Virus record (IMG/VR): IMGVR_UViG_3300022538_000532
Coordinates: 1 to 44,899 of that record
DNA length: 44,899 bases
Source: a virus
Lineage: Duplodnaviria; Caudoviricetes
Reading direction: 5' to 3' (one strand)
Both the position numbers and the translations under genes were made by a program. This document shows, piece by piece, positions 1 through 44,899 of this stretch (its first letter is position 1; every line of letters starts with the position of its first letter). Below the pieces are notes generated by a model. It was given only the letters and a program-made list of their open reading frames with translations. It made no database searches and was not told where the DNA came from.

Positions 1-94
<94 letters not shown>

Positions 95-117
95 AAATTG
101 AATTAGGCTCAAGAAAC

Positions 118-251
118 TACTTAGAAAGAACTAAGAAACGTCAATAAATGACAAAAGAAACTGGGAAGATTATATTTAATTGTATATAAAAGTGGTTATT
201 TAAGGATATATAATCACCATCAACGTCACGTTCACGATTACGAACGGTCAC
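118..251. repeat. Left arm of imperfect inverted repeat flanking the poly(dA) junction
   Basis: 165-251 aligns without gaps to the reverse complement of 44694-44780 (68/87 identical by manual count); 118-130 TACTTAGAAAGAA is the exact reverse complement of 44790-44802. Confidence 0.9.
133..152 (+). promoter_or_regulatory. Dispersed 20-bp motif, copy 1 (AAGAAACGTCAATAAATGAC)
   Basis: Matches the approximate consensus MAGAAAHGTCAATWWWYRAY found 16 times in the window. Confidence 0.75.
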
Positions 252-315
252 GGATAAAGACATTTAAATTTATTAAAAACCATTAAATATAAATTAAATT
301 TCTATAAAATAATCC

Positions 316-344
316 TTGTCAGTTTTCTTTTGTTATGTTAAAAT
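316..344 (+). promoter_or_regulatory. Sigma70-type promoter
   Basis: TTGTCA-17 nt-TAAAAT with extended -10 TG, upstream of ORF 397. Confidence 0.65.
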
Positions 345-396
345 ATGTTTAAATAATTGAATTTGATTAAATTTAAATAAAAACAAAGGAGAAACA

Positions 397-780
397 ATGA
401 CAAAAAGAAAAAGAATAGGTATTACAGATCAATCTTTAATAAAAGAATTTGAAGTGAAAGAAGTTAAAAACGAAAAAGGTGAAATAATTGCTTGCCTTGG
501 AACTTCAAAAAATAAATTAATATTTACAAGACTTAAAGTAGATATGGATAACTTTGGAGAAGCTGTTTACTATACCAAAGAAATAAATAAAATAATAAAT
601 AGAAAAGGCTCAAAAAAAGCAAAGAAAGTAGACGGTAGAAGTGCAGAAGGAATAAAACAAAAAGAAATTGCTTCTATACTTCTTAATATCCTTTCGACTG
701 CTGGTATTCATGATGAAATATCTTTAGAAGGAATAGGAAAATATTTCGTTCAGTTAACCAAAATAAAAATCTGTTTTTAA
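397..780 (+). CDS. Hypothetical early protein
   Basis: 127-aa ORF, AAGGAG RBS. Confidence 0.75.
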   Translation: MTKRKRIGITDQSLIKEFEVKEVKNEKGEIIACLGTSKNKLIFTRLKVDMDNFGEAVYYTKEINKIINRKGSKKAKKVDGRSAEGIKQKEIASILLNILSTAGIHDEISLEGIGKYFVQLTKIKICF

Positions 781-805
781 CTTAAGTAAAGGAGAATAAA
801 AAAAA

Positions 806-1057
806 ATGACTTTATCCAAATTAATTTATGAAAAAGCACTCGAATTAAAACCCGGCGAAAGACTTCTTTTTCCAAGTCAAGATAAAAAAGAAATTCATTC
901 TTTAAGAACAATGATTTATAAAGAAAGGAACGAAAGAAAACTCCAAAATCCTTCTTTTAAAGATGGTCTTATTTTCAAGCAAAAAAACGAAGGACTTGAA
1001 ATTTATAATAAAAAAGAAATAAATATAGATGAATTGGTAATTATTACTAAAGAATAA
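806..1057 (+). CDS. Hypothetical protein, paralog family A (possible small DNA-binding domain)
   Basis: AAGGAG RBS; N-terminus similar to ORFs 2043 and 3877. Confidence 0.75.
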   Translation: MTLSKLIYEKALELKPGERLLFPSQDKKEIHSLRTMIYKERNERKLQNPSFKDGLIFKQKNEGLEIYNKKEINIDELVIITKE

Positions 1058-1064
1058 ACTCAAA

Positions 1065-1119
1065 CAAACCCACTGACTTATCAAAAATTGACGTTTCTTA
1101 ATTAAAAGTCAGCGGGTTT
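1065..1119 (+). terminator. Hairpin (terminator/processing stem) whose loop contains motif copy 2 (1080-1099, minus orientation)
   Basis: AAACCCACTGACTT ... AAGTCAGCGGGTTT, 13/14 inverted match. Confidence 0.55.
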
Positions 1120-1150
1120 AAATAAATAAACAAGCTAATCAATTTATTCC

Positions 1151-1179
1151 TTGCCAGAAAATAAAAATTTTGTTATAAT
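1151..1179 (+). promoter_or_regulatory. Sigma70-type promoter
   Basis: TTGCCA-17 nt-TATAAT with extended -10 TG. Confidence 0.75.
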
Positions 1180-1231
1180 ATATTTAAATGAATGAATAGG
1201 AAATAATTTAAATCTTAAAAGGAGAAAAAAA

Positions 1232-1456
1232 ATGTCTAAATTTAATATTTATAACAAAGATGATAAAACTGAATATTTTTTTAACTTAGAAGAAATTACA
1301 GATGGGATTGTTGTAACACTTGTAGATAGAAATGGTAGTATACAGTATAGTTTATTACGCATTGACAAGGATGGGATTACATGTCATGAGGGTGTTTGGG
1401 ATAAAAGACTACCATTTAAAACAACTACAGAAGGTACTATCGCAATAAATAAATAA
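1232..1456 (+). CDS. Hypothetical protein
   Basis: 74-aa ORF, AAGGAG RBS, downstream of a promoter. Confidence 0.75.
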   Translation: MSKFNIYNKDDKTEYFFNLEEITDGIVVTLVDRNGSIQYSLLRIDKDGITCHEGVWDKRLPFKTTTEGTIAINK

Positions 1457-1515
1457 TTTAAATCTTCAACTTGCCTTTGAGCAGAAGTTCAAAGGTAAAC
1501 TTGAGTATTTAAATT
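1455..1515 (+). promoter_or_regulatory. Long intergenic hairpin, putative RNase III site (copy 1)
   Basis: Stem core TTGCCTTTGAGC/GTTCAAAGGTAA with a small asymmetric internal loop; core shared with 3389-3447. Confidence 0.6.
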
Positions 1516-1557
1516 AAATTAAATTAAATTAAATATAACAAAAAAAAAGGAAAAAAA

Positions 1558-1638
1558 ATGTCTCGATACGTAAAACTTTACATCATAATCCCTTACACAG
1601 CAACAGGAATTATTCTTTTAATCTTCAATTCCCTTTAA
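1558..1638 (+). CDS. Small hydrophobic peptide (26 aa, MSRYVKLYIIIPYTATGIILLIFNSL)
   Basis: Manually translated; AAGGA RBS; not in the ORF track. Confidence 0.45.
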   Translation: MSRYVKLYIIIPYTATGIILLIFNSL

Positions 1639-1651
1639 AAAGGAGAAAATC

Positions 1652-1771
1652 TTGACTTACTATGAATGGTTTACAGACCTCGCGGCACAAACAGATATAT
1701 CCGAAATAAATAATGCAACTAAATTAATATGTATTATACTAACATTTAAATATTTCTTCAAATCATTCTAA
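1652..1771 (+). CDS. Small hypothetical protein (39 aa, TTG start)
   Basis: Manually translated; AAGGAG RBS just upstream of TTG. Confidence 0.45.
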   Translation: MTYYEWFTDLAAQTDISEINNATKLICIILTFKYFFKSF

Positions 1772-1780
1772 AGAAAAAAA

Positions 1781-2032
1781 ATGCAAATAAAAAACAGCAA
1801 AAAAATAAAAGGAGTTTATAGATTAATCATTCCCTCCTCATCAGAAAAATATGGGCGTAGATATTGTTATGCCTTCTGGGAAGGTTATCATACAGATAAC
1901 GAAAAAAAACTTCATAAAAGATTCTCATGTAATAATTATGGAGAAGAAACTGCTAAGACTCTTGCCATAATTTTCAAAAAAGAAGGAATATCGGGAGTAA
2001 TTAAATATAAAAATAAACATCGACTTAAATAA
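1781..2032 (+). CDS. Stand-alone AP2-like DNA-binding domain protein
   Basis: GVYR...YAFW...KRFS.N.YGEE.AK.LA pattern typical of AP2 domains in phage HNH-AP2 proteins. Confidence 0.6.
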   Translation: MQIKNSKKIKGVYRLIIPSSSEKYGRRYCYAFWEGYHTDNEKKLHKRFSCNNYGEETAKTLAIIFKKEGISGVIKYKNKHRLK

Positions 2033-2042
2033 AAGGAAAGAA

Positions 2043-2534
2043 ATGAATAAAAAAACCTTTATTCAAGAAACATTCGATAAAGTCCTTCAACTTCAAGAGA
2101 ATCAATCCCTTATTTTCACTTTCGAAGATGAAAGAGAAATTGAATCTAAAAGGACTGCTTTTTATCACGAAAAAAGAAAACATTTTACTTTCAACCCCGA
2201 AGCAGATTCTATTCAAATTTCACGAGAAGGACTTCGATTAATTCTTAAAAAAACCTCAGCTAAATGGGCAAAAACAGGCGTTGTTGTTAATGATGAAACA
2301 GGAACAATAAAACCATTCTCCCTAACACCAAATTTAGAAACAGAACCAAAAACAAAAGAAATCCCCGAATCTCTTTGCTTAGAAACACCCAAAGATTTCA
2401 GCTCAAATTTCCAAAAATTCCTCAAAACAAGAACATCTGCAGATTCAAGAATAATTACTTCTATGCTTAATGATGATCTTGATGAAACTGCAATTTATGA
2501 AATCTTTAATTATACCCCAGAAAAGGAGAAGTAA
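2043..2534 (+). CDS. Hypothetical protein, paralog family A
   Basis: 163-aa ORF; similar to 806 and 3877. Confidence 0.75.
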   Translation: MNKKTFIQETFDKVLQLQENQSLIFTFEDEREIESKRTAFYHEKRKHFTFNPEADSIQISREGLRLILKKTSAKWAKTGVVVNDETGTIKPFSLTPNLETEPKTKEIPESLCLETPKDFSSNFQKFLKTRTSADSRIITSMLNDDLDETAIYEIFNYTPEKEK

Positions 2535-2711
2535 ATGTCTACTATCATCTACGAATGCACTTGCGGCAATGAGCTTGAAGTAAAAGAAAAGCATCAAGAA
2601 TCAATAATATTGCATCCCTGTGAAGTTTGTTTAAATGAAAAATACGATGAAGGTAGTGCAGATGGTTGGGATAATGGCTATGATGAAGGTTTTTCAGAAG
2701 GAGAAGATTAA
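2535..2711 (+). CDS. Small Zn-ribbon-like protein with acidic GxxxG tail (58 aa)
   Basis: Manually translated: CTCG...CEVC then YDEG/GWDNGYDEGF; AAGGAG RBS. Confidence 0.65.
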   Translation: MSTIIYECTCGNELEVKEKHQESIILHPCEVCLNEKYDEGSADGWDNGYDEGFSEGED

Positions 2712-2713
2712 AA

Positions 2714-2857
2714 ATGAAAATTATCCTTAGTCTTTTCTTTACCACCGGCTTAATCCTCACTTGCAACGAAGGAGATTGTCTTTGGTATAACTTCTTAGGA
2801 ATGGGAATACTTATAACCACCGGAATTATTTTCACTCTAAACAAGGAAAGGAATTAA
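2714..2857 (+). CDS. Small two-TM membrane protein (47 aa)
   Basis: Manually translated MKIILSLFFTTGLILTC...FLGMGILITTGIIFTL; AAGGAG RBS. Confidence 0.55.
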   Translation: MKIILSLFFTTGLILTCNEGDCLWYNFLGMGILITTGIIFTLNKERN

Positions 2858-2862
2858 ATAAA

Positions 2863-3090
2863 ATGAAGCCTGAAACAGCACAAAAATTAACAGAAGAACT
2901 TGCAAAGATCACAAACAGTGCAATAGCACTTGACCAAACCACTTGGACACACAAAAGAGAATCAGAATTTCATAATACTCTCGGATATACGATTTTTATC
3001 CATGCTGAAATAAAGCATTATCACTTCAAAACAGAAAAAGAAGTAATAAACTTCGTCAGAATTAAAAAGCTCCTTCACAAGAAATTCTAA
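2863..3090 (+). CDS. Hypothetical protein
   Basis: 75-aa ORF with RBS, in operon. Confidence 0.7.
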   Translation: MKPETAQKLTEELAKITNSAIALDQTTWTHKRESEFHNTLGYTIFIHAEIKHYHFKTEKEVINFVRIKKLLHKKF

Positions 3091-3104
3091 ACAACAACTT
3101 TAAC

Positions 3105-3124
3105 GTTAAAAATTGACATTTCTT
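3105..3124 (-). promoter_or_regulatory. Dispersed 20-bp motif, copy 3
   Basis: Reverse complement AAGAAATGTCAATTTTTAAC, intergenic. Confidence 0.75.
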
Positions 3125-3150
3125 AAATAAAATAATAAAAAGAGAATAAA

Positions 3151-3387
3151 ATGAAATACCAAATAAATCCAAACTGCAATAACTGTGATTCAATCTGCAA
3201 AGGTGCAATAGGTACAAGACACGGAAAACCTTATGGCTGGAATGAAGTCGAAAAATGTCGTAGGTATACAGAACCAAAAAAATGGAAGCCAATGCTTGCA
3301 GAATTAGCTTTAACTCATCCTCAATCATTACATGATTCTCTCAGTGTTTTACCGTTTAAAGTCAAATTAAACTTCACACTAAATTAA
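3151..3387 (+). CDS. Hypothetical Cys-rich protein
   Basis: 78-aa ORF, CxxCxxxC...C. Confidence 0.6.
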   Translation: MKYQINPNCNNCDSICKGAIGTRHGKPYGWNEVEKCRRYTEPKKWKPMLAELALTHPQSLHDSLSVLPFKVKLNFTLN

Positions 3388-3388
3388 A

Positions 3389-3447
3389 TTAACTTTTTAA
3401 CTTACCTTTGAGTAATAAATTATTCAAAGGTAAACTTAAGAAGTTAA
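3389..3447 (+). promoter_or_regulatory. Long intergenic hairpin, putative RNase III site (copy 2)
   Basis: TTACCTTTGAGTAAT/ATTATTCAAAGGTAA stem with the same C/AC internal loop as 1455-1515. Confidence 0.6.
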
Positions 3448-3470
3448 CTTAAAAAGAAAAGGAGAATAAA

Positions 3471-3689
3471 ATGATAAAAACAGTTGAGGAATTAAAAGAC
3501 TTTTTTCACAACCATAACTTTCCCGAAAATGAAAGAGCATTTGTTGATTCAGAAATAAGAAAAGATTGGATACTTAATAAAGAAAGAACAATAATAGCCG
3601 GAAAAGTTTACACAATGGCATTTACTGACATAAAAGGCGGAATATGGGAAGTACGATTATGTGATACTCCTCCTAATTTAAAATGGTAA
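3471..3689 (+). CDS. Hypothetical protein
   Basis: 72-aa ORF, AAGGAG RBS. Confidence 0.75.
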   Translation: MIKTVEELKDFFHNHNFPENERAFVDSEIRKDWILNKERTIIAGKVYTMAFTDIKGGIWEVRLCDTPPNLKW

Positions 3690-3713
3690 TAAAAAAGAAA
3701 AGGAGAAAATAAA

Positions 3714-3884
3714 ATGACTAAGAAAATGAGAAAGAAAATCTTCGGTCTTCACAATGATGGACTTTCAGAAGAAATGGTAATTACTATTATTCTTCAAACA
3801 ATGAAAGCAAAAACAGATAATGAAAAAGCGGTAGAAATTTTAGAGTTTATTAAATGGAGTAAGGAGGCAAAAAGAAATGAATAA
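3714..3884 (+). CDS. Hypothetical protein (56 aa)
   Basis: Manually translated MTKKMRKKIFGLHNDG...; AAGGAG RBS. Confidence 0.6.
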   Translation: MTKKMRKKIFGLHNDGLSEEMVITIILQTMKAKTDNEKAVEILEFIKWSKEAKRNE

Positions 3885-4290
3885 TAGAGAAATTCTCATC
3901 ACCTGGCTCAATGAAGCCAACGCCATGAAAGCAGGAGAAGAACTTTATCTCCCCTGCGAAAGTAAAGAAACACAAAAAGATCTCTTCAAATATTTCAAAA
4001 AGGAAATTCAAATTCTTGAAAAAGTAGATCCTAAATCAGCAAGTTCTCTTTTCCTCGGGAAGAATTTTAAAGACCACAGGTTTTGGGTCTTTATCAGGAA
4101 AACAGCCCATTCCCCATTGACAGCTTTCAAAAAAGAAGCCAATGGAAACACAAAAAGACTCGATCTTGAAATAAATTCAGAAAAGAAAAGACGCCTACGT
4201 CTTATGAAAGAAGATGGACTTTCTCTTACTGATACAAAAGAAATCGAGTCTTTAACTAAGGAAGATATTGAATACTGGAGGTCTTTATAA
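3877..4290 (+). CDS. Hypothetical protein, paralog family A
   Basis: 137-aa ORF, AAGGAGG RBS; similar to 806 and 2043. Confidence 0.75.
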   Translation: MNNREILITWLNEANAMKAGEELYLPCESKETQKDLFKYFKKEIQILEKVDPKSASSLFLGKNFKDHRFWVFIRKTAHSPLTAFKKEANGNTKRLDLEINSEKKRRLRLMKEDGLSLTDTKEIESLTKEDIEYWRSL

Positions 4291-4605
4291 ATGATAGAGT
4301 CCATTATTCCTATTAAACTAAAACGGGATCATATAAAAGAAATATATAATCTTTCTATTAAAACATACAATAGACTTGAAATCATTTTCAATAACAATTA
4401 TATTCTATCAGTAATAAAATATACCAACTACAGTACAAAAAAAGCACCGTATAAAATAGCAGTTTGTGCAAAAGGCGCTGAAAATTATTTAACAGCAAAA
4501 ATATTCGCAGAAGCAAAAGGACAAAATATAATTAATAATTTAACCAAAGACGAAGTCGTTGACAAAATGATTTTACTTACTCTTCTAAAAGAAAGAAAGA
4601 AATAA
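4291..4605 (+). CDS. Hypothetical protein
   Basis: 104-aa ORF, GGAGG RBS. Confidence 0.7.
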   Translation: MIESIIPIKLKRDHIKEIYNLSIKTYNRLEIIFNNNYILSVIKYTNYSTKKAPYKIAVCAKGAENYLTAKIFAEAKGQNIINNLTKDEVVDKMILLTLLKERKK

Positions 4606-4657
4606 ACCCAAATAACTCGGACCGTACATTCGAGTTTCTCTAAAAAGAAAGGATAAA

Positions 4658-5011
4658 ATGAAAATAATCATAGCAGGAAGTAGAACTTTCTCTAACTATT
4701 CTTTATTCAAGAAAAAAATAGACCAAGTTCTACAAAACATAAAACACCCTGAAATAATTTCCGGTTGCGCTTCTGGCGCTGATTCCCTTGCAATCAAATA
4801 CGCAGTAAAACACGAAATACCCTGCCATAAAATGCCTGCCGATTGGAAAAATTATGGCTTAGCAGCAGGCTATATTAGAAATACCGAAATGGCTGACATT
4901 GCTAATATGCTAATAGCCTTTTGGAATGGTAAATCAAAAGGTACTCGACACATGATAAAAATAGCAAAAGAGAAAAAACTTGAAACTATAATTTTCAATA
5001 CGGAGAAATAA
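4658..5011 (+). CDS. YspA/SLOG-family (DUF2493-like) protein
   Basis: IIIAGSR, IISGCASGAD, ADW..YG.AAG.IRN..M, AFWNG.SKGT motifs. Confidence 0.85.
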   Translation: MKIIIAGSRTFSNYSLFKKKIDQVLQNIKHPEIISGCASGADSLAIKYAVKHEIPCHKMPADWKNYGLAAGYIRNTEMADIANMLIAFWNGKSKGTRHMIKIAKEKKLETIIFNTEK

Positions 5012-5914
5012 ATGTCTAACTTCAACTTAATAAATCCAGAAATAGAAACCCCATCTCCAAAAGCAAAAGGTTTCCTTCCCAAGCGTGAAAACGTACAACT
5101 CGCTTGCCCTGCAAATGATCTTCGCCTTCAAAAAATAGGAGAATTTGTCTTCGCCCAGCCAAAACTGAACGGCGAACGCTGCAGAATAGAATGGATTTCA
5201 GGAAAACCACATTTAATTTCTTCTTATGGAAATGAATTTCAATTCATAGAGCATATCCAAGAAGCTCTCCTCTCTACCCCAATCCATAAAAACGTTCCTT
5301 ATGACGGAGAAATCTATATCCATGGCTGGCCACGAGAAAGAATTGACTCAGCCTTAAGACGAACCAAAAATAGAAACCCTGAAGTAGAAAAACTTCAATT
5401 TCACATTTTTGATATTCAAAGATACGATCACAAGCAAACAATCCGTTATCAAGAACTTCAATACCACAAAAAGTATTTTACAAATCCCCTCTATCTTGTT
5501 CCTACTGACATAATCAGATCACAAGATTGGACAAAAGCAGTAGCAGAATACGTCTCCCAAGACTACGAAGGAGCAATCTTCCGTAATCCCGAAGCCCTAT
5601 ACACCTCAAAGCGTTCAACAAAAATAATGCTTAAATCCAAACCAACTAAAAAAGACGTTTATCTCATCCTCGGAATCGAAGAAGCTATCTCTCAAGAAGG
5701 AGTCCCTAAAGCCATGATAGGTTCCTTCCTTGTAATAGGCGGAGATAATTCCCCCTTCAAAGTCGGTGCAGGAAAACTTTCTCATAAAGAAAGAAAAGCC
5801 CTTTGGCAAAGCAGAAAAATACTTATAGGAAAGAAACTTCTTGTAAAACATGAAGAGTTAAAAACAATAAACAATATACCTATCGCGGCAGTTGCTGTAG
5901 AGGTAATAGTATAA
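5012..5914 (+). CDS. lig: ATP-dependent DNA ligase
   Basis: KLNGER (KxDGxR-like adenylation motif), DGEIY, FHIFD, YEGAIFR, MLKSKP, C-terminal OB-like region. Confidence 0.88.
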   Translation: MSNFNLINPEIETPSPKAKGFLPKRENVQLACPANDLRLQKIGEFVFAQPKLNGERCRIEWISGKPHLISSYGNEFQFIEHIQEALLSTPIHKNVPYDGEIYIHGWPRERIDSALRRTKNRNPEVEKLQFHIFDIQRYDHKQTIRYQELQYHKKYFTNPLYLVPTDIIRSQDWTKAVAEYVSQDYEGAIFRNPEALYTSKRSTKIMLKSKPTKKDVYLILGIEEAISQEGVPKAMIGSFLVIGGDNSPFKVGAGKLSHKERKALWQSRKILIGKKLLVKHEELKTINNIPIAAVAVEVIV

Positions 5915-5934
5915 TGGAAACTATAATAAAAACC

Positions 5935-5954
5935 AAGAAAAGTCAATAAATAAC
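5935..5954 (+). promoter_or_regulatory. Dispersed 20-bp motif, copy 4
   Basis: AAGAAAAGTCAATAAATAAC, intergenic. Confidence 0.75.
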
Positions 5955-5968
5955 AATGGAGAAAAGAA

Positions 5969-6397
5969 ATGTATAAAGTAAAAGAATTAAAACTACCTTC
6001 AAATAGACAAATAAGTGATATAGCATATAGTCTTTATCATCAGGTAGAAGAACACGCTCTTAATGAAGTAGAACCTGAAATAGATAAAGATTATTATCAA
6101 ATGCCTACTGAAACAGAAAGACTTATTCTTTCTTGTAGCGGAAATAAAAGGAATGATGGAGTTGTTTATTTAATAAACTTAGAATTTATAAAAATAGATA
6201 ATGAAAAAGAAACTTACCACACAGAAATAGAAAAGTTAACTTGGTGGCAAGATTATTTCTACCAAGATCCAACTTACATCTATAACATCGGAAATCAACT
6301 CAATATTTATTTCCATTTAGATATTGGAATGACAGTAAATGGAAATTTAATCTTAATCGGAAACTGGAAGGAATTAACTAATGACAAAACCAATTAA
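5969..6397 (+). CDS. Hypothetical protein
   Basis: 142-aa ORF, GGAG RBS. Confidence 0.7.
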   Translation: MYKVKELKLPSNRQISDIAYSLYHQVEEHALNEVEPEIDKDYYQMPTETERLILSCSGNKRNDGVVYLINLEFIKIDNEKETYHTEIEKLTWWQDYFYQDPTYIYNIGNQLNIYFHLDIGMTVNGNLILIGNWKELTNDKTN

Positions 6398-6635
6398 TTG
6401 GGAGGAAAAAAATGAAATAGGAAAGAAAAAACTCGGAATTTCTAAAGAAACTATAATTTCAGAAAAAGAAGTTCTCCAAAGACTTTATTCTAATTACTAT
6501 TCTATACAAAGAATAGCCAGTTTATACAAAATTGCTCATACATCATTAAGACCAAGAATGAAAAAACTCGATATAAAAATACTTTCTTATAAACAACAAC
6601 TTAATAAAGGACTTAAAACAAAACAACATTTTTAA
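6381..6635 (+). CDS. Hypothetical protein, possible HTH
   Basis: SIQRIASLYKIAHTSLRPRMKKL resembles an HTH. Confidence 0.55.
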   Translation: MTKPINWEEKNEIGKKKLGISKETIISEKEVLQRLYSNYYSIQRIASLYKIAHTSLRPRMKKLDIKILSYKQQLNKGLKTKQHF

Positions 6636-6683
6636 TGGATAAAAGAAGATAATAAAAAAAAATAAATTATTTGAACAAAACGT

Positions 6684-6712
6684 TTGACATCTTGATTTTA
6701 ATAACGTATAAT
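6684..6712 (+). promoter_or_regulatory. Perfect consensus sigma70 promoter
   Basis: TTGACA-17 nt-TATAAT. Confidence 0.85.
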
Positions 6713-6794
6713 GTATTTAAACAATCGGGGGGAACAAAGCACAAACAAATATTTAATTCAATCAAATCTTAAAGAAAAGAAAAGGAGCAACAAA

Positions 6795-7250
6795 ATGGCG
6801 AAGAAAACAGAGGAAGCAAAGGGAGTAGAAGTAGAAGTAGAAACAAAGGGAGTAGAAGTAACGGAAACTGTATCAAAGAGAGCAAAGAAATTGTCAAAGA
6901 CAGTTAATTACAACAATAGCACTATCACCATTGAAGCACTCGGCGGTAAAAATGGTGCTGTAACCTATGCCTTTACAGATTTGCCCGAAACAATCCAGGC
7001 TAAATTCGGCCCATTCGGTCTCTCCCATAAACTCGGCGACGCAGCTGCAGGCAAAACGGGTATTGAAGCTGAGGAAGCAGTCCTTAAAGTATTCGAAGGT
7101 CTCAAAAATGGAGAATGGTCAGTTCGTGCTCCAGCAAAGCCAAAGGTATCTGTAAATAAAATCCTGGATAACTACAAAAACCTCGATCCATTACAGCAAA
7201 AGGCCGCTGCCAAACTTCTCGAGGATCTCGGTATTACACTGCCGGCATAA
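6795..7250 (+). CDS. Hypothetical phage protein (GLxxKL family; paralog of 43900)
   Basis: Start moved to MAKKTEE (AAGGAG RBS; the track's ATG overlaps the -10 box). Confidence 0.8.
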   Translation: MAKKTEEAKGVEVEVETKGVEVTETVSKRAKKLSKTVNYNNSTITIEALGGKNGAVTYAFTDLPETIQAKFGPFGLSHKLGDAAAGKTGIEAEEAVLKVFEGLKNGEWSVRAPAKPKVSVNKILDNYKNLDPLQQKAAAKLLEDLGITLPA

Positions 7251-7351
7251 GTACAGCCCATGTTAATTTCCTCTCCTATTGGTTATAGTGAAGAAATCAT
7301 GGTTTGCATTATTTTCGTTCTAAGGTGGGTCTAACCAACCCACCTATTTAT

Positions 7352-7466
7352 GGAAGCAGTGGCGGAATTGGTAGACGCTAAAAGTATGCGGAAGAGAAGA
7401 GATAGGAATTGGCTGCCACCGCTTTAAGCTTACCTATCATACAGGTTCGAATCCTGTCTGCTTCCA
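7352..7466 (+). ncRNA. tRNA-like RNA 1 (Leu-type D arm, T arm, 8-bp acceptor stem; no canonical anticodon arm, ~60-nt insert)
   Basis: GGAAGCAG...CTGCTTCC-A stem; TGGCGGAATTGGTAGACGC; ACAGG-TTCGAAT-CCTGT. Confidence 0.8.
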
Positions 7467-7481
7467 TCTTAAACAAAATAT

Positions 7482-7613
7482 GGAAGCAGTGGCGGAATTG
7501 GTAGACGCTTAGTTATGTCGTAAATTGAGTACTGTCCACGCCGAAAGGTTCTGAGTAAGTTAAGTGGAGGTCGCCTAATCTCAATATGCAGGTTCGAATC
7601 CTGTCTGCTTCCA
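7482..7613 (+). ncRNA. tRNA-like RNA 2 (same scaffold, unrelated ~77-nt structured insert)
   Basis: Identical 5' 31 nt and near-identical 3' 40 nt to copy 1; insert has ATTGAG/CTCAAT, TCCAC/GTGGA and CC-GAAA-GG helices. Confidence 0.8.
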
Positions 7614-7627
7614 TCTTAAACAAAACA

Positions 7628-7647
7628 AAGAAAAGTCAATAAATGAC
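7628..7647 (+). promoter_or_regulatory. Dispersed 20-bp motif, copy 5
   Basis: AAGAAAAGTCAATAAATGAC, intergenic. Confidence 0.75.
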
Positions 7648-7706
7648 TACCTTGCTGAAACTAAAAGCAAGTAAAATAAAATAAAACTAAACAAAGAGAA
7701 ACTAAA

Positions 7707-8702
7707 ATGAAAAACGAAAATGATTCAAACCTCCTCAGAATTGATAATACTAAACGCAGTGAATTCGTTCGCTGTCCTCAAAAATATTTCCTTAATTACA
7801 TCAAAAATATCAGACCATTAACAGGTTCCTCTGCCCTTCGTTATGGCTTAGTTTGGCACGATGGTCTTGATGCTTATTATTCAGAAATTCAAAAAAACGG
7901 TTGGACAAAATCAGGAAAAGAAATAACCTCTGCTCTTGTCACCATGAAAAAGTCATGGGACGAAGAATCTGCAAAATGTACTTATTGGAATGATTACAGA
8001 ACTTTAGAAAACTGTATTCAATCGTTTATTTCTTATGTAGATCATTTTGCTTATGACTGTGGAATGATGGAGATAATCGAAACAGAAGCTCCTTTTAAAA
8101 TTTACATAAATCCTTATGAAGATGATAATATAATAGGAAATTTTCCTGGTATAGAACCATTTTATTTCACAGGCAAACGTGATCTCCTTATTAAACTCAA
8201 CGGCAGAACCTGGCTTGCAGAACATAAAACCACCGGCCAACCTCTTTTCAAACAAACAGAACGTCTCAACCGCTCAGCACAGATAAAAGGTTATACCTAC
8301 GCAGGAATTAAAGAAGCCGAAAAAAATGGAACCGAACCTCCTGAAGGAGTCTTAGTTAATTTCCATCATCTTTCTGCGTATAAATCTAGAAGCAAAGATC
8401 CTGCAAAAGCAGGAAAATATGGAAAACCTAAAATAGACTTCCAAAGAGATGTGCAGATATTTACTGAAGATGATATAAAAGCCTGGAAATTTTCCTTCTT
8501 ATTTACTACTTGGCAAATACAACACTGTCATGAAACAGGAGTTTTCCCAAAACAAGATGATTCGTGTTATACTTACGGACGTTGTGCTTATTCAAATCTC
8601 TGTGATCAGAATAGACCGTTTGATGAACTTAATCTTGAAGGTTATTATATCGGAGAAGCTTGGGAAGTAGCAAAAGAACTTGAAAAGGAGAATAAAGGAT
8701 GA
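7707..8702 (+). CDS. PD-(D/E)XK exonuclease, Cas4/AddB-like
   Basis: RCPQKY, G..WH, GKRD...EHKT, Q..GY, C-terminal SC...RC.....C (four-Cys Fe-S staple pattern). Confidence 0.85.
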   Translation: MKNENDSNLLRIDNTKRSEFVRCPQKYFLNYIKNIRPLTGSSALRYGLVWHDGLDAYYSEIQKNGWTKSGKEITSALVTMKKSWDEESAKCTYWNDYRTLENCIQSFISYVDHFAYDCGMMEIIETEAPFKIYINPYEDDNIIGNFPGIEPFYFTGKRDLLIKLNGRTWLAEHKTTGQPLFKQTERLNRSAQIKGYTYAGIKEAEKNGTEPPEGVLVNFHHLSAYKSRSKDPAKAGKYGKPKIDFQRDVQIFTEDDIKAWKFSFLFTTWQIQHCHETGVFPKQDDSCYTYGRCAYSNLCDQNRPFDELNLEGYYIGEAWEVAKELEKENKG

Positions 8703-8902
8703 AAATAACTGATTTACAACTATTTCGTTTAGAAGAAGCCATTGAATTGCTTGAGGCAATAGAGGCTATCGAATGGCACAACAAAAACTGGCTCCCACAA
8801 TGGGCTATAGAAAAACCAGAAAAGCTAAGAAATGAAAAGCAGAAATTCTTCGAAAAAGTAAAGAAAGTTATAACAGAGATAGAACAAAAGGAGAATAAAT
8901 AA
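8699..8902 (+). CDS. Hypothetical protein
   Basis: 67-aa ORF overlapping the upstream stop. Confidence 0.65.
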   Translation: MKITDLQLFRLEEAIELLEAIEAIEWHNKNWLPQWAIEKPEKLRNEKQKFFEKVKKVITEIEQKENK

Positions 8903-9105
8903 TGAAAACTTGGATAATAGAAAGAACAAATCATATTGGTCATATTGAAATTAATGCAGATTTTATAACAACAGACAACGCTTGTCTCATACTCTGCAAT
9001 AAAGCTAATGCTCCTGAGGATAGAGGAATTGTACTTGCAGTTTTTGCCTCACATACTTGGTCTTCGATAAAACTCAAAGAGGAGAATATTCCTACCAATG
9101 CCTAA
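8902..9105 (+). CDS. Hypothetical protein
   Basis: 67-aa ORF, AAGGAG RBS, TAATG coupling. Confidence 0.65.
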   Translation: MKTWIIERTNHIGHIEINADFITTDNACLILCNKANAPEDRGIVLAVFASHTWSSIKLKEENIPTNA

Positions 9106-9838
9106 ATCAGCAAAAGACGTAACAATCTCAAATCAAACTTTAAAGACAATGGTAATCGGAGACTTCGGATCAGGTAAATCAGCTTTCGCTAATACCTGCC
9201 CGACAAAAGGATACGTCTTCGATTTTGATAAAGGAATTTTAATATACAGAGGAGGTGATTGGGATTACGAACAATTTGAAACCAGTGGCAAAGGTTGGCT
9301 CCATTTTGAAAAAGAATTTAGAGAAGTAACTAAAGCTATAACAGAAAAGAAATATAAAACTGTCATAGTAGATTCTACTACAACAATGACTGATATGGCT
9401 ATGGAAAGAGCAATGCAGTTAGATCCTAAACGCTCTCCAACCGGCGGACCACTATGGAATGTCCACTACCAAATAGTCAAGAATTTAATGGAGCCTAAAA
9501 TCAGACAGTTAATGCAGCTTAACTGCAATATCGTTTTAATTTCTCATCAAGCAGTAACACAAGATCAAGAAACTGGAGCTATTCTCTCCATAGATCCTAT
9601 GCTTACAGGACAATTATCACAAAAAGTTCCTGGTTATTTCGATGAAGTTTACTACGCCTTTACTCGTACCGTTCAAGGAAAAACAAAATACTTTCTCAGA
9701 ACTGTAACCAAAGGACTTTATAAAGCACGAAGTAGAATTTCAGGCGTCCAAAGAATTATGCCAGATGAAATTCCAAATGACTATAATGAGGTTTTAAAAT
9801 ACATTAAAAAGGAGAACAAAAAAGAAACAAAAACTTAA
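9098..9838 (+). CDS. AAA_24 / Sak4-like P-loop ATPase (recombinase)
   Basis: Walker A GDFGSGKS, FDFDKG, Walker B VIVDS, LISH; lies between nuclease and SSB. Confidence 0.8.
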   Translation: MPKSAKDVTISNQTLKTMVIGDFGSGKSAFANTCPTKGYVFDFDKGILIYRGGDWDYEQFETSGKGWLHFEKEFREVTKAITEKKYKTVIVDSTTTMTDMAMERAMQLDPKRSPTGGPLWNVHYQIVKNLMEPKIRQLMQLNCNIVLISHQAVTQDQETGAILSIDPMLTGQLSQKVPGYFDEVYYAFTRTVQGKTKYFLRTVTKGLYKARSRISGVQRIMPDEIPNDYNEVLKYIKKENKKETKT

Positions 9839-9840
9839 AC

Positions 9841-9860
9841 ATCAATAATTGACTTTTCTT
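9841..9860 (-). promoter_or_regulatory. Dispersed 20-bp motif, copy 6
   Basis: Reverse complement AAGAAAAGTCAATTATTGAT, intergenic. Confidence 0.75.
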
Positions 9861-9903
9861 AAATTAAAGCAAGAAACTAAAACCAAAAAGGAGAAGTAAT
9901 CAA

Positions 9904-10386
9904 ATGACTGACATAAATAACACAAACGGAATCGATCTTAGTAGTATAGATACTTCATTCGATATTGAAAATGATTTCAAACCTGAGCCGCTTATTCCGC
10001 CTGGAACTTACCGAGGAAATATAATAGGAACTTCCTTCGGAGCCGGTCATGTTCGTTTTAAATTCTCTCTCGCAGATAACGGCGGATATATGTCTGATGG
10101 AGAGACTGAAATCGACGGAAATCAACTGATTTTTAAACTATGGCTTCCGAAACCAGGAGACGAAACTGAATATACTGCTTCCGGCAGGCAAACAAAACGG
10201 CAATGGAAAATTAACAATATGAAAAAGGTTTTTGACGAACTGAAAATTACTATAAAAACCTTTAATGACCTGCAAGAACTCGTTGAAAATCAGGAACTTA
10301 TTGGAACTGAAATCATAGCAGCAGTCGGATTAAACGAGTATAATAGTAACATAACTAATGATGTAAGCACCCTCACCGCACAGTAA
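9904..10386 (+). CDS. Putative ssDNA-binding protein (DUF669-like)
   Basis: LIPPGTY motif, LIG...V...EY....N.V ending; typical neighbour of Sak4-like ATPases. Confidence 0.6.
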   Translation: MTDINNTNGIDLSSIDTSFDIENDFKPEPLIPPGTYRGNIIGTSFGAGHVRFKFSLADNGGYMSDGETEIDGNQLIFKLWLPKPGDETEYTASGRQTKRQWKINNMKKVFDELKITIKTFNDLQELVENQELIGTEIIAAVGLNEYNSNITNDVSTLTAQ

Positions 10387-10408
10387 ATAATCAAAATCAA
10401 ATCTAAAT

Positions 10409-10432
10409 AGCTCCCTTCGGGGAGCTTCATTT
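10409..10432 (+). terminator. Hairpin with UUCG tetraloop, probable terminator
   Basis: AGCTCCC-TTCG-GGGAGCT followed by a weak T-tract. Confidence 0.6.
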
Positions 10433-10454
10433 CTAAGAAAAGGAATCATCAAAG

Positions 10455-10703
10455 ATGAAATTCGAAGAACTTAGAGAAAACTTTATAGAAGCAAATCCTC
10501 AAAGACAGATTCAAATATTCTCCGAGTATTATCACAAGCGTAATCAAGATTTAATCCAAGAAAATCCCCTCCTAATTAGCAAAACAAAAAATTCTTCTAC
10601 TAAACCAAAGACACTTTCTCGAAGTAAAAGTAAAAAGAAAGAAAAGAAAATAGTTTTGTCTCAGAAAGCACTTAATGCTCTTAATAAATTAGGACTAATT
10701 TAA
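10455..10703 (+). CDS. Hypothetical basic protein
   Basis: 82-aa ORF with RBS. Confidence 0.65.
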   Translation: MKFEELRENFIEANPQRQIQIFSEYYHKRNQDLIQENPLLISKTKNSSTKPKTLSRSKSKKKEKKIVLSQKALNALNKLGLI

Positions 10704-11018
10704 ATGAAAAATAAACTTTTAAAATTATATAGGTATTATGACTATATTTATTCAGACATAGGTATAGTAAAAAAAGAATATGCTATAATAAAAGAAACAC
10801 CAAAAGGATATTGGATTAAATTAAGTATATGGAATGATGACAAAAAATGGGTATCAAAAACAGCATTAAAACGTTTTGCCTACCCAACAAAAAAAGAAGC
10901 TCTAATTAGCTATAAATTTAGAAAATTAAGGCAAGTAGAATTATTAACAAATACCTTAGCGCATGCCCAAAATTGTTTAAATAGAGTTAAACATAAATTA
11001 AATAAGAAATGTCAATAA
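10704..11018 (+). CDS. Hypothetical phage protein (KETPKGYWI motif)
   Basis: 104-aa ORF; ETPKGYWI...KRFAYPT..EA motif is common in phage hypotheticals. Confidence 0.7.
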   Translation: MKNKLLKLYRYYDYIYSDIGIVKKEYAIIKETPKGYWIKLSIWNDDKKWVSKTALKRFAYPTKKEALISYKFRKLRQVELLTNTLAHAQNCLNRVKHKLNKKCQ

Positions 11019-11023
11019 TTAAC
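11004..11023 (+). promoter_or_regulatory. Dispersed 20-bp motif, copy 7
   Basis: AAGAAATGTCAATAATTAAC, overlapping a stop codon. Confidence 0.75.
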
Positions 11024-11037
11024 ACGGGAGAATAATA

Positions 11038-11475
11038 ATGAAAGCAGGAATGCCTTGGACAGAAGAGGACGATAAAACACTTAAAAATAATTATACAACT
11101 ATGACAAATAGAGAGTTAACAAGAATACTTAAAAGAGGATATCATGCAATAACAAGACGATTACAGACTTTAAGTTTAAGACGCACAAAATACGCTGACA
11201 ATTTTGAAAATGGATGTTATACGCCGGAATATATTAAAATAAAAAGAGAAGAATATGAAAGAAGATATCCTAAAAAATATATAGCACATACAAAAGTTAG
11301 CCAAGCTATAAGAGAGGGAAAATTAAAATCAGAATCTTGTTTATTATGCGGCAGCATAGAAAAAATAGAAGCTCATCATGTTGATTACAATAAACCTTTA
11401 GATGTTGCCTGGCTTTGTGGAAAATGTCATAGAAGATATCATGTTAAATTAAATGACTTAGGAATAAGGACATAA
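11038..11475 (+). CDS. HTH/Myb-like + HNH-type Zn-finger protein (paralog 1)
   Basis: WTEEDD..LK.NY N-terminus; CxxC...EAHH.DY.KP...WLCxxCH...H. Confidence 0.75.
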   Translation: MKAGMPWTEEDDKTLKNNYTTMTNRELTRILKRGYHAITRRLQTLSLRRTKYADNFENGCYTPEYIKIKREEYERRYPKKYIAHTKVSQAIREGKLKSESCLLCGSIEKIEAHHVDYNKPLDVAWLCGKCHRRYHVKLNDLGIRT

Positions 11476-11479
11476 GAAA

Positions 11480-12796
11480 ATGGAAATGATTTTTATAGAC
11501 ACAACAAAAATAACAGTACGTAAAGGACTGGAACGTTTTCGAAAAGATATGGGAGAATTAAATGCGTTAGTAGATTCTATTAAACGTACTCGGCAAATTG
11601 TGCCTATTATAATAACGAGAGATTATGAATTAATTGCTGGGGGTAGACGATTAGCTGCTTGCACATTATTAGGTATTCAAGTAAAAGTAGTTTTTGAGGA
11701 TGTAACTAATGACTGGGAAATGAGATCTCTTGAACTCGAAGAAAATTTATACAGAAAAGATTTTACTCCTGCTGAACAAGTTACAGCCACTCAAGAATTA
11801 CACGAATTAAAGCAGCGTATTCACGGCGAATCTTGCTCAGGAAAAGCAGGTTCAGGATGGACGCTTGACGATACAGCTAAAGTTCTTGGTAAGTCCCGCG
11901 GTGCAATAATAGCTGATATGCAACTTGCAGATATGGTAAAAGCTTTTCCTGAACTAAAAGGAGCCAAAAAGAAAAGTGAGATAAAAAAGGCTGCGAAGTC
12001 TTTAGAAAGAGTCAATGATGCTCTTGGTTCTCTTGTTAAACATCAAGAAGCAATTAAAGAAAAGAAAGATCTTTTTATTCTTCAACATAAAAAAGCAGAG
12101 GAATTTCTTCCTTCTTTAGAAGCCAATTCAATAGATTGTTTCATTGCAGATCCTCCTTATGGTATAGAAATTTATGAAATTCTTACTGGCATTGGAGGCA
12201 AAACAGGAAATGAATTAACAGCCGGAGGTTTTCAATACGATGATTCTTTTCCGAAGGCTTTAGCTTTTTATCAATTTCTTGCCTCTGAACTTTATCGTAT
12301 AACTACTGATAAAACTCATGGATATATATTCTTCGGGCCAGAATATTACAAAGAAGTACGAGAAATATTTATTAAAGCAGATTTTCGAGTTCATGTCAAA
12401 CCAATTATCTGGATTAAAAATACAACGGGACAATGTAATGTTCCTTCAGCCTGGCCAAGTAGTTGTTACGAAATGTGTCTCTATATAAGAAAAGATAATT
12501 CTCGTTTAGTTCAAGAAGGTAAATCCGATTGGCTTCATATTCCGCCATTAAATCCAAGCCAAAAAATTCATGATGCAGAAAAACCTGTTAAACTCTATAA
12601 ACAACTTCTTGAAAGAATTTCTTTTCCAGGATATAAATTCCTCGATCCCTGCTGCGGTTCAAGCTCGTCATTAGAGGCAGCTTTAGAATTAAAAATGTTC
12701 GCTATAGGATGCGAGAAAAATCAAGCCGCTTATGCTTCTTCACTAAATAGATTAGCTAATTTAAAGGTATCTAATGAGAAGACTCTGGACAACTAA
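11480..12796 (+). CDS. ParB-domain / N6-N4 DNA methyltransferase fusion
   Basis: ParB: PIII...LIAGGRRL, ELEENL.R, then HTH; MTase: ADPPY, IIWIK, H..EKP, LDPCCGS. Confidence 0.85.
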   Translation: MEMIFIDTTKITVRKGLERFRKDMGELNALVDSIKRTRQIVPIIITRDYELIAGGRRLAACTLLGIQVKVVFEDVTNDWEMRSLELEENLYRKDFTPAEQVTATQELHELKQRIHGESCSGKAGSGWTLDDTAKVLGKSRGAIIADMQLADMVKAFPELKGAKKKSEIKKAAKSLERVNDALGSLVKHQEAIKEKKDLFILQHKKAEEFLPSLEANSIDCFIADPPYGIEIYEILTGIGGKTGNELTAGGFQYDDSFPKALAFYQFLASELYRITTDKTHGYIFFGPEYYKEVREIFIKADFRVHVKPIIWIKNTTGQCNVPSAWPSSCYEMCLYIRKDNSRLVQEGKSDWLHIPPLNPSQKIHDAEKPVKLYKQLLERISFPGYKFLDPCCGSSSSLEAALELKMFAIGCEKNQAAYASSLNRLANLKVSNEKTLDN

Positions 12797-13256
12797 AGAA
12801 AAAGATTTTCTTAAAGAAAACTATTTGCAAATGGATAATGTAGCTTTAGGATTTCATCTTAATAGACATAAAAATTCTATCAAAATGAAATTAAGAAGAC
12901 TTAATTTACACAGACCAGAAGCCTTAACAAACTATTTTAAATCCAGACCTGGTGCATTAAGCGGCCCTTGGAAAGGTGGGATTACTTATGATAGAGTTAA
13001 ATATAATAAAGAAAGACAGCAAAAATATCCTAAAAGAACAAAAGCACAGGCAAAACTTGCTTCTCTTATAAGAAGTGGTAAGTTAATTCCTGAACCTTGT
13101 TTTCAATGTGAAGCTATTACAAATATAGAAGGACATCATTCTGATTATAATAAGCCAGAAGAGATAGTATGGCTTTGTAAATCATGCCATAGAAAACATC
13201 ATAACAAATTAAAAGATTTAAATTTGGAAGGAACTTTAAATAAAGAAGGAGAATAA
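12774..13256 (+). CDS. HTH/Myb-like + HNH-type Zn-finger protein (paralog 2)
   Basis: WTTKE..FLKENY; CxxC...EGHH.DY.KP...WLCxxCH..HH. Confidence 0.75.
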   Translation: MRRLWTTKEKDFLKENYLQMDNVALGFHLNRHKNSIKMKLRRLNLHRPEALTNYFKSRPGALSGPWKGGITYDRVKYNKERQQKYPKRTKAQAKLASLIRSGKLIPEPCFQCEAITNIEGHHSDYNKPEEIVWLCKSCHRKHHNKLKDLNLEGTLNKEGE

Positions 13257-13258
13257 AC

Positions 13259-13456
13259 ATGACTGAAATACAAGCTATTAAAAGAACTGCTCAATTTATG
13301 GGAATGTGCCTTGCTTATGCAGAACTTCATGGAGTAGAAGATTCTGATATTTTATTCAGTTTTATGGGCAGTGGAGCAAGTGACACACTATCTATTAAAA
13401 ATGTTAAAGCATTTATGTATGAAGTTAGGTTACTTACTAAAAACCAAGGAGAATAA
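13259..13456 (+). CDS. Hypothetical protein
   Basis: 65-aa ORF, AAGGAG RBS. Confidence 0.65.
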   Translation: MTEIQAIKRTAQFMGMCLAYAELHGVEDSDILFSFMGSGASDTLSIKNVKAFMYEVRLLTKNQGE

Positions 13457-13459
13457 AAA

Positions 13460-15904
13460 ATGAAAGTTCCAATTACTGGCCCTCCAAATGCAAAGATCCT
13501 ACTTGTCGGTGAAGCTCCTGGAGCTGAAGAAGATCGCCAAGGAAAACCTTTTATAGGGCAGGCTGGAAGAACTCTTGATTTACTCCTTTCCAATGCAGGA
13601 ATTTCAAGACATGATTGCCTAATAACAAATGTAGCTAAGGAAAGACCACCTGGAAATAAAATAGCTTTTTATTATGAGGATAAAAAATGTACTCGACCTA
13701 AACCTATAATGCAAGAATGGATTAAAGAACTTAAAAAAGAAATAGAATTTTATAATCCAAATATAGTTATCCCTCTCGGAGCTATTGCATTACAAACTAT
13801 CTGTGGAATATCCGGCATTCAAGCTTATCGAGGATACATAATGGAAAGTACTTTAGTACCAAGACAAAAAGTACTTCCTACTTATCATCCACAAGCAGTT
13901 GGTTATGACTGGAAATTACATTTCCCGACTATCATGGATTTAAGAAAGGCAGTTAAAGAAAGTGAAATATCAAAACTTCCTAAAGATAATAGAAAACTTA
14001 ATTGTACTTCTACAAAGTTAGAATATATAGGTTACTTAAAATGGCTTCTTAAAGAACATAAAGGCCCTATCGCAGTTGATATTGAAACAACTCAACCTGG
14101 AAGTCATATAGACATCATGGGAATCGCAGATTCTCCTACCCATGCTGTCGCCTTTGAGTTTATTCATAGCAGAAAACCAAAATATTCTTTAGAAGATGAA
14201 CTTGAAATATGGAAACTTCTTGGTAAAGTCTTATCTACAAAAGATTTAATAATGCATAATGGGAGTTATGATGCTGCAGTAATATGGTATAATAACGGAA
14301 TTTTTTGTAAGAATTTTAAATACGATACTATGATAGCGGGTCATGCAGCCTGGCCTGAATGCCCAAGAAGTCTTGCCTTTATGTCATCTATCTGTTTAAA
14401 TGTACCTCCTTGGAAACATCAAAGTCAATCTCTCCCACTTCTTTACAATGCCGCAGATGCAGCAAATACATTTGGAATTTGGGAAGTAATGGAAACTGAA
14501 ATGGAAAAACTTAAAGTTAGAAATACTTTTGATTTTGAAATGAGCCAAGTATTTCCAGCTATGATGCTTCAACTTCAAGGACTTTATGTAGATTTAAATA
14601 AAAGAAAAATAATAAAAAAAGAAATAGAAGAAAGATTAGAAGAACTCAAAGAAGAACTTACACAAGATTTAGGAAAAGAAGTTATTCTTAAAGCAGATAA
14701 AAAGAAAAAGAATACTTTAAATATAAATTCCTCAAAACAACTTGCTGAACTTCTTTATATAGATATGGGACTTCCGGTTCAGTATAAAAGAAGAAAGTCA
14801 GTACAAGATACAAGAACAACTACGGCTGATGCAGAAGCCCTTAATAAACTTACTCGTCAAACAAAGAATCCAGTTCTTCTTAAAATTCTTGAGGTAAAGA
14901 AATTAAGTAAATTATCCAATTCTTTTATTAACATGGAAGTTTCTCCGCAAAGTCGAGTTCATACTTGTTATAATGTAACAGGAGCGACGATGTCAAGAAC
15001 TGGAACAGGAAAACAGAAAGGATTAATTATAGATGACGAAGAGAATTATAAAAGTTTCGGAAGATGGAGTAGTTCTAAATCTATCATCTTACCGTACGGA
15101 AGCGGAAACTTACAGAATATTCCGTACGCTGCTCGTAAACTATATACAGCACCGAAGGGATATTGCTTCCTCCAAGCCGATTATAAACAAGCCGAAGCCG
15201 TAGTCGTTGCTTTTAATATAGGAGATCAGAAATTAATAAATATGTTCTCTAACGCCTTCGGAAAGAGTAATGAATATTGTAAAGAACAGGGCTGGGATAT
15301 ACATAAACTTACCGGAGCCAGTATGTTCGGAGTAGATATAAAAGATGTTACTCCAGAACAAAGAAAAGTTGGAAAATTACTTCGTCATGCAACTAACTAC
15401 GCTGCTGGGCCAGGAGTAATCGCTCCTAAACTTGGAATTGCAATAACACAAGCAAAGAAATTACTAAAACAATTCATGGGAGCTACTCCTGAACTTCCTC
15501 TTTATCATTCTCGAATCAGAAATGAATTGAGAAAGTCAGGAGTTTTAACCAACCTTCTCGGTAGAAAGCACCGTTTTCTTGAACGCTGGGGAGATACCTT
15601 ATTCAGAAGTGCGTATTCATTTATTCCTCAATCCACAGTTGGAGATTTAATGAATCTTTCTTTAACAAAATTCTATAATAAATATGGAAGCTTATACAAT
15701 ATAGTTCTTCAACTCCATGATGCCATCTATCTAATAATAAAAGAAGAAGAAAAATTTGAAGCCATGCACGCTCTTAAAGAATCCATGATTCGACCTTTAA
15801 AAACAGAAACAGGACAAGAATTTCTTATTGATATAGATTTTTCCTTCGGCCCTGATTGGGGATCACTTGAAGACTTTGATTACTACAAACATTTTGGAGG
15901 TTAA
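13460..15904 (+). CDS. polA: Family A DNA polymerase with N-terminal uracil-DNA-glycosylase-like domain and 3'-5' exonuclease
   Basis: UDG: LVGEAPG, PFIG.AG, TYHP; Exo: VDIET, HNGSYD, YNAADA; Pol: GRWSS, NLQNIP, ADYKQAE, R...K...Y, QSTVGD, LHDA. Confidence 0.93.
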   Translation: MKVPITGPPNAKILLVGEAPGAEEDRQGKPFIGQAGRTLDLLLSNAGISRHDCLITNVAKERPPGNKIAFYYEDKKCTRPKPIMQEWIKELKKEIEFYNPNIVIPLGAIALQTICGISGIQAYRGYIMESTLVPRQKVLPTYHPQAVGYDWKLHFPTIMDLRKAVKESEISKLPKDNRKLNCTSTKLEYIGYLKWLLKEHKGPIAVDIETTQPGSHIDIMGIADSPTHAVAFEFIHSRKPKYSLEDELEIWKLLGKVLSTKDLIMHNGSYDAAVIWYNNGIFCKNFKYDTMIAGHAAWPECPRSLAFMSSICLNVPPWKHQSQSLPLLYNAADAANTFGIWEVMETEMEKLKVRNTFDFEMSQVFPAMMLQLQGLYVDLNKRKIIKKEIEERLEELKEELTQDLGKEVILKADKKKKNTLNINSSKQLAELLYIDMGLPVQYKRRKSVQDTRTTTADAEALNKLTRQTKNPVLLKILEVKKLSKLSNSFINMEVSPQSRVHTCYNVTGATMSRTGTGKQKGLIIDDEENYKSFGRWSSSKSIILPYGSGNLQNIPYAARKLYTAPKGYCFLQADYKQAEAVVVAFNIGDQKLINMFSNAFGKSNEYCKEQGWDIHKLTGASMFGVDIKDVTPEQRKVGKLLRHATNYAAGPGVIAPKLGIAITQAKKLLKQFMGATPELPLYHSRIRNELRKSGVLTNLLGRKHRFLERWGDTLFRSAYSFIPQSTVGDLMNLSLTKFYNKYGSLYNIVLQLHDAIYLIIKEEEKFEAMHALKESMIRPLKTETGQEFLIDIDFSFGPDWGSLEDFDYYKHFGG

Positions 15905-15905
15905 T

Positions 15906-16115
15906 ATGTGGAGAAAATTATTTAAAATATTCGGCTTTGAGATTGTAATGACTACAGATTTTGATGGCGATATAAGATATAGATTTGCAATACGATATAA
16001 AAATAAACTCATATGCAAAGCAATAAGCAGAAAAATTATTTTAAATCCTGATGGTTCAATCACAGATCCAAAGGGAGAAATATGCCGCTACGTAAAATGC
16101 TGGAAATACATCTAA
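15906..16115 (+). CDS. Hypothetical protein
   Basis: Start moved to MWRK after GGAGG RBS. Confidence 0.6.
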   Translation: MWRKLFKIFGFEIVMTTDFDGDIRYRFAIRYKNKLICKAISRKIILNPDGSITDPKGEICRYVKCWKYI

Positions 16116-16133
16116 GAAAAGTCAATTTATAAC
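16114..16133 (+). promoter_or_regulatory. Dispersed 20-bp motif, copy 8
   Basis: AAGAAAAGTCAATTTATAAC, at gene boundary. Confidence 0.75.
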
Positions 16134-16151
16134 AACTAAGGAGGTGAGGAA

Positions 16152-17366
16152 TTGAGTAGACAATTAAAAAATTGGCTTAAGGCATATCAGGAATACACAG
16201 AAGAAACTGAATCGGCTCCTGTATTTCATAAATGGGTAGGAGTTAGTATGATAGCAGCAGCACTGCAAAAGAAAGTCTGGTTTAATTTTGGCAGATTAAA
16301 AATATATCCTAATCTTTATGTTGTCTTGATTGCAGAGCCAGGAATAGCAAGAAAGACACAAGCAATTTCTTATGGAACTAAAATATTAAATGAGATACCT
16401 GAGATTACTTTAAGTGCAGATGCAACTACTAAAGAAGCTTTACTTCAAGATCTTGAAGAGATAGGGAATAGAAGTGAAACTATTCTGCCAGATATGACAA
16501 GTTTTAAACACGCAAGTTTAAGTATTATATCAAGGGAATTTGAAAGTTTTCTCGGACAGAAATCTGAGAATACAAAGATGTTAGTTTTATTAACTGATCT
16601 TTTTGATTGCGAGGAAATTCCATGGAAATACAGGACGAAGAATTCAGGAAGCAACACAATACCAAGCGTATTTTTGAATATCTTAGGAGCAACGACCCCA
16701 GAATCATTAGCGAGTTCGCTACCAAGTTCAGCCATTGGTGGCGGCTTAACAAGCAGAATTATTTTTGTATGGGCAGCAGGAAAGACAAAGAAGATTCCAA
16801 TTCCGGAGATAAATGAAAGAGCAAAGTCTTTAATACTTCCTCTTAAACAAGACCTTGCTGCTATAGCAAGGATTATAGGTGGATATGATTATTCAGTTAA
16901 CTCAAGAAAATTCTGGGTAGATTGGTATAATACTTACGACGAAAGAGATTCAAATAGAATTTGTAAAGATCCGGCATTCAATGGCTGGTACGCAAGAAAA
17001 CCTCTGTTTCTTTTAAAGTTAAGTGTAATACTTTCTGCGGCAGAATCATCAGAAAAAATTGTTGAAACAGAAAAAATAGAAGAGGCTCTTTCTTTTATAA
17101 CTGAAGTTGAATTAGCTATGGGAAGAACATTTAGTGCAGTAGGAAGGAGTGAGATAACTTCTGATGTAGATTTAGTCATGTCGACCATTAAGCAGTATAG
17201 AAGTATTGCTGAAGCTCAATTAATGCAGATGGTATGGAGGGATATAGATGCAAGGAAATTTGATAATGTTATAAGAACTATTCTATCTACAGGACAAGTT
17301 AAGAGAGAATATAAAAGAGAAGGTATTGATACTAAGATTATTTATACTTGGGCAGGAGACGAATAA
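16152..17366 (+). CDS. DUF3987-like AAA+ replication NTPase/helicase
   Basis: YPNLY...AEPGIARKT (degenerate Walker A), T.EAL, EF..F, LGATTP, GG..SR; TTG start with GGAGG RBS. Confidence 0.7.
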   Translation: MSRQLKNWLKAYQEYTEETESAPVFHKWVGVSMIAAALQKKVWFNFGRLKIYPNLYVVLIAEPGIARKTQAISYGTKILNEIPEITLSADATTKEALLQDLEEIGNRSETILPDMTSFKHASLSIISREFESFLGQKSENTKMLVLLTDLFDCEEIPWKYRTKNSGSNTIPSVFLNILGATTPESLASSLPSSAIGGGLTSRIIFVWAAGKTKKIPIPEINERAKSLILPLKQDLAAIARIIGGYDYSVNSRKFWVDWYNTYDERDSNRICKDPAFNGWYARKPLFLLKLSVILSAAESSEKIVETEKIEEALSFITEVELAMGRTFSAVGRSEITSDVDLVMSTIKQYRSIAEAQLMQMVWRDIDARKFDNVIRTILSTGQVKREYKREGIDTKIIYTWAGDE

Positions 17367-17367
17367 A

Positions 17368-17580
17368 ATGGAAACTTATTTTAAAATAGAAGTTAATTGT
17401 TTAGGAACATGGGATATATATAGTAGAAGATTAGAAGGATTTAAAACAGTTGCTGAGAAAGCTAAATTTATTATAGAAGAATTATACCTTACTCCAAATC
17501 AAATCAGAATAATAAAAGTAACTGAACTTGAAATTCCTTTTACAAGTAACGAAGAAATTAAAACTTTAATGGAGGTTTAA
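17368..17580 (+). CDS. Hypothetical protein
   Basis: Start moved to METYF after AGGAG RBS. Confidence 0.6.
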   Translation: METYFKIEVNCLGTWDIYSRRLEGFKTVAEKAKFIIEELYLTPNQIRIIKVTELEIPFTSNEEIKTLMEV

Positions 17581-17823
17581 ATGCCTAAACAAGAACTTAA
17601 TAAAGGAGAATTAGCAGGCCGTAGAAATTATGCTAAAATGATAATTGCTTGTCAGATTGGTCAATGCAGAAAACTTCTTGATGATAATAAGAATCATGGC
17701 ACTCTTTATTACAGAGAAAAAAGATTTCTCGAAAAACAGATTTTTAATTTAGGTTTACTTTTAAGTACCTGGGAAGGAAAAGTTCCTTTAGGAGAGATTC
17801 CAAAGACAAAGGAGAAAGAATAA
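17581..17823 (+). CDS. Hypothetical protein
   Basis: 80-aa ORF, GGAGG RBS. Confidence 0.7.
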   Translation: MPKQELNKGELAGRRNYAKMIIACQIGQCRKLLDDNKNHGTLYYREKRFLEKQIFNLGLLLSTWEGKVPLGEIPKTKEKE

Positions 17824-18171
17824 ATGAAATTCAGTGATTATGAAAAGGCTATAGAACCTACAGTTGTTTATAAAAATATAGATTTAAGAATTCCTTCTCT
17901 TCAAGGATTAACTTATGTTACTTTAGGATTGAATAGTGAAGTCGGAGAAATTGCGGGAAAAGCACAGAAATTAATTAGAGATTCAAATGGGATACTTACA
18001 CATAAAATAAAAAGAAAGATTCTTTTAGAATGCGGAGATGCTCTTTGGTTTCTTGCAAGAACTGCCCATGAAATTGGTTATACAATGCAAGATGTTGCTG
18101 AAGCAAATTTGGATAAAGTTTTAAGTAGACTTGATCGAGGCGTTTTAGGTGGAGAAGGAGATAATAGATGA
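17824..18171 (+). CDS. mazG: MazG-like nucleotide pyrophosphohydrolase
   Basis: LGL.SEVGE, LECGDALW, N..K...R, G.GDNR ending. Confidence 0.85.
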   Translation: MKFSDYEKAIEPTVVYKNIDLRIPSLQGLTYVTLGLNSEVGEIAGKAQKLIRDSNGILTHKIKRKILLECGDALWFLARTAHEIGYTMQDVAEANLDKVLSRLDRGVLGGEGDNR

Positions 18172-18788
18172 TAGTAATTAAAACAAACGAAGCGGGTTAT
18201 GAAGAAGCAATATTCGGAGATGGACTTTCATTTGGAAAGACAAGTGGAATTTCTTTTAATGACTTTATTAATAATCCTGATTATATTACGCCATATCTTT
18301 CTTGCGAGGAAAGAACAACTTCTCTTGCTAAAAAAGAAAGAGGTCATGATGGCTCTCTTGCTTTAATCCAAGTCTGGCTTGATATAACTGCCCCACGTTT
18401 CTGGTGGCAGCAATTCGATACCTATTTCTTTAAAAGCCAAAGAAGTGAAAGTACTATGCATACTCTTCTTAAAGAAGAAATAACAGAAAAGAATTTCTCT
18501 GGCTATATGAATCCAGGAATAATCAGAATGCTTAACGAGGAAATAGGACAAGGAAATTTTCAAGCGGCTAAAAATATTCTTCCCGAAAGTTTCCTTCAGC
18601 GAAGAATAGTCTCTACTAATTATTTAACTTTAAAGAATATTTTTCTACAGAGAAAAAACCATAAACTTTCTGAATGGCAAAGATTTATCTGGCAAGTTAC
18701 TACTCAAGTAAATCACCCAAAATTACTTCCAAATATAACAGAAGTAATTAAGAATCTTTCTGATAAAGAAACTGAGGGAAGTCAATAA
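18168..18788 (+). CDS. Divergent ThyX-fold-like protein
   Basis: GH, APR.WW.Q.DTY, SESTMH, LPES..Q.R, QR..H...EW; the canonical ThyX RHRxxSxxxxS motif is absent. Confidence 0.55.
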   Translation: MIVIKTNEAGYEEAIFGDGLSFGKTSGISFNDFINNPDYITPYLSCEERTTSLAKKERGHDGSLALIQVWLDITAPRFWWQQFDTYFFKSQRSESTMHTLLKEEITEKNFSGYMNPGIIRMLNEEIGQGNFQAAKNILPESFLQRRIVSTNYLTLKNIFLQRKNHKLSEWQRFIWQVTTQVNHPKLLPNITEVIKNLSDKETEGSQ

Positions 18789-18793
18789 ATAAC
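18774..18793 (+). promoter_or_regulatory. Dispersed 20-bp motif, copy 9 (degenerate left flank)
   Basis: GAGGGAAGTCAATAAATAAC, overlapping a stop codon. Confidence 0.55.
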
Positions 18794-18795
18794 AT

Positions 18796-18815
18796 GGGAG
18801 AACTTTTGTTCTCCC
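18796..18815 (+). terminator. Hairpin, possible terminator
   Basis: GGGAGAAC-TTTT-GTTCTCCC. Confidence 0.5.
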
Positions 18816-18842
18816 TACTTAAATAGAAAGGAATAAAAGAAA

Positions 18843-19265
18843 ATGAAACCAACTAAATATTTATTAAATAAAATGTTAAATAATGCAGCACATGAATTAC
18901 ATGATGGCTATCTTTACGGAGATTTAAAAGTAGAGTTAATAAAAAAAGATTCTGATATTCACGTAACAGCATGGCTTACAAATAAAGAGGGGAAAGCATT
19001 ATTAGAACTTGAAAAAGATATTATCATAAATAAATACGCAAATGGAGAATTCTATTTCCATAAAGCTGCAATAAAGATGGAATTTGAAGGTATTAAATAT
19101 GAAAGTAAATTTGAAAAAATACAACAAGAAGAAAAACAAGAAGACAATTCAAGTTCTGTAATTAAAGAATTACAGAAGTTAGTTGCTTTTCTTGAAAAGG
19201 AAATGGTAATTAAAGATGAATTTATAAAAAGATTATTAAAAGATATAGACGAAAAGAAGGAATAA
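18843..19265 (+). CDS. Hypothetical protein with C-terminal coiled coil
   Basis: 140-aa ORF with RBS. Confidence 0.7.
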   Translation: MKPTKYLLNKMLNNAAHELHDGYLYGDLKVELIKKDSDIHVTAWLTNKEGKALLELEKDIIINKYANGEFYFHKAAIKMEFEGIKYESKFEKIQQEEKQEDNSSSVIKELQKLVAFLEKEMVIKDEFIKRLLKDIDEKKE

Positions 19266-19271
19266 AAAAAA

Positions 19272-19640
19272 ATGGGAGATTTAAGTAAACACTTTTCAAG
19301 AAAAGAATTTAAATGTAAATGCGGTTGTGGCTTTGATACAGTTGATGCGGAGTTAATTAAGGTACTTGAGATTATCCATGAACATTTTGGGCATGAATTA
19401 ATATTAATTAAATCAGGTTGTCGATGTTCAGGACATAATAAAGCAATAGGAGGAAGTTCAGGTTCTATGCATTTAAAAGCAAAAGCAGCAGATTTTAAAA
19501 TAAAAAGAATTTCTCCTGATTCTGTATGGGAATTTCTTGTCGAAACTTTTCCAGGGAAATATGGAATTGGAAGATATGATGGATTTACTCATATAGATGT
19601 AAGGAAAAGAAAAGCAAGATGGGATGGGAGGAGTAAGTAA
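19272..19640 (+). CDS. Peptidase M15 family (putative endolysin)
   Basis: HFSR.EF.C.CGCG, SG.RC..HN, S.H...AAD, GIGRY..FTHIDVR. Confidence 0.88.
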   Translation: MGDLSKHFSRKEFKCKCGCGFDTVDAELIKVLEIIHEHFGHELILIKSGCRCSGHNKAIGGSSGSMHLKAKAADFKIKRISPDSVWEFLVETFPGKYGIGRYDGFTHIDVRKRKARWDGRSK

Positions 19641-19906
19641 TGATTTCAGATAGAGGAAAGGAATGGGAAGCATTTAGTAAGGAAGTCTTAAAACATATCG
19701 AGGATTATACTGTTCCTCAATACGGGGATAAAGGAGAGGACCAAGTTACTGAATGGAATCCGGAGGAATGTATCTTAACTATAAAGAAATACGCAGCAAG
19801 ATTCGGTTCCAATATGCGAGAAGGACAGAATGAAATGGACTTAAAGAAGATTGCTCATTATGCTTGCCTGGCTTTTTTTAAGTTAAAGAATAGGAAAATA
19901 AAATGA
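19640..19906 (+). CDS. DUF3310-like hypothetical protein
   Basis: KY..RFG......DL.KIAHY pattern. Confidence 0.5.
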   Translation: MISDRGKEWEAFSKEVLKHIEDYTVPQYGDKGEDQVTEWNPEECILTIKKYAARFGSNMREGQNEMDLKKIAHYACLAFFKLKNRKIK

Positions 19907-20196
19907 TTATAACGGAAGAAAAAATTATCAAATACAAAAGAAAAGAAGAAGTTTTTGTAAAATTAATTTGTGGTATCTGCAGAAAAGAAACTTCACATGA
20001 AGATTGGTCCAAGAATGATTTTCGTGAGGCTTTCGAAGAAAATATAACAAAAGTTTCTCTGGTTGAGAATACTGCCTGGCCAGAAGGTGCTACAGGAAGG
20101 AAAATAGAGTATCACATCTGCCTAGAATGTTTTAAGAAAAAACTAATTCCATTTCTTAAATCTTTAGATGCTGAATATACAGAAACTAAATGGTAG
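19903..20196 (+). CDS. Hypothetical Zn-binding protein
   Basis: CxxC ... CxxC. Confidence 0.65.
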   Translation: MIITEEKIIKYKRKEEVFVKLICGICRKETSHEDWSKNDFREAFEENITKVSLVENTAWPEGATGRKIEYHICLECFKKKLIPFLKSLDAEYTETKW

Positions 20197-20202
20197 AATA
20201 AA

Positions 20203-20229
20203 GAGGGGCATAAGCCCCTCCCTTTTCTT
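20203..20229. terminator. Terminator between the convergent arms
   Basis: GAGGGGC-ATAA-GCCCCTC flanked by A-rich and T-rich tracts. Confidence 0.75.
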
Positions 20230-23200
20230 AATGCCCCATTCCCTTCGCAGGAACTCCAAAGATATACATCAAAGGAGAATCCTTATATATCTTAGGAATA
20301 TCCCTTTCAGAAATCCTTAAAGCCTTCTTCACTACAGTCGGCATAGGTCCTGTAGATTTAAGATAATCCTGTAAAAAAGTATTTACTGGAAACATATCAT
20401 GATCCTTACCAAAAGGTTCTTGGATAGTCCTTGCAGTACTTTGAAAGATAGGACTTAAGTGCAACTCCGCTGTATCCTCCATTGTAACAAAAGGTAAATG
20501 CACAGAATGCGGTTTAAAATTAACTCCTACCATACTACCTCCTCCAATAACAGCTCCAGTATAAAGAATCTCCCTCATAAATTGCTGACTTAAACTCGTC
20601 CCAAAAACATCTGCTTCTTGATTCAAAGCATCCCGAATTAAATTTCCTTTCATACTTCCTTCAGCTTTCCAGATATAACTTCGAAGATCATACAAATCCT
20701 TAAGTGTCTTATTTACATCCTGCTCTTTAATTACTCCCCAAGCTCCCTTAACTGACTTACCAAAAGCCCTTCCGTGAAGAAGTCTCCTTTCAAGAATCTT
20801 AAACGGCGTAGCTTGAAACAACATCAAAGCTCTTACCTTAGGATTCCTTAACCATCTTGGACTTAAATTCCCTCCTAAAAAGTTATTCTTAAGTATCGCA
20901 GAGTAAATTGCATTACTCGCCTGTACTCCAGTCATTCCTTTTCTCGCTGCCATTTCTGTCGCTGCCAGAACTGTATGCGTCCGGTCAAAACTTTCTATCA
21001 TCTGCATTGGAATAGAGCCTTTTTTGTTTATGTATTCCAGACTCTTATCAAACCAACTCTCAAAAGCTCCTCTATTACTAACCATTTCTCGGACATCCAT
21101 ATCAGCTAAATAACCTAAATGCCTACTCTGAAGTGTAAAAGATTTAACTGTATCATCTATAAAATGCTTCTCAGTTCCAGGATTTATTCCCAACTTCCTA
21201 ATCAACATTCCTGCAGCAGGATCATTCCTCCAATTCCTCACAGTCACCTCAAAACTTTCCTTCACATGACTCAAACTTTCCTTAGCTCCAAATGTCGCAT
21301 ACGTTCCGGTCAATTTAAATAAATGCTTAAAGGCACTACTTGGATTCATAAACAAAAATCTCATTACTTCAAAAGCAGAATATCTATTCGCCAGTCTATT
21401 CGTCGCGGTATCCTCAAATGGCTTCATTCCTTCTTCTATTCCATCCCAGAAATTCTTTAGTTCAGGATTACTTCTAATTACCGCCGAATTTTTATGTGCA
21501 TGCCAAGACGTAGTTTTATTTCCTTTATCCCAGAACTTAGTTACTTGAATTCTATGCTCTATATCTGGAATATATTTACTCATATTATATCCAACATCTG
21601 GAATCATCTGTTTCGAGTATTTAGTTCTTCTGTGAAATTTAGCAAAAGGAACTGAATCAGGAGCATTAATCCCAGTTGATTCCAAAACCTTTTCTGCATT
21701 CTCCTTAATCCATTTCGGATGAAAAGCATGATGCATAAAAGGTCTGTCAGTTTTAATTTCCTGTCCTACTTCCAGAAGCCTTCTTCCATATTCCTCATTA
21801 AAAACCTTCAGTCTTTTAACAGCAAGTTTCTCTTCAGAAGTAATAACTTCCTTCAACCAAGGATAATTAATAAAATCCTCAGTATCCTCAGCCGCAAGCG
21901 AAATCCTCGTACTCGAATATCTCCCCGCAAGTATCTTAATTTTACTTTCATATTCAGTATTAAACTTTTCAAACTCAGGCATTAACTTCTTTCTAGATTC
22001 TTTAAGATTTTCTAACTGCCCCTCAAGAGTATCAATAGAAATTATTCTTCTCTTTCCTTTTCCAAGTTTTCTTTCTAACTTCTTAATACTTTCTATTCTC
22101 TTTTCTAACTGCCCTATATGCTTATCCACTGCACTTAATGCCGTAACTGATCCTGAATACTTCTCAGCCAGTCCTTCCATTTCAGCAGAAATTGCCCTCG
22201 TTACCTTTCCGTCCAAACTTCCCGGAACTTCATTTAGGATATTCTTCAATACTGTCTGCCCATTCATTACATTCCCAGTAATAACTCCCTGCATCATAGC
22301 TAATTCAGGAACTGGCCCCATTCCACTTTTATAATAAATCTGCTCCTGAGTAAAAGGACTCATAAACTTAGCCATCCCTCCAAAGATACTTTTAGTTGCC
22401 TTTACTGCATCATTTAATTTAACTCCAGCATCAGTAACAGCTTTCGCTGTACTCATAACCCGCATTTCTTTTGGAAGAGTAAAAGGATTAGCTGGATCAA
22501 TCTCTCTTAATATAGCATCATTCTCTACAAACTCTTTAATCAATTTATCCTTAGCTTTTCCACTCCCTTCAACCGCTGCTTTAAACATCTTAGGAACTAA
22601 CAACTTTCCAACTGAACTTAATGTCCCTGCCTCTGCTTCATCAGGAGAAAGTAAACTTGCCAACGGAACTAATGTAGCTCCTAAAACAATACTCTTAAAA
22701 ACATCCAGCGAATCTCTCGCCCTTCCTTCTTTAGTAACTTTCGCTCCTTTTATATCTCTTTTATTAGCTATATCAGCTTCTCTCTTAAGACTTTTTAAAA
22801 ACGTTTCTTCTTTAACCTCAAAAGCAGCCTGCTTAAATAATTCAAAAGGACTTAACTCTTCTTCAATAATCTTTCCTACATCACTCCCACTAACTACCGC
22901 AGGAATTTCCTCAACTCCCTCTTCCATATTCTTAAGTAACGTTCCTTCTTCTATCTTAACTCTCTTCGCAGAAATGTCAATTTTTGATGTCGTTACTTGA
23001 ATTGATTCTGAGACTTTTGGTTTAGGAATTTTCTTTAAAAGAAATTCTTCTTTGCTTGCTTTGTCTGTAATTCGATTTAATCTTGCAGCATTAGCACTAT
23101 CGATAAAGTCATCTGTAATATCTTTTCCTATAAGATATTCTCTATTTCTTAAGGTCATCATAACTTTTTCTGCTGCAGTAATAGGAGGTAAACCTTCTTT

Positions 23201-24730
23201 CTTTCTTAGTTTATTAGCTAAAGTATTCGCTCGGGATTTAAGCATTTTATCTACTAAGTTACTTGCGTATCCTTTACCTACAAGATATTCTTTATTTTTT
23301 AAGTTAATAATTATCTTCTTTTGTTCTGCAGATAACTGCTCAAATCTATAAGCAAAATCAATATCTTCTCGCTTAGTAATTTCTTTTTCTATAAGTTTTT
23401 CCTGCTCAAATTTTTTCATGGACTTATGAATGCCTACTACATCAGCATCACGAAGGATTCTTTCTGTCTCTTCTTCAGTTGCATTAGTAAATAAACTTTT
23501 AAATTGTTTTGGATCTGAACGATACCAATCGTCAGAAGTAGACTTTGCAAGTTCTCTTGAAATAATATCTCTTGGAGCTATTGGTTCTTTAGGAGTTACT
23601 CTTTTTGCAAATTCCTTTGCTTGTTTAGGATTAGTAGGAATTGATCTTAAAAGTTCTTGTGTTATACTGAAATTCTGTATCTCAGTAAGTCCTTGAAGAG
23701 CTTCAGTTTCTGCATAGGAATCTATACCTAAATGTCTATCATACATTATTCCTTTAGAACCTGGAGTACTTTTTATTTTATCCCAAGCTTCTTTTGTAAT
23801 TCTTTCAGTTCTTTGTGCTTTACCTGCTTTAATAATTTCTTTTGCTTTAGGAAAGAAAGAGAGTTTATTAGTTAATTCTTTAGAGATTCTTCCCGCTTCT
23901 ACTGCGGTAAATAAAACTTTACCTGCTGCTTTTTCTATTCCAACACCCATAGCTATATCAGGAGCAATTTCTAAACCAAGAACTTGAGCTTTATCCAGCA
24001 AAGAATCACTTCCCATATTTGCATTATACCACTCAGTATTTTTAAGTGCTCGTCTTAAAGCATGTCCAGGAACTGCGACTGCCGCTGCAAGTGCACCAAA
24101 AGATACAGCTCCAGGAAGTCCCCCAAAGGCAGCTCCAAGTCCTGCACCAATAGCAGTTTCAGCAGCAATTTGTCCAGGAGAGGCAAAATAACTTATCTTA
24201 CTTCTTTCTCCTTTTTCAATTGCTTTTGTCGCTTCAAGCCATTGATCATAACCAACAGGTTTCTTTACATCTGGATCATCAGTATCAAAACCTACGATTT
24301 CAAATAAGGAAGTATCTGCTTCTCTTTTATACCTATTAGATCTTTCTAAACGAGAAACTCCTTCTGCATCCGGTCTTTGCAGTAACTCATTAAATCTTCT
24401 ACCTATTATTTCTTCTTTTGAAAGCTTTTTAAACTCAGGATTCTGAAGATCAGTAAGTAAACTCATCCTGAACTCTTCTCCGAATCCCTCCATAGGATTT
24501 CCACGATTCAGTTTATCAACTGCAGTAGTTTTATCAATTACATCTGTAGGAGGTTTCTTAGTAGAAAGACTTGCAAAGCGAGCATGATCCGAAACTACTT
24601 TATCTAACTTAGAAGGATCAGTAAGAAGTTCTTGTTTCTTCTGTTCTCTCTCCATTCTTGCTCTACGTAAATTTTCAAAGTAATTACTCCGCCTTGGAGC
24701 ACGACTTATCATTTGCTGTGTAATTCCCAT
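20228..24730 (-). CDS. Large internal virion / DNA ejection protein (putative)
   Basis: 1500 aa, last gene of the structural arm, Gly/Ala-rich hydrophobic segments; function inferred from position in podovirus-like genomes. Confidence 0.6.
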   Translation of the reverse strand: MGITQQMISRAPRRSNYFENLRRARMEREQKKQELLTDPSKLDKVVSDHARFASLSTKKPPTDVIDKTTAVDKLNRGNPMEGFGEEFRMSLLTDLQNPEFKKLSKEEIIGRRFNELLQRPDAEGVSRLERSNRYKREADTSLFEIVGFDTDDPDVKKPVGYDQWLEATKAIEKGERSKISYFASPGQIAAETAIGAGLGAAFGGLPGAVSFGALAAAVAVPGHALRRALKNTEWYNANMGSDSLLDKAQVLGLEIAPDIAMGVGIEKAAGKVLFTAVEAGRISKELTNKLSFFPKAKEIIKAGKAQRTERITKEAWDKIKSTPGSKGIMYDRHLGIDSYAETEALQGLTEIQNFSITQELLRSIPTNPKQAKEFAKRVTPKEPIAPRDIISRELAKSTSDDWYRSDPKQFKSLFTNATEEETERILRDADVVGIHKSMKKFEQEKLIEKEITKREDIDFAYRFEQLSAEQKKIIINLKNKEYLVGKGYASNLVDKMLKSRANTLANKLRKKEGLPPITAAEKVMMTLRNREYLIGKDITDDFIDSANAARLNRITDKASKEEFLLKKIPKPKVSESIQVTTSKIDISAKRVKIEEGTLLKNMEEGVEEIPAVVSGSDVGKIIEEELSPFELFKQAAFEVKEETFLKSLKREADIANKRDIKGAKVTKEGRARDSLDVFKSIVLGATLVPLASLLSPDEAEAGTLSSVGKLLVPKMFKAAVEGSGKAKDKLIKEFVENDAILREIDPANPFTLPKEMRVMSTAKAVTDAGVKLNDAVKATKSIFGGMAKFMSPFTQEQIYYKSGMGPVPELAMMQGVITGNVMNGQTVLKNILNEVPGSLDGKVTRAISAEMEGLAEKYSGSVTALSAVDKHIGQLEKRIESIKKLERKLGKGKRRIISIDTLEGQLENLKESRKKLMPEFEKFNTEYESKIKILAGRYSSTRISLAAEDTEDFINYPWLKEVITSEEKLAVKRLKVFNEEYGRRLLEVGQEIKTDRPFMHHAFHPKWIKENAEKVLESTGINAPDSVPFAKFHRRTKYSKQMIPDVGYNMSKYIPDIEHRIQVTKFWDKGNKTTSWHAHKNSAVIRSNPELKNFWDGIEEGMKPFEDTATNRLANRYSAFEVMRFLFMNPSSAFKHLFKLTGTYATFGAKESLSHVKESFEVTVRNWRNDPAAGMLIRKLGINPGTEKHFIDDTVKSFTLQSRHLGYLADMDVREMVSNRGAFESWFDKSLEYINKKGSIPMQMIESFDRTHTVLAATEMAARKGMTGVQASNAIYSAILKNNFLGGNLSPRWLRNPKVRALMLFQATPFKILERRLLHGRAFGKSVKGAWGVIKEQDVNKTLKDLYDLRSYIWKAEGSMKGNLIRDALNQEADVFGTSLSQQFMREILYTGAVIGGGSMVGVNFKPHSVHLPFVTMEDTAELHLSPIFQSTARTIQEPFGKDHDMFPVNTFLQDYLKSTGPMPTVVKKALRISERDIPKIYKDSPLMYIFGVPAKGMGH
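22969..22988 (+). promoter_or_regulatory. Dispersed 20-bp motif, copy 10 (intragenic)
   Basis: CAGAAATGTCAATTTTTGAT. Confidence 0.6.
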
Positions 24731-24742
24731 TTCTTTTCCTTT

Positions 24743-25393
24743 CTATCTTCTTACCGGAGTTGCTAAATATTGTAAACCTCTTCCAATTCCTCTAATAGCA
24801 GGCCGTGTGATATATCTTTCTGCTGCTCCGTATATATCTTTAAGTCCTTTAATACCAGTTGCGTAACCTAATGGGGTCTCTGCAAATTCATAAAATGGAT
24901 CTACAGCAGCTCTTACAGTTTCAAATGCTGTACGTTTACGAGGTTTTTTTCTGTCTACAGGTTCTGTTATAGCAGGTCTTGCTACTTCAACACCTCTTCT
25001 TTCAGCTAAACCTCCTACTCCTAATGGTCTTCCTATAGCAGAATATCTTGTCGTAACTCCTCCACGTGTAACAGTTGGGGTAATATCAAGTCCTTTCTCT
25101 TCTTCAAGATAAGCTCTACGTTGTTCCTGCTGTTCACGTAAAGCTCCTCTTCTTTCCCCCAGAGCTACTCTTGCAAACTGAGGATCATATTCCCTTGCTA
25201 AACCAGTCTGGAAACGAGTCGCTTCTGCTTCTGCAAGTCTTTGTTCTCCAAGAGGTCTGGCAATTCTTTCTCTTTCAGCCATTTCTTCTCTTGCTAAAGC
25301 GGCTTTACCTGCTCTTGCCTCTTCTCTTTCTTTTCTTTTCTGCGCTGCAAATTCTAAAAACTGCCCGTGTAAAGCTTCTCCTAATCTTGCCAT
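24743..25393 (-). CDS. Putative virion/ejection protein
   Basis: Start moved to MARLGE (GGAGG RBS at the end of the upstream gene); Arg/Glu-rich, helical. Confidence 0.6.
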   Translation of the reverse strand: MARLGEALHGQFLEFAAQKRKEREEARAGKAALAREEMAERERIARPLGEQRLAEAEATRFQTGLAREYDPQFARVALGERRGALREQQEQRRAYLEEEKGLDITPTVTRGGVTTRYSAIGRPLGVGGLAERRGVEVARPAITEPVDRKKPRKRTAFETVRAAVDPFYEFAETPLGYATGIKGLKDIYGAAERYITRPAIRGIGRGLQYLATPVRR

Positions 25394-25394
25394 T

Positions 25395-26759
25395 TTATGC
25401 CTCCCCACTGTAATTATAACTAACTCCAAGACTATTAGAAACAGAATTACTATGACTATAACCCTGCGAAAGACTTCTACCATAAGTATCACTAAGATGT
25501 GCACTGGCACTTATTCCAGAAAGTGCGCTTGCCGCTAATTGCGAAGCGATATTAGCGCCAGCTTTAGTAGTTTCAATATTAAGTCCAAGTGCTCCTAAAT
25601 AAGAATTAAGAGTTAACTCCGCTTCTTTTAATGAAAGTTCTGTTCTTGTTCTCTCCTGATCTACCTTACCAAGAAATTCTTTTATCTGCCCATCAAGCAT
25701 AGAAACAGCAACTCTGGTATCAGCTTCATATCCTGCTAATTTAGCAGTATAAATTCTCGCCAAACTTTCTATAATACCAAGTTCACTCTGTACCTGTGCT
25801 CGGTATTTATCAATATCTGCTGAATAAATAGCCGCATTACTTCGATTAGCTTCTGCCTGTGCAGATACTTGAAGCCCTGTAATTTCAACTTCAGTTTTAA
25901 TAACTTCAAGTTTTGCTATTCTTTCCTGAACTTTAGCAGTAAAAATATTAATTAATACCTGAACAGCTGTTTTAGCTGCTTCGAGTGCCCGATTAGAAAC
26001 TGCATTAATATAATCTCTTTCCTGTCCTGAAATCTGAATTCCTGCAGATAAAGAAAACTGTGTTTGTGTCTGAGCAAGTCTTGCCTGTTCAATAGAGATT
26101 TCATAGTTCATTTGATTATTATTTCTATCAATCTCTTCTTGAGTTCTCTGTAATCTTCCTGCTAAAGCTCCTGTAGGTAAATCCCATCCACGAGCAGAAA
26201 AGTATTTCTCAGTCTCTTCATAAAGAGTTTCATTCTGCAATTCCTGTCTTGCTCTTGCTCTACTCCAAATAGCATCCTCTATTTCAGCTCCTAATCCAGT
26301 TCCTCCATTCTGAATCAGATCTAAAAGTTTAACTCCTAAAGCATCTGCGATATCAGAATAAAAAGGAGTCTCCTCAAAATTAAAAGAAGGATTTCCCATT
26401 TCTAAATCTGGAAAAGTAGGAATAGAAATTTCAGGAACTATAATATCATTAATCGCAGGTTTATTAGGAGCAACTGCTGAAATCGAAGTAGAAATATTTG
26501 GATCTTCAGGACGTTGTCCTTCAAGATCACTCCATATATTATCAGGAATTAATTCCTGTTCTGCATATGTAATATCTACTTCCGGCATAGTAGCCGTTGT
26601 AAAAATCTGCCCGAGTAAATCTAAATAATCCTGTGCAGAAGCAAAAGATTCTGTTGCATAATCTTTTGCTAAACTAAATCGCTCATTAACTAAAGCTTCA
26701 GTATCATTAACACCAGGTGTTAATGTCTTTACTGGAACAGCTGCTATAGTTACTGCCAT
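25395..26759 (-). CDS. Putative virion structural protein (long coiled coil)
   Basis: 454 aa; GGTGL...EDAIW.RAR.R segment; structural-arm position. Confidence 0.6.
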   Translation of the reverse strand: MAVTIAAVPVKTLTPGVNDTEALVNERFSLAKDYATESFASAQDYLDLLGQIFTTATMPEVDITYAEQELIPDNIWSDLEGQRPEDPNISTSISAVAPNKPAINDIIVPEISIPTFPDLEMGNPSFNFEETPFYSDIADALGVKLLDLIQNGGTGLGAEIEDAIWSRARARQELQNETLYEETEKYFSARGWDLPTGALAGRLQRTQEEIDRNNNQMNYEISIEQARLAQTQTQFSLSAGIQISGQERDYINAVSNRALEAAKTAVQVLINIFTAKVQERIAKLEVIKTEVEITGLQVSAQAEANRSNAAIYSADIDKYRAQVQSELGIIESLARIYTAKLAGYEADTRVAVSMLDGQIKEFLGKVDQERTRTELSLKEAELTLNSYLGALGLNIETTKAGANIASQLAASALSGISASAHLSDTYGRSLSQGYSHSNSVSNSLGVSYNYSGEA

Positions 26760-26774
26760 ATTACCTCCTAATTA

Positions 26775-28409
26775 TTAACCAATAAAATGCATTTTATCAG
26801 TTTGTTTATACCCTAAAATAATAAAAGATTCAGTACCATCTTCATATGTAGTAACTTCCGTTTCCTGAATAATAACTTTTCCTACTATAGAAGAATCTGC
26901 TATATACAAAGCAGGATCTTGCATGACATTAAGATAAAAATCATCAACAAGAGTATTTACAGCAGATGATAATCCTCTATCTTTAGTAGGATTAAAATAA
27001 TCTACACTTTCAGGATTATCTCCATTATATATATCCCACTTAGCTATTATACCCATCTGAGCATTAGCCGGAGAAGGATTAGTATCATCCCAAGAACATC
27101 CAGCACTTTGTAAAGTACCTGGAATTGCAGGATATTCTGTTGCCATACTTCCTGCCATAGCAAAAGCTATGTATATATGACCTTGCTCAACTTTTGCTAA
27201 ATTCAGAGTAAAACTTCCTCCATTCGGTCCTCCAAGCATTGAAGGCGCACAGTTTCCTCCTGATGTTCCTACTCCAGGATAAGGTATAGTTGGATAACCT
27301 ATCCAATAATCAGATAAATTTGTCAGTAAATTAACTTCAGTTATAGTTCCTAAAGAACAAGTAACTTTATATTCCCTATAATAATTATTATACCAACTTT
27401 GAAATGGCATAACCGCAGTTTCTGGAGTACTTCCATAATCATGATCACTTCCATGTTCACCATAAGTAGTGTATACAGTATGTATATAACCAAAAGAAAA
27501 ATTAAGATCTGTTTGAGTTTCTAATGAAGTTGATCCACCAACTCTACGCCCAAGTTTTTTATAGTCATCAAGTATTTTCGAGGTATATCTACCTGCTTCT
27601 TCAGGATAAGGATCAACATTTAAAAATCTGTATCTTGTTGCTTCAGCAGAATAAGCACAATGCGTTTCTATTAAATCTGAAGCTGATGCATGACAATTTT
27701 GGCTGCAACTAGGAGGAGTAACAAGATTAATAGTATTCGGATATTCCTCATCAATTTCAAATTCTTGTCCTGCACTTTCACTTCCTGAACGATACCTAAA
27801 TCTATATATATCATCTAAATAATCAGAAGAAGTATTCAACCATATACATAAGGGATAATTAGCTCCAGGATTTTTATTTCTTTCATCTCTTAAAATCATT
27901 CCCCAAGGAAGTTCAAAAACTTGTTCTCCTATTTGAATGGGATAAAAAATATCTATATTCCATCTATTAAGCATTTCTACCGGTGTAATCCCTGTAAAAA
28001 TAACAGAATCTATTCCATACTTCCCTTCTATCTTAGGATCAAAAAGCAGCAATCTTTGAGGATTAAATCTTTCAGGATCATAAGCGTATTGTCCGCCTTC
28101 AGTAATACCTTCAGGTCTTTCATATACTCCTAAACCAATAAGAAAAACAGGTCTGTTTACTAATCTCTTTTTAATAACTTTCTTTTCTTCTACTGCAGGA
28201 GCATACGGAGTTTTTATCCAAACAGTATCAATCCCGAATATACTTTCACATACTATCCGACTACCATCAGGATAATCAGTAACTCGACTTAACTGCTTTA
28301 ACTCTTGAAACCTCATAGCATTATACAGAATAAATAACTGCCTATTAGCTTCTCCAATAAGAGTCTTACCTTTATTAATATCTCCAATGAATCTATAACT
28401 TACGGCCAT
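26775..28409 (-). CDS. Putative tail / receptor-binding protein
   Basis: 544 aa; conserved-looking N-terminus followed by a Tyr/Gly/Ser-rich variable region. Confidence 0.5.
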   Translation of the reverse strand: MAVSYRFIGDINKGKTLIGEANRQLFILYNAMRFQELKQLSRVTDYPDGSRIVCESIFGIDTVWIKTPYAPAVEEKKVIKKRLVNRPVFLIGLGVYERPEGITEGGQYAYDPERFNPQRLLLFDPKIEGKYGIDSVIFTGITPVEMLNRWNIDIFYPIQIGEQVFELPWGMILRDERNKNPGANYPLCIWLNTSSDYLDDIYRFRYRSGSESAGQEFEIDEEYPNTINLVTPPSCSQNCHASASDLIETHCAYSAEATRYRFLNVDPYPEEAGRYTSKILDDYKKLGRRVGGSTSLETQTDLNFSFGYIHTVYTTYGEHGSDHDYGSTPETAVMPFQSWYNNYYREYKVTCSLGTITEVNLLTNLSDYWIGYPTIPYPGVGTSGGNCAPSMLGGPNGGSFTLNLAKVEQGHIYIAFAMAGSMATEYPAIPGTLQSAGCSWDDTNPSPANAQMGIIAKWDIYNGDNPESVDYFNPTKDRGLSSAVNTLVDDFYLNVMQDPALYIADSSIVGKVIIQETEVTTYEDGTESFIILGYKQTDKMHFIG

Positions 28410-28421
28410 TTAAGTAACCTT

Positions 28422-28441
28422 ATCAAAAATTGACTTTTCTT
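28422..28441 (-). promoter_or_regulatory. Dispersed 20-bp motif, copy 11
   Basis: Reverse complement AAGAAAAGTCAATTTTTGAT, at gene boundary. Confidence 0.75.
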
Positions 28442-29228
28442 AATCGGTTAATAAGCTTGTGAGTACAGGAAGTTTTATATTAATTGAACCTCTAACTTCA
28501 TAATCATCTTCGTATTTTAAAGCTTCGCAAATTAAAAATCTATCTGTTGTTGATATAAGATTAGATTTAAAACTTGGTAATGTTATATTAATTTCAGCAT
28601 TTACTGAGGAATATAATAAACCTGAAAATTTAAAAGCTGGAAGAGTAGCAGAAACATTTGCAAGTTTACCTACTTTACCTTGCAGAGAAGAGTATAAAGA
28701 AGGTAAAGTAAAACTTATATCTCCTATTTGATTAATTGTTGCTGCACCAGAAAACCTAAAAGTAGGGAGAGTTTGAGAGATACTTCCTATACTTCCAATA
28801 GTTAAATTTCTGGAAGTAACAAAAGCAGGTAAATTAAAGTTAGCTTGTGAACCACTTTTTAGACTACTTGCAAATACAGGTAAAGTAATACTACTTGATA
28901 TTCCACGTGAATTAAGTTCTCCATTACTACTAAAACGTGGAAGAGTAAAATTTACGTTCATGTAATAAATTTGGTGAGCTTGTGCTTCCCAAGTAAAAGC
29001 AGGAATAGTAAAATTAGTCTGCGCACCTATTTGTCCTTCAACAGTAAAACTTGGAAGTGTTACATTACAAATGGCTCCGTTTTGTAATTGTGCACTTATA
29101 ACAGGTAAAGTAAAAGTAATTCCATCACCATAGAACATCTCAAAATCTACCTCGTTATAATTCGGAGGCGATTCCGTACTGTAAATCTCAAAATTTACAT
29201 TATTACTGGCAGGAGGAGTATAACTCAT
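28440..29228 (-). CDS. Repeat-containing virion protein (xTLPxF repeats)
   Basis: About 11 copies of (I/V/A)x(F/V/I)TLPxF-like units. Confidence 0.6.
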   Translation of the reverse strand: MSYTPPASNNVNFEIYSTESPPNYNEVDFEMFYGDGITFTLPVISAQLQNGAICNVTLPSFTVEGQIGAQTNFTIPAFTWEAQAHQIYYMNVNFTLPRFSSNGELNSRGISSSITLPVFASSLKSGSQANFNLPAFVTSRNLTIGSIGSISQTLPTFRFSGAATINQIGDISFTLPSLYSSLQGKVGKLANVSATLPAFKFSGLLYSSVNAEINITLPSFKSNLISTTDRFLICEALKYEDDYEVRGSINIKLPVLTSLLTD

Positions 29229-29524
29229 ATCGCAGATCCTATAACGTGGGGAACTAATTTACTAATTTCACTATCAAAATGATTATTTCTTGTAACCATT
29301 ACACTATAAGTATCATTCGGTGAACCTGCAACTTGAAATTCATATGTTCCATCTACCTCACTTGAAAATGTAGTTGATATAATTTCTTTTGCCGCATCGT
29401 CTATAAGTAGCAACTTTCGCCTTACACCAACTGAAACTTTTTCAACAATACCTGAAATAGTTATATATTCTAAATTACCAAATAAAGGAGCTTGTATTAT
29501 AATCTTGCCATTATAATCAGCCAT
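29225..29524 (-). CDS. Putative tail-associated beta-sandwich protein
   Basis: ISG.V....V.R...L...T.S...DG.Y.F pattern. Confidence 0.5.
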   Translation of the reverse strand: MADYNGKIIIQAPLFGNLEYITISGIVEKVSVGVRRKLLLIDDAAKEIISTTFSSEVDGTYEFQVAGSPNDTYSVMVTRNNHFDSEISKLVPHVIGSAI

Positions 29525-29526
29525 TT

Positions 29527-30570
29527 TTATACCTCTTTTACTGCAAGTCTTATATTACTAAACTGCTCAAAAATTCTATATATATCACTATTTTCTGCAA
29601 TAGTATTATGATGAGTTAAGGCTGCATCTACAATATAAAGATTTCGGTATTTTCCATATACTGCTTTCTTATTTGTTGCAGTAGAATATAAATACATCTC
29701 ATTCATACATATAAGTGATTCATAATCACCAGGTGCTATATAATCATATAAATTAATAAAAGTGGGTGTTGATAATGCAGATGTTGTAACAACAGTACCA
29801 TCTACATTAACCAATGGCTTAAATTGATTAGTTTTTAAATTACCAACTGCTGTGAGGCCATAACAAAACAATCGACAAACACGAGCATTAGCAGAATAAC
29901 TATTTATTAAATCTGCTGTAAAATTCTTAGATCCTGGCGTTGCTGTTTTAATTGTTGTGATTTCAAGATCGGCCTCGTCCATTACCATTATTTTATTATC
30001 GACGATCCAATCTGATGGGAATGTTATATCAACAGTAATACTGATGTCGCTTCCAGAAGATAACGCACCTGTTACTGCTCCAACATCATCTGAAAAATGA
30101 ACAGCTTCTAATTTTCCAATATAACAGCCATATTTATATGTAGTTGCCCTATCTGCAGTTACAATAAAGGAAGTTAAATCTCCCCAACAACTAAAGTTAT
30201 AAGCATTTGTAGCATAAAAAGTCATCAATGCCGCAGATGCAGCATATTTATTTACGCCTGCATGAGTTGAATTATTCCAATACATATAACCTTCTGCATA
30301 AATATTAATAGCATTTTGGGCAATAAGTTTTATGTAAATCTGCTCATTTCCGCTTTCGCCAACTGATTTAAGAACATACCAATCAGCATTAGTAATATTA
30401 TCTTCATCTACTGAATATGACGAATCATGTAATGTCCAACCAATACCAGTTATTGAATAGTCATAAGTACCATTTCTTTTACACACGAAATCACGAATCC
30501 TCTGAAAGAACTCATGTGCCGGATTTGCTTGACTTGCTACAGAAACATTCCTTATATTTGCATAAGACAT
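29527..30570 (-). CDS. Putative tail fibre / virion protein
   Basis: 347 aa, beta-rich, GW motif near N-terminus, structural arm. Confidence 0.5.
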   Translation of the reverse strand: MSYANIRNVSVASQANPAHEFFQRIRDFVCKRNGTYDYSITGIGWTLHDSSYSVDEDNITNADWYVLKSVGESGNEQIYIKLIAQNAINIYAEGYMYWNNSTHAGVNKYAASAALMTFYATNAYNFSCWGDLTSFIVTADRATTYKYGCYIGKLEAVHFSDDVGAVTGALSSGSDISITVDITFPSDWIVDNKIMVMDEADLEITTIKTATPGSKNFTADLINSYSANARVCRLFCYGLTAVGNLKTNQFKPLVNVDGTVVTTSALSTPTFINLYDYIAPGDYESLICMNEMYLYSTATNKKAVYGKYRNLYIVDAALTHHNTIAENSDIYRIFEQFSNIRLAVKEV

Positions 30571-30571
30571 A

Positions 30572-31042
30572 TTATATCCTCGGTTTTTTATTCAGTATTA
30601 TAGGTAAAATATCTATACTATCAATAGCAAAACTGCTTCCATTTACATTAGAAATCTTTATACTCCAGTACCTTCCTTGAGCATCTCGTCTACCATTAAC
30701 TTTATTACTTCCTTGCCTATTCCATTTGTGGTAAGGAAGGTTATAAACCTTTACATTATCCTCATCAGAAAAAGTTGTGAGTTCTAAATCTCCTTTTGTC
30801 TCATAACCGATATAGATAGAGCGAATTCTTTTAAGATTTTCCACGCCCCAATCACTCGTAAGTAATTTAAAAGATGCTTGAATAGCTGATCCAGCATCAG
30901 TTGTCCCTTCAAGAGAATACAAACCATTTTCAGATGCTGCAATTACAGTCCCATTAAATTCACAAAAAGAATTGAAATTAAAATTACAATATTGTGTAAC
31001 TGCAAGATTAGAAACTTCCATTACTAAAGTTTTATAATTCAT
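30572..31042 (-). CDS. Putative virion structural protein
   Basis: 156-aa ORF in structural operon. Confidence 0.6.
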   Translation of the reverse strand: MNYKTLVMEVSNLAVTQYCNFNFNSFCEFNGTVIAASENGLYSLEGTTDAGSAIQASFKLLTSDWGVENLKRIRSIYIGYETKGDLELTTFSDEDNVKVYNLPYHKWNRQGSNKVNGRRDAQGRYWSIKISNVNGSSFAIDSIDILPIILNKKPRI

Positions 31043-31066
31043 AATATCTCCGAAGGGACAAAAGAT

Positions 31067-31777
31067 TTAAGCCGCAGGAAGTGTTATATTATGCACATCT
31101 AATGTAGTTGTAGCACTTGTTGTTATTGTAGTTGAGGACATAACAAACTCTGTCCCTGATGTTCCACAAGCTCCCTGCATTCTAACAGCAGTTGTTGAAG
31201 CACCAGTTACTTCACCATTATCATAAACTCGATAATAACCTGCAGTTCCATCAGCAAGACCAACTCCAGAATGTGTAGAAGATTCTTTACTTAAAACACC
31301 TGAAGCAATCGCATCAAAATTACAACCGTTTGTAGCTGTTCCTGGGGTTACTGTTCCTGAAGCTAAAGTAATCTTTAAAAGTAAAGTGCTTGTTTCTGCA
31401 GCATCTGCGTCAGCTGGAGCACTTCCTGAATAAACTCTTATAACATGATTCTTAAAAACCTGTTTAAATGCTTTACCTTCAGCTGTTATTGTAACCGTTT
31501 CTCCAGCTGCATCATCAACCAATGTTACTCCTGCAATAACCATTTCACTGCCATCAGAAACTATACTTGTAACAGTTGCTTGGTCATTATTTGCAGCAGT
31601 ACCGGTAAATCCTGAAATAGTAATTGAATCTCCAGGTCTAAATCCTGCTGTAAAAAGACCATTTCCAGAATCTGTGATCTTATTCCCACTCGCAACAGCA
31701 GCAAGAGTATCAGCAGTAATTGTTGATTGCTTTCCAAGTAATGCATTTCTTAATCCTGTACTTAATGACTCAGCCAT
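31067..31777 (-). CDS. Putative virion structural protein
   Basis: 236 aa, Thr/Gly/Ala-rich, STGLRN and YSG..PA.AD motifs. Confidence 0.6.
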   Translation of the reverse strand: MAESLSTGLRNALLGKQSTITADTLAAVASGNKITDSGNGLFTAGFRPGDSITISGFTGTAANNDQATVTSIVSDGSEMVIAGVTLVDDAAGETVTITAEGKAFKQVFKNHVIRVYSGSAPADADAAETSTLLLKITLASGTVTPGTATNGCNFDAIASGVLSKESSTHSGVGLADGTAGYYRVYDNGEVTGASTTAVRMQGACGTSGTEFVMSSTTITTSATTTLDVHNITLPAA

Positions 31778-31780
31778 TAT

Positions 31781-32698
31781 TTACTCCTCAATTAAACAAT
31801 AATATTTATCCCCATCAAAGAAATCAATACCACGATTTCCTTCTGGAAGAATTAATTTTTCCTTAGTCAAATTTAAAAACTCTCCATTCGGTCCACCAAG
31901 ACAAATTCCTTTTTTACTACCAAAAAGAATTACTTTTCCTTGAAACTGTCCACCAAGAATATCTTGCCCCTGAATTTCTTTTCCTGTTCCTTCAAGAACC
32001 CCATAAAAAGCAATATCTTCATAGCTAAAATCCTCCGGTCCAGTACCAGAAAGAAAAACAATTCTTTTTTCTGTTCCTATCCAAAATCCCCCTTTTACTT
32101 TCTTTACCATTGTAATTTTTTCTTGAAAAGGAATCCAACCAGAACTGTAATCAAACCAAGAATATGCTCTTGATTCACTATAATAAAGAGCAAAAGAATT
32201 TCCATATTCAACTGCTATATACATTCTACCATTAAATAATTCTAGCAAATAACCTATAGGCGGATCGGAAAAAGTCTTAGTAGTTGCTGGACCGATATAT
32301 TCGGATGCTGCCCAAGAATAAATTACCCCTTTTTCATAATATCCTTTAGTAAATCCATTACAAAAATAAACTCTGCCCATTAATTCTTTATACGAAACTC
32401 TTGCTGTTTCATGAATAGAAATTAAAGAAGTAAAAGAAAAATCATTCCCAAGAATTCCTAAGTAACCATCCTTAACTACTAAAGCTATTTCCCCTAAAGA
32501 ATAAAGACTATGAAAATGCCCTGAAGCTTTCTGAATAAATCCTTTTCTTGTAGAAATTCTTCCTGTACTATCTATATCTACATTAACTGCAGAAGCAAGT
32601 TCACTAATTCCAGTCTCCGGATTAAATTTAAGTCTTACTGGATCAACTTTATTATTAATCCCACTTGTTCCTGAAAATATTTTAATTGTATCAGTCAT
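31781..32698 (-). CDS. Putative tail nozzle/stabilisation protein
   Basis: Start moved to MTDTIK (TAATG coupling); GINN...A.NVDID..G....RKG; beta-propeller-like; follows adaptor. Confidence 0.5.
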   Translation of the reverse strand: MTDTIKIFSGTSGINNKVDPVRLKFNPETGISELASAVNVDIDSTGRISTRKGFIQKASGHFHSLYSLGEIALVVKDGYLGILGNDFSFTSLISIHETARVSYKELMGRVYFCNGFTKGYYEKGVIYSWAASEYIGPATTKTFSDPPIGYLLELFNGRMYIAVEYGNSFALYYSESRAYSWFDYSSGWIPFQEKITMVKKVKGGFWIGTEKRIVFLSGTGPEDFSYEDIAFYGVLEGTGKEIQGQDILGGQFQGKVILFGSKKGICLGGPNGEFLNLTKEKLILPEGNRGIDFFDGDKYYCLIEE

Positions 32699-33336
32699 TA
32701 TACATTCCATACACTACTGATATAATGTTGCCTGTTCTTAGCTACCCAAGCTCTTAAATCAGCAATAGCACTAAAAAACTGCCCTTTATGATAATGAGTA
32801 TTTATCTTCTCCCCTTCTATACCATCTTCTATCTCAGTAAAAATCCTTCCTGCAACTCCATGAGCAAATAATCTCTCATGGAGATGAGGAGGAAAATCAC
32901 TTGGCTCATTACTATCTGAACTCAATTCTGAAGGATTCTTATAATAAATAACAGTAAGAGAAGTTGCTGTCGCAGGTACTTTTTGATACCATAAAATATA
33001 TCCTTCAAGAGCTACTGCCTCCACACTTCCACTACTATCAAAATCCGGATAAGCAGTCATTAACGTATCAAGACTCGAGTATATAGTCACAGCTTCTGCG
33101 TTACTCGTAAATACTCTTTTAAGAACCCCAGAAAATCCTCCACTCAATCCAGTAAGAGTAGTATATGCCTGCCCTTCAACAGTATTAACTACATCATAGC
33201 TTTTAAGAGTTGGCAAGTTTACAAGACCAGCCACATAATAAAGCACTTCATTAATGTAGCTATTTATAGCATCATCGGTGTAACTACTATCAGCAATAAA
33301 ACCTTTAATTCTTTCTCTTAACGTACTTAAATTCAT
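32698..33336 (-). CDS. Putative head-tail adaptor
   Basis: L..LR.....I...IN helix start, Y...P..L....EP...P...H pattern; position after capsid genes. Confidence 0.55.
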   Translation of the reverse strand: MNLSTLRERIKGFIADSSYTDDAINSYINEVLYYVAGLVNLPTLKSYDVVNTVEGQAYTTLTGLSGGFSGVLKRVFTSNAEAVTIYSSLDTLMTAYPDFDSSGSVEAVALEGYILWYQKVPATATSLTVIYYKNPSELSSDSNEPSDFPPHLHERLFAHGVAGRIFTEIEDGIEGEKINTHYHKGQFFSAIADLRAWVAKNRQHYISSVWNV

Positions 33337-33355
33337 AAATCCTCCAGAACTTAAT

Positions 33356-33375
33356 CAGAAACGTCAATAATTAAC
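33356..33375 (+). promoter_or_regulatory. Dispersed 20-bp motif, copy 12
   Basis: CAGAAACGTCAATAATTAAC, intergenic. Confidence 0.75.
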
Positions 33376-33377
33376 GT

Positions 33378-33929
33378 CTAAGCAAGAGCTGTTACAGCAA
33401 TTTCAATTGGAATTTCACTAATAAGTAAATGTAATCTACCTGTTCCGGCAGTGATTGCAGAAGCACTGGTTATAGTTGTGTAGATTACAGGGATTGAAGG
33501 ACTATCAGCTTCAGGATCTCCACAGACAATTATATTTGCATCATCATCTGAAGTACCCGCAGCTGCTTCTGTAAGCCAGGCTCCGCCAGTTGGGAATTGA
33601 AGAGTAGTAACTGTTAAAGGAATATCTCCGGTTTCATAGAACTGGTTGTTATCTACTACTGTAATATCTCCGGAGACAGCAAACTCAGAAGCGATAGTTC
33701 CTGTTCCTATAAGAATATCTGCACCTGTTGTCCAAGCGGCAATACCTTCCCAGCAAATATTATGAATCTGAAGCATCTTTCCGTACTTAGTAGAAGGGAA
33801 AGAGAAAAGTAAAGCACCAAGATCATCTGCAGTAAAATCAACTATATCAGATGTAATCCAATAAGGATTATGCCGAATATTACTTCGAACATCTGCTCGG
33901 CGAAGATCCTGCATTGTAATTGTAGCCAT
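33378..33929 (-). CDS. Putative capsid-associated protein
   Basis: 183 aa, AAGGAG RBS, downstream of MCP. Confidence 0.55.
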   Translation of the reverse strand: MATITMQDLRRADVRSNIRHNPYWITSDIVDFTADDLGALLFSFPSTKYGKMLQIHNICWEGIAAWTTGADILIGTGTIASEFAVSGDITVVDNNQFYETGDIPLTVTTLQFPTGGAWLTEAAAGTSDDDANIIVCGDPEADSPSIPVIYTTITSASAITAGTGRLHLLISEIPIEIAVTALA

Positions 33930-33941
33930 GTTTTGTTCTCC

Positions 33942-34328
33942 TTAATAAATTGTTACGTAGTCTATGAAAAGACTAAATACTGCTGTAGCAGCAGTTGTTG
34001 TTACAGTAACGACTGCACCTCTGTCAAAGTAACCTCCTTCAGCATACTTAGCATCGTCGTTAATAGAGGAAATTGTACCTACTGCAGAAAGTGCTGCTGC
34101 TGAAAAAAAAGCATCTGCATCAGTTCCTGCTGCTCCATCATAACCTACGTCAATTACACCATCTGCATCGAGAGTAGTTACGTTAATAGTAATTGATTTA
34201 ACGAAGGTTTTAGGTGGAATTCTGAATACTTGAAAAACATCAGCATCAGTAGGAGTACTTATAACTCTGCTCTTAGCAAAACGATGGTGATCTGAAATTG
34301 CTCTGCTTAAAATATCATGAGTTGGCAT
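33942..34328 (-). CDS. Putative capsid decoration/cement protein
   Basis: 128 aa directly after MCP; IP...V......IDVG......D.DAF jelly-roll-like pattern. Confidence 0.55.
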   Translation of the reverse strand: MPTHDILSRAISDHHRFAKSRVISTPTDADVFQVFRIPPKTFVKSITINVTTLDADGVIDVGYDGAAGTDADAFFSAAALSAVGTISSINDDAKYAEGGYFDRGAVVTVTTTAATAVFSLFIDYVTIY

Positions 34329-34346
34329 TATTTAATTTACCTCCTA

Positions 34347-35450
34347 TTAAGAAATCGGAGCAGCATAAGCAGAACCTGTAATCATTCCATAGTCCTTAGC
34401 CGTTGTTGCATCGCCTTTAGTTGTATTAAAACGAGTCTTCTTCATACCGAAGATAGATTCACCACGAAAGTTAAGATAACGTTTTGCATCTGCTTCATAA
34501 GGAACAAAGCCCATTGTAGTGGATTTATTCTCACCAGCTCCGCCCCATGCCCAGCAAGCACTTTGAGCACCCAGAAGAATTATGCGATAAACACCTGCAT
34601 TTCCAGAGTCCTGAACAGTCTGCGGAACACGTTCTGATTTGGAAATCAGCATTCCATTATATTCAATCTCAACTTCAGGCATCTGAAGTTTCTGTGCCTG
34701 ACGAAGAATATCTCCCCATTGAGCTACATTTGTATTCTGGCGAAGTTGATCAAAAGCATAATTATGCATGATTACTCGGTATTTATTTTTACCTCCGAGT
34801 TTAAGTGGACGGACTTTGAAGTAACCCTGATCGTTAGTGCCGTAAGGAAGCTCAGCAAGTTGCTTCATTCTATCCAGAAAATGCAAATCAATTACATCTG
34901 CACTTGTTAAGGCTGCCTCGGCAGTTGCTACAACTGTACCGGAATCTTGATTAACAGCAAGATAATGTCCTACATCTGGTGCATCAGGAGCTTGCCCAAA
35001 TACCTGACTAGCTACACGATAATCAGCATTTCCCATTAAAGTATTAATCAGAAATTCACTGAAGAAGTCAGCAAAATAATCCTGAAGAGCTGCTTTACTT
35101 TCAGAGATTAAATCAAACGGAATCCGCTGCTGTTCCATCTTTCCGCCGGAATTGACAGCTTTATTAATTTCTTCAATAGTCATTTTGAAGTCTCTAAAGC
35201 GAAGTTCTTCCTCAGTTCCTTCTACGGTATCTCTACCAACGATTGGATCGCCAGTAAGAGGCAGACGAATAGGAAAGGTAATTTGATCTCCTTCTCCTTT
35301 TCCAAGTTCAGTTCTAGATTGTACTATTGCTGTATCCCCAGTTCCAATAAGATAATTAAATTCAACTTCCGGAAGCAGGACTTTAAATAAGTCCTTTGCC
35401 CACCGCTTTCTGGTAATTGGATCATTTGTAAGTATTTGTGTCTCAGCCAT
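34347..35450 (-). CDS. Major capsid protein (N4-gp56/DUF4043-like)
   Basis: ELGKGEGD.ITF, VEG.EE.L, MEQQR, LLGAQ.A..AWG, FG.KKTRF, DYG.I. Confidence 0.85.
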   Translation of the reverse strand: MAETQILTNDPITRKRWAKDLFKVLLPEVEFNYLIGTGDTAIVQSRTELGKGEGDQITFPIRLPLTGDPIVGRDTVEGTEEELRFRDFKMTIEEINKAVNSGGKMEQQRIPFDLISESKAALQDYFADFFSEFLINTLMGNADYRVASQVFGQAPDAPDVGHYLAVNQDSGTVVATAEAALTSADVIDLHFLDRMKQLAELPYGTNDQGYFKVRPLKLGGKNKYRVIMHNYAFDQLRQNTNVAQWGDILRQAQKLQMPEVEIEYNGMLISKSERVPQTVQDSGNAGVYRIILLGAQSACWAWGGAGENKSTTMGFVPYEADAKRYLNFRGESIFGMKKTRFNTTKGDATTAKDYGMITGSAYAAPIS

Positions 35451-35476
35451 CTTAATTCCTTTCGTTGTTTATTACT

Positions 35477-36322
35477 TTACTTTAATTTTCCTGCCATATA
35501 ACTATTATAAACTTCCTTTGGTACAGTATGCAATAAATCCTCAGGCATACTATCAATCTTTGCCGCAGTCCAACCGGAAGTAGATCCTCCACTACCTCCC
35601 ATTCCAACTACTGAAGGAGGAGCATCTACAGGAGTTCTGGTTTTTGCTGCAGTTTCTGTAGCAGTAAATTTCGGATGATATTCCTTAATCAGTCCATGCA
35701 TATACTTATAAGGATTTGACATTCTCCAAACTTCAGCCTCAACTCCTAAAATAACTTCATCAAAATTTCCTCCTTCTTTATTAACAATCTCTCCTGCGAT
35801 CATTTCAAAGATGTCATCGAAATTTTGCCTCGTACAAATTTGCTTTATATCGTTATATTTCTGAGTCTCAGCCATTGCATCTACCATGATGTCGAGAGAG
35901 CCAGCTCGCTCTTGTCCGATAGTATGAATTTCTTCCTGAAGATTTTCTATTATAGAGAGTTGAACTGGAGTTTTTTCTTTTTCTTCTTCTTCGTAATCAT
36001 TTTCATCAGTAGTAACTTCCTGTCCTTGCTGTTCGAGCCTATCACCTTTGGCTTTCAGCGTTGCAATCTCTCTTTTTTGTTCCCTAAGGAATTGCCTTAA
36101 CTCACTGATTTCTTCCGCCGGATCATATTTTGAAGTTGCATTTGCGTTCCCAGTAGATATATCCCCGGAATTATTATCACCAGTAGAATCAGTAAACTCA
36201 CTACCTTCAGAATCTCCATTTTCATTCCCTTCTTCTTCGGTACCTTCAAGCGTAGTTTCTATTTTATTCCCTTCTTCTAAACCAACCTCTTGCGTACCTT
36301 CTTCAATAATTTCTTCAGACAT
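35477..36322 (-). CDS. Putative scaffolding protein
   Basis: Acidic N-terminus, coiled coil, PPSV..MGG tail; between portal and MCP. Confidence 0.65.
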   Translation of the reverse strand: MSEEIIEEGTQEVGLEEGNKIETTLEGTEEEGNENGDSEGSEFTDSTGDNNSGDISTGNANATSKYDPAEEISELRQFLREQKREIATLKAKGDRLEQQGQEVTTDENDYEEEEKEKTPVQLSIIENLQEEIHTIGQERAGSLDIMVDAMAETQKYNDIKQICTRQNFDDIFEMIAGEIVNKEGGNFDEVILGVEAEVWRMSNPYKYMHGLIKEYHPKFTATETAAKTRTPVDAPPSVVGMGGSGGSTSGWTAAKIDSMPEDLLHTVPKEVYNSYMAGKLK

Positions 36323-36338
36323 TTATTTATCCTTTATG

Positions 36339-36623
36339 TTAAATTGTAATAGTAATTAATTTTCTTCCTTTAATAGCATCACCAGCAATTTTAACTTCGG
36401 GCACAAAGCAAACAGCTTCCGTTATTTGCTCTCCTTGCTGAGTCGTTACCTGTACAATACAACCAACTTCAGGTATTTCCATTGCCTTTGTTGACTTCAT
36501 CCAGCCTTCTTCTTGTGAACTGGCTTTACAAAGCAGTTGAAACATATCTACATTACCGAAAGTTTTTACATCTTTGACATTCTTTTTCGTACCTGAAATA
36601 TCTGAGTTATATAATGTTTTCAA
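36339..36623 (-). CDS. Conserved hypothetical phage protein
   Basis: TTG start after AGGAG; KASS..EGWMKSTKAMEI...GC.VQVTTQ. Confidence 0.7.
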   Translation of the reverse strand: MKTLYNSDISGTKKNVKDVKTFGNVDMFQLLCKASSQEEGWMKSTKAMEIPEVGCIVQVTTQQGEQITEAVCFVPEVKIAGDAIKGRKLITITI

Positions 36624-36624
36624 A

Positions 36625-38493
36625 TTATTTCTCCTTCTTCCTTTCTTCTTTTTTAGTTTCTTTTCGTTCTCTTGCTCCTGCATTAATTCGAGCAATTTCT
36701 TTTTTAGTCTCCATCTCCTCAAATTTAATCTGTTGGTCAGCTTCTATATTTCTTTGTTCTTGTTCTTGAGTCATTTGCTGAAATTGTTTTACTTTCTGCT
36801 TTGCTGAGAAAGGTACATCTGAGTAATCCAATATTATATCTGGTGGAATAGTTCCAGGATTATTCTGGGCAAAATCAGCAAGAATCTGTGCTATTGTCAT
36901 TTTCATCGAGGAAGTTTCTATATTTTCGTCAACCAGCATGTCATATTCAAGACTGCTAATATCATTAAATCCTGTTACTTGCTGATTCATTTGTGTATTT
37001 AACTGAGCTAATTGCATTCCTTCTTGACCTTCAATCCTGAAAAGTATAGGTTCTTTAATATATTGTTGAATTAAAGAAAGTAAAATTTTATTACCTGCTA
37101 ATCTACTCTTCTGAAAATTATCAAACAATGAATAAAGAACAGCTAAAGCAGTTTCCTTTCTAATCCTAACTGAAATTCCAGGTTCTCGAGAAGTAGTCTG
37201 AATCCCCATTAAGTCATTCTGAATACCAGAAACATCCTTCATAGCTTGCGTGCAAATCTGATCAAACTGAGAATAAATTGGACTTATTGGAGGCTGTGTT
37301 TGAAATCTAACTGTATCAATCTTTCCTGGAGCAAGTTCTAAATGAAAATTAGGTTCAGCACTTCTATCCTCATATTCCTCAATATTCAAAATACTCCCCG
37401 CTTCATGCATCAGAATCCCTTTAGGAAGTGTTTGCAGTAAATGAGAAAGTTGCCTCTTAAGTGTATTACTTGTTCTCTGAGGATCTTTCATCATACTTAC
37501 TACACTAAACCAGGCATTACTATCTTCTTCTTTATAAGCTCCGTAAAGTACTCCTGGAAATCGCTCCATAAAATAAGGACTTTTTCCCTTAGCAAATTCT
37601 ACGTCTCCAGAATAAATAATATAATAAATTTCTTCTTTAACTGAAGGATATCCCTGGACAGGTTCGTCTGTTTGAAAAATTTGTCCTCCTGGAAGTTCAA
37701 GTCCTTCCAATAATGAATTCTGAAAATCCTTAAATTCCTCTGGTTTCAACCATTCATCTTTTCCTGTAAGGGGATTAATAAAATAAACTACTGAAATAAA
37801 TTTCCTATGCCAGCATTCAACAAGTCTATATTTATTATTAGCCTCATTAAAATAAGTAACTTCTCCTGTCTGTCCTGCTTTACTTAAATTACTTATATCA
37901 ATCCCAGGCCATCTTCCTTTAATCTCATCTTCAGTAACCCAATTTTCTACAAAAATATATCTGGCATCACTTAAGTCCAATTCAATAGAATCAGGATCTA
38001 TATAAAAATGATTATAGCGAATTCTTTTACATTTAATTTCTGGCTTAAAAGGATTAAGAACATCAACATAATAATAAAGCATAGAACGTCCACATTTAAC
38101 TGTATGCTCAAAACAATTCACTTCTCTTGAAGCAATTCCCAATTTTTTCCTAAAGAAATTAAGTGCATGCATAGCAAGTTCAGCTAAAGCTTGATCCTCT
38201 CCTGAAACTGGAAGCACATTAGCTTCATGTTTAGTCTGTGCCGCTAAACCTACCAGCATATCAATCTTAGGTTTTACTTCATTAAAGACAGTACACGGTC
38301 TATTTTGTTTACTTAATGCGTCTTTAACTTCAATACTATCCTGATCTCCAGCATAAAATTTATAATCTTCAATAGCTGTATACCTAAAAGAAGTTTCAGG
38401 AGTAGACCTTTCTGCTTCAGCAAGCCATTCCTGCGCCTGAGTCAGTTCTGTACTTCTTTCTCCGTATCTGCTTTCTCGTTCTGCTAATGGCAT
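36625..38493 (-). CDS. Portal protein (P22-like)
   Basis: ED..FY.GDQ, RP....N...P.I, DP.S...D.SDARY, M.DPQ...N, G.SV; follows TerL. Confidence 0.85.
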   Translation of the reverse strand: MPLAERESRYGERSTELTQAQEWLAEAERSTPETSFRYTAIEDYKFYAGDQDSIEVKDALSKQNRPCTVFNEVKPKIDMLVGLAAQTKHEANVLPVSGEDQALAELAMHALNFFRKKLGIASREVNCFEHTVKCGRSMLYYYVDVLNPFKPEIKCKRIRYNHFYIDPDSIELDLSDARYIFVENWVTEDEIKGRWPGIDISNLSKAGQTGEVTYFNEANNKYRLVECWHRKFISVVYFINPLTGKDEWLKPEEFKDFQNSLLEGLELPGGQIFQTDEPVQGYPSVKEEIYYIIYSGDVEFAKGKSPYFMERFPGVLYGAYKEEDSNAWFSVVSMMKDPQRTSNTLKRQLSHLLQTLPKGILMHEAGSILNIEEYEDRSAEPNFHLELAPGKIDTVRFQTQPPISPIYSQFDQICTQAMKDVSGIQNDLMGIQTTSREPGISVRIRKETALAVLYSLFDNFQKSRLAGNKILLSLIQQYIKEPILFRIEGQEGMQLAQLNTQMNQQVTGFNDISSLEYDMLVDENIETSSMKMTIAQILADFAQNNPGTIPPDIILDYSDVPFSAKQKVKQFQQMTQEQEQRNIEADQQIKFEEMETKKEIARINAGARERKETKKEERKKEK

Positions 38494-38510
38494 TTACTTA
38501 ATCCCTAATT

Positions 38511-38530
38511 AAGAAAAGTCAATTATTAAC
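38511..38530 (+). promoter_or_regulatory. Dispersed 20-bp motif, copy 13
   Basis: AAGAAAAGTCAATTATTAAC, intergenic. Confidence 0.75.
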
Positions 38531-38539
38531 ATCTAAGTC

Positions 38540-38749
38540 CTATTCCGGAATTTCTTTTAATTTCCTTCTGCGTTCTAAAAGGGCCTTTCCTACTGGATGT
38601 TTTGGGGACAAAGCCGGTTTTCCAAAACGCTTAACAACTACTCGCCGAAGTCTTTGTAAGGCAGTTTCTTCTTCAGGTTTCTTTTTCTTTCTTTTTAGTA
38701 TATTACCGTTTGGGTAAGCGGAAGCTATTCCAGGTCTTGCGAGTGGCAT
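38540..38749 (-). CDS. Small basic hypothetical protein
   Basis: 69 aa, AAGGAG RBS. Confidence 0.6.
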   Translation of the reverse strand: MPLARPGIASAYPNGNILKRKKKKPEEETALQRLRRVVVKRFGKPALSPKHPVGKALLERRRKLKEIPE

Positions 38750-38770
38750 TTGGTTCTCCTTTATTTTTAA

Positions 38771-40219
38771 TTAACAATACATCCAAGAATTCCTATTAGA
38801 ATTTTTATCTCTTCTACTTTTTTTCGTTTTCTTTTTTGTCTCCCAAAGAGCATGAGCTACAGAACTAAAATATTCAGTCAAACAAAGAGCATCTGCTATA
38901 TTTGGAGACATAACTCCACGAGCTTTCATTTGTCTTTTACTCTCAACTACAATTCCTCCTTGTTTATTAAAATCGTAAGTAGGAGAGGAAAGTTCATTAC
39001 AAAGTTCATTTGAAAGTTCTCTTTCTTTTGCTGTAGAAGAAGGGAAAGAATAAACTCCGTTCATACATTTTTCCTTAACTCTAATCCAAAGTTCGTCACG
39101 GAGTCTGTCATATTTTGCTTTATCGCTTGAAGCTCTTGCGACGTTTACTCCGAAAGTATTTGTTCTTCCGTGTTTATAAAGCCAGTCAGTAACTCCAGCT
39201 CCTACACCAATCTCATCAATAGCGATTCCTTCAGCTTCTAAGTCTGAATAAGTCTGGTTGATAAAAGAGCCAAAATGAATTGTATTCATTCCTTTGTAAC
39301 TTTCCCAAGGATAAATTTTAACCCCCTTTCTGGGAAGAATAATTGACTTATCATCACCATAACGAGCTACATCAACGCCGAGGAAAAGAGGTTCGTCCTC
39401 AGCAATTTCTGGTGTATCCTCAATATCTTTAATACACTGAAGAGACCAAGAAAGAGGAATTAAAGTATTCTCGTCATCAAGTGGAGGTTCACCGGCAACA
39501 CGAATCCTGAATACATTTGAATCTTCTCCGTATTTAAGTTTAAAATAATTAACCATATCAGGATGGACATTAGTTGATTTCCTTGAATCCCAATGAAGTT
39601 TTTTCCAAGAAGAACTAAGTTTAGGATCAAATTGAGTTTCGTGAAAATAACCTATATTCTTAGTTGGATTTCCTATAAGAAGAACTTTGTTATCTTCTTG
39701 CGTCATAGCTCCTTCAAGAGGAATAAAGACAGGATCTGGAATACCGCTTGCCTCATCACAGATTATTAACATATGATCAGCATGGAAGCCAGCGAGAGTT
39801 TCTGCTTGATCTTCCTTAGATGCTTTTACAGAAGGAGATACTGCTCTACACCACCATTCTTTAGGAGCGTCTTTATGAAACATTTTATCTTTCTGGATAA
39901 TAAATTCGTCTTTGAGAATTGACTTTCTAAGCCATTTACTTAATTCACTCCAAAGAACATCATTTAATTGCCTCCAAGTTGGGGCGGTACAAACTACTCT
40001 TGGGTAAGGTCTTGTTGACATGAACCAGAGAATAGCCCAACTCGCCAGTGCATCTTTGCCTGTTCCATGTCCTGAACGAATAGAAACTCTTTTATTTTTA
40101 GCAATGGCAATTAGGCCCTCAGCCTGTTGACTGCTTGGAGTTACTTCGATACATTCCTTCACGAATAAAAGAGGAGATCGTTGCCATTCTTTAAGTTTTT
40201 CTGTTATTCTTGAGTTCAT
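38771..40219 (-). CDS. terL: Terminase large subunit
   Basis: SGHGTGKD Walker A, TAPT, ICDEAS Walker B, GNPT, GVDVAR.GDD, IDEIG.G, SPN.ADA nuclease motifs. Confidence 0.95.
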   Translation of the reverse strand: MNSRITEKLKEWQRSPLLFVKECIEVTPSSQQAEGLIAIAKNKRVSIRSGHGTGKDALASWAILWFMSTRPYPRVVCTAPTWRQLNDVLWSELSKWLRKSILKDEFIIQKDKMFHKDAPKEWWCRAVSPSVKASKEDQAETLAGFHADHMLIICDEASGIPDPVFIPLEGAMTQEDNKVLLIGNPTKNIGYFHETQFDPKLSSSWKKLHWDSRKSTNVHPDMVNYFKLKYGEDSNVFRIRVAGEPPLDDENTLIPLSWSLQCIKDIEDTPEIAEDEPLFLGVDVARYGDDKSIILPRKGVKIYPWESYKGMNTIHFGSFINQTYSDLEAEGIAIDEIGVGAGVTDWLYKHGRTNTFGVNVARASSDKAKYDRLRDELWIRVKEKCMNGVYSFPSSTAKERELSNELCNELSSPTYDFNKQGGIVVESKRQMKARGVMSPNIADALCLTEYFSSVAHALWETKKKTKKSRRDKNSNRNSWMYC

Positions 40220-40222
40220 ATT

Positions 40223-40525
40223 TTAAGATAAAAGAAGTATTTTATAACTAACTGTAAGTAATCCTGCAGCAACAGGAACTGTTATATACCAAAGATTCTT
40301 TATTTGATTCCGTGGACAACTTGCTTGATGTTCTTTAATATCTGAAATTATTCCTCCTGCGCAAAGAAGTTTTCGTATATCCTTTTGGAGTCTACTGGTT
40401 TGCTCTTCTAAATTATTAAGCCTTTCATGCTGAACAGCAACCGCAGTTAAAGCTTCTGTGATATGATCAAGTTTGGAATCTTGATTCTCAAGGATTTTTT
40501 CTATATTTAAAAGTCTTTTTTCCAT
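40223..40525 (-). CDS. Coiled-coil protein with C-terminal TM (holin-like)
   Basis: Heptad region then LWYITVPVAAGLLTVSY. Confidence 0.45.
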   Translation of the reverse strand: MEKRLLNIEKILENQDSKLDHITEALTAVAVQHERLNNLEEQTSRLQKDIRKLLCAGGIISDIKEHQASCPRNQIKNLWYITVPVAAGLLTVSYKILLLS

Positions 40526-40529
40526 AAGT

Positions 40530-41069
40530 TTAGTAAAGATATGCGGTATATCTCATGCTAACAGTTAATAAAACTGGTTCAGCCAAAGTAAGTGCACTTG
40601 GAGTTATTGAACTTACTTTAATATATAAAAAATTTTTATCTTCTTGTACACTTGCATTTAAAATAGTTAAACTGTTATCCGCTTGATATGCAATATGAGT
40701 AGTTGTTCCGGCATCATCATAAGTATCTTCAGCGGATAATGTACCATCTGGTGTAGCATATGCGATATCATAACCGATATCAGTAAAATAATACTCAACT
40801 TGCCATTTAACTTTATTACCACTTTGATCTGTATCTTGCGATTTTGTCCAATTTAAGCAAAATCTTATATCACTACCAGGTACCCAATCTACAGGTTTTC
40901 TATATTTAATAATAATATAATCATTATCTACAGTAAATTGTTGAGCTATTGTAAGTGGAAATACTATAAGTGTAGGTGCACCAGCTCCTGTAGTCTTTAC
41001 TTGTGCAGCAGATATAACTTCGCAACCTGTTCCAGTTTGTCTTGGAATATTTTCAATTACATGCCCCAT
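40530..41069 (-). CDS. Putative virion protein
   Basis: 179 aa, beta-rich, P.DW..G..I motif. Confidence 0.55.
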   Translation of the reverse strand: MGHVIENIPRQTGTGCEVISAAQVKTTGAGAPTLIVFPLTIAQQFTVDNDYIIIKYRKPVDWVPGSDIRFCLNWTKSQDTDQSGNKVKWQVEYYFTDIGYDIAYATPDGTLSAEDTYDDAGTTTHIAYQADNSLTILNASVQEDKNFLYIKVSSITPSALTLAEPVLLTVSMRYTAYLY

Positions 41070-41078
41070 TAGAATCTC

Positions 41079-41402
41079 CTATTTAAGTAAATGTACAGCT
41101 AAAGTTCCACTTACTGCATTAGCATAGCCAATTACTGTACTTTCAGTAGCTATCAAATCCATGGACAGTGCTGAATAAGGAATATAAGGAACTGTTACTT
41201 GATCTGTATGACTGAAAAGAAATTCACTTGAATCCTGCATTTTAATAGAAACTGCTTTACATTCCTGTCCAGAAGGAATAGTTATAGCTACATAAGAACC
41301 AGTCATACTAACAGTAAATACATGACTGATTGTACCGCCTTGAATTGCATTTCCACTATTCCTATCTAAAGGAAGTGGTTTTAATCCCTTATGAACATCC
41401 AT
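41079..41402 (-). CDS. Hypothetical (putative virion) protein
   Basis: 107-aa ORF with RBS. Confidence 0.6.
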   Translation of the reverse strand: MDVHKGLKPLPLDRNSGNAIQGGTISHVFTVSMTGSYVAITIPSGQECKAVSIKMQDSSEFLFSHTDQVTVPYIPYSALSMDLIATESTVIGYANAVSGTLAVHLLK

Positions 41403-41421
41403 TTCTTCTTAATTCCTTTTT

Positions 41422-41441
41422 AAGAAAAGTCAATAGTTAAC
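41422..41441 (+). promoter_or_regulatory. Dispersed 20-bp motif, copy 14
   Basis: AAGAAAAGTCAATAGTTAAC, overlapping a stop codon. Confidence 0.75.
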
Positions 41442-41763
41442 TTCTAAGATTTCTTTTAACTACTGTCCAAGTTGTTGAGGAGAAGTCCTTTGTAGGAATG
41501 AATACTTTTACCTCGTCGCAAAGAACAGTGATTCGTTTGTAGTCAGCCTGAATTATATTTCCATCTATAAAGCCGGTTGAAGTAGAAAGACGAAGTCTGG
41601 TTCCTATTGAGATATTAAGGTTGTTTTTAAAGTCTCTCCATGCGACTATTTTAATAGCGAGTGACTCAGCGATTTTCTTAATTATTAAAGCAGAGACTAC
41701 AGAAGTAAAACCAATTCCGAAAGTAAGGAAAGCTTCTGCGTTTATTGCTGTAATAAAGTCCAT
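41437..41763 (-). CDS. Membrane protein with MscS beta-domain-like C-terminus
   Basis: N-terminal TM; IG..L......G.I......I........FIP..F pattern. Confidence 0.5.
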   Translation of the reverse strand: MDFITAINAEAFLTFGIGFTSVVSALIIKKIAESLAIKIVAWRDFKNNLNISIGTRLRLSTSTGFIDGNIIQADYKRITVLCDEVKVFIPTKDFSSTTWTVVKRNLRS

Positions 41764-41907
41764 TTAAGATTGATTCCTTTTCTTTTCTCTTGATGGTTTC
41801 CAGCCGGTTCTTCTTAAAGTTCCGTATATGTAACGCTGAAGAAGTTCTCCCGTGAATCCCTTTTTCTTTCCTCTTCTTTTAAGTTCTTCTTCGAGTTTCT
41901 TAGGCAT
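41764..41907 (-). CDS. Small basic protein (47 aa, MPKKLEEELKRRG...)
   Basis: Manually translated; AAGGA RBS; fills the gap in the operon. Confidence 0.6.
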   Translation of the reverse strand: MPKKLEEELKRRGKKKGFTGELLQRYIYGTLRRTGWKPSREKKRNQS

Positions 41908-41921
41908 TCTTTCCTTTTCCT

Positions 41922-42392
41922 TTAAAGATCTGGGAGATATTCAGTACTAGTTATTTCTTTAGAAGTTTCATTAACCTCTTCGAGAAGTTCTGTATCAACA
42001 GGTTTTGCTAAGGCTATTTCTTCCTTTTCTATATTTATTAAGTATGAAACAAGACCTTTAACCTCAGTCGGTTTTCCTTCAACTACAAGTTCTTTGTCTT
42101 TAAGGATCTTAAAAGCAGTAACGAGGTCTTTAAGATCAGCCTGTTCTATCTTTTCCGGAGTTATATTTTCTAAAATCCTGGCTTGAAGCTCTGTTAATTG
42201 CAGGCTTTGAAGGGTTCTGTATTGAAGTAGAAGTCCCTGTTTTTCCTGAATATCAGCTATCCGCCTGGAAAGAGTTGGAATAGAAATCCCAAGTTCTGAA
42301 GCCATTTGCTTCTGATTAAGACCCCGAATGGCAAGATCATAAACTGTTTCTGTATCTAAATTTACTTGAGGTCTGCCCATGTTAAATTCCAT
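41922..42392 (-). CDS. HTH protein, probable terminase small subunit
   Basis: GRP...GLNQKQMASELGISIPTLSRR HTH; first gene of the late arm. Confidence 0.55.
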   Translation of the reverse strand: MEFNMGRPQVNLDTETVYDLAIRGLNQKQMASELGISIPTLSRRIADIQEKQGLLLQYRTLQSLQLTELQARILENITPEKIEQADLKDLVTAFKILKDKELVVEGKPTEVKGLVSYLINIEKEEIALAKPVDTELLEEVNETSKEITSTEYLPDL

Positions 42393-42426
42393 TTATTAAT
42401 CAATTTCTACCAATTCATTTACCTCC

Positions 42427-42455
42427 ATCATACCAAATCCATTCTCAGATGTCAA
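42427..42455 (-). promoter_or_regulatory. Sigma70-type promoter driving the structural arm
   Basis: Minus strand TTGACA-17 nt-TATGAT. Confidence 0.75.
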
Positions 42456-42541
42456 GGATAAAATTCTCAGTAATACATATTATTTATTTTCAGTTTAGTT
42501 TAGCTATCCCAGAGCCGATCAAGCTTCGCATCAGCTGGTTT

Positions 42542-42561
42542 GTTATTTATTGACTTTTCTT
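42542..42561 (-). promoter_or_regulatory. Dispersed 20-bp motif, copy 15
   Basis: Reverse complement AAGAAAAGTCAATAAATAAC. Confidence 0.75.
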
Positions 42562-42682
42562 ATTTGTAATCTAAGTATTTAGTGCCGCCGGTAGTTGGGT
42601 TTAAATCTTTTCTTATTTGTTTTTAAGTAGTTAAGTTTTAAAATTTACTCTTCTGTAAAAAAGGTGTCGATCATCATATGTC

Positions 42683-42766
42683 GGGAGTGCCGGTGGGGCT
42701 GGGTGGGGTAGTAAGGGATTTTATGGGAATGGGAGGTTTTAGGGATTTGGCTGAGTTTTGAAGGGA
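42683..42766 (+). other. G-tract cluster (G-quadruplex-capable)
   Basis: Nine runs of 3 or more G within 84 nt. Confidence 0.6.
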
Positions 42767-42805
42767 GTTAGAATGTATAATAATTTCAATAGGTTAGAGA
42801 AGGAC

Positions 42806-42833
42806 TTGACAAAAGAATTTGATTTGATATGAT
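42806..42833 (+). promoter_or_regulatory. Sigma70-type early promoter
   Basis: TTGACA-16 nt-TATGAT with extended -10 TG. Confidence 0.65.
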
Positions 42834-42843
42834 GGAGTCAAGT

Positions 42844-42878
42844 TCAAAACGGTTGTTTGTTTTGATGTTCTTTTACAA
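42844..42878 (+). promoter_or_regulatory. boxB-like hairpin + boxA-like antitermination site
   Basis: TCAAAAC...GTTTTGA hairpin then TGTTCTTTTACAA (E. coli rrn boxA is TGCTCTTTAACA). Confidence 0.5.
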
Positions 42879-42882
42879 TTTG

Positions 42883-43162
42883 TTTAGTTTATGTTCTTAT
42901 TAAGTCCTCGGGATGCATGGAGGGTTTGATATGAAAAAGAAAATATCTATTAAGGATAAGGCCGGAAGTTTGGTCAGGGCAGGTTTACCTAAAGAAGAAC
43001 TGTTTAAATTCTTTGATAGAACTAATCGAGATATTGTTGATTATATTGGATTGTTTGGATTTTTTGGTGTAGGTCAGGATGTTATTTGGGATCTTTACGA
43101 AGAATGGCAAATAATTTAAATTGATTAATTTTCCCGAGGGTTTAATAAAGACATGAACTAAA
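42883..43162 (+). repeat. 31-bp inverted repeat (42883-42913 / 43132-43162) enclosing a gene
   Basis: 26/31 Watson-Crick pairs, plus 4 G-U and 1 C-A on the + strand. Confidence 0.85.
42931..43119 (+). CDS. Hypothetical early protein
   Basis: Start moved to MKKKIS after GGAGG RBS. Confidence 0.65.
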   Translation: MKKKISIKDKAGSLVRAGLPKEELFKFFDRTNRDIVDYIGLFGFFGVGQDVIWDLYEEWQII

Positions 43163-43174
43163 TGAATAATTTGT

Positions 43175-43203
43175 TTGACATTAGTTGGATGATGTTGTAG
43201 GAT
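43175..43203 (+). promoter_or_regulatory. Sigma70-type early promoter
   Basis: TTGACA-17 nt-TAGGAT. Confidence 0.7.
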
Positions 43204-43310
43204 GTTAGACAAGTTAAACGGTGTTGGATGTCAATGGCATTCATCGGAATCAATCATGCGTAACGGCATGGGCAATGACACGGAAATGGTCGTGTGGGTT
43301 CCAAATAGCC

Positions 43311-43323
43311 GATTCTTTGACAA
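43311..43323 (+). promoter_or_regulatory. boxA-like site
   Basis: GATTCTTTGACAA just before the next long stem; same arrangement as 42866. Confidence 0.5.
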
Positions 43324-43327
43324 TTAG

Positions 43328-43720
43328 AATGGAATACATAATGGGCGTCATGGTTATAAATGAATGACCGTGTGCGGGCAATTTGGGCGTTTAAATGAAA
43401 TGTATGCGTCAAAACCGTCTAATCACGAAAGGATTTCAATGGCCAAACCAAAAAGAGAACTTACATATACCGGAATAAAAGACTTTAAAAAGATGAAAAC
43501 ATATAAGAAAAATGGTAAGAAACGCCTTAAAGTTAGTTTTATAGGTATGAAAGAACAAATAGTTATTCCCGGAATTATTACAGCAGTTTATTACGACGAA
43601 AATAAAAAGGGAATGACTATTGTGGTGAAGGATTAAATTGTAAGATTAATACACAAAACGTCCATATTTGCGGTTTAACGGTATCGGTCATTGACCATGA
43701 TACCCATTATGTATTCCATT
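43328..43720 (+). repeat. 27-bp inverted repeat (43328-43354 / 43694-43720) with inner extensions, enclosing a gene
   Basis: 25/27 match; extra helices 43363-43370/43685-43692 and 43381-43392/43656-43667. Confidence 0.85.
43439..43636 (+). CDS. Hypothetical early protein
   Basis: Start moved to MAKPKR after AAGGA RBS. Confidence 0.6.
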   Translation: MAKPKRELTYTGIKDFKKMKTYKKNGKKRLKVSFIGMKEQIVIPGIITAVYYDENKKGMTIVVKD

Positions 43721-43899
43721 AGGAACGTCCGGTGTCGATGGGATTTGGACGTTTAAATCGGTATTGTAGAACGTACCGGCGGGAATAAACGGAATCGCCG
43801 AACGTAAATCGCAGGAATACCATAAATAATAGACAAAATTTTATAGGCTTAATTAAAGTCAGTCGTTTCCTTTTATCAAACAAAAAAGGAATAATAAAA

Positions 43900-44502
43900 A
43901 TGACTGAATTTAAAAACGAAAAAGAAAGCGGAATAGTAAAAAAAGGTTTTAAAGCTGGAGATTTCAAAACATATTCTTTAACAAAAGATGTAGAAAGTCT
44001 CTTCGAAAATAACTTCGACACAGCCAAAATAAATTGGATCGAACCAAGTTATGAAAAGGATTCTAAGGAAAGAAACTTAAGACTTGAATTTTGTAACCAA
44101 ATTTCTGGAGAAGAAAAAACTGAAGCAAGAATTTTGGTTTTATTTCACATGGATAAGTTCTGTCCTCAGTGGTATCAGCTTGATGGAATAAGTCGATTTG
44201 CAATGGTTTACGGCTTAAAACAGAAATTAGCAAGTGATATATCTTCCTTATCAAGAAAAACAAAATTCAAAAATCTTGAAGAAGAAAGACTCGAAAAAAT
44301 CCTTGATGTTTATGAAATGCTCTCTTTAGAAAGAACTTTATCAAGAAAAAGAAAAGCCGGGAAATCAAAGATTTCCAAAGATGAAATAGAAAGAAATAAA
44401 CTTCAGCAAATTTGGGATGATGCAACTCCTGAAATAAGAAACGCCTTAGCAAATATGCCAGATTTTATGCAATTCGTTGAAAAGGATTTGAGTAAAATGT
44501 AA
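43900..44502 (+). CDS. Hypothetical early protein (GLxxKL family; paralog of 6795)
   Basis: 200 aa, AAGGA RBS; YGLKQKLASD motif. Confidence 0.75.
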   Translation: MTEFKNEKESGIVKKGFKAGDFKTYSLTKDVESLFENNFDTAKINWIEPSYEKDSKERNLRLEFCNQISGEEKTEARILVLFHMDKFCPQWYQLDGISRFAMVYGLKQKLASDISSLSRKTKFKNLEEERLEKILDVYEMLSLERTLSRKRKAGKSKISKDEIERNKLQQIWDDATPEIRNALANMPDFMQFVEKDLSKM

Positions 44503-44506
44503 TTTT

Positions 44507-44526
44507 AAGAAAAGTCAATAATCAAC
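44507..44526 (+). promoter_or_regulatory. Dispersed 20-bp motif, copy 16
   Basis: AAGAAAAGTCAATAATCAAC, just after a stop codon. Confidence 0.75.
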
Positions 44527-44693
44527 ATATTAAAATAAATAGAAATGACTGGCTTTAATTAAGTTTATAAATTTTGAAGAAAAAGGAATTTAAGAAGGAA
44601 TTTGGTTTTCTTAAAAAGGCTGTATTCGTGATTTCGTGAATTTTGTTTCTAAATTATTGAATTTATTGGGTTTTTTATGGATTCCGTGAAATT

Positions 44694-44899
<206 letters not shown>

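What the first reader, a model, noticed from the sequence alone, without database searches (positions are those of the whole stretch)
7349..7625. Tandem tRNA-scaffolded RNAs: constant acceptor/D/T arms with different cargo replacing the anticodon arm
Seen: two units (7352-7466, 115 nt; 7482-7613, 132 nt) share an identical 31-nt 5' block and a ~40-nt 3' block including the trailer, but have unrelated middles (about 60 and 77 nt, versus about 30 in tRNA-Leu). Neither middle forms a 5-bp/7-nt anticodon arm. Both have an apparently unpaired 5' segment followed by a 6-bp helix abutting the T arm whose sequence differs but still pairs (GATAGG/CCTATC vs ATTGAG/CTCAAT). The acceptor stem is 8 bp (8/5, as in bacterial tRNA-Sec), followed by A. 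Inference: a natural tRNA scaffold matured by host RNase P and 3' nucleases that presents variable RNA cargo, in a repeat-variable-repeat layout. Possible roles are guide/antisense RNA, decoy for anticodon nucleases, or synthetase/EF-Tu mimic. A downstream partner of the strong 6684 promoter is plausible.
Basis: partly seen in the sequence, partly recalled or inferred. Interest (0 to 1): 0.85.

Follow-up and report, generated by a model that had tools for sequence, protein, structure and literature searches.

The report
Anticodon-less tRNA-shaped phage RNA pair
Two neighbouring genes of a 45-kb phage encode tRNA-shaped RNAs with no anticodon arm that carry two unrelated inserts on an identical frame; they belong to a large, barely described phage RNA family (phage T5's RNA1 is one) and likely act as stable carriers of exchangeable RNA modules whose targets are unknown.

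Summary
Units 7352-7466 and 7482-7613 share identical 31-nt 5' and 37-nt 3' blocks and have unalignable 62- and 79-nt middles. Rfam scores both as tRNA (35.7 and 34.9 bits) only through the acceptor, D and T arms; no anticodon arm exists.

They are not orphans. One pattern finds about 860 IMG/VR stretches with the same leucine-tRNA-type frame and diverse inserts. The frame covaries strongly, and one acceptor sequence carries 35 unrelated insert types. Phage T5 RNA1 ("tRNA-like stable RNA with unknown functions") and an unannotated SPP1 locus have the same layout. This scan had already met the family on other DNA.

New here:
- The "8-bp acceptor" is 7 bp plus a G-1:C73 pair, the bacterial histidine-tRNA mark. 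This pair recurs on 11 different acceptor sequences. Most family members instead keep the leucine identity set.
- Two distant relatives of this phage carry no unit at the same gene slot; one of them carries a single, different unit three genes downstream.

An intron, tRNA-Sec, tmRNA, an anticodon-hairpin decoy and antisense pairing to the phage's own genome were each tested and not supported. Function is unknown. My best reading is a natural tRNA scaffold for swappable RNA cargo. The main rival is a decoy that acts through the tRNA upper body.

The parts
6684..6712 (+). Sigma-70-type promoter-like site, TTGACA-17-TATAAT. It is the only strong candidate promoter upstream of the units.
   Evidence: 12 of 12 consensus matches. 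No comparable site lies between it and unit 1. Its use is inferred.
6795..7250 (+). Upstream ORF of 151 aa with no known family. It is conserved next to the exonuclease in two distant relatives.
   Evidence: No PHROG or Pfam hit. 46% identity to L122 and 53% to L278/G010.
7325..7345 (+). Stem-loop GGTGGGT-CTAACCA-ACCCACC followed by TATTTAT, 6 nt before unit 1. It may be a weak terminator or a processing hairpin.
   Evidence: Read from the sequence. The terminator scan did not call it.
7352..7466 (+). Unit 1, 115 nt: G-1 at 7352; acceptor 5' strand 7353-7359; U8 G9 at 7360-7361; leucine-type D arm 7362-7378; cargo 7379-7440, which includes position 26 (7379), the helix 7401-7406/7433-7438, and U48 (7440); T arm 7441-7457; acceptor 3' strand 7458-7464; C73 at 7465; A at 7466.
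   Evidence: Rfam tRNA 35.7 bits. Model R1 76.3 bits, though this unit was in the training set. Helix; no anticodon-like hairpin.
7482..7613 (+). Unit 2, 132 nt, with the same frame: G-1 at 7482; acceptor 5' strand 7483-7489; D arm 7492-7508; cargo 7509-7587, which includes the helix 7524-7529/7580-7585, a GAAA-capped hairpin around 7550-7559, and U48 (7587); T arm 7588-7604, whose first pair is G-U; acceptor 3' strand 7605-7611; C73 at 7612; A at 7613.
   Evidence: Rfam tRNA 34.9 bits. R1 64.8 bits, also a training member..
7466..7478 (+). Trailer ATCTTAAACAAAA, repeated identically at 7613-7625. Its first two bases pair with the leader bases AT at 7350-7351.
7707..8702 (+). Downstream PD-(D/E)XK exonuclease gene, the first gene of the recombination module (Sak4 lies at 9098-9838). 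No terminator separates it from unit 2.

Best explanation
These are two tandem genes for non-decoding, leucine-tRNA-derived 'shell' RNAs of the phage T5 RNA1 type, which are likely cut out of the early operon transcript by the host's tRNA-maturing enzymes and would display two different RNA inserts as the working, exchangeable part. Shown: each unit keeps an acceptor stem, U8, a leucine-type D arm, the A15:U48 tertiary pair and a consensus T arm, and lacks any anticodon arm. The frame belongs to a large, covarying family that is much more common in viral than in cellular sequence. The same frame carries many unrelated inserts, and some insert types are themselves conserved with compensatory changes. 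In relatives of this phage the units are absent from this slot or sit elsewhere. Inferred: transcription runs from P6684 through the 7325-7345 hairpin. RNase P would cut 5' of G-1, as it does in tRNA-His precursors. The 3' end would be trimmed and CCA added, since CCA is not encoded. The tRNA fold would protect the RNA, as it does for the engineered tRNA scaffold. The 31-nt and 37-nt identical frame halves would serve as homology arms for swapping cargo between phages, possibly through the phage's own exonuclease/Sak4 recombination genes. The G-1:C73 end is predicted to make the window's two RNAs substrates of HisRS, and most family members substrates of LeuRS; neither enzyme strictly needs an anticodon. 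What the cargos bind is unknown. I expect a host factor, because nothing in the phage genome matches them.
For: Anatomy.

Family:
- The pattern GGTAGACGC-N55-85-GGTTCGAATCC occurs in about 860 IMG/VR stretches, against about 190 in 185,579 cellular genomes. Only 25 of the 120 cellular matches returned have the family's 5' half.
- All 7 acceptor pairs covary, and 3 of 5 T-stem pairs.
- A15:U48 occurs in 79 of 80 rows, with one compensated G15:C48.
- G-U pairs in the stems fit an RNA read from the + strand.

One frame, many cargos:
- The 80 rows hold 63 insert clusters, and the acceptor AGTCAGG carries 35 of them.
- Six long copies occur in one 197-kb phage and a tandem pair in another.
- A second copy lies within 400 nt in 5 of 80 loci at 59 bits or more, or in 9 of 80 if weaker long matches are counted.

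Cargo under selection in some types: L006, L011 and L182 share GAGUACUG and UACUCAAAGCAG, while two helices differ completely in sequence but still pair.

In the window the frame halves and flanks are 100% identical while the cargos do not align. That implies cassette replacement or gene conversion, not simple divergence.

Mobility: relative L122 (upstream ORF 46%, exonuclease 42% identity) has no unit in the same gap. Relative G010 (ORF 53%, exonuclease 38%, Sak4 50%, next ORF 39%) has one unit with another acceptor and cargo three genes downstream.

Known stable analogue: T5 RNA1 is annotated 'tRNA-like stable RNA with unknown functions' and aligns full-length to my model at 39.6 bits.

The principle works in cells: an engineered scaffold made of acceptor, T and D arms with an insert replacing the anticodon stem-loop is processed and protected in E. 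coli (PMC3753655, passages).

Acceptor-end selection:
- Every C73 frame in the samples not selected for position 73 has G at -1 (3 distinct versus 0), while 0 of 51 other distinct frames do (Fisher p = 4e-5).
- 11 distinct acceptor sequences carry G-1:C73 overall.
- HisRS charges helices bearing G-1:C73. For LeuRS, A15-U48, G18G19 and A20a are essential elements and the anticodon arm is dispensable for charging; A73 specifies E. coli tRNA-Leu identity (PMC9976931, passages).
Against: - No expression data: no RNA run holds the stretch, so maturation, stability and charging are all untested for this phage.
- The window's two cargos show no signal of their own. Folding z-scores are -0.33 and +0.97 (-0.08 and +0.32). 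No relative was found among 152 fetched family loci beyond 10-12-nt chance matches. No Rfam family matched.
- Family-wide the cargos fold only slightly better than shuffles: mean z -0.51, n = 63.
- The helix next to the T arm is only modestly longer than in shuffles, 5.6 against 4.8 bp.
- A neutral 'plug' would also vary freely.
- No partner protein or tRNA-related enzyme is encoded in the window.
- My model R1 scores T4's real tRNA-Leu at 36 bits, almost as high as T5 RNA1. The score therefore shows leucine-tRNA likeness, and membership rests on the layout.
- The family pattern fixed G18-C25 and the T loop, so their conservation is partly by selection.
- The hairpin at 7325-7345 may terminate transcription before the units.
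Confidence: 0.5

Rival explanations
1. Upper-body decoy. The RNA would act through its tRNA top half and acceptor end: as a competitor or sink for a host factor that reads tRNAs without the anticodon (HisRS or LeuRS, EF-Tu, RNase P, or a defence toxin that modifies tRNA 3' ends). The insert would be only a plug that abolishes decoding.
For: The conserved parts are exactly those read by such factors: acceptor, A15:U48, D and T loops. The discriminator covaries with position -1, which points to selection on the acceptor end. The cargos have no common motif and only weak folding signals, and the window's cargos show none. Anticodon-like hairpins are absent, so the RNAs cannot interfere with decoding.
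Against: It does not explain why genomes keep several copies with unrelated inserts on identical frames. It also does not explain why some insert types are conserved with compensatory changes across different frames. No defence system or toxin is linked to these RNAs by any search.
Confidence: 0.25
2. Processing punctuation. The tRNA-like folds would be cis signals at which RNase P and RNase Z cut the operon transcript, separating the upstream ORF message from the exonuclease message. The excised RNA would be a by-product, as with mascRNA at the MALAT1 3' end (that example is recalled, not from a call).
For: The units lie inside an apparent operon with no promoter of their own and no terminator after unit 2. 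Only the elements that the processing enzymes recognise are conserved.
Against: One unit would suffice, yet there are two. Many family members sit in tRNA clusters rather than between protein genes: in 7 of 20 loci true tRNAs lie within 400 nt, and T5 is the same. This reading does not require the leucine or histidine identity elements or the A15:U48 pair. Relatives manage the same gene junction without a unit.
Confidence: 0.1
3. Decaying or functionless tRNA-Leu pseudogenes that picked up insertions.
For: No anticodon arm; the window's cargos show no structural signal; no close relatives are available to test conservation of this exact pair.
Against: The two frames are identical over 68 nt and intact in every tRNA core position. 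The family frame covaries and keeps the tertiary pair in 80 of 80 rows. T5 RNA1 is annotated as a stable RNA.
Confidence: 0.05
4. Decoding tRNAs interrupted by short introns that are removed to restore an anticodon arm.
For: With introns allowed, ARAGORN proposes tRNA-Arg(GCG) with a 28-nt intron at the canonical 37/38 site for unit 1, and tRNA-Leu(GAG) with a 36-nt intron for unit 2.
Against: The same option reports an intron-bearing tRNA in 179 and 177 of 200 versions with shuffled cargo. Across 71 family rows with a call, the proposed anticodons scatter over 37 types and the intron positions over 28 offsets. The two window models disagree on the intron site, and both break the 6-bp helix. 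To my knowledge no bacterial mechanism splices 28-36-nt tRNA introns.
Confidence: 0.03
5. A DNA-level feature, such as direct repeats serving as attachment, origin or protein-binding sites.
For: There are two direct repeats of 31 and 37 nt spaced 130 nt apart.
Against: The repeats are the two halves of a tRNA fold. Its stems covary across the family and contain G-U pairs, which would be A-C mismatches on the other strand.
Confidence: 0.02

Closest known systems
Phage T5 RNA1 (NC_005859 30501-30644; also RNA2 at 32959-33083), annotated 'tRNA-like stable RNA with unknown functions'
   Same: RNA1 has an acceptor stem, U8 G9, the same AAUUGGUAGA D loop, U48, a T arm, and an insert of about 85 nt in place of the anticodon arm. 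It aligns end to end to my family model at 39.6 bits. RNA2 has the same CAGGUUCGAAUCCUG T arm and an 8-bp acceptor.
   Different: T5's RNAs sit in a large tRNA cluster of a 122-kb coliphage, whereas the window phage has no tRNA gene at all. RNA1's acceptor is imperfect and has no G-1:C73. RNA2's D region differs, and only its T arm matches the model (16.9 bits). The cargos are unrelated.
Unannotated SPP1 locus, NC_004166 6645-6759 (+)
   Same: Full-length match to the family model (42.4 bits, E 1e-9), with a GGCGGAAUAGGUAGACGC D arm and an insert of about 60 nt, in a phage of about 44 kb like this one.
   Different: Discriminator U, a 6-bp T stem with a UGCAAAU loop, a single copy, and a position among head genes, overlapped by the questionable 'gene 10' annotated on the other strand.
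Phage T4 species 1 and 2 RNAs (rnaC, rnaD)
   Same: Small stable phage RNAs next to tRNA genes. Their roles were still reported as unknown in 2010 and 2022 (PMC3014915 and PMC9697503, passages). rnaC has a consensus T arm at its 3' end.
   Different: No leucine-type D arm. The model gives only a partial 20-bit match to rnaC and none to rnaD.
Engineered 'tRNA scaffold' for recombinant RNA (Ponchon and Dardel; described in PMC3753655)
   Same: It uses acceptor, T and D arms with the anticodon stem-loop turned into an insertion site. The fusion is processed by cellular enzymes and shielded from degradation (passages). This is what the window's RNAs look built to do.
   Different: It is man-made and keeps a closing anticodon stem. 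The natural cargos mostly join through a single-stranded 5' linker and a helix placed where the variable arm would be.
Aminoacylatable tRNA mimics: the tmRNA tRNA-like domain and histidine-accepting plant-virus tRNA-like structures
   Same: These are tRNA upper bodies without a decoding anticodon that carry identity elements for a synthetase. Those named in PMC9976931 include G-1:C73 helices charged by HisRS.
   Different: No tmRNA call from ARAGORN or Rfam, no G3:U70, and no tag reading frame. Plant-virus structures are 3' ends of RNA genomes. Charging of the window's RNAs is untested.

Membership tests
Canonical decoding tRNA (Rfam RF00005) | Acceptor stem, D arm and T arm with conserved core bases | tested here: met
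   35.7 and 34.9 bits against a gathering score of 29; model positions 1-71 are covered.
Canonical decoding tRNA (Rfam RF00005) | 5-bp anticodon stem with a 7-nt loop | tested here: not met
   Inserts of 43 and 72 nt replace it in the Rfam alignment. No 5-bp/7-nt hairpin exists in either middle. ARAGORN with default settings finds nothing.
Intron-bearing tRNA | A consistent intron site whose removal restores an anticodon arm more often than chance | tested here: not met
   ARAGORN -i calls occur in 179 and 177 of 200 controls with shuffled cargo. Proposed anticodons and intron sites scatter across the family.
Bacterial tRNA-Sec (8/5) | 8-bp acceptor with a 5-bp T stem | tested here: met
   There are 8 pairs counting G-1:C73, and a 5-bp T stem.
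Bacterial tRNA-Sec (8/5) | 6-bp D stem with a 4-nt loop, a UCA anticodon arm, and a match to RF01852 | tested here: not met
   The D arm has a 3-bp stem and an AAUUGGUAGA loop. No tRNA-Sec hit appears even at E up to 10. The D-stem criterion is recalled from memory.
tmRNA | Detection by ARAGORN or Rfam; a G3:U70 pair; a tag reading frame | tested here: not met
   ARAGORN -m finds none. The only match is a 15.7-bit hit to permuted tmRNA that spans the junction between the units. The third acceptor pair is A:U.
Phage leucine-tRNA-type shell RNAs (T5 RNA1 type; no catalogue entry found) | Leucine-type D arm (GCGG-AAUUGGUAGA-CGC), U8 G9, and the A15:U48 pair | tested here: met
   Both units have all of these. 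A15:U48 occurs in 79 of 80 family rows.
Phage leucine-tRNA-type shell RNAs (T5 RNA1 type; no catalogue entry found) | An insert of 55-85 nt between position 25 and the T stem, with no anticodon arm | tested here: met
   The gaps between the two pattern motifs are 65 and 82 nt. Anticodon-like hairpins are not enriched in family cargos: 15 of 63, against a shuffled mean of 19.1.
Phage leucine-tRNA-type shell RNAs (T5 RNA1 type; no catalogue entry found) | Carried by a phage, often in several copies with different inserts | tested here: met
   The window is a phage genome with two copies. Multi-copy relatives are seen.
Phage leucine-tRNA-type shell RNAs (T5 RNA1 type; no catalogue entry found) | Accumulates as a stable processed RNA | not testable with these tools
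   No RNA run was listed for this DNA. Stability is known only from the T5 annotation.
Bacterial tRNA-His acceptor identity | A genome-encoded G-1 paired with C73 | tested here: met
   G7352:C7465 and G7482:C7612. The pair recurs on 11 distinct acceptor sequences in the family, and G is never at -1 when position 73 is not C.
Bacterial tRNA-His acceptor identity | GUG anticodon; charging by HisRS | not testable with these tools
   There is no anticodon. Per PMC9976931, HisRS charges G-1:C73 mini- and microhelices, but the anticodon also contributes in vivo.
Y RNA / YrlA tRNA mimics and the skipping-rope-type mimics | A match to their Rfam models | tested here: not met
   No such hit at E up to 10 in 7250-7700. 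For the 2026 preprint on three tRNA-mimic families I read only the abstract and outline.

The most novel reading that the evidence does not exclude
Phages run a natural 'tRNA scaffold' cassette system. A near-invariant shell can be charged without an anticodon, with leucine-type identity in most members and histidine-type (G-1:C73) in this window. The shell expresses and stabilises hundreds of different small RNA effectors, and its two halves act as homology arms that let phages trade effectors by recombination. The window's pair would be two such effectors, aimed at host factors, on a histidine-type shell.
Probability: 0.3. Interest if true: 0.85.

Novelty: new variant of a known kind. Interest (0 to 1): 0.68.

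Why it matters
T5's and T4's small stable RNAs were still reported as having no known function in 2010 and 2022. This window shows the same design in a small marine-sediment phage that has no ordinary tRNA genes, so the RNAs cannot be there to supplement decoding. It ties the design to a family with hundreds of members: one frame carries dozens of unrelated inserts, and the units move between gene slots in related phages.

The frame keeps exactly the features that LeuRS needs, or in a recurrent subclass the features that HisRS needs, and both enzymes can charge RNAs without reading an anticodon. That turns "function unknown" into concrete experiments:
- Are these RNAs charged?
- What do the inserts bind?
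- Do the RNAs help the phage against host defences?

SPP1 and T5 carry members, so these experiments are possible in standard laboratory systems. If the cassette reading is right, it would also be a natural precedent for the engineered tRNA scaffold and a source of compact RNA modules that are stable in cells.

Tried and rejected
- **Close relatives of the exact units.** The 22-nt 3' block has no exact match in IMG/VR or in the metagenome contigs. BLASTN of 7300-7700 against 50,697 phage records gave no match. A family member used as query (L040) found only T-arm matches to Enterococcus phage tRNA-Gln genes.
- **Window's own genome.** None is held.
- **Exonuclease relatives in IMG/VR by protein.** None found. 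Two were found in metagenome contigs, and only one (L122) was useful.
- **Expression.** No RNA holder was listed; the 3 runs listed are DNA runs labelled marine sediment metagenome, and the two that hold the stretch may be its source. I laid no reads.
- **Universal pseudoknot.** I first thought all cargos formed a pseudoknot. A crossing helix beat shuffles (p <= 0.05) in only 5 of 46 cargo clusters, and not in the window's units (p 0.795 and 0.935). It is real for some cargo types such as L006/L011/L182, so I dropped it as a general rule.
- **Known RNA family inside the cargos.** None in the window. In 20 diverse family loci the only non-tRNA matches were sub-threshold and outside the cargos, apart from a weak permuted-tmRNA match in L025 that extends from the neighbouring tmRNA across the unit.
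- **Antisense to the phage's own genome.** The longest complementary runs are 10-11 nt, no longer than with shuffled cargo.
- **Cargo similarity to 152 fetched family loci.** Only 10-12-nt matches, E >= 0.29.
- **Anticodon-hairpin decoy.** Not enriched: strict criteria gave 4 of 63 against a shuffled mean of 3.3.
- **Intron, tRNA-Sec, tmRNA.** See the membership tests.
- **Partner enzyme in the window.** Of 62 ORFs scanned against Pfam, none is tRNA-related.
- **Insertion boundaries relative to L122.** The intergenic DNA is too diverged to align.
- **Literature.** Five full-text searches found no paper describing this family; one search failed on a term that was too short. The library lacks most subscription journals, including the original T5 and T4 RNA papers, and I opened no supplements.
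Full report
**What is in the window**

The window is a phage genome of about 45 kb. It encodes a DNA polymerase A, primase, ATP-dependent ligase, PD-(D/E)XK exonuclease, Sak4, portal, terminase and major head protein. The DNA runs that hold it are labelled marine sediment metagenome. Rfam finds only two RNA genes in the whole window, both at the finding's coordinates and both scored as tRNA: 7353-7465 at 35.7 bits and 7483-7612 at 34.9 bits, against a gathering score of 29. The alignments show why ARAGORN's default search finds nothing. The acceptor stem, U8, D arm and T arm match the model, but 43 and 72 nt are left unaligned where the anticodon arm belongs.

The two units share identical blocks: 7349-7379 = 7479-7509 (31 nt) and 7442-7478 = 7589-7625 (37 nt, including 13 nt of trailer). 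Their middles of 62 and 79 nt do not align. Neither middle contains any 5-bp stem with a 7-nt loop.

**The frame**

The D arm (GCGG-AAUUGGUAGA-CGC) is that of a class II leucine tRNA. The base just before the T stem is U, which gives the A15:U48 pair. The T arm is the consensus CAGG-UUCGAAU-CCUG.

The "8-bp acceptor" is the usual 7 bp (GAAGCAG with CUGCUUC) plus a pair between G at -1 and C at 73. In the precursor two more leader-trailer pairs extend it to 10 bp. Nothing supports a selenocysteine tRNA: there is no RF01852 hit at E up to 10, and the D arm is the wrong type.

**It belongs to a large phage family**

Exact copies of the window's 3' block do not occur in IMG/VR or in the metagenome contigs. 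A pattern made of the D-arm end and the T loop with a 55-85-nt gap, which is longer than any normal tRNA allows, matched an estimated 860 IMG/VR stretches, of which 120 were returned.

- Of 105 distinct sequences with full flanks, plus the two window units, 80 passed my filter: a family-type 5' half and at least 6 of 7 acceptor pairs. The 27 dropped mostly have a hairpin inserted in the D loop, or a broken or replaced acceptor strand.
- On these 80 rows all 7 acceptor pairs and 3 of 5 T-stem pairs change on both sides. Up to five pair types occur per position. 98.0% of cells pair, against 31-40% when partners are slid. The filter favours pairing but not variety.
- The tertiary pair is A15:U48 in 79 rows and G15:C48 in the remaining one.
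- G-U pairs in the stems show that the + strand is the RNA strand.
- The same pattern is much rarer in 185,579 cellular genomes, at about 190 stretches. Only 25 of the 120 returned have the family's 5' half, in scattered phyla. Whether those copies lie in prophages was not examined.

This scan had already met the family on other DNA, and I used its notes as leads.

**One frame, many inserts**

- The 80 rows hold 63 insert clusters. The single acceptor sequence AGTCAGG carries 35 of them.
- Large phages carry several copies with different inserts: six long matches in a 197-kb genome, and a tandem pair in a 155-kb one.
- Within 400 nt of the 80 best-flanked loci, a second copy scores 59 bits or more in 5. 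Weaker long matches (31-42 bits) raise this to 9.
- True tRNAs lie nearby in 7 of 20 loci examined, and a tmRNA in one.
- No insert matched any Rfam family.
- Inserts fold only slightly better than dinucleotide shuffles: mean z -0.51, n = 63. The window's two are at -0.33 and +0.97.
- The helix next to the T arm averages 5.6 bp, against 4.8 bp in shuffles.
- I first took the inserts for pseudoknots. A crossing helix beats shuffles in only 5 of 46 clusters, and not in the window's units.

Some insert types are nevertheless clearly conserved structures. L006, L011 and L182 share the strings GAGUACUG and UACUCAAAGCAG, while two intervening helices have entirely different sequences that still pair.

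**Known relatives**

- **T5.** The T5 record annotates RNA1 and RNA2 as "tRNA-like stable RNA with unknown functions". RNA1 has the same D loop, U48 and a T arm, with an insert of about 85 nt. It aligns end to end to my covariance model R1 at 39.6 bits, while T5's true tRNAs score 24 bits or less. RNA2 shares the T arm and has an 8-bp acceptor, but its D region differs.
- **SPP1.** It has an unannotated full-length match at 6645-6759 (42.4 bits), overlapped on the other strand by a doubtful "gene 10".
- **T4.** rnaC matches only partly (20 bits), and T4's real tRNA-Leu scores 36 bits. R1 therefore measures leucine-tRNA likeness, and membership must rest on the layout.
- **Reviews.** Passages in PMC3014915 and PMC9697503 say the roles of T4 RNAC and RNAD are unknown.

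Five full-text searches found no paper on the wider family. A 2023 survey of viral structured RNAs mentions tRNA-like candidates only in general terms (passages). [quoted passage not shown]

**The acceptor end carries information**

In the samples not selected for position 73, the discriminator is A in most frames, preceded by U at -1 in most and never by G. Position 74 is C in 75 of 80 rows.

Every frame with C73 has G at -1. By distinct frames the count is 3 with C73 and G-1, 0 with C73 and another base, 0 of 51 non-C73 frames with G-1 (Fisher p = 4e-5). This is conservative, because de-duplication assigned two further cases to the targeted scan. A whole-collection scan that fixed only C at the 73 position returned 32 stretches. 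Of the 16 distinct sequences that passed the filter, 10 have G-1. Two of the five with U are one-base-deleted AGTCAGG frames in which the C is really position 74.

In all, 11 different acceptor sequences carry G-1:C73. In 6 of them the base before G-1 is U, the base that occupies -1 in ordinary family members. This fits RNase P cutting one position further upstream, as I recall it does for bacterial tRNA-His.

According to passages of PMC9976931:
- G-1 and C73 are the bacterial histidine identity elements, and HisRS charges mini- and microhelices that bear them.
- For E. coli LeuRS the A15-U48 pair, G18G19 and A20a are essential. A73 specifies E. coli tRNA-Leu identity. The long variable arm's sequence does not matter, and the anticodon arm is dispensable for charging.

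The family frame thus keeps what LeuRS needs. The window's frame swaps the end for what HisRS needs. That these RNAs are charged is an inference; nothing here tests it. G18-C25 and the T loop were fixed by my search pattern, so their constancy is not independent evidence.

**Context and mobility**

- A 12-of-12 promoter-like site lies at 6684-6712, followed by a 151-aa ORF (6795-7250) and a stem-loop with a weak U tract (7325-7345).
- The two units follow, then the exonuclease gene at 7707, with no promoter or terminator call in between. Co-transcription and excision are inferred.
- Metagenome contig L122 encodes the same ORF (46% identity) and exonuclease (42%). Its 178-nt gap holds no tRNA-like element by Rfam or R1.
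- IMG/VR genome G010 (47,967 bp, rated complete) shares the ORF (53%), exonuclease (38%), Sak4 (50%), the next ORF (39%) and the ligase (26%). It has a single unit directly after that next ORF, with another acceptor (AAGUGGG, A73), a hairpin inserted in the D loop, another insert, and again a 6-bp helix followed by A and U48.

So within this phage lineage the units are accessory and occupy different gaps. In the window the frame halves and even their flanks are identical while the inserts are unrelated. Point mutation cannot produce that pattern; it implies cassette replacement or gene conversion (inference).

**Tests of specific roles**

- **Intron.** With introns allowed, ARAGORN proposes Arg(GCG) and Leu(GAG) models. 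It does the same for 179 and 177 of 200 shuffled-cargo controls, and its calls across the family scatter over 37 anticodons.
- **Anticodon-hairpin decoy.** Such hairpins are not enriched in cargos: 15 of 63 against a shuffled mean of 19.1. The window's cargos have none.
- **Antisense to the phage itself.** Complementary runs are no longer than with shuffled cargo.
- **tmRNA.** No call.
- **Partner enzyme.** None among 62 ORFs.

**Reading**

These are natural tRNA scaffolds: non-decoding RNAs whose tRNA upper body likely gives them tRNA-type maturation and stability. The engineered scaffold of the same design is processed and protected in E. coli (PMC3753655, passages). Their inserts would be the exchangeable working parts.

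The main rival is that the upper body itself is the agent, acting as a decoy or competitor for a factor that reads tRNAs without the anticodon, with the insert as a mere plug. The weak structural signal of the window's inserts favours the rival. Several copies with unrelated inserts on identical frames, and the conserved, compensated insert types, favour the scaffold reading. I put the scaffold-with-functional-cargo reading near 0.5, the decoy near 0.25, and the remainder on processing punctuation, pseudogenes, introns and DNA-level repeats. What the inserts bind is unknown.

Noticed in passing
window 6795-7250; L122 2-358; L278 2156-2590: A 145-151-aa protein with no PHROG or Pfam family is conserved directly upstream of the recombination exonuclease in three distant phages (46-53% identity). 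It shares the motif FGL(S/G)xKLGDAAAG(K/R)(T/S)G...W(S)VR(A/V)P.
   Followed up: partly
L125 (SPP1, NC_004166) 6645-6759 +: Model phage SPP1 has an unannotated member of the family between genes 9 and 11. The record instead annotates 'gene 10' on the opposite strand, with a note that its protein conflicts with the translation.
   Followed up: partly
L015, L020, L029, L035, L061 (= L278 5051-5178), L066, L102, L105: A subset of family members carries a second insertion, a short hairpin inside the D loop before GGUAGA (for example UAGCUAAGCUA in G010). The frame therefore tolerates cargo at two sites.
   Followed up: no
L006 382-494, L011 387-501 (-), L182 287-401 (-): One insert type is a conserved pseudoknot-like fold. 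It has invariant GAGUACUG and UACUCAAAGCAG strings and two helices that differ completely in sequence among three carriers, one of which lies in a Flavobacterium MAG.
   Followed up: partly
L011, L048, L056, L091 cargos; T5 RNA2 (L121 2660-2784, -): Several inserts contain a second T-arm-like hairpin with a GUUCGA-type loop. That would give the RNA two tRNA 'elbows'.
   Followed up: no
window 4658-5914: A YspA/SLOG-family protein (PF10686, E 1.5e-16) sits directly before the ATP-dependent DNA ligase gene.
   Followed up: no
window 11480-12796: A single 438-aa protein joins a ParB-like N-terminal domain to an N6/N4 DNA methylase.
   Followed up: no
window 20228-24730 (-): A 1500-aa ORF in the structural arm has no PHROG or Pfam match. 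A neighbouring 544-aa ORF (26775-28409) also has none, and the 454-aa ORF at 25395-26759 matches only a PHROG of unknown function.
   Followed up: no
window 7567-7572 and 7391-7408: Cargo 2 contains GGAGGU, which is complementary to the usual 16S rRNA 3' end. Cargo 1 has a purine-only run, GAAGAGAAGAGAUAGGAA. Neither was tested against a host, because no host genome is known.
   Followed up: no
L025 1-236: A phage-borne tmRNA gene (Rfam 37.4 bits, cut off at the locus end) lies about 150 nt upstream of a family member in a 70-kb IMG/VR contig.
   Followed up: no

Follow-up and report, generated by a model that had tools for sequence, protein, structure and literature searches.

The antitermination complex of bacterial rrn operons is regarded as a state of RNA polymerase that is stable and specific to rRNA; its part in bringing a 5' arm to a distant 3' arm for RNase III is known almost exclusively from work on rRNA. 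Among phages, the RNase III sites of T7 are local hairpins between genes, unlike the long-range, gene-enclosing helices described here, and a boxA lies in the T3/T7 early region (not found in the literature searched). In E. coli, assembly of the rrn complex starts from boxA, and RNase III cuts the leader-trailer helices into which the flanks pair (available parts of PMC10250234 and PMC8632103); the assembled complex bridges the 5' and 3' arms and raises co-transcriptional RNase III cutting (available part of bioRxiv 10.64898/2026.03.17.712431). Phage lambda, with nut and N, transcribes its early genes with the help of boxA and the host's Nus factors (PMC10250234, same parts). Host RNase III cuts T7 messages; a site is found in most T7 transcripts, whose protein yield is optimal only after maturation (available parts of PMC3867540). 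Two non-phage systems are also close: the Coxiella 23S intervening sequence (IVS), where an ORF within a stem is excised by RNase III (available parts of PMC4990558), and S. aureus icaR, where RNase III is drawn to pairing between the 5' and 3' UTRs of a single mRNA (available parts of PMC3868564).

The phage locus analysed here resembles an rrn operon in having a strong promoter, a boxA of the same form, a flanking helix that loops out one unit (25-45 bp in rrn operons) and a boxA repeated before the second unit (PMC10250234, PMC8632103). Unlike in an rrn operon, the enclosed unit codes for protein and has a Shine-Dalgarno (SD) site of its own, the loops are 200-700 nt long and boxA is absent in many of the phage lineages. 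Lambda differs in that it needs N protein and boxB and is without a gene-enclosing helix; no N-like protein was identified in the present phage. The Coxiella IVS lies inside rRNA, is quickly degraded and, as far as the available parts of its report go, apparently untranslated, while icaR pairing is described as short, placed over the SD and repressive for translation, in contrast to the phage helices, which are long and avoid the SD. A search by titles and abstract openings, with most subscription and older phage literature outside its scope, found no paper describing boxA-headed helices around phage genes. The parts (rrn, lambda nut, T7 processing) are thus known, and no example of them combined around protein-coding genes came up in this incompletely covered literature. 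The present case adds a comparison of 46 lineages, a boxA test derived from rRNA operons and an adjacent strand-symmetric control.

Three consecutive early genes enclosed by long-range helices

The window, i.e. the whole 44,899-nucleotide stretch of DNA analysed, is an entire podovirus-like phage contig, in which terL, portal, major head, PolA and Sak4 were identified and whose ends are broken in an A-run. Both sequencing runs containing the phage are marine sediment DNA. No cultured close relative was found (best terL match 40%), and the host is unproven because the six genome matches, all MAG contigs, fall in six different groups, one of them a Desulfobacterales MAG. Late genes occupy the - strand up to 42392 and early genes the + strand from 42931 onwards, across the contig junction; the skew minimum (42532) coincides with this transcription switch and lies outside the poly(dA) repeat. 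The features of the switch region are as follows.

41922..42392, - strand: divergent HTH gene, likely the terminase small subunit (TerS)
42806..42833, + strand: promoter-like site P1, sigma-70 type with extended -10 (11/12)
42866..42878, + strand: boxA-like site 1 (rRNA-matrix score 15.9)
42878..42913, + strand: stem S1, 5' arm (pairing probability 0.95)
42931..43119, + strand: 62-aa ORF with SD site, no family, inside S1
43132..43167, + strand: stem S1, 3' arm
43175..43203, + strand: promoter-like site P2 (10/12)
43311..43323, + strand: boxA-like site 2 (rRNA-matrix score 17.3)
43328..43356, + strand: stem S2, 5' arm
43439..43636, + strand: 65-aa basic ORF, no family, inside S2 (90 aa if translation starts at the in-frame ATG, 43364)
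43692..43720, + strand: stem S2, 3' arm
43836..43869, + strand: stem S3, 5' arm
43900..44502, + strand: 200-aa first-early family member with the core G-x-x-Q-K-L, inside S3
44542..44575, + strand: stem S3, 3' arm

The TerS label follows from the position of the gene before terL; its match to phrog_309 is weak (E 0.007), and the gene served as an anchor for finding relatives.

We found the three ORFs (42931, 43439, 43900) each bracketed by an inverted repeat, where the original prediction had placed arms and genes. The helices are 29-36 bp long. With the arms as first proposed, S1 comprises 26 Watson-Crick pairs, four G-U and one C-A, and S2 25 Watson-Crick pairs, one G-U and one C-A; S3, in the register listed above, has 29 Watson-Crick pairs, four G-U and one U-U. 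The proposal that nine of 11 substitutions are G-U therefore stood for its nine G-U and two C-A pairs and had missed the U-U. Once G-U is allowed, the 5' arm of S1 reaches back to 42878. When its own unit was folded in silico, each arm paired with a probability of 0.93-0.96, while the SD-ATG stretches stayed 43-66% unpaired. Gene enclosure was scored for 57 window genes as the pairing of 200 nt upstream with 350 nt downstream; only three genes passed 29 (50.5, 47.5 and 45.0), the next best reaching 24.0, and none of 100 dinucleotide shuffles of 42801-44600 yielded a stem scoring at least 32. Long-range folding, one of the checks originally suggested, thus bore the stems out. A scan of the circularised window for long-range helices returned four on the + strand, all consecutive, the fourth being the poly(dA) repeat treated below. 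Rfam gave no rRNA or other family match in the stem region, and the enclosed units are ORFs, not rRNA.

Sigma-70-type promoter-like sites ahead of the first two stems were likewise present as predicted; P1 and P2 are two of the three best promoter scores in a scan that gave 17 sites in total against 17.6 by chance. Within the window, the conserved unit S3 is without its own boxA or promoter. No + strand terminator was predicted between P1 and the A-run. Several short hairpins were predicted in the inter-unit spacers (43205-43310 and 43722-43830), one set, possibly boxB-like, directly before boxA 2.

No homologues of the two small ORFs (62 and 65 aa) were detected in the fetched loci. The family of the 43900 protein is present in 98 of 190 loci, in most cases leading the genes that diverge from TerS. 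A paralogue at 6795-7250 of the window has no enclosing stem, and in L008 and L015 a second family copy, also stemless, lies deeper in the early region. The family has no PHROG or Pfam counterpart, only unnamed viral clusters in the Atlas, and no PDB sequence match; a confident structure model (pLDDT 88, built on relative L018) gave no Foldseek hit at E<=0.001 and no clear fold match (best Z 4.9).

Several further observations were made on the window. A 13-bp motif, AAGAAAWGTCAAT, is dispersed through it with 14 matches against 0.8 expected, mostly intergenic, and is also present in 7 of 233 loci; it is possibly an operator or a phage promoter element.

133, 1087, 3112, 5935, 7628, 9848, 11004, 16114, 22969, 28429, 38511, 41422, 42549, 44507, both orientations: matches to AAGAAAWGTCAAT

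Two tandem tRNA-like genes (7353-7465 and 7483-7612) share their ends and have long, different middles; the Rfam tRNA model scores them at about 35 bits and ARAGORN detects none. The ORF at 5012-5914 contains a KLNG motif, which we take to resemble that of ATP-dependent ligases, and PolA (13460-15904) has an N-terminus that is uracil-DNA-glycosylase-like by eye. A contig of run X2 covering 42070-43764 has a depth of 689 versus 430-450 on the flanking sides, which may stem from terminal redundancy or from sequence that strains have in common.

Conservation and strand bias of the stems in relatives

Relatives were gathered by TerL and TerS searches, giving 190 loci; a locus search with the 43900 protein alone found none. 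Grouping at 70% identity produced 59 clusters, 55 of them with enough flank: 51 first copies near TerS and four distant paralogue copies, which were kept apart. The 51 first-copy lineages comprise 46 in which the gene diverges from TerS and five in which it is co-oriented. The threshold for an enclosing helix, 29, was chosen after the scores were known, all scores being either <=25 or >=29.5. We found the first early gene enclosed by a helix in 34 of the 46 divergent lineages (<70% amino acid identity), whose proteins are a median of 23% identical in the stem-bearing lineages. Controls above threshold were 0/49 TerS flanks, 0/4 distant paralogue copies and 43/2550 non-cognate pairings, the latter mostly between related arms. 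The design is thus kept among relatives, in agreement with the original prediction, despite arm sequences that are unrelated between units and between lineages. Twelve divergent lineages fell below the threshold (among them L082 through a wrong start call; its real stem scores 52), as did all five co-oriented ones, which form a single clade, so the stem is dispensable. In this clade (L052, L053, L056, L059 and L060) the first-early gene is co-oriented with TerS and stemless. The trait is scattered over the TerS tree, requiring eight changes, and 19 of the 34 stem lineages share one clade, so that the lineage counts are not independent.

The geometry of the stems is constrained around the coding sequence. 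Helices in the 34 lineages are 15-43 bp long (median 28), cluster at 24-33 bp and mostly carry a mismatch, often mid-helix. The 5' arm ends 12-47 nt upstream of the ATG, no arm coming closer than 12 nt, and the 3' arm starts 0-42 nt past the stop codon in 33/34; ribosome-binding sites thus lie outside the arms. SD masking in the manner of icaR or type I toxin mRNAs was rejected, as pairing leaves the SD site uncovered. Extra stems surround unrelated ORFs of 54-95 aa in seven other lineages (the case of L044 is weak), i.e. tandem units recur; they are spaced 2-110 nt apart.

Mismatches were counted in a strand-neutral manner, with G-U and A-C treated alike in both helix selection and scoring. 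Read on the transcribed strand, the 34 helices contain 100 G-U versus 17 A-C pairs (0.52 expected from flank composition), with a G-U excess in 30 lineages and an A-C excess in two. The neighbouring class of AT-centred repeats gave 68:84 by the same measure (Fisher p 3e-12). Covariation was assessed in 12 loci of the 34, chosen because their arms could be aligned, and 20 of 23 pairs vary on both sides; none of 500 shuffles was as high and slid controls gave 2-5 pairs. RNAalifold on the same 12 alignable loci found the enclosing helix as the sole helix. In a second sample, a 1695-nt contig differs from the window only by A>G at 43328 and 43336, both in the 5' arm of S2 and both giving G-U (n=2). 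The G-U bias and the covariation are what the original prediction had expected of RNA-level selection, and the stems are almost certainly selected RNA helices.

The repeats might instead be DNA sites: sites of inversion or recombination, transposon-like ends, or single-stranded DNA hairpins capturing gene cassettes. Different small ORFs do occupy the units in different lineages, and G-T wobble also favours one DNA strand. Double-stranded DNA predicts equal G-U and A-C, as in the neighbouring class and not as in the 100:17 of the gene stems, where the transcribed strand is favoured in 30/34 lineages; moreover, the arms differ between units and lineages and all enclosed genes share one orientation. 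Strand-switch joints, which would mark the inversion that the original prediction had named as its alternative, were absent from two runs, in which contigs drop rare variants. DNA inversion sites and IS terminal repeats were ruled out on the strand bias, the unrelated arms and the lack of joints, and we consider the DNA-site reading as a whole largely refuted and scarcely credible.

A strand-symmetric AT-centred repeat downstream of the stems

Downstream of S3 lies a repeat of another kind.

44692..44785, no strand: AT-centred inverted repeat, left arm, separate from the stem series
44802..44899, no strand: A-run of 98 nt at the contig break inside the AT-centred repeat, true length uncertain
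160..253, no strand: AT-centred inverted repeat, right arm, across the contig junction

The 94-bp helix (44692-44785/160-253) exists only when the window ends are joined, and no contig bridges the A-run. Relatives L023 and L094 have such a repeat unbroken around an internal homopolymer. Inverted repeats that are AT-centred and ORF-free were found downstream of the last stem in 22/24 lineages with enough sequence, compared with 0/41 late-region controls; equivalents occur in L008, L015, L018, L023-L025, L066, L074, L094, L097 and others. These repeats often hold short direct repeats, sometimes homopolymers, and many contigs break there. A terminator-like hairpin precedes the repeat in 8/22 lineages. 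The window transcript may run through its repeat, as there is no + strand terminator before it.

The original prediction counted the poly(dA) tract as a fourth stem-enclosed unit. This was contradicted by the mismatches, which are strand-symmetric both in the class (68 G-U : 84 A-C) and in the window (11:9), and by the lack of an ORF. The symmetry sets the poly(dA) repeat apart in kind from the gene stems. It is likely a DNA-level element such as an origin or terminus; its AT-rich core with flanking repeats would suit a phage origin, with the skew minimum lying elsewhere, at 42532. An RNA duplex at the window repeat is possible, and nothing indicates selection for it. The strand-symmetric repeat serves as a built-in control beside the gene stems and probably locates the origin in a large group of uncultured phages.

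boxA-like sites and the predicted processing of early messages

The boxA matrix was built from 15 rRNA sites only, and the rRNA operons used are from Desulfobacterales, which may not be the host order. With this matrix, the two boxA-like sites were the sole + strand matches in the window, along with two weaker - strand matches (2911 and 6903). Site 1 shares 20/21 nt with the boxA region on the 23S-proximal side in rRNA locus L195, and site 2 shares 18/21 nt with the boxA region in the spacer of rRNA locus L197. Among relatives, 24 of 46 phage leaders matched, with no antisense match and 0.5 expected from shuffles; three of the 24 matches could be -35 hexamers. A strict boxA pattern, chosen after the data had been seen, gave 19 leaders, one antisense match and 0.46 expected. 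The boxA-like sequences of the original prediction are thus enriched far above controls, and they are very probably functional. They end 4 nt before the arms as first drawn; the 4-nt spacing itself is not special and was rejected as a fixed feature, the range among relatives being 2-72 nt. The spacing is also looser than that between enterobacterial boxA and boxC, which is fixed according to the available parts of PMC10250234.

The fetched rRNA operons were compared in the same way. On the 16S side, the 5' arm of the leader-trailer helix contains boxA in 14/15 analysable loci (18 examined), while on the 23S side the helix (outermost segment found) starts 2-60 nt past boxA in 9/10 loci. Phage stems mostly begin after boxA and are therefore closer to the 23S side than to the 16S leaders. 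RNase III and NusB were each present in 5/5 Desulfobacterales genomes checked, which are candidate hosts only, and an inositol-phosphatase family gene in 4/5 of these; NusB and the latter gene bear on a predicted NusB/NusE/SuhB complex at boxA.

boxA and the stems could be independent, with boxA serving only Rho-resistant early transcription or as a Nus-factor sponge and the helices forming by themselves over short loops. Consistent with this, boxA is below threshold in 13/34 stem lineages, three boxA lineages are stemless, the spacing is loose, and the boxA-stem association is weak (p 0.044, with no correction for descent and confounded by kinship); loops of 200-700 nt also fold well in silico, at the pairing probabilities of 0.93-0.96 given above. 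Against it, a stem starts within 72 nt of boxA in 21/24 boxA lineages (2-72 nt, median 22) and the window repeats boxA ahead of two successive stems. We regard independence as distinctly improbable.

We hold it moderately probable that the first early messages are transcribed and matured like pre-rRNA. In this model, the host Nus antitermination complex would assemble at boxA and retain the 5' arm up to the emergence of the 3' arm. The arms would then pair into a helix that host RNase III cuts, and cleavage would release single-gene messages with about half of the helix kept at their paired ends. The paired ends may shield the messages from exonucleases, and the result would be Rho-resistant, fast and lasting expression from host promoters just after DNA entry. 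RNase III probably cuts the stems. A helix of 22 bp, cut so that 2-nt 3' overhangs result, is the idealised substrate of the enzyme (available parts of PMC3867540), and 32/34 phage helices are at least 24 bp long, making them candidate substrates by length.

The pairing, G-U and covariation evidence would fit equally well if the stems formed and stayed uncut, or were nicked on one strand, acting as closed-loop end protectors or folding insulators; the frequent mid-helix mismatch can restrict cutting to one strand (PMC3867540, same parts). Such a role is rather unlikely, given that helix lengths cluster at 24-33 bp, like rRNA leader-trailer helices, that tandem units 2-110 nt apart become separate messages only if cut, and that RNase III is encoded in all five candidate-host genomes. 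Cutting could also shorten message life or time early-gene shut-off, as with icaR or rRNA intervening sequences. The described examples of an ORF within a stem speak for a timer role, as they lead to decay: the Coxiella IVS with its ORF is excised by RNase III and then rapidly decays (PMC4990558), and icaR 5'-3' UTR pairing feeds RNase III (PMC3868564), both as far as the available parts go. Early host-takeover genes may moreover need switching off. icaR pairing, though, masks the SD, whereas in the phages 0/34 arms come within 12 nt of the ATG and the SD-ATG stretches are 43-66% unpaired; the boxA look-alikes, too, suggest boosted rather than damped transcription. We therefore find the timer unlikely.

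Maturation in the manner of pre-rRNA, the reading that we prefer, can be taken further. In a full pathway, boxA-headed stems would be reusable sockets for swapped early genes, host rrn complexes would deliver the ends, RNase III would release end-clamped messages, and the many boxA transcripts would divert Nus factors from the host's own rRNA synthesis; in this complete form we consider it doubtful. Ligation of the ends into circular mRNA, for which we found no support here, is very improbable.

Taken at the level of sequence, it is likely that these phages borrow the host machinery for rRNA transcription and cutting to release their first messages. If this is true, the rrn antitermination pathway can be hijacked for protein-coding messages, and the relatives would offer dozens of short natural substrates, some with boxA and some lacking it, on which to test the delivery model. 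It would also suggest a portable route to end-protected bacterial mRNA.
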